Source: Escherichia coli
GTDB lineage: Bacteria; Pseudomonadota; Gammaproteobacteria; Enterobacterales; Enterobacteriaceae
Direction: 5' to 3' (one strand)
NCBI RefSeq assembly: GCF_003790525.1
Contig: NZ_CP033635.1
DNA length: 64,000 bases
Below are positions 1 through 64,000 of this stretch, piece by piece. Within the stretch, counting starts at the first letter, position 1. The number at the start of each line of letters is the position of its first letter. Under the pieces are notes generated by a model. It made no database searches, was not told where the DNA came from, and was given only the letters and a program-made list of their open reading frames with translations. Position numbers and translations under genes: made by a program.

Positions 1-2
1 GT

Positions 3-270
3 GAAAACCTGATTGTTAATCGCCTCGCCATCCCACATTGCTGGAGCGAACAGGAGCGACGTTTTCGTGGATTTTTTATTACCCTCGCCCAACCGGTTGA
101 GGTGAATAACGAAGTAGTTAACCATGTACTGATCGCCTGTGCCGCCGCCGATGCGCGTCATGAGCTAAAAATATTTAGCTATCTGGCAAGCGTATTGTGC
201 CAGCATCCGGCAGAGGTTATTGCCGGGTTAACAGGATATGAGGCATTTATGGAGTTACTTCACAAGGGGT
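3..270 (+). CDS. frvR: Partial CDS (3' end), likely the PRD/PTS-type regulator FrvR C-terminus
   Basis: Frame 3 is open from the window start (..ENLIVNRLAIPHCWSEQERRF..ELLHKG*) and stops at 268-270. Position convergent with yiiG matches K-12 synteny. The product is assigned from synteny only. Confidence 0.45.
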
Positions 271-275
271 GAACT

Positions 276-300
276 GTGTCGGATGCGCCGCATCCGACAC
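276..300. terminator. Hairpin between the convergent frvR and yiiG genes
   Basis: Perfect inverted repeat gtgtcggatgcg-c-cgcatccgacac immediately after the frvR stop. Confidence 0.5.
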
Positions 301-327
301 TGCATTTATCACCAAAATCAAAAACGT

Positions 328-1383
328 TTAACGCAAGCTATTATAGTCATCGACCATTTCGTTGTACTCGCGTAACGCTCGTGGAAATGAGTCGTCGACC
401 ATCCAGCTTGTGTTTGCATCCTGAAGTTGCTCTTTATCCCAGTCAGAATACGGAACTTTATCTCTGACGCGGCGAACATATTTTTTAGCCTCGAGTTGAT
501 ACTGGTCTGCCGAATTAATGAACGAGAAATTCATACCGCCTTTATCCGCTTCTTTGGCCTGCGCCACCAGCGTTTCCAGTTCAGACACTTTCTTCATTGC
601 CGCATCAACATCAAACTTCTCTTGCGATATCAGGTTATTAATTTGTTTCGCTGAAATCATGACTGCCAGAGAATAGTAGTGGAATGTTTTCCCTTCTCTT
701 TCTTCAATATTTTTCAGTTCCGCAAGCTGACGCTTATCATTAATTTCCTGGATCGCCGCATGATAAGATTCGGCTACAGGTTCAAAGGCTTCCAGATTTT
801 TTAAGAATGTCTGGTGCAGCGTTTTCCCTTTCGCAAACGCATCGTCTTTATAATTTTCCTGGGTGTAATATTTATCCATTTCGTTAATGGTATTACCCAA
901 CGCCACGGCAGCATCGATATAACTCACCGCTACGCCATCAATAGGTTGCAGCGCAGGCGTTAACGCCACAGCACTTTTTACGCCTTTTTCACACTCAGCG
1001 AGGCTGGATTCACTAAAGCCGTAGATGCCATAAACAGTACTCTCTTTACCGGTAGGCCCCTGTTTAAAATCTTTCAGCCAGTCAGCATAACGCGCCAGAC
1101 TGCGCTGTACCGGGATCTGTAACTTGTTGTAGCACTTGATATAGACATCCATTTTTTCGTCGAAAACCGCTTGTTCATCGACCACCGGTTGGGCAGGAGT
1201 TTCAGGTTTAACTTCTGCTTTTGCAACGGGAGCTTCAGCAGGTTTCGCTTCAGGAGCTGGTGCGGCAGGTTGACTATTGGCAGGCGGGGGCGTTTCTGTT
1301 TCGGCTTTTTTATCATCACAACCCGTGAGACCGAGGGCCATGATGGCGACTATAATAGCGGAAGATAATAAATTCCTTTTCAT
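328..1383 (-). CDS. yiiG: Lipoprotein YiiG (DUF3829 family)
   Basis: 351-aa ORF with a lipoprotein signal (..ALGLTGC lipobox) and a Pro/Ala-rich linker. Lies next to frvR as in K-12. Confidence 0.8.
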   Translation of the reverse strand: MKRNLLSSAIIVAIMALGLTGCDDKKAETETPPPANSQPAAPAPEAKPAEAPVAKAEVKPETPAQPVVDEQAVFDEKMDVYIKCYNKLQIPVQRSLARYADWLKDFKQGPTGKESTVYGIYGFSESSLAECEKGVKSAVALTPALQPIDGVAVSYIDAAVALGNTINEMDKYYTQENYKDDAFAKGKTLHQTFLKNLEAFEPVAESYHAAIQEINDKRQLAELKNIEEREGKTFHYYSLAVMISAKQINNLISQEKFDVDAAMKKVSELETLVAQAKEADKGGMNFSFINSADQYQLEAKKYVRRVRDKVPYSDWDKEQLQDANTSWMVDDSFPRALREYNEMVDDYNSLR

Positions 1384-1577
1384 TTAATTGCCTTATAAAT
1401 ATTTAGATAAGAGAGATAATATTTTAAATGAAAAAATGATCCGTCACTATACACATTTTGCTTATAAACAAACCGAAATCATTCACACTCCGAATAATTC
1501 CTGCGACTTAAAATATAAATCGCAGGAAGCGATTTTAATTACCCGCTCTACCACTGGCGCAGGATATAAACTCTCAC

Positions 1578-3884
1578 CTACATTCCATAACGTTCAGAAA
1601 TAGCAGCATGCTTCTCTTCATTCGCCCCGGCTTCTTTGGCAAGACGCCACCAGCACAACGGATGTTCCCAGTCAGCGGTCAATTCGTGCAAGGTCTTATC
1701 GATATCACCTTTAGAAACTGAACGCGGCGCGCTGATAACAAAGTAGAACGCGGGCAGCGGCTGTGCATCTTCTCCCTGCTGGCTGTCCGTTAACGTATAG
1801 TCCTCGTTACTGTTGCTCCAGTAGTACCAGTTTCGTTCACGGAGCGCCTCACGGAAGGCATTAAACTGTTCTTCACCAGGCATGACACCTTCGCAGAACC
1901 AGGACTCGCCGTACTCAGTCGGGATAATGGTTTGCAGGCAGGCATAAAGTGGCGTGAAATTCTTCCGTTCTTCCTCATCCTCTGGTTGGGTGTTCAATAT
2001 TTCCGCATCGAATACCACAACTTCATCAACATGTTGCGGATAATCGGTCCGGTAAGTTGGCTCAATGATCCTTGCTGTTACCGGCCCAATACGTTGAGCA
2101 TAGTAATAGCGGTATTCATAATTTTCCCGGAAGCGAATGTTTAGCAGTCCCCATTTTTCGTCGATAAAACCTTCACCTTCCGTAAGTTCGATTTCCAGTT
2201 CAGCTGCAATAGCACGAACCAAATCCCATTGTTGCAGGATGCTGGCGGTCGCCATGATATCCCACTGGATATTACGAATATCTTCTTCACGGCTAATCAT
2301 CAGTTGCTGCAATTGTTGTAAATAATCCAGCTGTCGATCCCAGGCTTCCTGTTTTTGTGCTGCCCAGGAGCACATGCGATAAACGCCGATCCACTCACGC
2401 CCTTTTTCGTTTTGCAGCAACTGGTGCCCAATCGACTCGAGTTCACTCCAGTCTTCCTGTTGGTTGATCACTCGCGCACGGAACCACAAGGCCATATGTA
2501 GCAGCCCCGCCTGTTCATACTGCTTCGCCAGGTGCTCAATGGTTTGCAGATCGTCACGGTGGAGCAATAAATCCAACAGATCGAAGCAAAGACCATTATC
2601 TTCCTGGATGTGGCTTTCGACGTAGCGTTGCAGAAGTTCAATCGACTCATCAATCGCATTACAGGCGTTTAACGCATTGACCAGTTTGCCCAGCAATTCC
2701 GCATCATCTGGCGCGTTCAGGTAAGCGCGGCGGAATGTTTCGACGTCTTTTTCTGGATCTGGCTGCGTTTCTTCATCGCTATTTTCAGGTACTTCTACAA
2801 CCGGACGAGCAAGCAACTCTGCTTCTTTGGCGGCGATTTTTTCACTCAGTTCGAGAAACTCACGATCAACCCCCAGTAACACGCGTAATTTTGGCATGTG
2901 TCGCTGGGCCAGTTTCATCGCTATTTTGGCAACCCAGACGGATTCACGCTCCAGCGCCAGGGTAATTTGCAGTTTCGCCAGATCAACCACTTTGCGGTGC
3001 GCTCCGGCCTGCGAGCGGTGCTCCAGCATTTTTTGGATGATGCGCGCCAGTTGCCAGTTGTTTCTTTGTGGATGACGGGGAAGTAACACAGTAATGATTT
3101 TCAGCCATGACCCCCATGAATGGGGAGTCAGATCTGACCAACGCGGTAATTCCTCCCAGACTTCTTCGTCCTGCCCGCATAACGCCATGATGTACAGTTT
3201 TTTGAGGTGATTACTAATGCGGTCGCGGCCCCAGTAATCATTGGCTTCTGTCAGCTCATCAATCAGTATGCGTGCTTCATCATAACGCTGAAGTTCAATC
3301 AGAATATCGGCACGAGTATAAAGTAATGCATCAATATCATCTTCCCCGGCTGCTTTAACTGCGTCGATTTGTCGATCCAGATAAGCCAGTGCCTCCTCTA
3401 TTCTTTTGGAATCTATCAGTGCACTGGCATATTCAGTGGACAAACACTGAAAACAGCTCCAGGTCGGATCAATCCGCGCGATGGTTTCTTCACATACCGC
3501 CATACGTTCATTCGCCCAGCCAGGTGCATCAATATTTTCGTAGCAGGCGGATAAATCCTGGGTAACGCAGATAGATTGTGGGCAATCTTTTGTCTCTTCC
3601 CGGTGCGCTTTTTCAAACAGCGCTACCACGTCTGGCAGCACCTTTTCACCTTCTTCATAGTTAGTCAGGCGATGACGCATTTCCCAGTGACCAATAAATA
3701 TTTCCAGCCACGGATTTTTTGCCACCTGGGTAAGTGCTTTTACTTCAGGTAACAGCGAATCGCACTTTTCCATTTGCAGGTGCATAACGCCTTCCGAATA
3801 ATCATCGATAAGTTGCGGAATATACTCCTGCCCGGCATCGCGTAACTCCTTAGTATATTTGTGATACCACTCCCATATATCCAT
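1578..3884 (-). CDS. Hypothetical 768-aa protein, second gene of an inserted two-gene operon, with no recognisable catalytic motif
   Basis: Long uninterrupted ORF. Its ATG is 2 nt after the stop of the upstream Hsp90-like gene. SD-like aagga lies 9 nt upstream. Absent from the K-12 yiiG-fdhD junction. Confidence 0.8.
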   Translation of the reverse strand: MDIWEWYHKYTKELRDAGQEYIPQLIDDYSEGVMHLQMEKCDSLLPEVKALTQVAKNPWLEIFIGHWEMRHRLTNYEEGEKVLPDVVALFEKAHREETKDCPQSICVTQDLSACYENIDAPGWANERMAVCEETIARIDPTWSCFQCLSTEYASALIDSKRIEEALAYLDRQIDAVKAAGEDDIDALLYTRADILIELQRYDEARILIDELTEANDYWGRDRISNHLKKLYIMALCGQDEEVWEELPRWSDLTPHSWGSWLKIITVLLPRHPQRNNWQLARIIQKMLEHRSQAGAHRKVVDLAKLQITLALERESVWVAKIAMKLAQRHMPKLRVLLGVDREFLELSEKIAAKEAELLARPVVEVPENSDEETQPDPEKDVETFRRAYLNAPDDAELLGKLVNALNACNAIDESIELLQRYVESHIQEDNGLCFDLLDLLLHRDDLQTIEHLAKQYEQAGLLHMALWFRARVINQQEDWSELESIGHQLLQNEKGREWIGVYRMCSWAAQKQEAWDRQLDYLQQLQQLMISREEDIRNIQWDIMATASILQQWDLVRAIAAELEIELTEGEGFIDEKWGLLNIRFRENYEYRYYYAQRIGPVTARIIEPTYRTDYPQHVDEVVVFDAEILNTQPEDEEERKNFTPLYACLQTIIPTEYGESWFCEGVMPGEEQFNAFREALRERNWYYWSNSNEDYTLTDSQQGEDAQPLPAFYFVISAPRSVSKGDIDKTLHELTADWEHPLCWWRLAKEAGANEEKHAAISERYGM

Positions 3885-3885
3885 T

Positions 3886-5721
3886 TTATTTTCCTTGATT
3901 AATTAAGACAGGAATAACCTGAGTAAAATCTTCCAGTGCCTGGTGTAAATCCCACTGCTGTTCTTTATTACCGCTGGAGCACAAAATCACTTTCAGCGAT
4001 TTTAATAAGCGTAATGCCGCTGCGGGCTGTTGCTGGTGTTGTAATGCCGTCACCAGTTGCATGATGCAAGGGTTATTAAGGTTGATGTATAAACTTGAGG
4101 TTTTCGTTTTTTGGATTTGTGAAGTAAATTGCCGCGCCAGCATTAACGCTGCGGTGCTGATGCGTTTATCTGCGTCATCCTGTTCGAGAATTTGTTTTAA
4201 TTCTGCTTCGCGGTCTGGCGTAACCACTAACGGTAAAACGGCGGGTTCGAAGCGGGAGATAATTAATTGCTCGCCATCGCAGAGATGCTCTTCCAGATAA
4301 GCTACCTGCTCTTCGGGTAATTCCGCCAGGCTGAACAACTGCTCATTACCTGTTTGCGTACCGACTTCGACAATCCGGCAGTGATATAACAGCGCCCAGC
4401 GACGTAAAAATGGCACGACGGCATAGCGATCGCCACGGGCAACGGGCCGTTGCAGAATGTGGAACAACATCTCTTCAAAACCGCCGTCGCGGCTTAACAG
4501 AATATGAATGCTGTTATTAACGCGTAAATCCTTCGCCAGCAACGCCCCTTTTGACGTTGGCACCTGCAAGCGATCTTTGAGCAAATCAAACAGACGGTCA
4601 TCACATAATGCCGCACCGAGCAACGCTTCGTTGTGGCGCATTAATACACGCCGCCAGATTTCTGGCTGATTTTGTGCGAGATCGGACAAACCAGAAATCA
4701 GCGCCTCTTTTAACGCCTCCTGCACCGCAACCCAGGTTTCGTCCCGCTGGAGATCTTCCCGGCTCGCCGTAGGCGTTAGTTTCGATGACTCAATCACGCC
4801 GCCAATAAATCCGGCCCAGGGAGGTAACAACTCACGCGCTTCATCATCCAGTAACATACCGCGCAAAAACAGCGACAGGTTGCGGTTATCGCTGGTGCCG
4901 TAGGTTGCGCCATCCTGAATCCATAAAATCCCAACCGCGTCGCTCATCCCCACGGGCACCACCGGAATGGTGCAAATCGGTTCGAAGGAGGATTCAAACT
5001 GGGCGGCAAAGGCGAGATTTTTACGCTGTACCAGCGCGCGGTGCATGGTTACGCCTTCGGGGGCAACTTCACGCCACGGTGGTTGAAGTTTATTTACCGG
5101 CTCGCTGGCATCGCCGACATAGACCGGTTCGTGCAGCAATATACAGTAGCGGGAAAGAACGCGGTTCAGCAAATTGTTACTCGCCAGATGGCTGTACTCT
5201 TCTTTGAGCGTCAGAATCACCTGCGTACCCGTTTCCGAGGACTGATGCGGCGTAACGGTATATTTTTGCCCGTCGGTAGAGTGGTATTTCCAGCTCTGAT
5301 CCGGCGTTTGCCAGGATGTGGTCAACACCGTGACCTCTTTCGCCAACACAAAGGCCGACAAAAAACCGAGGCCGAACATACCAATTAAACCGGTGTTGTC
5401 ATCCTGCTGGCGCAACATTCGGGTATAACCCACGCCTACTGTCGCCAGGAAGCCGTGAATTTCACTTTCTGTCAGTCCAGCGCCAGTATCGCTAATAGTG
5501 ATAGTGGACTTCGCCACGTCTGCCACCACACGAATCGCGTTATCCTTTGGTGCATCGGGCTGCTCAATCCTGCGGCGAACGATCGCATCATGGCCGTTCT
5601 GCACCAGCTCGCGCACGGCAACCACGGGAGTGGAGTAAAGATGCTTACTGAGCACCTCAATTAAGCCGTTTAAATTAACTTCTGTAGAATATGAACTACC
5701 AGGTAACTGTAATGTACTCAT
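3886..5721 (-). CDS. Hsp90/HtpG-like GHKL (Bergerat-fold) ATPase, 611 aa, first gene of the inserted operon
   Basis: The N-terminus carries GHKL motifs: ELVQNGHDA (N-box, nt 5584-5610), ISDTGAGLT (D/G1 box, nt 5470-5496) and GMFGLGFLSAF (G2 box, nt 5350-5382). These resemble HtpG ELISNASDA / ISDNGIGM / GQFGVGFYSAF. Not present in K-12 at this locus. Confidence 0.85.
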   Translation of the reverse strand: MSTLQLPGSSYSTEVNLNGLIEVLSKHLYSTPVVAVRELVQNGHDAIVRRRIEQPDAPKDNAIRVVADVAKSTITISDTGAGLTESEIHGFLATVGVGYTRMLRQQDDNTGLIGMFGLGFLSAFVLAKEVTVLTTSWQTPDQSWKYHSTDGQKYTVTPHQSSETGTQVILTLKEEYSHLASNNLLNRVLSRYCILLHEPVYVGDASEPVNKLQPPWREVAPEGVTMHRALVQRKNLAFAAQFESSFEPICTIPVVPVGMSDAVGILWIQDGATYGTSDNRNLSLFLRGMLLDDEARELLPPWAGFIGGVIESSKLTPTASREDLQRDETWVAVQEALKEALISGLSDLAQNQPEIWRRVLMRHNEALLGAALCDDRLFDLLKDRLQVPTSKGALLAKDLRVNNSIHILLSRDGGFEEMLFHILQRPVARGDRYAVVPFLRRWALLYHCRIVEVGTQTGNEQLFSLAELPEEQVAYLEEHLCDGEQLIISRFEPAVLPLVVTPDREAELKQILEQDDADKRISTAALMLARQFTSQIQKTKTSSLYINLNNPCIMQLVTALQHQQQPAAALRLLKSLKVILCSSGNKEQQWDLHQALEDFTQVIPVLINQGK

Positions 5722-5997
5722 TTTTCAATACTCATAATCCATCACCTACTATTGAAAATACATCGCTGTTTTTACAACCGGTGCAAGGTTTGTTATTTCA
5801 TTCACTCATCGGAAACATTTATTTATTGACGCGATGATTAAAACAAAATGTCTTATATAAATAATGATTAATTCTTAAAGGATTAATGCGACTGGAGTAT
5901 ATCGATATAACCCGGAGTTAACGAGATAATTTCTTGTGGTGAAATTATTATTTGAATGCTGAATAATATATTGAGGATTATTTAATAGAAAAATAAA

Positions 5998-6030
5998 ACC
6001 GCAATCCAGAATCAGAATTGCGGTATTTCT
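5998..6030 (-). terminator. fdhD rho-independent terminator hairpin
   Basis: aaaaccgcaatcc..agaattgcggtatttc stem-loop directly downstream of the fdhD stop. Confidence 0.6.
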
Positions 6031-6867
6031 TTAATTATGAATCAAACGCTGCGGATGGGTATAAACCGTTGCCCGACCCGGTTTACAAAAACCTACCAGT
6101 GTCAGATTACAGCGCTCAGCCACTTCTACAGCAAGCGTGGTCGCGGCAGACACCGCAAACAAAATCTCTACGCCGCACATCGCTGACTTTTGCACCATTT
6201 CATAACTGGCACGGCTGGAAACCAGCACCGCACCTTGCTGCCAGCTTTCCCCTTCTTGTGACCGGCGGCCTAACAGTTTGTCCAGCGCCACATGGCGACC
6301 CACGTCTTCATGCCCGCCGACCAGTTCGCCAGATGGCAACATCCAGGCGGCGGCGTGAGTACAACCGGTCAGTTGCCCCACTGGCTGAAAATCATTGAGA
6401 TGACGTAATGCATCATCCAGTTTGTTGAGATCAAACGTCTGGGTGAACGGTAGCGGCTGCACCGGTTTTCCGATGTCATTAAGTTGCTCCACGCCGCACA
6501 CGCCACATCCCGTACGTCCCGCCAGTGCCCGGCGACGCTCCTTCAACCCCATAAAGCGGCGGCTGGAAAGCTCAATTTGCACTTCCAGACCATTACAGGA
6601 AGGAACGACATCCATACCGAAGATATCGCGCGGACTTTCGATAATCCCCTCGGAAAGCGAAAAACCGAGCGCAAAGTACTCAAGGTCTTTGGGTGACGCC
6701 ATCATCACTACATGCGAAATGCCGTTGTAGACCAGCGCAACGGGAACCTCTTCCGCCACCTCATCTAACCGTGGGTGTTGTAAATCATCACGCCGCCATA
6801 ACTCAATTTGACGAACACCTGTGACACTTGTCACATTTTCGATTTCTTTTTGCTGTGTTTTTTTCAC
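6031..6867 (-). CDS. fdhD: Formate dehydrogenase sulfurtransferase/accessory protein FdhD
   Basis: 278 aa, [30 protein letters not shown].. matches E. coli FdhD. Divergent from fdoG. Confidence 0.95.
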
Positions 6868-7060
6868 TTTCTCTTAACCAGATAAGAACACACACACCAA
6901 CATTATGGTATTCTGTTACAAACCCTTCCTGGATGGAGGGAAATTGAGCCAATTCTGGACCTTTGCGGCCCCTTCCGCAAAGAAAAATAACTCCCACTCC
7001 CTGCACACGCAGCAAGCGAATGTAAATGGGACGTGACAATGTCGAAACAAGGAGCAATCC

Positions 7061-10000
7061 ATGCAGGTCAGCAGAAGGCAGTTCTTTAAGATCTGCGCTG
7101 GCGGTATGGCAGGCACCACGGCAGCGGCACTGGGTTTTGCACCCAGCGTAGCACTCGCGGAAACCCGGCAGTATAAACTGCTGCGCACCCGCGAAACCCG
7201 TAATACCTGCACCTATTGTTCCGTAGGCTGTGGGCTGTTGATGTACAGCCTCGGTGACGGAGCAAAAAACGCCAAAGCATCTATCTTCCATATCGAAGGT
7301 GACCCGGATCACCCGGTCAACCGCGGAGCACTTTGTCCGAAAGGCGCTGGCCTGGTGGATTTCATCCACTCCGAAAGCCGCCTGAAGTTTCCGGAATACC
7401 GTGCGCCAGGTTCTGATAAATGGCAACAAATCAGTTGGGAAGAGGCGTTTGATCGCATCGCCAAACTGATGAAAGAAGACCGCGATGCGAACTACATTGC
7501 GCAAAACGCCGAAGGCGTGACTGTTAACCGCTGGCTCTCCACCGGGATGCTGTGTGCTTCCGCGTCGAGCAACGAAACCGGCTATTTAACACAAAAATTC
7601 TCCCGCGCGCTGGGTATGCTCGCGGTCGACAACCAGGCGCGTGTCTGACACGGACCAACGGTAGCAAGTCTTGCTCCAACATTTGGTCGCGGTGCGATGA
7701 CCAACCACTGGGTCGACATCAAGAATGCCAACCTCGTCGTGGTGATGGGCGGTAACGCCGCTGAAGCTCACCCGGTCGGGTTCCGCTGGGCGATGGAAGC
7801 CAAAATTCACAACGGCGCGAAGCTGATTGTGATCGATCCTCGCTTTACACGTACGGCGGCGGTGGCTGACTACTATGCCCCTATTCGTTCCGGGACTGAC
7901 ATTGCTTTCCTGTCAGGCGTATTGCTGTACCTGCTGAACAATGAAAAATTCAACCGCGAATACACCGAAGCCTATACCAACGCCAGCCTGATCGTGCGTG
8001 AGGATTACGGCTTTGAAGATGGCCTGTTCACCGGCTACGACGCGGAAAAACGCAAGTACGATAAATCCAGCTGGACCTACGAGCTGGACGAAAACGGCTT
8101 CGCCAAACGCGATACCACGCTGCAACATCCGCGCTGCGTGTGGAACTTGCTGAAACAGCACGTTTCCCGTTATACGCCAGATGTGGTTGAAAACATCTGT
8201 GGTACGCCGAAAGACGCGTTCCTGAAAGTCTGCGAATACATCGCAGAGACCAGTGCTCACGATAAAACTGCCTCGTTCCTTTACGCGCTCGGCTGGACGC
8301 AACACTCCATTGGTGCGCAAAACATTCGTACGATGGCGATGATCCAGCTGCTGCTCGGCAACATGGGGATGGCAGGCGGCGGCGTTAACGCCCTGCGCGG
8401 TCACTCCAATATTCAGGGGCTGACCGACCTGGGGCTGCTGTCGCAGAGTCTGCCAGGTTACATGACGTTGCCAAGCGAGAAGCAGACCGATCTGCAAACT
8501 TACCTTACCGCCAACACGCCGAAACCACTGCTGGAAGGCCAGGTTAACTACTGGGGCAATTACCCGAAATTCTTCGTCTCCATGATGAAGGCCTTCTTTG
8601 GTGATAAAGCGACGGCGGAAAATAACTGGGGCTTTGACTGGTTGCCGAAGTGGGATAAAGGCTACGACGTCCTGCAATACTTCGAGATGATGAAAGAGGG
8701 CAAGGTCAATGGCTATATCTGCCAGGGCTTTAACCCTGTTGCCTCATTCCCGAACAAAAACAAAGTGATCGGCTGTCTGTCGAAACTGAAGTTCCTCGTG
8801 ACCATCGACCCGCTGAACACTGAAACCTCTAACTTCTGGCAGAACCACGGTGAACTGAACGAAGTTGACTCGTCGAAGATCCAGACCGAAGTGTTCCGTC
8901 TGCCATCGACCTGCTTCGCGGAAGAGAACGGTTCAATCGTCAACTCTGGCCGCTGGTTGCAGTGGCACTGGAAAGGTGCGGACGCCCCGGGGATTGCGCT
9001 GACTGACGGCGAGATCCTCTCCGGTATCTTCCTGCGCTTGCGCAAGATGTATGCCGAACAGGGTGGCGCGAACCCGGACCAGGTGCTGAACATGACCTGG
9101 AACTACGCCATTCCGCATGAGCCATCTTCAGAAGAAGTGGCGATGGAGAGTAACGGTAAGGCGCTGGCCGATATTACCGATCCGGCAACCGGTGCGGTTA
9201 TCGTCAAGAAAGGCCAACAACTTAGCTCGTTCGCCCAACTGCGCGATGACGGTACAACCTCCTGTGGCTGCTGGATTTTCGCCGGTAGCTGGACGCCGGA
9301 AGGCAACCAGATGGCGCGTCGTGATAACGCCGATCCGTCTGGCCTCGGTAACACGCTGGGCTGGGCATGGGCATGGCCGCTTAACCGCCGCATTCTGTAT
9401 AACCGCGCCTCCGCAGATCCGCAGGGTAACCCATGGGATCCGAAGCGTCAGTTGCTGAAATGGGACGGCACTAAGTGGACCGGCTGGGATATTCCGGATT
9501 ACAGCGCAGCGCCTCCGGGCAGTGGCGTCGGGCCGTTTATCATGCAGCAGGAAGGCATGGGGCGTCTGTTTGCCCTCGATAAGATGGCGGAAGGTCCGTT
9601 CCCGGAACACTACGAGCCGTTTGAAACGCCGCTGGGAACTAACCCGCTGCATCCAAACGTTATCTCGAACCCGGCTGCGCGAATCTTTAAAGACGACGCC
9701 GAAGCATTGGGTAAAGCCGATAAGTTCCCGTATGTCGGAACCACCTATCGTCTGACCGAGCACTTCCACTACTGGACCAAACACGCGCTGTTGAACGCGA
9801 TTTTGCAACCAGAGCAGTTTGTGGAAATCGGGGAGTCGCTGGCGAATAAACTTGGCATTGCCCAGGGCGATACTGTGAAAGTCTCCTCCAACCGTGGCTA
9901 TATCAAAGCCAAAGCGGTAGTGACCAAACGTATTCGCACGCTGAAAGCAAACGGCAAAGATATCGATACCATCGGTATTCCGATTCACTGGGGCTATGAA

Positions 10001-10111
10001 GGTGTTGCGAAAAAAGGCTTTATTGCCAATACGTTGACGCCATTCGTCGGTGATGCGAACACGCAGACGCCGGAGTTTAAGTCCTTCCTTGTGAATGTGG
10101 AAAAGGTGTAA
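7061..10111 (+). CDS. fdoG: Formate dehydrogenase-O major subunit FdoG (selenoprotein; in-frame UGA at 7646-7648 read as Sec)
   Basis: Tat signal MQVSRRQFFKICAGG. The two track ORFs 7061-7648 and 7697-10111 are in the same frame, separated only by a TGA. Total 1016 codons, equal to E. coli FdoG. Confidence 0.95.
7646..7690 (+). promoter_or_regulatory. Selenocysteine UGA plus downstream SECIS-like stem-loop
   Basis: tgacacggaccaacggtagcaagtcttgctcc contains the hairpin gcaag..cttgc just 3' of the UGA, similar to fdhF/fdnG SECIS context. Confidence 0.6.
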
Positions 10112-10123
10112 CGGAGACGACAT

Positions 10124-20320: not shown

Positions 20321-21217
20321 TTATACAAAAAGTGACAAAAAAGATCGGGTTTGATCACAGTCAGGGATCCCAGCTCGTCCACCGGGACGTGTGCATTTTA
20401 ACGCCGCTACACCGCTGGCGAAGCGGACTGACTCCGCTAAATCCCCACCTGTGGCCAGCGCCACCGCCAAAGCGCCGTGAAAAACATCACCCGCTCCTGT
20501 GGTATCTACCACATCAACTTTGAAGGCCGGTTGATGTTGACGCCCGCCATTTTCCAGCCAGTCGCAGCCTGCGCTGCCCTGGGTCACATAGACATGACCA
20601 TTTGTGAGCGTTTGTGCCTGTTTTAGGGCACTCGCCATCTCTTTCACGCCCGTTAAGCGCGCCAGACCCGGTTCTGAAAAAGCTGCATGATCGCTTAACG
20701 CCACCAGTTCGCTGATATCCTGCGGCGTAATATCACCGTCCAGCACGGTCATTACGCCCGCCTGCCGCGCCAGAGTGAAGGCTTTTTTCGCGCCGTCGTG
20801 CCAGCGTACATCTGCCAGCACCACGTCCCACTGAGAGAAATCAATTTCCTCCAACCACTCTGCATCTGGCAGTAGGTCTGGGCTGGGATAGTTAATGATG
20901 ATTCGCTCACCTTTGGCATCCACCATGATGGCGGATTGCGAAGATTTCGCCTGGTTATACCGTTTGGTGTAACGGGTGTTAACGCCCCAGGATTCCAGCT
21001 CTGCCAGCAGGCTGTTACCCGTGTCGTCATCACCGACGCGACCAATAAAATCGACCTGCGCCCCCAGCCTTGCCGCCGCAACCGCTGCCGTCGCCGCTGG
21101 CCCGCCACCAACTTCCGTATAATTTCTCGCCACGTATTTACCGCTCTCCGTCGGTAATCCTTCCACGTAATAAATACGATCCATCACGGTAATACCTACA
21201 CAAGCAACACGAATCAT
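20321..21217 (-). CDS. yihV: 6-deoxy-6-sulfofructose kinase (PfkB family) YihV
   Basis: 298 aa, ribokinase-like with a GAGD motif. Synteny. Confidence 0.9.
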   Translation of the reverse strand: MIRVACVGITVMDRIYYVEGLPTESGKYVARNYTEVGGGPAATAAVAAARLGAQVDFIGRVGDDDTGNSLLAELESWGVNTRYTKRYNQAKSSQSAIMVDAKGERIIINYPSPDLLPDAEWLEEIDFSQWDVVLADVRWHDGAKKAFTLARQAGVMTVLDGDITPQDISELVALSDHAAFSEPGLARLTGVKEMASALKQAQTLTNGHVYVTQGSAGCDWLENGGRQHQPAFKVDVVDTTGAGDVFHGALAVALATGGDLAESVRFASGVAALKCTRPGGRAGIPDCDQTRSFLSLFV

Positions 21218-21384
21218 GGTCATTCCTTAAGCATTTTGGGATGCGTTCATTTTAATTTCACCAATTGTTTAAAAAGTGACGGCTGTCAATTTTTTGACGA
21301 TAAATTACAAATACGATCAAAAACAGACAAGCAAAGCATGTCATAAATGACAAAAAGTGACATCACTGTATTCAGGAGAGGGTT

Positions 21385-22281
21385 ATGGCAGCAATCGCGT
21401 TTATCGGTTTAGGACAAATGGGTTCGCCAATGGCGAGCAATTTATTGCAGCAAGGGCATCAACTTCGCGTCTTTGATGTGAACGCCGAAGCTGTGCGGCA
21501 TCTGGTAGACAAAGGTGCGACTCCCGCCGCCAACCCGGCGCAGGCCGCTAAAGATGCCGAATTTATCATTACCATGTTGCCGAATGGCGATCTGGTGCGC
21601 AGCGTGTTGTTCGGTGAAAACGGCGTTTGCGAAAGCTTATCTACCGATGCGCTGGTCATCGATATGTCGACCATCCATCCGCTGCAAACCGATAAATTGA
21701 TTGCCGATATGCAGGCCAGAGGCTTCAGCATGATGGATGTTCCGGTAGGCCGTACTTCTGCAAATGCCATTACCGGTACTCTGTTACTGCTGGCTGGCGG
21801 CACCGCTGAACAAGTTGAACGCGCCACACCGATCCTGATGGCGATGGGCAGCGAGTTGATCAACGCGGGCGGTCCGGGCATGGGGATCCGCGTTAAGCTT
21901 ATCAACAACTACATGAGCATCGCGCTCAATGCGTTGTCGGCAGAAGCCGCCGTTTTGTGCGAAGCCCTCAATCTTCCCTTCGATGTTGCCGTCAAGGTAA
22001 TGAGCGGTACTGCCGCCGGTAAAGGCCACTTCACCACTTCCTGGCCGAACAAAGTCCTCAGCGGGGATCTTTCTCCCGCCTTCATGATCGATCTTGCCCA
22101 TAAGGATCTTGGCATCGCCCTTGATGTCGCCAACCAGTTGCATGTGCCGATGCCACTGGGGGCCGCCTCACGGGAGGTTTATAGCCAGGCGCGCGCAGCG
22201 GGTCGCGGTCGCCAGGACTGGTCCGCCATTCTGGAGCAGGTCCGTGTCAGTGCCGGGATGACTGCCAAAGTAAAAATGTAA
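21385..22281 (+). CDS. yihU: 3-sulfolactaldehyde reductase YihU
   Basis: 298 aa, NAD-binding GLGQMG motif, beta-hydroxyacid dehydrogenase family. Confidence 0.9.
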
Positions 22282-22304
22282 CGACTGGATAAAGGAATAA
22301 ATGA

Positions 22305-23183
22305 ATGAATAAGTACACCATCAACGACATTACGCGTGCATCGGGCGGTTTTGCCATGCTGGCGGTCGATCAGCGCGAAGCCATGCGCATGATGTTTGCC
22401 GCGGCTGGCGCACCCGCTCCAGTAGCCGATAGCGTTTTAACTGATTTCAAAGTTAACGCCGCGAAGACTCTTTCACCTTATGCATCGGCGATTCTGGTAG
22501 ATCAACAATTCTGCTACCGCCAGGTGGTTGAGCAAAACGCAATTGCCAAAAGCTGCGCCATGATCGTCGCTGCCGATGAATTTATTCCAGGCAACGGTAT
22601 TCCGGTGGATAGCGTAGTCATTGACCGCAAAATCAACCCGCAACAAATCAAACAAGACGGTGGCAAAGCCTTAAAACTGCTGGTGCTGTGGCGTAGTGAT
22701 GAAGATGCGCAGCAACGCCTGGATATGGTGAAAGAGTTCAATGAACTGTGCCACTCACACGGTCTGGTGAGCATCATTGAGCCAGTCGTTCGTCCGCCGC
22801 GTCGTGGCGATAAATTCGATCGCGAACAAGCAATCATCGATGCAGCCAAAGAGCTGGGTGATAGCGGTGCAGACCTCTACAAAGTTGAAATGCCGCTTTA
22901 CGGCAAAGGTCCGCAACAAGAGCTTCTCAGTGCTTCACAACGTTTGAATGACCATATCAATATGCCGTGGGTGATCCTCTCTTCCGGTGTCGACGAAAAA
23001 CTGTTCCCGCGTGCCGTACGCGTGGCAATGACGGCGGGCGCATCGGGATTCCTTGCAGGCCGTGCAGTCTGGGCATCGGTCGTCGGTTTACCAGACAACG
23101 AGTTGATGCTGCGTGACGTTTGCGCACCGAAATTACAACAACTTGGCGATATCGTCGACGAAATGATGGCTAAACGCCGTTAA
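22305..23183 (+). CDS. yihT: 6-deoxy-6-sulfofructose-1-phosphate aldolase YihT
   Basis: 292 aa, class I aldolase-like. Synteny. Confidence 0.9.
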
Positions 23184-23198
23184 GATGGGGATACAAAA

Positions 23199-24440
23199 AT
23201 GAAATGGTTTAACACCTTAAGTCACAACCGTTGGCTGGAACAGGAAACCGATCGCATCTTTGATTTTGGTAAAAATTCCGTGGTGCCGACTGGTTTTGGC
23301 TGGTTAGGCAATAAAGGGCAAATCAAAGAAGAGATGGGCACCCATCTGTGGATCACCGCCCGTATGTTACACGTTTATTCCGTTGCTGCGGCGATGGGTC
23401 GACCAGGCGCTTACTCGTTGGTTGATCACGGTATCAAAGCCATGAACGGCGCACTGCGCGATAAAAAATATGGCGGCTGGTATGCCTGTGTGAATGACGA
23501 GGGCGTGGTGGATGCCTCCAAACAGGGCTATCAACATTTCTTTGCCCTGCTGGGTGCCGCCAGTGCCGTCACAACGGGTCACCCGGAAGCGCGCAAGCTG
23601 CTCGATTACACCATTGAAATTATCGAGAAATACTTCTGGAGCGAAGAAGAGCAGATGTGCCTGGAATCCTGGGACGAAGCCTTCAGTAAAACCGAAGAGT
23701 ACCGCGGCGGCAACGCCAACATGCATGCGGTAGAAGCCTTCTTGATTGTTTATGACGTAACGCATGACAAAAAATGGCTGGATCGTGCGATTCGCGTAGC
23801 TTCCGTCATTATCCACGACGTCGCCAGAAATAATCATTATCGCGTTAACGAGCACTTCGATACCCAGTGGAATCCGCTGCCGGATTACAACAAAGATAAC
23901 CCGGCGCACCGCTTCCGCGCATTCGGAGGCACGCCGGGCCACTGGATCGAGTGGGGTCGTTTAATGCTGCACATCCATGCCGCCCTGGAAGCCCGCGGCG
24001 AACAGCCGCCAGCCTGGCTGTTAGAAGATGCCAAAGGTCTGTTCAACGCCACCGTGCGCGATGCCTGGGCGCCCGATGGTGCGGACGGGATTGTTTATAC
24101 CGTTGACTGGGAAGGAAAACCGGTCGTTCGCGAACGTGTGCGTTGGCCTATCGTCGAGGCGATGGGTACGGCTTACGCGCTCTACACCGTCACCGGCGAT
24201 CGCCAGTACGAAACCTGGTATCAGACATGGTGGGAGTACTGCATTAAGTACCTGATGGACTATGAAAATGGTTCCTGGTGGCAGGAGCTGGATGCGGACA
24301 ATAAGGTCACCACCAAAGTCTGGGACGGCAAACAGGATATTTATCACCTGCTGCATTGCCTGGTGATCCCGCGTATCCCGTTAGCCCCTGGTCTGGCTCC
24401 GGCAGTTGCGGCGGGGCTGCTGGACGTGAATGCCAAATAA
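23199..24440 (+). CDS. yihS: Sulfoquinovose isomerase YihS
   Basis: 413 aa, N-acyl-glucosamine 2-epimerase-like fold. Synteny. Confidence 0.9.
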
Positions 24441-24456
24441 CTGACTGAAAACCCTA

Positions 24457-24506
24457 ACCCTCTCCCCAAAGGGGAGAGGGGACCGCCCGGCGCAGTTTTT
24501 TGGTTT
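24457..24506 (+). terminator. Rho-independent terminator after yihS
   Basis: ccctctcccc-aaa-ggggagaggg hairpin followed by a T-run (gcagttttttggttt). Confidence 0.6.
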
Positions 24507-24558
24507 GACATCAGCCTCATGGGAGGCTGTATACCGTTTTTTAATTAAGGTACCTCGT

Positions 24559-25458
24559 ATGCAAACCACCAATATGCATTGCAGTGGACAGACCGTTTCA
24601 CTCACCGCTGGGGATTATCACGCAACTATCGTGACGGTTGGCGCAGGTCTGGCTGAATTAACTTTTCAGGGCTGCCATTTAGTTATTCCGCATAAACCCG
24701 AAGAGATGCCGCTGGCACACCTGGGCAAAGTCCTTATTCCCTGGCCTAACCGGATTGCCAACGGCTGTTATCGCTATCAGGGGCAGGAATATCAGTTACC
24801 CATTAATGAACATGGTTCAAAAGCCGCTATTCACGGGCTGCTTGCCTGGCGTGACTGGCAAATAAGCGAACAAACCACCACCAGCGTCACATTAACGGCC
24901 TTTTTGCCGCCCAGTTACGGCTATCCGTTTATGCTGGCCTCGCAAGTTGTTTATTCGCTCAACGCACGCACGGGCCTTTCCGTTGAGATCGCAAGCCAGA
25001 ATATCGGCACTGTCGCAGCACCTTATGGTGTGGGTATTCATCCTTATTTAACCTGCAACTTAACGCCTGTTGATGACTATGTATTCCAGCTTCCAGCAGA
25101 ACAGGTTTATGCCGTCGAGCACGCGAATCCGACAACGCTTCACCACGTTGATGAGCTGGATTTAAATTTCACGCAGGCGAAAAAAATAGCCGCGACAAAA
25201 ATCGACCACACCTTTAAAACCGCTAATGATCTGTGGGAAATGACCATTACCCATCCACAACAGGTTCTTTCGGTAAGCCTTTGTTCCGATCAACCCTGGG
25301 TGCAGGTTTATAGCGGAGAAAAATTACAGCGCCAGGGCCTGGCAGTTGAACCTATGAGTTGCCCGCCTAACGCCTTTAATTCAGGTATCGACTTATTATT
25401 ACTGGAACCAGGAAAAACGCACCGCCTGTTTTTTAATATTTACGGACAGAGAAAATAA
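24559..25458 (+). CDS. yihR: Aldose-1-epimerase-like (sulfoquinovose mutarotase) YihR
   Basis: Start is uncertain. The track ORF opens at 24505, but ATG 24559 has an aagg SD at the right distance. Galactose mutarotase-like fold. Confidence 0.8.
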   Translation: MQTTNMHCSGQTVSLTAGDYHATIVTVGAGLAELTFQGCHLVIPHKPEEMPLAHLGKVLIPWPNRIANGCYRYQGQEYQLPINEHGSKAAIHGLLAWRDWQISEQTTTSVTLTAFLPPSYGYPFMLASQVVYSLNARTGLSVEIASQNIGTVAAPYGVGIHPYLTCNLTPVDDYVFQLPAEQVYAVEHANPTTLHHVDELDLNFTQAKKIAATKIDHTFKTANDLWEMTITHPQQVLSVSLCSDQPWVQVYSGEKLQRQGLAVEPMSCPPNAFNSGIDLLLLEPGKTHRLFFNIYGQRK

Positions 25459-25655
25459 CTTGTATTGATTAGCAGTCAAAATCATTGAAGAACATTTCAC
25501 TCGTAAAGGCAACGTTATGTATCTTCAATTTATTAAGTTAAAAAAAGCTCAGCTTCTGTAAAGTTTATATATATCAGTTTTATGAGAATCATTTTACATA
25601 AGCCTGTAATAACGGGAAGGAAACAATCTCGTCCTCAACTCTATGGAGATTATTT

Positions 25656-27692
25656 ATGGATACGCCACGCCCACAGCTATTAGATTTTCAATTTCATCAG
25701 AATAACGACAGTTTTACTCTACGTTTTCAAGACCGCCTTATTTTAATCCATAGCAAAGATAATCCTTGCTTATCGATTGGCTCAGGTATAGCGGATATCG
25801 ATATGTTCCGCGGTAATTTCAGCATTAAAGATAAATTGCAGGAGAAAATTGCGCTTACCGACGCCATCGTCAGCCAGTCACCGGATGGTTGGTTAATCCA
25901 TTTCAGCCGTGGTTCTGACATTAGCGCCACGCTGCGTATCTCTGCCGACGATCAGGGCCGTTTATTGCTGGAACTACAAAACGACAACCATCACCACAAC
26001 CGCATCTGGCTGCGTCTTGCCGCACAACCAGAGGACCATATCTACGGCTGCGGCGAACAATTCTCCTACTTTGATCTGCGCGGCAAACCGTTCCCGCTAT
26101 GGACCAGTGAACAAGGCGTTGGTCGCAACAAACAAACCTATGTCACCTGGCAGGCCGACTGCAAAGAGAACGCGGGCGGCGACTATTACTGGACTTTCTT
26201 CCCGCAGCCTACGTTTGTCAGCACGCAGAAGTATTACTGCCATGTTGATAACAGTTGCTATATGAACTTCGACTTTAGTGCCCCGGAATACCATGAACTG
26301 GCGCTGTGGGAAGAGAAAGCAACACTGCGTTTTGAATGTGCTGACACATACATCTCCCTGTTAGAAAAATTAACCGCCCTGCTGGGACGCCAGCCAGAAC
26401 TGCCCGACTGGATTTATGACGGGGTAACGCTCGGCATTCAGGGCGGGACTGAAGTGTGCCAGAAGAAACTGGACACCATGCGTAACGCGGGCGTGAAGGT
26501 CAACGGCATCTGGGCGCAGGACTGGTCCGGGATCCGTATGACCTCGTTTGGTAAACGTGTGATGTGGAACTGGAAGTGGAACAGCGAAAACTATCCGCAA
26601 CTGGATTCGCGTATTAAACAGTGGAACAAAGAAGGCGTGCAGTTCCTCGCCTACATCAACCCGTATGTTGCCAGCGATAAGGACCTCTGCGCCGAGGCGG
26701 CTTCACACGGCTATCTGGCAAAAGATGCCTCTGGCGGCGACTATCTGGTGGAGTTTGGCGAGTTCTATGGCGGCGTTGTCGATCTCACCAATCCAGAAGC
26801 CTACGCCTGGTTCAAGGAAGTGATCAAAAAGAACATGATTGAACTTGGCTGCGGCGGCTGGATGGCTGACTTCGGCGAGTATCTGCCCACCGACACGTAC
26901 CTGCATAACGGCGTCAGCGCGGAAATTATGCATAACGCCTGGCCTGCGCTGTGGGCGAAATGTAACTACGAAGCCCTTGAAGAAACAGGCAAGCTCGGCG
27001 AGCTCCTCTTCTTTATGCGCGCCGGTTCTACCGGTAGCCAGAAATACTCCACCATGATGTGGGCGGGCGACCAGAACGTTGACTGGAGTCTGGACGATGG
27101 ACTGGCGTCAGTCGTCCCGGCGGCGCTGTCTCTGGCAATGACCGGACATGGCCTGCATCACAGTGATATTGGCGGTTACACCACCCTGTTTGAGATGAAG
27201 CGCAGCAAAGAGCTGCTGCTGCGCTGGTGCGATTTCAGCGCCTTCACGCCGATGATGCGCACCCACGAAGGTAACCGTCCTGGCGACAACTGGCAGTTTG
27301 ATAGCGACGCGGAAACTATCGCCCATTTTGCCCGTATGACCACCGTCTTCACCACCCTGAAACCTTACCTGAAAGAGGCCGTCGCGCTGAATGCGAAGTC
27401 CGGCCTGCCGGTTATGCGCCCGCTGTTCCTGCATTACGAAGACGACGCGCAGACCTACACCCTGAAATATCAGTACCTGTTAGGCCGCGACATTCTGGTC
27501 GCTCCGGTGCATGAAGAAGGCCGTAGCGACTGGACGCTCTATCTGCCGGAGGATAACTGGGTCCATGCCTGGACGGGTGAAGCGTTCCGGGGCGGGGAAG
27601 TTACCGTTAATGCGCCCATCGGTAAACCGCCGGTCTTTTATCGCGCCGGTAGCGAATGGGCGGCACTGTTCGCCACGTTAAAAAGTATCTAA
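25656..27692 (+). CDS. yihQ: Sulfoquinovosidase (GH31 alpha-glucosidase family) YihQ
   Basis: 678 aa carrying GH31 catalytic-region motifs (WNDMNE-like GIWAQDWSG / WMADFGE). Confidence 0.9.
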   Translation: MDTPRPQLLDFQFHQNNDSFTLRFQDRLILIHSKDNPCLSIGSGIADIDMFRGNFSIKDKLQEKIALTDAIVSQSPDGWLIHFSRGSDISATLRISADDQGRLLLELQNDNHHHNRIWLRLAAQPEDHIYGCGEQFSYFDLRGKPFPLWTSEQGVGRNKQTYVTWQADCKENAGGDYYWTFFPQPTFVSTQKYYCHVDNSCYMNFDFSAPEYHELALWEEKATLRFECADTYISLLEKLTALLGRQPELPDWIYDGVTLGIQGGTEVCQKKLDTMRNAGVKVNGIWAQDWSGIRMTSFGKRVMWNWKWNSENYPQLDSRIKQWNKEGVQFLAYINPYVASDKDLCAEAASHGYLAKDASGGDYLVEFGEFYGGVVDLTNPEAYAWFKEVIKKNMIELGCGGWMADFGEYLPTDTYLHNGVSAEIMHNAWPALWAKCNYEALEETGKLGELLFFMRAGSTGSQKYSTMMWAGDQNVDWSLDDGLASVVPAALSLAMTGHGLHHSDIGGYTTLFEMKRSKELLLRWCDFSAFTPMMRTHEGNRPGDNWQFDSDAETIAHFARMTTVFTTLKPYLKEAVALNAKSGLPVMRPLFLHYEDDAQTYTLKYQYLLGRDILVAPVHEEGRSDWTLYLPEDNWVHAWTGEAFRGGEVTVNAPIGKPPVFYRAGSEWAALFATLKSI

Positions 27693-27737
27693 TCATGTCC
27701 GCCCGTGGGGAAACTCACGGGCAAAGGGAGAACAACG

Positions 27738-29123
27738 ATGAGTCACATCACAACGGAAGATCCAGCAACTTTACGCCTGCCCTTTAAAGAGAAACTCTCT
27801 TACGGTATTGGCGACCTGGCCTCTAACATCCTGCTGGATATTGGTACGCTTTATCTTTTGAAGTTTTATACCGACGTTCTGGGGCTGCCTGGCACCTATG
27901 GTGGCATTATCTTTTTGATTTCAAAATTCTTTACTGCGTTTACCGATATGGGAACAGGCATCATGCTGGATTCCCGACGCAAGATCGGCCCAAAAGGCAA
28001 GTTCCGTCCTTTTATTCTGTATGCGTCATTCCCGGTCACCCTGCTGGCGATCGCCAACTTTATCGGTACGCCGTTCGATGTCACCGGTAAAACGGTGATG
28101 GCCACCATCCTGTTTATGCTTTACGGACTGTTTTTCAGCATGATGAACTGCTCGTATGGCGCGATGGTCCCCGCTATTACTAAAAACCCCAACGAACGTG
28201 CATCGCTGGCAGCATGGCGTCAGGGTGGCGCTACATTAGGCCTGCTGCTGTGTACGGTGGGATTCGTGCCGGTTATGAATCTTATCGAAGGTAATCAGCA
28301 ACTTGGCTATATCTTCGCCGCCACGCTGTTTTCACTGTTCGGCCTGCTGTTTATGTGGATCTGCTACTCGGGCGTGAAAGAGCGTTATGTCGAAACCCAA
28401 CCTACCAATCCGGCGCAAAAGCCTGGCTTGTTGCAGTCTTTCCGCGCGATTGCTGGTAACCGCCCACTGTTCATTCTGTGTATTGCCAACCTCTGCACTT
28501 TAGGGGCGTTTAACGTCAAGCTCGCCATTCAGGTCTATTACACCCAGTACGTGCTCAACGATCCCATCCTGTTGTCATATATGGGATTTTTCAGCATGGG
28601 CTGTATTTTCATCGGCGTGTTCCTGATGCCCGGCGCAGTCAGACGTTTTGGTAAGAAGAAGGTCTATATCGGCGGCCTGCTGATTTGGGTGCTTGGCGAT
28701 CTGCTCAACTATTTCTTTGGCGGCGGTTCGGTCAGCTTCGTGGCGTTCTCCTGCCTGGCATTCTTCGGCTCAGCGTTTGTTAACAGCCTGAACTGGGCGC
28801 TGGTTTCCGACACCGTCGAGTACGGCGAGTGGCGCACCGGTGTGCGTTCGGAAGGTACGGTCTACACCGGTTTCACCTTCTTTCGCAAAGTATCTCAGGC
28901 GCTGGCAGGTTTCTTCCCAGGCTGGATGCTGACGCAAATCGGCTATGTGCCAAACGTCGCCCAGGCTGACCACACTATCGAAGGGTTGCGCCAACTGATC
29001 TTCATCTACCCAAGCGCACTGGCAGTAGTCACCATCGTGGCAATGGGTTGCTTCTACAGTCTGAACGAGAAGATGTACGTCCGCATTGTTGAAGAGATAG
29101 AAGCCCGTAAACGCACGGCGTAA
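27738..29123 (+). CDS. yihP: GPH-family sugar:cation symporter YihP
   Basis: About 461-aa 12-TM transporter, paralogous to the next gene. Start chosen at MSHITTEDP; the track ORF opens at 27705. Confidence 0.85.
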   Translation: MSHITTEDPATLRLPFKEKLSYGIGDLASNILLDIGTLYLLKFYTDVLGLPGTYGGIIFLISKFFTAFTDMGTGIMLDSRRKIGPKGKFRPFILYASFPVTLLAIANFIGTPFDVTGKTVMATILFMLYGLFFSMMNCSYGAMVPAITKNPNERASLAAWRQGGATLGLLLCTVGFVPVMNLIEGNQQLGYIFAATLFSLFGLLFMWICYSGVKERYVETQPTNPAQKPGLLQSFRAIAGNRPLFILCIANLCTLGAFNVKLAIQVYYTQYVLNDPILLSYMGFFSMGCIFIGVFLMPGAVRRFGKKKVYIGGLLIWVLGDLLNYFFGGGSVSFVAFSCLAFFGSAFVNSLNWALVSDTVEYGEWRTGVRSEGTVYTGFTFFRKVSQALAGFFPGWMLTQIGYVPNVAQADHTIEGLRQLIFIYPSALAVVTIVAMGCFYSLNEKMYVRIVEEIEARKRTA

Positions 29124-29165
29124 TTATAATAAACAACGCCCTGCGGGGCGTTATAAGGAGTGATT

Positions 29166-30569
29166 ATGTCTGACCATAATCCACTGACATTAAGACTGAA
29201 TCTGCGGGAAAAAATCGCCTATGGTATGGGCGACGTCGGTTCGAATTTAATGCTCTGCATCGGTACTCTGTATCTCCTCAAATTTTATACCGATGAATTA
29301 GGGATGCCTGCTTACTATGGCGGGATTATCTTTCTGGTGGCGAAGTTTTTTACCGCATTTACCGATATGCTCACCGGATTTTTACTCGACTCGCGGAAAA
29401 ATATTGGGCCTAAAGGCAAATTTCGTCCCTTTATTTTATATGCAGCGGTTCCGGCGGCGTTAATTGCAACGCTCCAGTTTATCGCCACCACCTTTAGTTT
29501 GCCGGTTAAAACGACGATTGCCACCGCACTGTTTATGATGTTTGGACTTTCATACAGTCTGATGAACTGCTCGTATGGTGCGATGATCCCGGCCATTACC
29601 AAAAACCCCAATGAGCGCGCGCAGCTCGCGGCTTACCGCCAGGGTGGTGCAACCATAGGGCTATTGATTTGTACCGTGGCGTTTATTCCGTTGCAGTCGC
29701 TTTTTTCTGACTCAACCGTCGGTTATGCCTGTGCGGCACTGATGTTCTCCATTGGCGGCTTTATTTTTATGATGCTGTGCTACAGAGGCGTCAAAGAGCA
29801 TTATGTGGACACCACGCCAACCGGACATAAGGCCAGTATTCTCAAATCATTTTGCGCGATATTTCATAATCCACCTTTGCTGGTATTGTGCATTGCTAAC
29901 CTGTGTACTCTGGCGGCATTTAATATCAAACTGGCGATTCAGGTCTATTACACCCAGTATGTGCTGAATGATATTAATTTATTGTCGTGGATGGGATTTT
30001 TCAGTATGGGATGCATCCTCGTCGGCGTATTACTGGTGCCATTAACTGTAAAATGTTTTGGTAAAAAACAGGTTTATTTAGCTGGCATGGTGCTATGGGC
30101 GGTTGGTGATATCCTGAATTATTTCTGGGGAAGTAACTCTTTCACTTTCGTCATGTTCTCTTGTGTCGCCTTTTTTGGCACGGCCTTTGTAAACAGCCTG
30201 AACTGGGCACTGGTGCCAGATACCGTAGATTACGGTGAATGGAAAACCGGTATACGTGCCGAAGGTTCTGTTTATACCGGTTATACCTTCTTTCGTAAAA
30301 TTTCAGCCGCACTTGCTGGCTTCTTGCCAGGCATTATGCTGACGCAAATCGGTTATGTTCCCAACATCGCGCAAAGCGATGCGACATTACAGGGTTTGCG
30401 TCAGCTCATTTTTATCTGGCCTTGTGCGCTGGCAATGATTGCTGCATTGACGATGGGGTTCTTTTACACGCTCAATGAGAAACGGTTTGCACTGATTATT
30501 GAGGAAATTAACCAACGCAAAAATAAAGAAATTGAGACAGAAGAAAAAACGGCTTCCGTAACGTTATAA
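29166..30569 (+). CDS. yihO: Sulfoquinovose/GPH-family transporter YihO
   Basis: 467 aa from MSDHNPLTL.., paralog of YihP. Synteny. Confidence 0.9.
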   Translation: MSDHNPLTLRLNLREKIAYGMGDVGSNLMLCIGTLYLLKFYTDELGMPAYYGGIIFLVAKFFTAFTDMLTGFLLDSRKNIGPKGKFRPFILYAAVPAALIATLQFIATTFSLPVKTTIATALFMMFGLSYSLMNCSYGAMIPAITKNPNERAQLAAYRQGGATIGLLICTVAFIPLQSLFSDSTVGYACAALMFSIGGFIFMMLCYRGVKEHYVDTTPTGHKASILKSFCAIFHNPPLLVLCIANLCTLAAFNIKLAIQVYYTQYVLNDINLLSWMGFFSMGCILVGVLLVPLTVKCFGKKQVYLAGMVLWAVGDILNYFWGSNSFTFVMFSCVAFFGTAFVNSLNWALVPDTVDYGEWKTGIRAEGSVYTGYTFFRKISAALAGFLPGIMLTQIGYVPNIAQSDATLQGLRQLIFIWPCALAMIAALTMGFFYTLNEKRFALIIEEINQRKNKEIETEEKTASVTL

Positions 30570-30635
30570 ATGTCAATAGCCGCTATTTCCATCCTGGTGG
30601 GTGGCGGCCTCCCTACGCTTAAAAATGGACTTATT

Positions 30636-31328
30636 ATGAAAAAGATTAATGCAATAATTCTATTATCCTCTCTGACCTCTGCCTCGGTATTTGCTGGCGC
30701 ATACGTCGAAAACAGGGAGGCATATAATCTCGCCTCCGATCAGGGCGAGGTTATGCTACGTGTGGGTTATAACTTCGATATGGGCGCGGGTATTATGTTA
30801 ACCAATACCTACACCTTTCAGCGAGAAGATGAACTCAAACATGGATATAACGAAATCGAAGGTTGGTATCCGTTATTCAAACCAACCGATAAATTAACCA
30901 TCCAGCCCGGTGGCTTAATTAATGATAAGAGTATCGGTTCGGGTGGTGCTGTTTATCTGGATGTTAACTACAAATTTACTCCATGGTTTAACCTGACGGT
31001 ACGTAATCGTTTTAACCATAATAACTACAGCTCAACCGATTTGAACGGTGATCTGGATAATAATGACAGCTACGAGATTGGCAACTACTGGAACTTTATT
31101 ATTACCGATAAGTTCTCATATACCTTTGAACCGCATTATTTTTATAACATTAATGATTTCAATAGCAGCAATGGTACGAAGCATCACTGGGAAATCACTA
31201 ACACCTTCCGTTATCGCATTAATGAGCACTGGTTGCCCTATATTGAATTGCGCTGGTTAGATCGCAACGTAGAGCCGTACCACCGCGAGCAAAACCAGAT
31301 TCGTATCGGGACGAAGTATTTCTTCTGA
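30636..31328 (+). CDS. ompL: Outer-membrane porin OmpL
   Basis: 230 aa from MKKINAIILLSSLTSASVFA (signal peptide) with a C-terminal ..IGTKYFF beta-barrel motif. Confidence 0.9.
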   Translation: MKKINAIILLSSLTSASVFAGAYVENREAYNLASDQGEVMLRVGYNFDMGAGIMLTNTYTFQREDELKHGYNEIEGWYPLFKPTDKLTIQPGGLINDKSIGSGGAVYLDVNYKFTPWFNLTVRNRFNHNNYSSTDLNGDLDNNDSYEIGNYWNFIITDKFSYTFEPHYFYNINDFNSSNGTKHHWEITNTFRYRINEHWLPYIELRWLDRNVEPYHREQNQIRIGTKYFF

Positions 31329-31334
31329 TGTAAA

Positions 31335-31420
31335 ACTGCCGGATGCGGCGAAAACGCCTTATCCGGCCTACGGTTGATACGGTTTCCGTTGGCCGGATTA
31401 AGCCACATCCGGCCATTAAT
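31335..31420. repeat. REP element pair
   Basis: gccggatgcggcgaaaacgccttatccggcctac ... ggccggattaagccacatccggcc. Confidence 0.75.
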
Positions 31421-32685
31421 TAAGCTTCAGCCGCCAGCATCTCTTTCTTACGTTGGCTAATACGCTTAACCAGCATTACGGAAACCACCGCACCACAGAA
31501 TGCGAAGCAGGCCATAATGCCAAACACGATTTTGTAGCCAATAATCCCCGGATTTAAATCCAGAATGTAGCCATACAGACTGAAGCAGAACATCGCCGGG
31601 GCGTAACCAATAAAGCTACCCAACGCCATCGCCGCGCCTGTTTTATTTTCAGCAATTTTTGCTTCGCCGATAGGTGCAAAAAATACGGCTCGCTGTGTAA
31701 AGACTATCGCGCCAAAGCCCAGCGTACATGCCATCCCTAAATAGACCGGCATACTTTCGTGCGGCAGCATAATCAACAGTACGAGCGCAGCGGTACTGAT
31801 GATAAAGGTGTAGCATAGATATTTACTCGGCGATTTCAGGATCTTATCTGAAATCATGCCACCAATCGGTCCACCAATCATTTTCAGACAGTATTGGTTA
31901 ATGATGCCGTAAGCCCCCACCAGCGCAACAGGCAATAGATAGATGTTTTTCAGGAATGGAATGAAGAATGTCAGGCCACAGTAAACCGCGTAAACGAAGA
32001 AGACGTTGAAAGCGATAAGCCAGATAGTTTTGTCTTTCAGCACCGAGGTCATACTGGTGTTTTTCGATGCTCCGTCTTCTTTTTTCACCTCAACGGACGG
32101 TGCCTCTTCTTTGTCATTCAGAACAAAGAAAATGATAATGCCTACGGCAATCACAATAAGGGAATAGAACCAGATGCCTGCTTTAAAACCCAATAAGCCA
32201 CTGCCAAACCAGGTAAATACTGCCAACGCAGAAAATGCCACCACGGTATCGACAATGCCACGCCCTGTTTCGAAGAAGCCAAACAACCGACCTTGTTGTT
32301 CGCTATTGCCCAATCGACTTACCGACTTGAGCAAGACCGGCCAGTTCATCATGTCGCAAGTAACGCCAAATAGCGCCCAGACAAAGAGGATGCCCCAATA
32401 CCCCGGCATTGTCGTCAAATAAACACCCAGTAATCCTGTCGCAATGAGTGAGAATGACATGGTGTATCTGCGCGGTAGTTTATCGGCAAAATAAATAGAC
32501 AGAAAAAAGCCCACTGTCGTGACAAATGAGTTTACCGACATAGCATTACCAATTTGACCATTGGTCAAATGGAAATATTCCTGCATCGGGATATAAAACG
32601 CATCTTTCAGCGACGGTAATTTATAAATTGTACCGCCACACAGTGTTAATAGACTAAATAACGCCCATTTCTTTTTCGTGAGCAT
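31420..32685 (-). CDS. yihN: MFS transporter YihN
   Basis: 421-aa polytopic membrane protein. Synteny. Confidence 0.9.
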   Translation of the reverse strand: MLTKKKWALFSLLTLCGGTIYKLPSLKDAFYIPMQEYFHLTNGQIGNAMSVNSFVTTVGFFLSIYFADKLPRRYTMSFSLIATGLLGVYLTTMPGYWGILFVWALFGVTCDMMNWPVLLKSVSRLGNSEQQGRLFGFFETGRGIVDTVVAFSALAVFTWFGSGLLGFKAGIWFYSLIVIAVGIIIFFVLNDKEEAPSVEVKKEDGASKNTSMTSVLKDKTIWLIAFNVFFVYAVYCGLTFFIPFLKNIYLLPVALVGAYGIINQYCLKMIGGPIGGMISDKILKSPSKYLCYTFIISTAALVLLIMLPHESMPVYLGMACTLGFGAIVFTQRAVFFAPIGEAKIAENKTGAAMALGSFIGYAPAMFCFSLYGYILDLNPGIIGYKIVFGIMACFAFCGAVVSVMLVKRISQRKKEMLAAEA

Positions 32686-32786
32686 AACATCCCCTAAGCG
32701 ATTTTTAAAATCACTGTTTTAAAGGCAATAAGATACCGACCATTCATATGGAATGGTTTTATTAACAGCGTATGAGTTAAAACTTA

Positions 32787-33767
32787 TTAGTGGTTCAGAA
32801 GATGGTTTGCCTCTTGTTTGATTTGTTGTAGTACGTTACGCACATGATTTATCTGATTAATTGCATCTTCTTTTTCTTTACGTAACCGCGCATCCAGTAA
32901 ATGATTTTCTGGCAATGGTGTTTCACTCATCTGGCGATAAGGGATCCACGGATTATCATCTTCGTCTTCAAAGCGGAACGCCGGCGCATAGTAATCAACC
33001 TCTTCTTCCAGGCCATATGCCGTCACCTGCGGCTCATCATCACCCAGGCAGATAAGGTGCGTTAATAACGCTTTGAACGGCATATCACCCTGACCTGAAA
33101 TACAGGCTTTATGACCCAGGCCACCCTCTTCTTTAACGATCAAGGCATCTTTGATATGGACCTGGGTAATATGCGGTGCCATCGTTTTTAAAGCGTCGAT
33201 GGGATGCTCATTTGCATTGATCATGTTCGCAAAATCAAACAGTAAGGAAAGAGATTCCATCTCACTTTCTTTGACCAGCGACACCAGCTCATGGCTTTTT
33301 AAATCTTCATGCTGTTCGATCGTAAAAGTCAGGCCGCTGTCCTGATACGTTTCTCGTACATAGGCAATGTCGTTAGCGATAATCGATAATACATCGCGCA
33401 AATTACCTTCATAACGCGGATAAAAACGTACGGAGGATGCCCCAGTTTTCAACGCGATGGCGACGGCTTCGTCAATAGATTTTTTATCTGAGGCGCTGGT
33501 TTCAATATGAATATCAAGGTTCAGACGGCGGGCTTTATCCCCAAAGGCAGAGAGTTCTTTATCGTCCATATTACCAAGAGAAAAACGCTCTCCATCCAGA
33601 ACATGGATTTTGACGCCACGTAGATTATTTTCACTTGCGATATCAAGTAAATCAGCAGGCAACACTCTTTCCAGTCGCATATTTAAATGAAAGGCATAAG
33701 CATGTAAATAAAGAGGAAGAGTGTCGACACGTTGTAGAATCTTTCTTGCGTTATTTATTGTCACCAT
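32787..33767 (-). CDS. yihM: Sugar-phosphate isomerase/epimerase (TIM-barrel xylose-isomerase-like) YihM
   Basis: 326 aa. Synteny. Confidence 0.85.
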   Translation of the reverse strand: MVTINNARKILQRVDTLPLYLHAYAFHLNMRLERVLPADLLDIASENNLRGVKIHVLDGERFSLGNMDDKELSAFGDKARRLNLDIHIETSASDKKSIDEAVAIALKTGASSVRFYPRYEGNLRDVLSIIANDIAYVRETYQDSGLTFTIEQHEDLKSHELVSLVKESEMESLSLLFDFANMINANEHPIDALKTMAPHITQVHIKDALIVKEEGGLGHKACISGQGDMPFKALLTHLICLGDDEPQVTAYGLEEEVDYYAPAFRFEDEDDNPWIPYRQMSETPLPENHLLDARLRKEKEDAINQINHVRNVLQQIKQEANHLLNH

Positions 33768-33774
33768 AAAACAC

Positions 33775-34485
33775 CTACAGATTAATGATGAGGTCTACGG
33801 CCTCAAATCGCCAATATTCAATATCTATCTGGACAATATTGCCCTGCTGGTCGGCGCGATGCTTTTCAATTAAGATCGCTGGCATACCCGCAGAACCGCC
33901 AAGATACTTGCTGATATCGCCCGGCATTCTGACGGGTTTGAAAATCAATTTTTTTACTACCGTCTCTTTTTGGTAGCACTTTTCCCAGACTGCAGAAAAT
34001 GAGTGGTTTTCAAGTTGTTCAATAAAACCCGGGGCAACTTCAGGATTAATATATGTTTCGTGATAGAAAACTTTATGTCCTTCCAGCGCCCCCCAGCCGG
34101 TGATGCGATAGAGTTCAGTTGATGGTGTCACTGCAATCAGTGGCGCGAGCGTCTCGGGAATATCGCTGGTACGGTTTTTCTCGGTAAACCCCCAGGAAGG
34201 CTCTCGTCCTTGCTCAATTGCGGCCCGCTGAAAGCTCGCTGACAGCTCCGGACTGTAATTAAATCGCGGCTGGGTCACGAACCACCCCTTACGATCCTTA
34301 CGGAAGATTTTGGATTCTGCCTCGAGGTTCAACAACGCCTGGCGCAGCGTCATACGTTTAATGCCCAGCAGTTCTCCCAGCTCTCTTTCTGAAGGGAGTT
34401 TTCCACCCGGCGTGGTGATGCCATCTTTCAACCACCGATCCAGTTTCTCTTTTGCATTTTCTACGGTGGATTGATTCTCCGCCAT
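33775..34485 (-). CDS. yihL: GntR-family transcriptional regulator YihL
   Basis: 236 aa with an N-terminal GntR HTH and a UTRA-like C-terminus. Confidence 0.85.
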   Translation of the reverse strand: MAENQSTVENAKEKLDRWLKDGITTPGGKLPSERELGELLGIKRMTLRQALLNLEAESKIFRKDRKGWFVTQPRFNYSPELSASFQRAAIEQGREPSWGFTEKNRTSDIPETLAPLIAVTPSTELYRITGWGALEGHKVFYHETYINPEVAPGFIEQLENHSFSAVWEKCYQKETVVKKLIFKPVRMPGDISKYLGGSAGMPAILIEKHRADQQGNIVQIDIEYWRFEAVDLIINL

Positions 34486-34701
34486 TGTTTAATCCTTTTG
34501 GTTTAAACCAGATGAAGCATCTTACGCTTACGCCAAAAAAGAAAGCAATTAACGGTGTATGACTTTGCAGATAATTGTGACAAAGCTCTCTATTGACGTA
34601 ATCACAGACTTATAAGGGAGATACTCGCATTGGTGTGCGCTCACGACAGGTAAAAAAAAACCTGCCAGCGATGGCAGGTTTTTTATAACTAAAAAACGAA
34701 A

Positions 34702-36525
34702 TTAATCGTCTTTCGGTGCGCGGTTGGCGCGACGACGATCGTTTTCCGTCAGGTGACGTTTACGAATACGGATAGAGGTCGGAGTCACTTCTACCAGTTC
34801 GTCATCATCGATGAACTCCAGAGCTTGTTCCAGAGTCATGCGGATAGGCGGAACCAGAACAACGGCTTCGTCAGTACCGGAAGCACGCATGTTGGTCAGT
34901 TTCTTACCGGTCAGGCAGTTTACAGTCAGGTCGTTAGAGCGGCTATGAATACCGATAATCTGACCTTCGTAAACTTCTGCACCGTGACCGAGGAACAGCT
35001 TACCGCGATCTTGCAGACCGAACAGCGCGAACGCGACCGCTTTACCCTGACCGTTAGAGATCAGTACGCCGTTCTGACGCTGACCCACTTCACCCGGACG
35101 TACGTCGTCGTAGTGGCTGAAGGTGGAGTACAGCAGACCAGTACCGGAAGTCATGGTCATGAACTCAGAACGGAAGCCAATCAGACCACGGCTTGGGATC
35201 ACGTAGTCGAGACGTACGCGGCCTTTACCGTCTGGATTCATGTTTTTCAGGTCGCCTTTACGTTCGCCCAGCGCCTGCATTACAGAACCCTGATGCTGTT
35301 CTTCAACGTCCAGAGTCACGTTTTCATACGGCTCTTGTTTACGACCGTCGATTTCACGGAAGATAACTTTCGGACGGGATACCGCCAGTTCGAAACCTTC
35401 ACGACGCATGTTTTCGATCAGAACAGACAGGTGCAGTTCGCCACGACCAGAAACGCGGAACGCATCGGCGTCTTCGGTTTCTTCTACGCGCAGCGCAACG
35501 TTGTGTACCAGTTCTTTGTTCAGACGATCCAGGATCTGACGAGACGTTACGAACTTACCTTCTTTACCGCAGAACGGCGAGGTGTTAACGCAGAAGAACA
35601 TAGAAACGGTCGGCTCATCAACGGAGAGTGCCGGCAGCGCTTCAACGTTTTGCGTGTCGCAAACGGTGTCAGAAATGTTCAGTTCGCCAAGGCCCGTGAT
35701 CGCAACGATATCGCCAGCTTCCGCCAGATCGGTTTCGATACGTTCCAGACCGAGGTGGCCCAGCACTTTACCGACTTTCGCGTTGCGGGTTTTGCCTTCG
35801 CTATCGATGATAGTGACCTGCTGGTTCGGCTTCACTTTACCGCGCTTGATGCGGCCAATGCCGATAACGCCAACATAGCTGTTGTAATCGAGCTGAGAAA
35901 TCTGCATCTGGAACGGACCGTCAAGGTCAACGTCCGGCGCAGGAACGTGGTCAACAATCGCCTGGTACAGCGGGGTCATGTCTTCCGCCATATCTTCGTG
36001 GTCCAGACCCGCGATACCGTTCAGCGCAGAAGCGTAAACGATCGGGAAGTCCAGCTGCTCGTCGGTCGCGTCGAGGTTAACGAACAGATCGAATACCTGA
36101 TCCACAACCCAATCAGGACGCGCGCCAGGGCGGTCAACTTTGTTGATAACAACAATCGGCTTCAGGCCGTAAGCAAACGCTTTTTTGGTTACGAAGCGCG
36201 TTTGCGGCATCGGGCCGTCAAATGCGTCAACCACCAGCAGCACTGAATCTACCATGGACATTACACGTTCAACTTCACCACCGAAGTCGGCGTGCCCCGG
36301 GGTATCAACGATGTTGATACGGTAATCATTCCATTTGATAGCGGTGTTTTTCGCGAGGATGGTAATCCCACGCTCTTTCTCCAAATCGTTGGAGTCCATC
36401 ACGCGCTCTTGGGTTTCGGCACGAGAGTCGAACGTACCGGATTGTTGGAGCAGCTTGTCTACCAGGGTGGTTTTACCATGGTCTACGTGCGCGATGATGG
36501 CGATATTACGCAATTTTTCGATCAC
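34702..36525 (-). CDS. typA: Ribosome-associated translational GTPase BipA/TypA
   Basis: 607 aa. G1 [10 protein letters not shown]3 DTPGH, G4 NKVD. EF-G-like architecture. Confidence 0.97.
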
Positions 36526-36676
36526 AACTTTGCCTCAGGCATTAGAAATAGCGCGTTATTGTACACGGATTAATCGCACTACAAAACAGGATCACAAACA
36601 TCCTCCGCAAACAAGTATTGCAGAGTCCCTTTGTGATCGCTTTCACGGAGCATAAAAAGGGTTATCCAAAGGTCAT

Positions 36677-36759
36677 TGCACCAATATGGTGCTTAATGTT
36701 TCCATTGAAGCACTATATTGGTGCAACATTCACATCATGGTGCAGCCCTTTTGCACGAT
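36677..36759 (+). promoter_or_regulatory. NtrC (NRI) enhancer binding sites upstream of glnA
   Basis: TGCACCAATATGGTGCT (36677-36693), GCACTATATTGGTGCA (36710-36725) and TGGTGCAGCCCTTTTGCACGAT (36738-36759) match the TGCACCA-N3-TGGTGCA consensus. Confidence 0.8.
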
Positions 36760-36797
36760 GTTAAGCATGATAACGCCTTTTAGGGGCAATTTAAAAG

Positions 36798-36817
36798 TTG
36801 GCACAGTTTTCGCTTTA
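36798..36817 (+). promoter_or_regulatory. sigma54 promoter glnAp2
   Basis: TTGGCACAGTTTTCGCTTTA has the -24 GG / -12 GC spacing of the RpoN consensus TGGCAC-N5-TTGCA. Confidence 0.8.
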
Positions 36818-36897
36818 TCTTTTTTACGGCGACACGGCCAAAATAATTGCAGATTTCGTTACCACGACGACCATGACCAATCCAGGAGAGTTAAAGT

Positions 36898-38307
36898 ATG
36901 TCCGCTGAACACGTACTGACGATGCTGAACGAGCACGAAGTGAAGTTTGTTGATTTGCGCTTCACCGATACCAAAGGTAAAGAACAGCACGTCACTATCC
37001 CTGCTCATCAGGTGAATGCCGAATTCTTCGAAGAAGGCAAAATGTTTGACGGCTCCTCGATTGGCGGCTGGAAAGGCATTAATGAATCCGATATGGTGCT
37101 GATGCCAGACGCATCCACCGCAGTGATTGACCCGTTCTTCGCCGATTCTACCCTGATTATCCGTTGCGACATCCTTGAACCTGGCACCCTGCAAGGCTAT
37201 GACCGTGACCCGCGCTCTATTGCGAAGCGCGCCGAAGATTACCTGCGTTCTACTGGCATTGCCGACACCGTACTGTTCGGGCCAGAACCTGAATTCTTCC
37301 TGTTCGATGACATCCGTTTCGGATCGTCTATCTCCGGTTCCCACGTTGCTATCGACGATATCGAAGGTGCATGGAACTCCTCCACCCAATACGAAGGTGG
37401 TAACAAAGGTCACCGTCCGGCAGTGAAAGGCGGTTACTTCCCGGTTCCGCCGGTAGACTCTGCTCAGGATATTCGTTCTGAAATGTGTCTGGTGATGGAA
37501 CAGATGGGTCTGGTGGTTGAAGCCCATCACCACGAAGTAGCGACTGCTGGTCAGAACGAAGTGGCTACCCGCTTCAATACCATGACCAAAAAAGCTGACG
37601 AAATTCAGATCTACAAATATGTTGTGCACAACGTAGCGCACCGCTTCGGTAAAACTGCGACCTTTATGCCAAAACCGATGTTCGGTGATAACGGTTCCGG
37701 TATGCACTGCCACATGTCGCTGTCTAAAAACGGCGTCAACCTGTTCGCAGGCGACAAATACGCAGGTCTGTCTGAGCAGGCGCTGTACTATATTGGCGGC
37801 GTAATCAAACACGCGAAAGCGATTAATGCCCTGGCAAACCCGACCACCAACTCTTACAAGCGTCTGGTCCCGGGCTACGAAGCACCGGTAATGCTGGCTT
37901 ACTCTGCGCGTAACCGTTCTGCGTCTATCCGTATTCCGGTGGTTTCTTCTCCGAAAGCACGTCGTATCGAAGTACGTTTCCCGGACCCGGCGGCTAACCC
38001 GTACCTGTGTTTTGCTGCCCTGCTGATGGCCGGTCTTGACGGTATCAAGAACAAGATCCATCCGGGCGAAGCCATGGACAAAAACCTGTATGACCTGCCG
38101 CCGGAAGAAGCGAAAGAGATCCCACAGGTTGCTGGTTCTCTGGAAGAAGCACTGAACGAACTGGATCTGGACCGCGAGTTCCTGAAAGCCGGTGGCGTGT
38201 TCACTGATGAAGCGATCGATGCGTACATCGCTCTGCGTCGCGAAGAAGATGACCGTGTGCGTATGACTCCGCATCCGGTAGAGTTTGAGCTGTACTACAG
38301 CGTCTAA
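36898..38307 (+). CDS. glnA: Glutamine synthetase
   Basis: 469 aa, [24 protein letters not shown].., with an adenylylation-site Tyr region. Confidence 0.98.
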
Positions 38308-38367
38308 TAGTTGAAGTTGTACTACCCGGCGCAACAACGCTGGGATTTAGTTGCCGTGGAAACTTTC

Positions 38368-38395
38368 AGCCCATCTCTGCATGGGCTTTTTTCTC
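38368..38395 (+). terminator. glnA terminator hairpin
   Basis: cagcccatctctgcatgggc followed by ttttttct. Confidence 0.7.
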
Positions 38396-38433
38396 CGTCA
38401 ATTCTCTGATGCTTCGCGCTTTTTATCCGTAAA

Positions 38434-38450
38434 AAGCTATAATGCACTAA
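38434..38450 (+). promoter_or_regulatory. glnLp region with an overlapping NtrC operator
   Basis: TGCACTAAAATGGTGCA directly follows a tataat -10 hexamer. Confidence 0.65.
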
Positions 38451-38480
38451 AATGGTGCAACCTGTTCAGGAGACTGCTTT

Positions 38481-39530
38481 ATGGCAACAGGCACGCAGCC
38501 CGATGCTGGGCAGATCCTCAACTCGCTGATTAACAGTATTTTGTTAATTGATGACAATCTGGCGATCCATTACGCCAACCCCGCCGCGCAACAACTGCTC
38601 GCCCAAAGCTCCCGCAAATTGTTTGGTACGCCGTTACCGGAACTGTTGAGCTACTTCTCATTAAATATCGAGCTGATGCAAGAAAGTCTGGAGGCGGGGC
38701 AAGGCTTTACCGATAACGAAGTGACGCTGGTCATCGACGGGCGCTCGCATATCCTTTCTGTGACGGCTCAGCGTATGCCGGACGGCATGATCCTGCTGGA
38801 GATGGCACCGATGGATAACCAGCGCCGCTTAAGTCAGGAACAGCTACAGCACGCCCAGCAGGTTGCTGCCCGTGATTTAGTGCGCGGCCTGGCACATGAG
38901 ATTAAAAATCCGCTTGGCGGTTTACGTGGCGCGGCGCAGCTGCTCAGCAAAGCATTACCTGACCCGTCACTACTCGAATATACCAAAGTGATTATCGAAC
39001 AGGCGGACCGGCTGCGAAATCTGGTCGACCGTCTGTTGGGGCCGCAGCTGCCCGGTACGCGTATTACCGAAAGTATTCACAAAGTGGCTGAACGCGTGGT
39101 GACGCTGGTGTCGATGGAACTGCCGAGCAACGTGCGGTTGATTCGGGATTACGACCCCAGCCTGCCGGAACTGGCGCACGACCCGGATCAAATTGAACAG
39201 GTCTTGCTGAATATTGTGCGCAATGCGCTACAGGCGCTGGGGCCGGAGGGTGGTGAAATCATTCTGCGTACCCGCACCGCGTTTCAACTGACCTTACACG
39301 GCGAGCGTTATCGGCTGGCGGCGCGAATTGATGTGGAAGATAACGGGCCAGGTATTCCGCCTCATTTGCAGGATACGCTGTTTTACCCGATGGTCAGCGG
39401 CCGCGAAGGTGGCACCGGGCTTGGCTTATCCATCGCCCGTAATTTGATTGATCAGCATTCAGGCAAAATTGAATTTACCAGTTGGCCAGGTCATACCGAG
39501 TTCTCGGTTTACCTGCCTATCAGGAAATAA
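38481..39530 (+). CDS. glnL: Nitrogen-regulation sensor histidine kinase NtrB (NRII)
   Basis: 349 aa. H-box [11 protein letters not shown] boxes. Confidence 0.97.
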
Positions 39531-39541
39531 AGGTGACGTTT

Positions 39542-40951
39542 ATGCAACGAGGGATAGTCTGGGTAGTCGATGACGATAGTTCCATCCGTTGGGTGCTTGA
39601 ACGTGCGCTCGCTGGAGCGGGTTTAACCTGTACGACATTTGAGAACGGCGCGGAAGTACTGGAGGCGCTGGCGAGCAAAACGCCGGATGTGCTGCTTTCA
39701 GATATCCGTATGCCGGGAATGGACGGGCTGGCGCTGCTCAAGCAGATTAAACAGCGCCATCCGATGCTTCCGGTCATCATTATGACCGCACATTCCGATC
39801 TGGATGCTGCCGTCAGCGCCTATCAACAAGGGGCGTTTGATTATCTGCCCAAACCGTTTGATATCGACGAAGCCGTCGCGCTGGTTGAGCGCGCCATCAG
39901 TCATTACCAGGAACAGCAGCAGCCGCGTAATGTTCAGCTTAACGGCCCAACGACCGATATCATCGGCGAAGCGCCAGCCATGCAGGACGTGTTCCGTATT
40001 ATCGGTCGGCTTTCGCGTTCTTCTATTAGCGTGCTGATTAACGGCGAATCCGGCACCGGTAAAGAACTGGTCGCTCATGCCCTGCATCGCCACAGTCCGC
40101 GAGCCAAAGCGCCATTTATCGCGCTGAATATGGCTGCTATCCCGAAGGATTTGATCGAATCAGAACTGTTTGGTCACGAGAAAGGCGCATTTACCGGCGC
40201 GAATACCATTCGTCAGGGGCGTTTTGAACAGGCTGATGGCGGTACATTATTCCTCGATGAAATTGGCGATATGCCGCTGGATGTGCAGACGCGTTTGCTG
40301 CGCGTGCTGGCAGACGGTCAGTTTTATCGCGTTGGCGGCTATGCGCCGGTGAAAGTGGATGTGCGGATTATCGCTGCCACTCACCAGAATCTTGAACAGC
40401 GGGTGCAGGAAGGTAAGTTCCGTGAGGATCTGTTCCACCGCCTGAACGTTATCCGCGTTCATCTGCCGCCATTGCGTGAGCGTCGGGAAGATATTCCCCG
40501 TCTGGCACGCCATTTTTTACAGGTTGCCGCGCGCGAACTGGGCGTAGAAGCGAAGTTGCTGCATCCGGAAACCGAAGCCGCGCTGACGCGCCTGGCGTGG
40601 CCAGGCAACGTGCGCCAGCTGGAAAACACCTGTCGCTGGCTAACGGTGATGGCCGCCGGGCAGGAAGTGTTGATTCAGGATTTGCCCGGTGAACTGTTTG
40701 AATCAACGGTTGCGGAGAGTACTTCGCAAATGCAACCGGACAGTTGGGCGACACTTTTAGCGCAGTGGGCAGACAGAGCGCTGCGTTCCGGTCATCAAAA
40801 CCTGCTTTCCGAAGCGCAGCCTGAGCTGGAGCGGACGTTACTGACGACCGCGTTGCGACATACGCAGGGGCATAAACAGGAAGCGGCGCGGCTACTCGGC
40901 TGGGGCCGCAACACCCTGACGCGTAAGTTAAAAGAGCTAGGGATGGAGTGA
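39542..40951 (+). CDS. glnG: sigma54-dependent response regulator NtrC (NRI)
   Basis: 469 aa from [12 protein letters not shown]. Receiver domain, AAA+ region ([14 protein letters not shown]) and C-terminal HTH. Confidence 0.97.
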
Positions 40952-41062
40952 TTCACGGCTTGTGAGTAAAGATTGATTATTGAGCGCAAATTGCTGGTAT
41001 TTTGCGCTTTACTGTTCCGATAAGTTCAGTATGATCTTGCCCGGAAAACGGGGAGAGTCATT

Positions 41063-41173
41063 ATGCTGGAATCAATAATTAATCTGGTATCGAGTGGCGC
41101 AGTTGACAGCCACACACCACAAACTGCCGTTGCTGCCGTGCTGTGTGCCGCGATGATTGGGCTGTTTAGTTGA
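41063..41173 (+). CDS. yshB: Small protein YshB (36 aa)
   Basis: MLESIINLVSSGAVDSHTPQTAVAAVLCAAMIGLFS* with SD gggagag. Lies between glnG and hemN as in K-12. Confidence 0.7.
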   Translation: MLESIINLVSSGAVDSHTPQTAVAAVLCAAMIGLFS

Positions 41174-41194
41174 GTTTCAGATTGCTGATGAAGT

Positions 41195-41300
41195 GCTCTT
41201 TGTTCATGCCGGATGCGGCGTGAACGCCTTATCCGGCCTGCAAAAGCAATATTTTCAACAGGTTTTGTAGGCCTGATAAGCGTAGCGCATCAGGCAATCT
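41195..41300. repeat. REP/BIME element
   Basis: gccggatgcggcgtgaacgccttatccggcctgc ... gtaggcctgataagcgtagcgcatcaggc. Confidence 0.8.
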
Positions 41301-41362
41301 TGTTCTCAGCACATTGATGGCGCTTTCGTTTTCTACTTTGTAAACGAAGCGCCATTCACTAT

Positions 41363-42736
41363 TTAAATCACCCGTGAGAACTGCTGCATCCGCGCTTTCT
41401 GGCGCAGATAGGTATCAAAGCACATGCAAATGTTGCGGATCAGCAAGCGACCTTTCGCCGTCACCTGAATCCCCTTCTCATCCACATCCACCAGCCCATC
41501 TTTTGCTAACGGGGCGAGCAGCTTGAGATCTTCCGCAAAGTAATCAGCGAAGTGCAAATCCCACTGTTGCTCAATGGGAGCGTAATCCAGACGGAAGTTG
41601 CAGATGAGCGACTTAATCACATCGCGGCGAATACAGTCATCACGCGTTAGCGCAATACCACGCCACAGCGCGTTGCCTTGTTCATCCACTTGCTGATAGT
41701 AGTGCTTCAACTCTTTCTGGTTCTGCGCGTAGCAGTCGCCAATCATACTGATGGCGGAAACGCCCATCCCCAGCAGATCGGTATCGCCCTGAGTGGTGTA
41801 GCCCTGGAAGTTACGATGCAGCACGCCTTCACGCTGGGCCACCGCCAGCTCGTCATCCGGGCGGGCAAAGTGATCCATCCCGATAAACTGATAGCCCGAT
41901 TGCGTCAGGAAGGCAATGGTTTCCTGCAGGATATCGAGTTTTTGCTGCGGACTCGGCAGGTCAGCATCTTTGATTTTGCGCTGAGCAGCAAAAATGGTCG
42001 GCAAATGCGCGTAGTTAAAGACGCTCAGACGATCGGGGTTCAGCTCCGCCACACGTTTCAGGGTAAAGGCAAAACTTTCCGGCGTCTGTTTCGGCAGACC
42101 GTAAATCAGGTCGATGTTGGTGGAGGTAAAGCCAATCTCACGCGCATGGTTAAGCAGTGCAAAGATGAACTCTTCATCCTGCTCGCGGTTAACCAGACGC
42201 TGTACTTCTTTGTTGAAGTCCTGCACGCCCATGCTCAGGCGATTAAAGTCCTCGGCGCGTAAATGATCGAGTACATCCAGTTCGATTTCGCGCGGATCGA
42301 CTTCGATCGAAATCTCCGCATCGGCATTGAACTGGAAGTTTTCGCGCAGCAGCTTCATCAGACGGCTGATTTGCGCTTTGTTCAGATACGTCGGCGTACC
42401 ACCGCCCCAGTGCAGCTGGCTCACCTTGCGCCCGGCAAAAAGCGGTGCACGATGGACGATTTCTTGCTCCAGCGCGTCCAGATACTGATCGGCCTTGTGC
42501 TGCTGGCGAGTAACTATCTTATTGCAACCGCAGAAGTAACAAAGCTTATGGCAGAACGGAATATGTACGTAGAGAGATAATGGACGCTCAGGATAGCGCG
42601 CCACGGCTTGTAAAAACGCCTGTTCGCCGAAGTCTTCTGAAAACTCCAGCGCGGTCGGGTACGAGGTGTATCGTGGCCCGGAATAGTTATATTTCTGGAT
42701 CAGGGCCAGATCCCAGTCGATTTGCTGTACAGACAT
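41363..42736 (-). CDS. hemN: Oxygen-independent coproporphyrinogen III oxidase (radical SAM)
   Basis: 457 aa from MSVQQIDWDL. Radical-SAM motif CHKLCYFCGC. Confidence 0.97.
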   Translation of the reverse strand: MSVQQIDWDLALIQKYNYSGPRYTSYPTALEFSEDFGEQAFLQAVARYPERPLSLYVHIPFCHKLCYFCGCNKIVTRQQHKADQYLDALEQEIVHRAPLFAGRKVSQLHWGGGTPTYLNKAQISRLMKLLRENFQFNADAEISIEVDPREIELDVLDHLRAEDFNRLSMGVQDFNKEVQRLVNREQDEEFIFALLNHAREIGFTSTNIDLIYGLPKQTPESFAFTLKRVAELNPDRLSVFNYAHLPTIFAAQRKIKDADLPSPQQKLDILQETIAFLTQSGYQFIGMDHFARPDDELAVAQREGVLHRNFQGYTTQGDTDLLGMGVSAISMIGDCYAQNQKELKHYYQQVDEQGNALWRGIALTRDDCIRRDVIKSLICNFRLDYAPIEQQWDLHFADYFAEDLKLLAPLAKDGLVDVDEKGIQVTAKGRLLIRNICMCFDTYLRQKARMQQFSRVI

Positions 42737-42924
42737 GCTCACTCCTTCCGATGGCGTCTCTGGCGGCTACGGCGTACCGGCGGATGCCCGTTTCGGGTCA
42801 TCAGCCGGTTGCGCAGCCACTTTTGTCGCCGCGACAACCGCTGTAGTTTAACGAATAACCACACCAGATAACATATAACCGGAAGGGTTATCAGCAGAAC
42901 GGGAAGGCCCACGGCGGCAATCCG

Positions 42925-43434
42925 TTAGTTGCCCCGCAGCAGACGCATCATGTCTTCTTGCTTCTCGTCTTCTTCCTCTTCTTCGTCATCGTCATAAGAG
43001 AGGCCGAGTTTCTGCATCAACTCATCAATACGATCCAGTTTAGCATCCACCCAGGATTGCTCTTCGGCGCTCAGGGTTTCGCCTGCTTCCAGACGTTCCA
43101 GCAGCGCATCCAGACGCTCATCCGTTTCCAGTAATTCCAACTCCGCCTGCGGTGAAAGCATAGGTTTCTCACTCTTCGGTTTGTGCTGTTTGGTGACTTT
43201 TTCAGTCACGCCCAATGGAATAGGGGTTTTACTGCCAATACGTGGATCTTTTGGTGCGTTCTGGCCTTTGCTGCCTGACGAGGTGTTACCGCCCGCTGCG
43301 CGGCTGCCCGGCGCATGACCACGACGTTTTTTCTGACGCTTACGGTCACGAGCTTCCTGATCCAGCTCCTCGCGTGTTTTTCGACGCGCTTTTGCATGAC
43401 CTTTGCTGCGTGAGTTTGAAGATGATGGTTTCAT
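42925..43434 (-). CDS. yihI: Der GTPase-activating protein YihI
   Basis: 169 aa from [13 protein letters not shown].., highly basic N-terminus and acidic C-terminus. The track ORF extends upstream into csrC. Confidence 0.85.
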
Positions 43435-43497
43435 AATGGTTCGTCTTTTAGCCGTTTTATTCAGTATAGATTTGCGGCGGAATCTAACAGAAAGCAA

Positions 43498-43745
43498 GCA
43501 AAGAAAAAAGGCGACAGATTACTCTGTCGCCTTTTTTCCTGACTCATAACCCTTAACGGGTCTTACAATCCTTGCAGGCCGCCAACACACCCTGTTTTTC
43601 CATTAGCCGGAACAATCCGTGTTGATTCCATTTCCGTTTAATTACGTCTCCGGACGTTTGTCTTCCTGACAATCCTCTGTCTTCGCCTCCTGGCGCTCCT
43701 GACCCTCATCCTGAGTCATTGTTCCTGTTAGCGTCCTCGCTCTAT
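43498..43745 (-). ncRNA. csrC: CsrC sRNA (CsrA-sequestering RNA)
   Basis: Reverse complement reads ATAGAGCGAGGACGCTAACAGGAACAATGACTCAGGATGAGGGTCAGGAGCGCCAGGAGG... with many GGA/AGGA motifs. It ends in the terminator AAAAAAGGCGACAGAGTAATCTGTCGCCTTTTTTCTTTGC. Lies between yihI and engB as in K-12. Confidence 0.85.
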
Positions 43746-44015
43746 GGGTGCTACTTTACGCCTTTGCTTTAAACAAACAATCAACCGCCATCAGTATTTG
43801 CACATTTTCAGAGTTTTATATAAAAGCAATTAACTGATTTATATAGCTTATTTGACATGCGTCGCAGAATTTTCTCTGCTATTTCGCATAAAGACTATCG
43901 GCAATGTCTCACAAAGCGTATGGCTTTTACTTACAACGCTCACGCCGAAAAATCCGCCTTTTATTATGGTTCAGGTATAATCGCCGCAAAGCTTTGACTG
44001 ACGGAGACGACCGCT

Positions 44016-44648
44016 TTGACTAATTTGAATTATCAACAGACGCATTTTGTGATGAGTGCGCCTGATATTCGCCACCTACCTTCCGATACCGGAATTGAAG
44101 TGGCTTTTGCAGGCCGTTCCAACGCAGGTAAATCCAGCGCGCTGAACACGCTGACTAACCAGAAAAGCCTGGCGCGGACCTCAAAAACCCCAGGGCGCAC
44201 CCAGCTTATCAACCTGTTTGAAGTGGCTGACGGCAAGCGTCTGGTTGACTTGCCTGGGTACGGTTATGCGGAAGTCCCGGAAGAGATGAAGCGCAAATGG
44301 CAGCGCGCGCTCGGCGAGTACCTCGAAAAACGTCAGAGCCTGCAAGGTCTGGTGGTGCTAATGGATATTCGCCATCCGCTGAAAGATTTGGATCAGCAGA
44401 TGATTGAGTGGGCGGTAGACAGCAATATCGCCGTGCTGGTGCTGCTGACCAAAGCGGACAAACTGGCAAGCGGCGCACGTAAAGCGCAATTGAATATGGT
44501 GCGTGAAGCGGTGCTGGCGTTTAACGGTGATGTGCAGGTTGAAACCTTCTCTTCACTGAAGAAACAAGGCGTGGACAAGCTGCGGCAGAAACTGGATACC
44601 TGGTTTAGCGAGATGCAGCCTGTAGAAGAAACGCAGGACGGCGAATAA
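44016..44648 (+). CDS. engB: Ribosome-biogenesis GTPase EngB (YihA)
   Basis: 210 aa, TTG start, G1 GRSNAGKSS. Confidence 0.95.
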
Positions 44649-44654
44649 TTTTCT

Positions 44655-44760
44655 TGCCTTAATGCTTGTGCCGGATGTGGCGTATCCGGCCCGTAAATTC
44701 AATAGATTACACTTCTACCGTTGGCCTGATAAACATGGCGCATCAGGCATTACGGATCTT
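44655..44760. repeat. REP element pair
   Basis: gtgccggatgtggcgtatccggcc ... gttggcctgataaacatggcgcatcaggc. Confidence 0.75.
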
Positions 44761-44773
44761 TTCTTTCGCCCAA

Positions 44774-44882
44774 TAAAAAACGCCCCAGTCATTACTGACT
44801 GGGGCGGCTAAAATATTCAGCCAAATCCGATTACGTGAAGTAAAAGGTCTGAAAGATAGAACATCTTACCTCTGTACCCTAC
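44774..44882 (-). ncRNA. spf: Spot 42 sRNA
   Basis: Reverse complement equals GTAGGGTACAGAGGTAAGATGTTCTATCTTTCAGACCTTTTACTTCACGTAATCGGATTTGGCTGAATATTTTAGCCGCCCCAGTCAGTAATGACTGGGGCGTTTTTTA (109 nt). Confidence 0.95.
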
Positions 44883-45029
44883 GCGACTAACTTTACTCTT
44901 TTTTGTTCAGTTCAGAAAGCACTTTTTGTAATTTTTTTTCAGTTGTTGCATAGGAATTTCTAATAGCCATCACAAAACGTGACAGCTTATGTTGCTTACT
45001 TACGAAAAAAGGGCATGTTCAGGCGAATC

Positions 45030-47816
45030 TTAGTGCGCCTGATCCCAGTTTTCGCCACTCCCCACTTCCACCAGCAACGGCACATCCAGACGGGTACAGT
45101 TTTCCATCAGTTGATGAATCTGCTTCGCGACGGCATCGACATCATCTTTATGAACTTCAAATACCAGTTCATCGTGTACCTGCATGATCATACGTACACG
45201 CGGTTGCTCAGCCTGTAGCCACGCATCAACGGCAATCATCGCCCGTTTGATAATGTCGGCGGCGGTTCCCTGCATTGGCGCGTTAATGGCTGCACGTTCA
45301 GCCGCTGCACGACGAGCACCATTGCTGGATTTGATATCCGGCAGATACAGACGGCGTCCGTCCAGCGTTTCAACGTAGCCCTGCTCTTTCGCCTGAGCAC
45401 GGGTGCGTTCCATATACTCCAGCACGCCAGGGTAGCGTTCGAAGTAAAGGTCCATGTACTTCTGCGCTTCTTTACGTGGAATGTTCAATTGCCGCGCCAG
45501 GCCGAAAGCACTCATGCCATAAATCAGACCAAAGTTGATCGCTTTCGCGCTACGGCGTTGCTCGCTGGTGACGGTTTCCAGTGGCAAACCAAACACTTCT
45601 GCCGCCGTTGCACGGTGGATATCTTTTCCTTCCGCGAATGCGGTCAGCAAGCCTTTGTCACGCGAGAGATGCGCCATAATGCGCAGTTCAATCTGCGAGT
45701 AGTCCGCCGAGACAATCACATAATCCTCTGGCGCAATAAACGCCTGGCGGATACGACGACCTTCTTCATTACGCACCGGAATGTTTTGCAGGTTAGGATC
45801 GGTTGACGATAAACGTCCCGTTGCGGTTACTGCCTGGTGATAAGAGGTATGTACACGCCCGGTTTTCGGGTTGATCATCAACGGCAGCTTGTCGGTGTAG
45901 GTCGATTTCAGCTTCGCCAGACCACGATACTCCAGAATCACTTTTGGCAACGGATAGTCCAGCGCCAGTTCTTCCAGTACCTCTTCCGACGTTGACGGCG
46001 CGCCACCCGGCGTTTTCTTCAGCGGTTTAATGCCCTGTTTTTCAAACAGAATGGTTTGTAACTGCTTGGTGGAAGAAAGGTTAAATTCTTCACCTGCAAT
46101 TTCATGCGCTTTCTTTTCCAGCTCAGCCAGACGCAAGGTGAGCTCTTCAGAGTGATTGTGCAGCACTTTCGGATCGATCTTCACACCGTTACGTTCAATG
46201 CGTGAAAGCACCGGCACCAGCGGCATTTCGATATTCTCGAAGACGTTCAACGGCCCTTTGTGTTTTTGCAGATCCGGCCACATTTTCAGATGCAACTGCA
46301 AGGTGACATCTGCATCTTCGGCGGCGTAACGTCCGGCTTCTTCGAGGGCAATCTGGTTAAAGGTCAGTTGATTTTTGCCTTTACCCGCAATCTCTTCAAA
46401 AGTGATGGTTTTGTGCTTCAACCAACGTTCCGCGAGGCTGTCCATATCGTGACGCCCGGCAACGCTATTGAGAATGTAGGACTCCAGCATGGTATCAAAC
46501 GCAATCCCACGCAGCTCAATTCCGTAATTCGCCAGAATACCGCGGTCGTATTTCAGGTTTTGCCCGACCTTCAGCGCCTTTTCATTTTCCAGCAGCGGTT
46601 TTAGCAACTCGAGTGCACGCTCGCGAGAGATTTGATCGGGCGCATCAAGATAATCATGAGCAACCGGAATATATGCCGCTACGCCTGGCTCGATAGCAAA
46701 AGAAAGCCCGACCAGGTTAGCAGAGATGTTATCAAGGCTGTCGGTTTCGGTATCAAATGCAAATACCGGCGCTTTTTCCAGCTTCGCAATCCACGTTTTC
46801 AGTGTTTCTTCATCAAGGATGGTGACGTAGTTGTCATAAGAAATCACCGTTGCCGTCACTTCTGGCGCTTCGTCTGCAACACTGGTTTCCTGCGGCCTGG
46901 CTGCGGGTTTCGCCCCTTTAGCCTGTAACCATTTGCCCGCTTCGACATCAGCAGTCCAGCGTTTGAACTCATACTTTTTGAACAGCCCCAACAACTCTTC
47001 CGCCGCCGGTGGCTGCACTTCCAGTTGTTCACAGGTCAGCTCCAGTTCAACGTCGGTTTTAATCGTCGCCAGCTGGTATGAGAGATAAGCAACTTCTTTG
47101 TTTTGCTCGAGCTTCGCTGCCATTGTTTTCGCGCCACGGAAGCTCAACCCAGCAATTTTTTCTGGCTCGGCATACAGCGTATCCAGTCCGCCAAGACCTT
47201 GCAGCAATGCCTGCGCGGTTTTTTCACCGACGCCCGGTACGCCAGGAATGTTATCAGAGGAGTCACCCATCAGCGCCAGGAAATCGATGATCAGTTCTGG
47301 CGGCACGCCGTACTTATTCACCACCTCTTCCGGGCCGAGGATGGTATTCGTCATGGTATTGATAAGCGTAATATTTGGCGTCACCAGCTGCGCCATATCT
47401 TTATCGCCAGTGCTGATAAGCACCGGACGCCCGGCTTTTTCGGCTTCGCGCGCCAGAGTACCGATAACGTCGTCCGCTTCTACGCCAGAAACCGCCAGCA
47501 GCGGCAGTCCCATCGCTTTAACCATCGCGTGCAGAGGTTCGATTTGTGCTCGCAGATCGTCCGGCATTGGCGGGCGATGTGATTTGTAATGTTCAAACAG
47601 TTCATCACGAAAGGTTTTTCCCTTGGCGTCAAAGACCACCGCTGCATGCGTCGGTTTATATTGCATGATCAGACTGCGCAGCATGTTGAGGACACCATAC
47701 ATCGCACCAGTCGGCTCGCCTGCGCTGTTAGTCAGCGGGGGAAACGCGTGATATGCGCGATAAAGATAAGATGAACCATCTACAAGGATAAGTGGATTTT
47801 GGGGGATCTGAACCAT
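45030..47816 (-). CDS. polA: DNA polymerase I
   Basis: 928 aa with 5'-3' exo, 3'-5' exo and polymerase domains (motif A DYSQIELR, motif C VHDE). Confidence 0.98.
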
Positions 47817-47939
47817 AATGTCCGTGCCTGTTTATCAGATTATGGGTAAAGGATGCCACAGACAGGATGAAAACATGAGTTTTTCACCGCTTTTCGTGAA
47901 AATCTTTTGTAGATCTTCTGGATCGCTCGCAAATCGTCA

Positions 47940-47948
47940 TGTGGATAA
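47940..47948 (-). promoter_or_regulatory. Consensus DnaA box in the polA promoter region
   Basis: tgtggataa on the + strand equals TTATCCACA on the polA strand, about 125 nt upstream of the polA ATG. Confidence 0.5.
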
Positions 47949-48176
47949 CTTTGTGCATAAATTATTTACATCACTTTTAATTTATTATCATGCTTTTTAC
48001 AGCATGATGTTTATCTTTGTTTTTCATGCAGTTAAAAATAAAGCCATCCCTAATAATTGAGATAATGGGATTTTTTCTAATGTGGATAGATATGAATTAT
48101 TTTTCTCCTTAAGGATCATCCGTTATTTGGGTCGTTTTCTGCTAAAATCTGCGCCTTGCGCTTCTTTAGCGCACTG

Positions 48177-49112
48177 TCTATGGCTAACCTTTTGAATAAA
48201 TTCATTATGACGAGAATACTCGCTGCGATAACCCTTTTGCTGAGTATCGTATTGACCATTTTGGTCACTATTTTTTGTTCCGTCCCGATCATCATTGCCG
48301 GGATTGTAAAACTATTGCTACCTGTGCCAGTCATTTGGCGAAAGGTTTCGCGTTTTTGTGATTTTATGATGTATTGCTGGTGTGAAGGTCTGGCGGTATT
48401 ACTGCATCTGAACCCACACCTGCAATGGGAAGTTCACGGGCTGGAAGGGTTAAGTAAGAAGAACTGGTATCTGCTTATTTGTAACCACCGTAGTTGGGCA
48501 GATATTGTCGTACTGTGCGTGCTGTTTCGTAAGCACATTCCGATGAATAAATATTTCCTCAAGCAACAGCTGGCCTGGGTGCCATTTCTTGGCCTGGCGT
48601 GCTGGGCGCTGGATATGCCGTTTATGAAGCGTTATTCCCGCGCTTATTTATTACGTCATCCGGAGCGACGTGGTAAAGATGTTGAAACCACTCGGCGTTC
48701 TTGTGAAAAGTTTCGCCTGCATCCCACCACCATTGTCAATTTCGTTGAAGGCTCCCGTTTCACGCAAGAAAAACATCAGCAAACCCACTCCACTTTTCAA
48801 AACTTGTTGCCACCAAAGGCGGCAGGCATTGCGATGGCGCTAAATGTACTGGGTAAACAATTCGATAAACTGCTTAATGTTACGCTGTGTTATCCGGACA
48901 ATAACCGTCAGCCGTTCTTCGATATGTTAAGCGGTAAACTGACGCGAATTGTCGTACATGTGGATTTGCAGCCTATTTCCGATGAGTTACATGGCGACTA
49001 CATCAATGACAAAAGCTTTAAGCGCCATTTTCAGCAATGGCTGAACTCACTGTGGCAGGAAAAAGACCGGCTTCTGACGTCGTTGATGTCATCACAGCGG
49101 CAGGACAAGTAA
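48177..49112 (+). CDS. yihG: Lysophospholipid/glycerol-3-phosphate acyltransferase family inner-membrane protein YihG
   Basis: About 311 aa from [14 protein letters not shown]. PlsC-type HxxxxD motif CNHRSWAD. Confidence 0.9.
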
Positions 49113-49152
49113 GTTTTACTCGCCTCTGAATGAGCAGAGGCGAGTGAGTATT

Positions 49153-50582
49153 TTAATGAACAAAACGTCCGGCACGAGACATAAATTCTTCTTCGCTCAT
49201 CTCCTGTCCGTTAAAAACAACTTTACCCGGTGTATAACGCAGCTGCAGCGAGGCGGTATTGTTGTCAATCGTGATTAACTGAAACATCTGACCTAATGTC
49301 ATCATCCCGCTGATTTGTTTATCAGCCTGCTTTTGCGCTTTTTCCGCATCCATTCCTTCAGATAAATTAAGCTGTTTTGCGGTTTCTGTGACGACATTAA
49401 GCGGTAACTTCACATCAAAATTGAGCGATTTAATATCTTTGTTTGTGGATGATGAAGATTTGGCGGGGTCGGCAATACTGATATCCAGATTGGCATTTAG
49501 TTCGCCGAGTGCGTTCTTCCATCTTACCGGTTGTTTAATGGTCGGCTCACTTTTTTGTAATAACGGTAAATACTCTTTGAACAATGCAGCATTCACTTCT
49601 TGCAGAGCAACTTCATCGTTTGCTAACTCAGGGTGTGCAGCAAGCTGCTTCTGCATCGCAATGTTATACTGGATGATAAATTGGCGCACCGCTGAGGGAT
49701 CAATAGATTCAGCAATCAATGACCACTCACCACTACCGAGTTGCTGATTCCCTTTTATTAACTTATCAAGTTCGTAGGTCAGATTGACATTGATATAATC
49801 TTTGTCTTTAACGCGATCCAGCCTGGTTTTTGCAACGAAAGCATCGATTTGGGCAACGACTTCCCCCTGGTTGATAATATTAACCTGATTAAATTTCGAC
49901 TCGCTTTCACCAACCGGAAATTTCTTTTCTTCTAATCGTGTCAGAGAATCAAAGGTAAAAATTTTCGCCGTTACTTTGTTCATTGGTGAAAATTGCAGAA
50001 CAATATCTTCGACTTTGCCTTCAATATCCAGGTTAGACAATGAACTACCATCACCATTAAAAGTAAACTGGCCCTTACCAAAGGAAAACTTTCCATACTC
50101 TGCAGGGGCAACATCTAATGTCGTGGAGAATGAGCCACCAAACGCGAACCTCAATGTCGCTTCCACGGGCGATTTATTTTTCGCGGCGATAAATAGCGGT
50201 TGTGTCAGTTCATTATTCACTAAGTTCACTTTTGCCGCTGCCAGTGCCGGGATGACATTACCATGCATTAACATTGTGATGGGCAACGGACCGTGCTCAA
50301 CATCCACATCAAATGCAACTTTCTGGCCTGGCTTGATATTGAGATCGGGTGCACCGTTATCAAATGTTATTTGCATTTGAAAATGAGAATTAAAAAAGCC
50401 TTTGTCAAAGTTTTTATAACTTAACGTCATATCGTAGGCATGTTCACCTTTTTTTTAGCATCGTTAAAATCTTTAATAAACTTTTCGACACCAGGCTGAA
50501 TTTGCGTACCTGTGTACCATGTGCCACCACCCCAGATTACGGCTAACGCAACAATAACACCTGTAGCTGACTTACGTATCAT
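49153..50582 (-). pseudogene. yihF: yihF (DUF945 family) disrupted by a -1 frameshift in an A8 run at 50448-50455
   Basis: Track ORFs 50427-50624 (..FNDAKKKVNMPTI*) and 49153-50430 (MTLSYKNFDKGFF..) are in adjacent frames and overlap as ATGA. Inserting one A in gctAAAAAAAAgg gives a continuous 476-aa YihF (..DAKKKGEHAYDMTLSYKNF..). Confidence 0.7.
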
Positions 50583-50692
50583 ATAAATATTCCCTGATAA
50601 AACAGCAAAACTTTGAATATCCACTTATGCTGAAATAATGTCCAGCGGCAGGACGCATTATCAGAATGTATTTATATTTATTAAATAATAAA

Positions 50693-50722
50693 AAAAGCCC
50701 GTGAATATTCACGGGCTTTATG
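50693..50722 (-). terminator. dsbA rho-independent terminator
   Basis: aaagcccgtgaatattcacgggcttt hairpin with a U-run on the minus strand, immediately downstream of the dsbA stop. Confidence 0.75.
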
Positions 50723-50736
50723 TAATTTACATTGAA

Positions 50737-51363
50737 TTATTTTTTCTCGGACAGATATTTCACCGTATCAGCATACTGCTGAACAAAAACTTCCATATTG
50801 CTGGTATCCATACCCTGCGGATTCAGCTGATATTTACCGTTAACAAACATCGCCGGAACGCCACGCAATTGCACGTCAGCTGCAGCTTTTTCCTGCTGAG
50901 CGACCAGGGATTTCACCACGAAGCTGTTCCACGCCGCGTCGTACTCTTCACCTTTAATACCTGCGTTGATAAATACATCGCGGATATCAGATGCTGAACG
51001 AATGGTCTGGGTTTTCTGTACGCCTTCAAACAGCGGAACAGTGACTTTGTCTTCCACGCCCAGTGCCATCGCCACTGCCCATGCCTGAGTCAGATCTTTG
51101 CCCAGGTCACCACCCATGAAGTTGACGTGGTATTTAGTCATCTTCACGCCTTCCGGCAGTTTTTTCTTCACGTTATCAGAAATATGCAGAACTTCTTCAA
51201 ACTGATAGCAGTGCGGGCAGAAGAAAGAGAAAAACTCCAGCACTTGCGGCGCGCCAGCTACCGGTTTTTCCAGGGTAGTGTACTGTTTACCATCTTCATA
51301 CTGCGCCGCCGATGCGCTAAACGCTAAAACTAAACCAGCCAGCGCCAGCCAAATCTTTTTCAT
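50737..51363 (-). CDS. dsbA: Periplasmic thiol:disulfide oxidoreductase DsbA
   Basis: 208 aa with signal peptide and active site CPHC. Confidence 0.98.
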
Positions 51364-51379
51364 GATCTACTCTCTCCGA

Positions 51380-52366
51380 TTAATACATAGGTGTTAATTG
51401 CAAAGGGGGTTCTTGTAGAACTTTTGCCTGTTCTATAAAAGTCGCCGTCTGTCGTAGCCAGTAATCTTCCCCGGTTAACCACGGGAAATTTTTCGGGAAC
51501 GCGGGATCAGCCCAACGCCGCATTAGCCAGGCAAGATAATAAACCAAACGCATGGCGCGTAAAGGTTCAATCAGTCCGATTTCAGCGGTGTCGAACTCGC
51601 TAAATTCTTCATAAGCCTCAATAATAGTTTCCAGTTGCATCCGCTGCTCGGCTTTATCGCCATTGAGCAACATCCACAAATCCTGAATAGCCGGACCATT
51701 ACGTGCATCATCCAGATCAACAAACATTGGACCATCGCGCCAGAGAATATTCCCAGCGTGGCAGTCTCCATGTAGCCGCAGAACGGTGAAATCTTCCCGC
51801 CAGTGTGCTGTAACGGCGGCGATCAGCTCATCTGTCGCTTTCAGAAATGCCGCTTTCAACCCGGAAGGTATCAGTGTAGCGTCCTCAAACAGCTTGCGAG
51901 GCTCAATGAGATATTCATTCAGACCGATGGTCGGGCGATGGATAAAAAGCTGTTTGCGCCCCGTCTGGTGCATACGCCCTAAATAACGCCCAACCGCTTC
52001 CATCTGATCGATATTATCAGCTTCGAACTGGCGACCACCGACGCTTGGAAAAACAGCGAAATAAAATCCCTGATGATTCAATAAAGTCTGACCGTTAAAG
52101 GCCACAGGTGCTGCGACCGGAACTTCATCATTTACCAACTGCAACGCAAATTGATGTTCTTCGAGGATTTGATCGGCTGCCCAACGTTCAGGACGATAAA
52201 ATTTGACGACAAAACGTCGACGATCTTCGTCCTGAAATTGATAGACACGGTTTTCATAGCTGTTAAGCGGGGTAAGACCGGAATCCACCCGGATCCCTTG
52301 CTCAAACAGAGCATCCATGATGGTATCCGGGTGTAGTGTCTGGAAAGTAAAAGCGCTGTTGTTCAT
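51380..52366 (-). CDS. srkA: Stress-response Ser/Thr kinase SrkA (YihE)
   Basis: 328 aa, aminoglycoside-phosphotransferase-like kinase fold (HGDCHAGNILW, DLDD). Confidence 0.9.
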   Translation of the reverse strand: MNNSAFTFQTLHPDTIMDALFEQGIRVDSGLTPLNSYENRVYQFQDEDRRRFVVKFYRPERWAADQILEEHQFALQLVNDEVPVAAPVAFNGQTLLNHQGFYFAVFPSVGGRQFEADNIDQMEAVGRYLGRMHQTGRKQLFIHRPTIGLNEYLIEPRKLFEDATLIPSGLKAAFLKATDELIAAVTAHWREDFTVLRLHGDCHAGNILWRDGPMFVDLDDARNGPAIQDLWMLLNGDKAEQRMQLETIIEAYEEFSEFDTAEIGLIEPLRAMRLVYYLAWLMRRWADPAFPKNFPWLTGEDYWLRQTATFIEQAKVLQEPPLQLTPMY

Positions 52367-52442
52367 CCCATCATCCGGAAAACATTACGAATGATGAAGG
52401 ATATCATTTCATGATGATTTTGGTGGCACCGCTTACAAGCTT

Positions 52443-52712
52443 TTACTCTTTAATTACACCACGTGCGCGTAATAGCGCCGTTTTGAAATCTTCTTCATAA
52501 TCTTTCTGCAAACCCGGGATCACCGCATCTTTCGCGGAATCACGCATTTTCAGGTGATAGATCAGAATGTCATCCGTCAAATCCGCCAGTTCGCCGTCAA
52601 AACCTGACTCTTTCGCCAGTTTCTGCAAAAATTGCAGCAGGTTAAGGTCTGGCTCTTTTTGCCAGGCTGGCTGGAGGAGTTCAATAACTTCATTCAGACG
52701 TTTACATTTCAT
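52443..52712 (-). CDS. yihD: Conserved small protein YihD (DUF1040)
   Basis: 89 aa from [22 protein letters not shown]. Confidence 0.8.
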
Positions 52713-52781
52713 AGTAATGCTCCTTACTCTTGAGACAGACACGTTAGCAGGGTCAATCCCACAATAAAAGAGGCGATATCG

Positions 52782-53366
52782 GTGAATCTGATGACGACGA
52801 TAACAGGCGTTGTGCTGGCGGGCGGTAAAGCCAGACGAATGGGCGGCGTAGATAAAGGATTGCTTGAATTAAACGGCAAACCATTATGGCAACATGTCGC
52901 TGACGCGCTTATGACGCAGCTCTCTCACGTCGTGGTTAATGCTAATCGTCATCAGGAAATCTATCAGGCAAGCGGTCTGAAAGTGATTGAAGATTCACTG
53001 GCGGATTACCCTGGCCCTCTGGCAGGAATGCTTTCAGTAATGCAGCAGGAAGCGGGTGAGTGGTTTTTGTTTTGCCCGTGCGATACGCCTTACATTCCCC
53101 ATGATTTAGCCTCCCGGCTTACTCATCAGCGCAAAGATGCGCCTGTCGTGTGGGTCCACGACGGTGAACGCGATCACCCGACTATTGCTCTGGTAAACCG
53201 CGCAATTGAGCCTTTATTACAAGAATATCTGCAAGCAGGAGAACGCCGGGTTATGGCATTTATGCGTCTGGCTGGCGGTCATGCGGTTGATTTCAGCGAT
53301 CGTAAAGAGGCATTTATAAACGTGAATACGCCAGAGGAGCTTGCCCGATGGCAGGAAAAACGATGA
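52782..53366 (+). CDS. mobA: Molybdenum cofactor guanylyltransferase MobA
   Basis: 194 aa, [16 protein letters not shown] motif. Confidence 0.95.
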
Positions 53367-53875
53367 TACCGTTACTCGCCTTTGCTGCATGGAGTGGCAC
53401 CGGAAAAACAACGCTGCTGAAAAAATTGATCCCGGCATTATGCGCCAGAGGGATCCGTCCGGGGCTGATTAAGCATACGCACCATGATATGGATGTTGAT
53501 AAGCCAGGCAAAGATAGCTATGAGCTGCGCAAGGCTGGCGCGGCACAAACCATCGTTGCCAGCCAGCAACGATGGGCCTTGATGACGGAAACACCAGGCG
53601 AAGAAGAGCTGGATCTACATTTTCTCGCAAGTCGAATGGATACCTCAAAGCTGGATTTGATTCTGGTCGAAGGGTTTAAGCATGAAGAGATCGCAAAGAT
53701 TGTGCTGTTTCGCGATGGAGCCGGACATCGACCGGAAGAATTAGTGATAGACAGGCATGTTATTGCTGTAGCCAGTGATGTGCCGCTTAATCTTGATGTC
53801 GCGTTACTGGATATTAATGATGTTGGGGGGCTGGCTGATTTTGTGGTGGAGTGGATGCAAAATCAGGACGGATAA
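53348..53875 (+). CDS. mobB: Molybdopterin-guanine dinucleotide biosynthesis adapter MobB
   Basis: P-loop GTGKTT. Overlaps mobA by 19 nt. The exact start is uncertain. Confidence 0.9.
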
Positions 53876-53904
53876 GCAAGAGTAGGCTGGATCAGACGCA
53901 GCCA

Positions 53905-53965
53905 GCGTCGCAGCCGGCCTTTTTCTGCACCAGCGCAAAAAGGCCATCCTTTTGGATGGCCTTTC
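53905..53965 (-). terminator. rrnA T1/T2 terminators (bidirectional with mobB)
   Basis: aaaggccatcc-tttt-ggatggccttt and gctgg..ccagc hairpins with U-runs, between the mobB stop and the 5S 3' end. Confidence 0.8.
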
Positions 53966-53975
53966 GCTTAATTTG

Positions 53976-54095
53976 ATGCCTGGCAGTTCCCTACTCTCGC
54001 ATGGGGAGACCCCACACTACCATCGGCGCTACGGCGTTTCACTTCTGAGTTCGGCATGGGGTCAGGTGGGACCACCGCGCTAAGGCCGCCAGGCA
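53976..54095 (-). rRNA. rrfA: 5S ribosomal RNA (rrnA)
   Basis: Reverse complement reads TGCCTGGCGGCC..GTAGGGAACTGCCAGGCAT, 120 nt. Confidence 0.97.
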
Positions 54096-54188
54096 AATTC
54101 TGTTTCATCAGACCGCTTCTGCGTTCTGATTTAATCTGTATCAGGCTGAAAATCTTCTCTCTTCCGCCAAAACATCTTCGGCGTTGTA

Positions 54189-57092
<2,904 letters not shown>

Positions 57093-57266
57093 TCACAACC
57101 CGAAGATGTTTCACTTCAGAGTTGCGAAAATTTGAGAGACTCACGAACAACTTTCGTTGTTCAGTGTTTCAATTTTCAGCTTGATCCAGATTTTTAAAGA
57201 GCAAAACTTCGCAGTGAACCTTTGCAGGTACACTCTGAAGTATTTTTTATTTAATCACTACAGAGA

Positions 57267-57342
57267 TGGTGGAGCTATGCGGGATCGAACCGCAGACCTC
57301 CTGCGTGCAAAGCAGGCGCTCTCCCAGCTGAGCTATAGCCCC
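57267..57342 (-). tRNA. alaT: tRNA-Ala (UGC) in the 16S-23S spacer
   Basis: Reverse complement equals GGGGCTATAGCTCAGCTGGGAGAGCGCCTGCTTTGCACGCAGGAGGTCTGCGGTTCGATCCCGCATAGCTCCACCA. Confidence 0.97.
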
Positions 57343-57384
57343 ATAACATGTAGTTAAAACCTCTTCAAATTTGCGATGCAAATT

Positions 57385-57461
<77 letters not shown>

Positions 57462-57529
57462 GTAGAGGTTTTACTGCTCATTTTCATCAGACAATCTGTG
57501 TGAGCACTGCAAAGCACAGTTCTTTAAGG

Positions 57530-59071
<1,542 letters not shown>

Positions 59072-59447
59072 AAAAGTTTGATGCTCAAAGAATTAAACTT
59101 CGTAATGAATTACGTGTTCACTCTTGAGACTTGGTATTCATTTTTCGTCTTGCGACGTTAAGAATCCGTATCTTCGAGTGCCCACACAGATTGTCTGATA
59201 AATTGTTAAAGAGCAGTGCCGCTTCGCTTTTTCTCAGCGGCGCGGGGTGTGCATAATACGCTTTCCCGCTACAGAGTCAAGCATTTTTTTGCTTTTCTCT
59301 GTTGAGATTCTCAGGAGAACCCCGCTGACGCGGCGGCGTGTTTGCCGTTGTTCCGTGTCAGTGGTGGCGCATTATAGGGAGTTATTCCGGCCTGACAAGA
59401 GGAAATTTAAAATAATTTTCCGACCGCGCATTTTTTATTCTTTATGC
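59072..59447 (-). promoter_or_regulatory. rrnA P1/P2 promoter-leader region (UP elements, boxA antiterminator leader)
   Basis: AT-rich upstream region with a tgctctttaacaatttatcaga leader on the minus strand. Position upstream of 16S as in rrn operons. Confidence 0.6.
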
Positions 59448-59993
59448 TTATTTCAGCGTCGGTTTGTCGGTTAAATGGGCGATTTCTCGGGCGAAATTCG
59501 CCACCTGCTCCCAATCGGTATAGACAACTTCTTTGCGCGTATCCGTTTCACCGCCTGACATCTTCATAATCAGTTTGATCATAAAGCGGTCGTACCAGCG
59601 ATAACGTGGGTAACGCAGCGCCCCGGCAATGACCGCGCAGCGATCGGGACGCCATTGTGAACTCATCAGGAACTTCCGCGCGTAGCTGTTGGTCTGTGGA
59701 GTACGCTTCTCAGGTTTACGCGCCACCAGGTTTACGGAGTAAAAGGCGCTCGGCATCGAATTCAGTCGCGTCGCATGCTTTTTGACAAATTCCTGGAACG
59801 CAGAGTGGTAGTGACCATAGCGAATAGAAGCACCAATGACCACACGGTCGTAGTTTTCCCACTGTGGTTCTTCAATGCGGTGCACATTGGCGACATCCGC
59901 CTGGATCCCCAGTTCTTTCAGTTCCGAAGCCAGGTAGGAGGCAATCTCGCGCGTTTGTCCGTCCCTTGTTGAGAAAAGAATTAATGTTTTCAC
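59448..59993 (-). CDS. hemG: Protoporphyrinogen IX dehydrogenase (flavodoxin-like) HemG
   Basis: 181 aa, [20 protein letters not shown] flavodoxin fold. Confidence 0.95.
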
Positions 59994-60004
59994 GTATTAC
60001 TCCA

Positions 60005-61456
60005 TCATTCACGCCAGAAAGTCGGGGTAAAGAGCACCAGCAATGTAAAGACCTCGAGACGACCAAACAGCATGTTGGCAATCAGGATCCATTTAGCCAC
60101 CGGGTTCATACTGGTAAAGTTATCAGCAACCACACCAAGCCCTGGCCCCAGGTTATTCAATGTCGCAACAACCGAGGCAAAGGCAGAAAAGTCATCCACG
60201 CCCGTGGCGATAATCGCCAGCATACTGACAATAAACACCAATGCATAGGCGGAGAAAAATCCCCACACGGCTTCGAGGATACGTTCCGGCAGTGCGCGAT
60301 TCCCCAGCTTAATGCTATAGACGGCGTTCGGATGCACCAGTCGTTTCAGCTCACGGTTCCCCTGCTTAAACAGCAGCAGGATGCGGATCACTTTCAGGCC
60401 ACCGCCCGTTGACCCGGCACAACCGCCGATAAAAGCTGAACATAAGAGCAGTACCGGCAAAAAGAGCGGCCAGCGGGCAATGCTGTCAGTTGTAAACCCG
60501 GCGGTTGTCGCCATCGACACCACCTGGAAAAACGCCTGGTTAATTGTCATCAGCGCCGAACTGTAGACATTATGAAACCACAGTACGAGTGTACAAATAA
60601 CCACCAGTGAAAACTGTACGCCGATAAACATGCGAAATTCCGGATCGCGCCAATAAACCTTCAGACTACGCCCACTTAACAGTGAAAAGTGCAGACCGTA
60701 GTTACAGCCAGAGATCAGCAGGAAGATAGCAATGATAGTGTTAATAGTCGGGCTGTCGAAATAACCGATACTGGCATCATGTGTCGAGAAGCCGCCAATA
60801 GCGATAGTCGCAAAGCTATGGCCGATGGCATCAAAGGCATCCATTCCAGCAAACCACAACGCCAGCGCACAGGCGACGGTCAGCAAGACATAAATCAACC
60901 ACAGGGTTTTCGCCGTTTCCGCAATTCGCGGGCGCATTTTGTTATCTTTCAGCGGGCCGGGCATTTCTGCGCGATAGAGCTGCATCCCACCCACGCCGAG
61001 GATAGGCAGTATCGCAACCGCCAACACGATGATCCCCATCCCGCCAAACCATTGCAGCATCTGGCGATAAAAGAGGATGGCATGAGGGAGCGAATCCAGC
61101 CCCACCAGCGTAGTGGCTCCCGTGGTGGTCAGGCCAGAGAAAGATTCAAAAAACGCATCGGTAATCGTGAGGTTCGGGCTTTCCGAGAAGATAAAAGGGA
61201 GCGCACCGACACTACCCAGCACGGTCCAGAACAGCACCACTATCAGAAACCCCTCACGGGATTTCAGTTCGCCCTTCTCTTTGCGGTTCGGCCACCACAG
61301 CATAGAGCCAATGGCGAGGGCGACAAAAAAGGTCTGGGTAAAAGCGCGGCCCGCTCCATCCCGGTAGATGAGTGCTACCAGCCCAGGGATAATCATGGTC
61401 CCTGAAAATAAGATGACCAGTAGTCCAACGATTCGGGTAATGGCGCGAAAATGCAT
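60005..61456 (-). CDS. trkH: Potassium uptake protein TrkH
   Basis: 483-aa polytopic membrane protein with repeated selectivity-filter-like GGxxTxG motifs. Confidence 0.95.
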   Translation of the reverse strand: MHFRAITRIVGLLVILFSGTMIIPGLVALIYRDGAGRAFTQTFFVALAIGSMLWWPNRKEKGELKSREGFLIVVLFWTVLGSVGALPFIFSESPNLTITDAFFESFSGLTTTGATTLVGLDSLPHAILFYRQMLQWFGGMGIIVLAVAILPILGVGGMQLYRAEMPGPLKDNKMRPRIAETAKTLWLIYVLLTVACALALWFAGMDAFDAIGHSFATIAIGGFSTHDASIGYFDSPTINTIIAIFLLISGCNYGLHFSLLSGRSLKVYWRDPEFRMFIGVQFSLVVICTLVLWFHNVYSSALMTINQAFFQVVSMATTAGFTTDSIARWPLFLPVLLLCSAFIGGCAGSTGGGLKVIRILLLFKQGNRELKRLVHPNAVYSIKLGNRALPERILEAVWGFFSAYALVFIVSMLAIIATGVDDFSAFASVVATLNNLGPGLGVVADNFTSMNPVAKWILIANMLFGRLEVFTLLVLFTPTFWRE

Positions 61457-61494
61457 CTCTGCCGCTTCCTTAGTTCTGCAAAACGAAGTGGGGA

Positions 61495-62112
61495 TTATTC
61501 TTCAATCGCTAACAATTGCAATGAACCACGGCTAAAATCCGCCAGCTTTGCGGAAAATTCAGCCACTTTCGCCGCCGGAAGCGCCACCCGCAGCAGAACG
61601 AATGCCTGATAATCACTGTTGATAATTTTGCCGTCACACTGCCCCAGCAACGCTTCAATGCCGGTTAACTGACTATATTCACATTGCAAAGTATATTCGG
61701 TTAATGGCGTCTTGCGTTGGGTCGTTAGCTGGCGCAGCGCCTGATTCACGCCGCCGCCATACGCTTTCACTAACCCACTGGTGCCAAGCAATATGCCGCC
61801 GTAGTAGCGCACCACCACGGCGGTAATTTCCCCGACGCCGCTGCCCATCAGTTGGGCGAGCATCGGTTTACCTGCCGTTCCCGCCGGTTCCCCGTCGTCA
61901 GAGAAACCCAACTGTTGTGAATCATCCGGCGCACCCGCCACCCACGCCACGCAATGGTGGCGGGCATCGGGGTGTTCTGCCCGCACCGATTCAACAAACG
62001 CTTTCGCCGCCTCAACGCCATCGGTATGCGCCAACATCGTTATAAAGCGGCTCTTTTTGATCTCTTCAACAACCGTGACCGGTGCCGCAGGAATTATCCA
62101 GCTTTCCATCAC
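61495..62112 (-). CDS. yigZ: IMPACT-family protein YigZ
   Basis: 205 aa. Overlaps the pepQ stop by 4 nt. Confidence 0.9.
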
Positions 62113-63440
62113 GCCAGTTTCAGATCCCGGGTCATGTTTTCCACGTTGTTTTCGTGGATCACCACGTTGTCTTCGATACGAATGCCGCCGAACGGTTTCA
62201 GTGCTTCAATTTTCTGCCAGTTGAAGTGTTTGCTGAACTGCCCTTCACGCCACGGCGCCAGCAGCGATTCGATGAAGTAGATACCCGGTTCGATGGTTAA
62301 CACCATGCCTGGCTGGAGAATACGGGTGCAGCGCAGGTACGGATATTTTGCCGGTGCCGCGAGGTGCGTACCGCTATCATCTTGCATAAAGCCAGCTACG
62401 TCATGCACCTGCAGGCCCAGCGGATGACCGATACCGTGCGGCATAAACGGTCCGGTGAGATCGTTTTCGACCATCGCTTCTTCACTCATATCGGTGATGA
62501 TTTGATGTTTACGCAGCAATTTGGCGATGCGCTGATGGAACTGGATGTGGTAATCCACATAGCTGACGCCAGCTTTCATGGTGGCGATCAGCGCAAGTTG
62601 TTCATCATTTACGTCTTTCACCAGCTGTGCGTAGTCGTTGTCGCTTTTTGCCGACCAGGTACGGGTCAGGTCAGCCGCATAGCCGTTATATTCGGCCCCG
62701 GCATCCAGCAGGAAGCTGCGCATCTCTTCCGGTGCCTGGTGGTCCAATTTGGTGTAATGCAGCACCGCAGCGTGTTCGTTAAGCGCCACAATGTTGCTGT
62801 AAGGTACGTCGGTATCACGATGACCGGTCGCGGTCAGATAGGCAATATTGATATCAAACTCGCTCATGCCAGAACGGAACGCTTCTTCTGCCGCGCGATG
62901 ACCGTTGACCGCCATTTTCTGCGCTTCACGCATACAGGCCAGTTCGTACTCGGTTTTGAAGGAGCGGTAGTAATGCAGGTAGTCGATCACCCCTTTCGGA
63001 TTGATGTTGCTGGCCTCAATACCCAGTTGCAGCGCACGTTCCGGCACCGGACCGATATAACCGATATTGCCGCGCGCAGCAGGCAGCAGGCTACCAATGC
63101 CATCGGCTTTCGGCAGCGCGATCACTTCCACATCTTCAGTCCAGAAGGAGTTCGGCAGCGGTTCGACGTTGTGCCAGTAATCAACCGGCAGATAAAACCA
63201 CAGTTTCGGCTTGTTCACGCCATCCACCAGCAGCCAGCAGTTTGGCACCTGAGTTACCGGCACCCACGCTTTGAATTGCGGGTTCACTTTAAACGGATAG
63301 GGATGATCGTCGAGAAAAACGTTGAACAGTTCGCCGGAGTGAATAAGTAACGCATCCAGCTTGAAGCGCGCCAGCGCATCGCGAGTCCGTTCCTGTAAGG
63401 TAGCTATATGATTTTTATAGAGCGAGGCCAGTGATTCCAT
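62109..63440 (-). CDS. pepQ: Xaa-Pro dipeptidase (prolidase) PepQ
   Basis: 443 aa, M24 metallopeptidase motifs ([13 protein letters not shown]). Confidence 0.95.
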
Positions 63441-63629
63441 TTTTTACCCTTCTGTTTTTTTGACCTTAAGTCTCCGCATCTTAGCACATCGTTCATCCAG
63501 AGCGTGATTTCTGCCGAGCGTGATCAGATCGGCATTTCTTTAATCTTTTATTTGCATATTTTTAACACAAAATACACACTTCGATGCATCTGGTACGACC
63601 AGATCACCTTGCGGATTCAGGAGACTGAC

Positions 63630-64000
63630 ATGCTTTACAAAGGCGACACCCTGTACCTTGACTGGCTGGAAGATGGCATTGCCGAACTGGTATTTGATGC
63701 CCCAGGTTCAGTTAATAAACTCGACACTGCCACCGTCGCCAGCCTCGGCGAGGCCATCGGCGTGCTGGAACAGCAATCAGATCTAAAAGGGCTGCTGCTG
63801 CGTTCGAACAAAGCAGCCTTTATCGTCGGTGCTGATATCACCGAATTTTTGTCCCTGTTCCTCGTTCCTGAAGAACAGTTAAGTCAGTGGCTGCACTTTG
63901 CCAATAGCGTGTTTAATCGCCTGGAAGATCTGCCGGTGCCGACCATTGCTGCCGTCAACGGCTATGCGCTGGGCGGTGGCTGCGAATGCGTGCTGGCGAC
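63630..64000 (+). CDS. fadB: Fatty-acid oxidation complex alpha subunit FadB (5' partial)
   Basis: [32 protein letters not shown].. enoyl-CoA hydratase N-domain, SD ggag. Truncated by the window end. Confidence 0.95.

Follow-up and report, generated by a model that had tools for sequence, protein, structure and literature searches.

The window, a stretch of 64,000 nucleotides of Escherichia coli DNA, contains on its minus strand two adjoining genes. The first, located at 3886..5721 with the stop codon included, codes for a protein of 611 aa (WP_000105771.1) that is currently annotated merely as 'ATP-binding protein'; the open reading frame was present as described in the initial annotation. 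The second gene, located at 1578..3884, codes for a partner protein of 768 aa (WP_000355938.1, 'hypothetical protein'). The stop codon TAA of the first gene is separated by 1 nt from the ATG of the partner gene, and an AAGGA Shine-Dalgarno sequence was found at 3892-3896; this spacing together with the AAGGA suggests translational coupling. The promoter must lie in the AT-rich intergenic region upstream of the first gene (5722..5997, minus strand), in which promoter scans detected neither a sigma-32 or sigma-54 consensus nor a strong one for sigma-70. The bicistronic unit ends with a terminator-like hairpin 43 nt past the partner stop codon (1517..1535, minus strand), and on its other side it is bounded by the terminator-like hairpin belonging to fdhD, the next gene upstream (5998..6024, minus strand).

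The N-terminal part of the 611-aa protein (approximately residues 1-205; 5107..5721, minus strand) was identified as a GHKL/Bergerat ATP-binding domain by profile matches, motifs and alignments. The three GHKL motifs named in the initial annotation lie exactly at the residues given there (ELVQNGHDA at 38-46, ISDTGAGLT at 76-84 and GMFGLGFLSAF at 114-124). The catalytic E38, the Mg-binding N42, D45 and the adenine-contacting D78 were assigned from the alignment; the G1 box comprises D78-G82 and the G2 box G114-F120. The proposed HMMER search of the HATPase_c families yielded a match to Pfam HATPase_c_3 with an E value of 1.6e-9, and the resemblance far exceeded chance. Pfam HSP90 was matched with an E value of 3e-8 (residues 274-353), TRAP1 and HtpG were matched at about 5e-30 in a phmmer search of the PDB sequences, and BLASTP gave 26% identity to E. 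coli HtpG over 364 aa with an E value of 1e-30. Counting by eye in the BLASTP alignment, the ATP lid lacks about 5 residues relative to that of HtpG.

Because the initial search for homologues returned only near-identical sequences from Escherichia, the family profile was built without the E. coli sequence. In the resulting 78 family members, which are about 45% identical, residues E38, N42, D45, D78, G80, G82, G114, G117 and G119 were invariant. An ATP site that is intact and invariant throughout the family favours a competent ATPase over a decayed copy, as the initial annotation had proposed.

The same annotation had recognized no middle-domain or C-terminal features of Hsp90 past about residue 250, and the protein was read as an Hsp90-type GHKL head on a non-Hsp90 body, a new architecture comparable to MORC, MutL or GyrB. 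The BLASTP similarity to HtpG is indeed confined to residues 20-357, and the cut-offs of both NCBIfam Hsp90 equivalogs were missed. The Pfam HSP90 match, however, lies entirely past residue 250, the alignments with TRAP1 and HtpG reach residue 357-359, and the match to Hsp90 obtained with hhalign extends to residue 398 at a probability of 99.9. Profiles, alignments and the AF2 model define an Hsp90 middle domain of approximately residues 206-480 (4282..5106, minus strand), which carries the catalytic loop P317-T-A-S-R321-E322 and, nearer its start, a PPW motif (P215, W216) that is invariant. The segment ASREDLQ, which includes R321, aligns with LSRELLQ of TRAP1 and VSREILQ of HtpG. R321 and E322 were invariant in all 78 sequences, and R321 was near-invariant in alignment A2. 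In other Hsp90s the catalytic-loop arginine is R336 (HtpG) or R380 (Hsp82).

The remaining C-terminal alpha/beta domain (approximately residues 481-611; 3886..4281, minus strand) was delimited from the AF2 model and the profile PRK14083 and is closed by two long helices (567-581 and 592-610). BLASTP revealed no direct sequence similarity of this domain to HtpG, and the last ~210 aa could not be aligned. Its match to Hsp90 is based on the PRK14083 profile and the predicted structure, and in its predicted fold only, it appears to be the counterpart of the Hsp90 dimerization domain. An acidic or MEEVD-like C-terminal tail was present in none of the 78 family members, the tails being variable. Conservation was similar in all sub-domains of the protein (0.56-0.67).

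The AlphaFold2 (AF2) model of the 611-aa protein (pLDDT 85.4, pTM 0.79) was compared with known structures using Foldseek, as the initial annotation had recommended. Each of the best 50 matches was a full-length Hsp90, and none was a MORC, MutL or GyrB protein. Superposition on full-length HtpG, Hsc82, TRAP1, Hsp90-beta and GRP94 gave TMq values of 0.56-0.71 over 640-680 columns, with 0.71 for GRP94 and 0.69 for HtpG (9a6t_B; E value 4e-39, 671 alignment columns); for HtpG, TRAP1, Hsc82 and GRP94 the TM scores were 0.64-0.71. In its predicted fold the protein is thus collinear with HtpG from end to end, an outcome that the initial annotation had named as refuting its reading. The best NCBIfam match was PRK14083 ('HSP90 family protein'), which aligned to residues 13-571 with 288.5 bits; since this score is below the cut-off of 455 bits, the protein is not a PRK14083 equivalog. 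Two further family members reached 282 (P0229) and 241 bits (P0283), and eight second-tier relatives, whose alignments span the entire HtpG profile, reached 227-400 bits. The recognized middle domain, with its catalytic arginine loop, and the superposition on full-length Hsp90s identify the protein as a full-length Hsp90 paralog without a foreign body. The composite architecture is therefore largely refuted and very unlikely to be correct.

The protein had also been described as not being a second copy of htpG. This holds in the sense that it is no recent duplicate, as the HtpG equivalog PRK05218 aligned only to residues 14-385 and with only 197.5 bits against a cut-off of 371 bits; it does not hold for the remainder of the protein, which is also Hsp90. 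The 611-aa protein belongs to a deep-branching clade of bacterial Hsp90 paralogs, apart from canonical HtpG. Of 5426 E. coli genomes, 5424 contain htpG; in E. coli SMS-3-5 the paralog almost certainly exists alongside the canonical gene.

The AF2 model of the 768-aa partner had a pLDDT of 92.8. Its most conserved segment comprises residues 1-160 (3405..3884, minus strand), as judged by conservation within the family, and in this segment H66, C101, P102, Q103, C106, D110, D119, C144 and C147 are invariant. The four cysteines form a motif that may represent a metal or redox site. The segment is followed by residues 161-562 (2199..3404, minus strand), and the two stretches together make up two TPR-like helical solenoids (residues 1-359 and 377-562), which were assigned by Pfam, AF2 and structure comparison and are connected by a low-confidence linker (residues 360-376). 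Residues 579-768 form a compact alpha/beta domain in the AF2 model (1581..2150, minus strand); no Pfam or PDB-sequence relatives of this domain were found, and a profile search of the PDB gave matches at chance level only. Searches of Pfam, NCBIfam and PHROGs with the partner yielded generic TPR matches alone. The length of the partner is almost constant across the family (750-790 aa), and effector domains have not been exchanged. These features characterize the partner as a TPR protein of the sensor or scaffold type, and they draw attention to a conserved domain of ~190 aa without an assigned fold family and to a candidate cysteine-based switch. The labels 'ATP-binding protein' and 'hypothetical protein' understate the locus, which codes for a paralog of the Hsp90 family together with the TPR protein that is its cognate partner.

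The paralog gene adjoined a gene for a partner of ~765 aa at 91 of 92 loci, and at 85 of 85 loci the partner gene was located directly downstream of the Hsp90 gene. The loci with the pair belonged to Gamma- and Betaproteobacteria, Myxococcota, Acidobacteriota and Fibrobacterota. The pair was likewise found in Archangium and in three metagenomic lineages, and its order was swapped once (L091). The linkage was also observed when the search started from divergent partners; next to one divergent partner (L095) no Hsp90 gene was present within 5 kb. The genes flanking the pair were unrelated between taxa.

In the genus Escherichia the order yiiG-partner-hsp90-fdhD is syntenic in other species, and the same order occurs in Superficieibacter. 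On this sequence evidence the pair in Escherichia is ancestral at yiiG-fdhD and vertically inherited. A recent horizontal island was considered and rejected, as the junctions contained neither repeats nor mobile genes, sister species showed synteny and the divergence was like that of the flanks. About 95% of E. coli have lost the pair, indicating that the module is dispensable there. It seems to be near-core in Xanthomonas, in Stenotrophomonas and in P. aeruginosa, where 2871 sequences fall into one cluster.

A pair consisting of an ATPase and a repeat protein could also serve in immunity or conflict: the TPR solenoids would detect a protein or peptide of an invader, the Hsp90-like ATPase would replace a STAND NTPase as the NTP-driven switch, and the unassigned alpha/beta domain of the partner would be the effector. 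The distribution speaks against this function, since vertical, syntenic inheritance in Escherichia and Superficieibacter and the near-core status in the three other genera were accompanied by housekeeping neighbours in nine lineages, with no mobile or defence genes. The near-invariant length of the partner and the lack of effector swaps are unlike diversifying immune systems. The partner matched no family of PADLOC-DB 2.0, and the 611-aa protein gave only weak matches of its N-domain, to TmtA (5.7e-6) and REase_II. The EAD1/TIR-fused relatives formed a separate clade. A role in immunity is accordingly regarded as a weaker, rather unlikely alternative.

The partner from Pseudomonas aeruginosa (P0137) is 42% identical to that of E. 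coli and is encoded in the same arrangement, beside genes of a bra-type ABC transporter. The P. aeruginosa genes appear to be PA1068 ('Hsp90-family') and PA1069 (hypothetical protein), which are probably the orthologous pair. The PA1069 protein has been detected in proteomes and its gene is reported to share an operon with an Hsp90 gene (PMC4053335), and the level of its mRNA decreased about 4-fold at 46°C (PMC4957987). This decrease and the absence of a heat-shock promoter consensus at the E. coli locus fit poorly with a classical heat-shock chaperone. PA1069 was annotated as 'uncharacterized' as of 2026, and a search of the literature found no functional study of the paralog or the partner, both of which occurred in omics lists only.

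Taken together, the paralog is probably an intact full-length Hsp90 that forms one functional unit with its TPR partner, the latter most likely being a dedicated co-chaperone or adaptor and alternatively an obligate client. Judging from the Hsp90 fold, the paralog would act as a homodimeric, ATP-driven clamp. ATP would enter the Bergerat pocket, where N42 would coordinate Mg and D78 would contact the adenine; the N-domains would then close, and R321 of the middle domain would complete the active site. E38 would activate water, and hydrolysis would reopen the clamp. Paralog and cytoplasmic 768-aa partner would be co-transcribed and probably translationally coupled, and the partner, presumably by binding to the paralog, would select the substrates or gate the ATPase as a dedicated co-chaperone or adaptor.

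If the partner is instead the obligate client, the plainest form of this explanation places the function wholly in the partner, which would be a large, multi-domain, metal-containing protein that requires a private Hsp90 in order to fold or to be loaded with its cofactor. The 1:1 linkage and the possible translational coupling would fit a dedicated maturation factor, the invariant cysteines are suggestive of a metal site, and the partner possesses a unique conserved domain. Specific large clients, NRPS megaenzymes among them, are reportedly maintained by bacterial HtpG (bioRxiv 10.1101/2025.07.01.662645). However, a stable, regular repeat protein predicted with a pLDDT of 92.8 does not appear to be obviously folding-challenged, TPR solenoids are typical interaction scaffolds, and Pfam, NCBIfam and PHROGs identified no enzymatic function in the partner. 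A plain client is therefore considered rather unlikely, and a dedicated co-chaperone or adaptor is the preferred function of the partner. The near-universal linkage to a TPR gene hints that some bacterial Hsp90s have dedicated partners, and the pair, which occurs in environmental Escherichia as well as in P. aeruginosa, Xanthomonas and Stenotrophomonas, offers a simple two-gene system in which a partner-regulated Hsp90 could be dissected by genetic and biochemical means.

With HtpG (group A) and mitochondrial TRAP1 the paralog shares the three-domain fold, the ATP-site residues and the catalytic arginine of the middle domain. It is about as long as HtpG (611 versus 624 aa) and likewise has neither a charged linker nor a MEEVD tail. 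Unlike HtpG, it scores below the equivalog cut-off, has a shorter ATP lid and has no detected heat-shock promoter, and it is near-universally paired with a large TPR protein. Other GHKL ATPases, in which a transducer domain of the ribosomal S5 fold follows the GHKL head (MutL, MORC, GyrB), did not occur among the best 50 Foldseek matches, and the sacsin model NF047352 (P_loop_sacsin) gave 30 bits against a cut-off of 50 bits. As a deep-branching second Hsp90 beside group A, the paralog resembles HtpG groups B and C (hsp90B/hsp90C) as these have been described. Chen et al. 2006 assigned the gammaproteobacterial sequences to groups A and C (PMC1525184; PMC3708813), and the excerpts of PMC1525184 and PMC3708813 make no mention of a linked TPR gene. 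According to Press et al. 2013, obligate co-chaperones of Hsp90 were not known from bacteria (PMC3708813).

The pair is also reminiscent of the eukaryotic Hsp90-TPR systems (Hop/Sti1, PP5, FKBP51/52, Sgt1, Tah1), in that an Hsp90 ATPase is tied to a TPR protein, here by gene linkage. In eukaryotes the docking site for TPR co-chaperones is the MEEVD peptide at the C-terminus of Hsp90; as none of the 78 family members has such a tail, this docking mode is inapplicable to the paralog. Bacterial Hsp90, to our knowledge, is usually said to work without co-chaperones. Tentatively, the locus could represent a bacterial Hsp90 with an obligate, operon-encoded TPR co-chaperone distributed over at least five phyla, in which the four cysteines would form a metal or redox switch and the unassigned alpha/beta domain would contact either clients or the ATPase. 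If this possibility is true, the assumption of a bacterial Hsp90 without co-chaperones would be overturned, and the Hsp90-TPR partnership would have arisen outside the eukaryotes, independently or ancestrally, by non-MEEVD docking. The partner showed no homology to the eukaryotic TPR co-chaperones past the generic TPR fold, and compared with them it is far larger, combines two solenoids with a cysteine site and a domain of its own, and shares an operon with its Hsp90.

The window was identical in sequence to the chromosome of E. coli SMS-3-5. The open reading frame at 3886..5721 (-) encodes a protein of 611 amino acids (RefSeq WP_000105771.1, annotated as 'ATP-binding protein'). The reading frame and motifs described in the initial annotation were confirmed, with ELVQNGHDA at residues 38-46, ISDTGAGLT at 76-84 and GMFGLGFLSAF at 114-124. 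Pfam HATPase_c_3 matched with an E value of 1.6e-9, TRAP1 and HtpG chains matched at about 5e-30, and BLASTP with E. coli K-12 HtpG gave 26% identity over 364 residues (E 1e-30). At the sequence level the likeness to Hsp90 is highly significant. The catalytic Glu E38, the Mg-coordinating N42, D45, the adenine-contacting D78, both glycine boxes and R321/E322 were invariant in 78 homologues with about 45% identity, and conservation was alike in all four sub-domains (0.56-0.67). The invariant active site and the even conservation support the earlier suggestion of a competent ATPase. Some Escherichia entries list the protein with 614 aa. A mini-ORF encoding MSIEK (ATG AGT ATT GAA AAA TGA) at 5722-5740 (-) overlaps the start codon by ATGA.

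The ATPase was thus correctly described as intact, but the body of the protein is not unrelated to Hsp90, and the earlier view that Hsp90 features are absent beyond about residue 250 did not hold. The Pfam HSP90 model covered residues 274-353, and pairwise alignments with TRAP1 and HtpG reached residues 357-359. In these the catalytic loop (VSREILQ in HtpG, LSRELLQ in TRAP1) was aligned with P317-T-A-S-R321-E322-D-L-Q. With hhalign, the family profile matched HtpG up to query residue 398 and HtpG residue 413 (probability 99.9%), and positions 8-562 of the 604 in PRK14083 (NCBIfam 'HSP90 family protein') corresponded to residues 13-571. For more distant relatives, the alignment covered the whole of the HtpG model. 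An AlphaFold2 model calculated from the alignment of the 78 diverse homologues was confident (mean pLDDT 85.4, pTM 0.79). The best 50 Foldseek matches of this model in the PDB were all full-length Hsp90s, including HtpG in the DnaK-HtpG model 9a6t_B (E 4e-39, TMq 0.69, 671 alignment columns), Hsc82, TRAP1, Hsp90-alpha, Hsp90-beta and GRP94 (TMq 0.71), while no MutL, MORC or GyrB structure was among them. This argues that the protein, as modelled, is a complete N-M-C Hsp90. A GHKL head on a non-Hsp90 body was rejected on the basis of these structural matches and the middle-domain sequence matches. The phage family phrog_32952, of unknown function, matched residues 127-558 in the middle and C-terminal region (E 1.4e-19), so some phages or prophages appear to encode Hsp90-like proteins.

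The canonical HtpG model scored only 197 bits against a cut-off of 371, and canonical HtpG identity was rejected; PRK14083 scored 288 bits against a cut-off of 455. The view that the gene is not a second htpG copy was upheld in this respect, although the protein is still a complete Hsp90 paralog. Canonical htpG was found in 5424 of the 5426 complete E. coli genomes, and the 611-aa protein is therefore a second, deep-branching Hsp90 paralog.

The adjacent gene at 1578..3884 (-) encodes a 768-aa TPR-repeat protein (WP_000355938.1, 'hypothetical protein'). Its ATG lies one base past the stop codon of the Hsp90 gene and is preceded by an AAGGA Shine-Dalgarno sequence. Terminator-like hairpins just 3' of the partner gene (1535..1517) and just 3' of the upstream gene fdhD (6024..5998) bracket the two-gene unit. 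In a scan with one genome per species, 452 genomes had a relative of the Hsp90 paralog, and 80 loci were retained. In these and five loci fetched earlier (85/85) the partner was directly downstream on the same strand, with a gap of 0-133 nt except for one of 650 nt. These loci came from Holophaga (Acidobacteriota), a Fibrobacterota MAG, and Beta- and Gammaproteobacteria. The pairing also occurred in members at about 45% identity from Archangium violaceum (Myxococcota) and three metagenomic lineages, with the genes adjacent but in reversed order in one Deltaproteobacteria contig. Two of the three most divergent partners (about 30% identity) had the Hsp90 gene directly upstream. At the third, L095 (5001-7274; 30% identity), no Hsp90 paralog was present within 5 kb; it was the sole unpaired locus among 92, and its neighbours were two histidine kinases and a 608-aa lipoprotein. 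The pair was thus present in 91 of 92 loci with flanking genes that were housekeeping in character and unrelated between taxa, which is strong comparative evidence that the two proteins form a self-contained functional unit. One record titled Nocardiopsis yanglingensis (L084) agreed with the Stenotrophomonas maltophilia loci in both match identity and coordinates; this match, unexpected in an actinomycete, suggests contamination or mislabelling of the assembly.

The partner family was conserved over its full, near-constant length of 750-790 aa in Escherichia, Klebsiella, Cronobacter, Pseudomonas, Xanthomonas, Stenotrophomonas, Acinetobacter, Rhodocyclaceae and Parabeggiatoa. The very confident AF2 model (pLDDT 92.8) consisted of helical repeats (aa 1-359), a low-confidence linker between aa 359 and 377, further helical repeats (aa 377-562) and a confident, conserved compact alpha/beta domain (aa 579-768; window 1581-2150 (-)). 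For the latter, neither a Pfam match nor PDB-sequence relatives were found, and it could represent an unassigned fold family. Conservation peaked in the N-terminal 160 residues, where H66, C101-P-Q-x-x-C106, D110, D119 and C144-x-x-C147 were invariant. This His/Cys pattern (aa 66-147) may be a metal (zinc) or redox site, and the spacing of its Cys residues recalls that in the zinc switch of Hsp33.

The pair was present in only 253 of the 5426 complete E. coli genomes, and in K-12 the yiiG-fdhD interval is an empty site. The order yiiG-partner-hsp90-fdhD was found in E. ruysiae, E. whittamii, cryptic Escherichia lineages and the genus Superficieibacter, and there the nucleotide divergence of the pair was about that of the flanking genes. 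Near-identical proteins occurred in E. fergusonii and E. marmotae. The shared synteny and flank-like divergence show that the module is ancestral in Escherichia and was deleted from most E. coli; a recently acquired island was rejected on the same grounds. Elsewhere in the window, three stretches with G+C clearly below average (0.41-0.45), at 14001-16000, 30001-34000 and 48001-50000, are possible further accessory segments. The formate dehydrogenase alpha-subunit gene (7061-10111 (+)) was split by a stop codon into two in-frame ORFs, 7061..7648 and 7697..10111. Genes of the fdoG/fdnG type have a UGA-selenocysteine codon, and the split is consistent with this expected biology; a pseudogene was rejected.

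No functional study of either protein was found in the literature, and no sigma-32, sigma-54 or strong sigma-70 consensus was found upstream of the E. coli operon. The P. aeruginosa partner orthologue, which we take to be PA1069, adjoins bra-type ABC transporter genes. PA1069 was detected as a protein and was described as apparently operonic with an Hsp90 gene and as responding to calcium and/or biofilm growth with induction (PMC4053335). Its mRNA decreased about 4-fold upon heat shock (PMC4957987), and it was still uncharacterised as of 2026 (PMC13411936).

We infer that the paralog most likely would act as an ATP-driven, Hsp90-type dimeric clamp working with its cognate TPR protein. This partner would be a dedicated adaptor or co-chaperone, or else the obligate client of the clamp. 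An immune or conflict function was suggested by sensor-like TPR matches of the partner and by second-tier Hsp90-like relatives of greater length (845-927 aa, about 30% identity), which carry extra modules. One of these (P0333) carried an N-terminal Effector-associated domain, EAD1 (E 3e-22), and two (P0337 and P0353) had weak C-terminal TIR-like or nucleoside-deoxyribosyltransferase matches. Against such a function in the present clade, the pair had no PADLOC matches, was vertically inherited, lay in housekeeping neighbourhoods, was near-core in several genera and had a partner of invariant architecture. The longer proteins suggest that conflict systems have recruited Hsp90-type ATPases, which would form a separate clade; neither Hsp90 nor GHKL ATPases are mentioned in the paper defining EADs.

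For the chaperone clamp, the MEEVD-type docking of TPR proteins on eukaryotic Hsp90 cannot apply, because the C-terminal tail was acidic in none of the 78 family members. The gene itself belongs to a known kind, the bacterial Hsp90 paralogs, of which deep-branching clades have been described as HtpG groups B and C or hsp90B/hsp90C (PMC1525184, PMC3708813). Its near-obligate pairing with a large TPR protein carrying a Cys motif and a novel domain appears to be previously undescribed and is of genuine interest for chaperone research.
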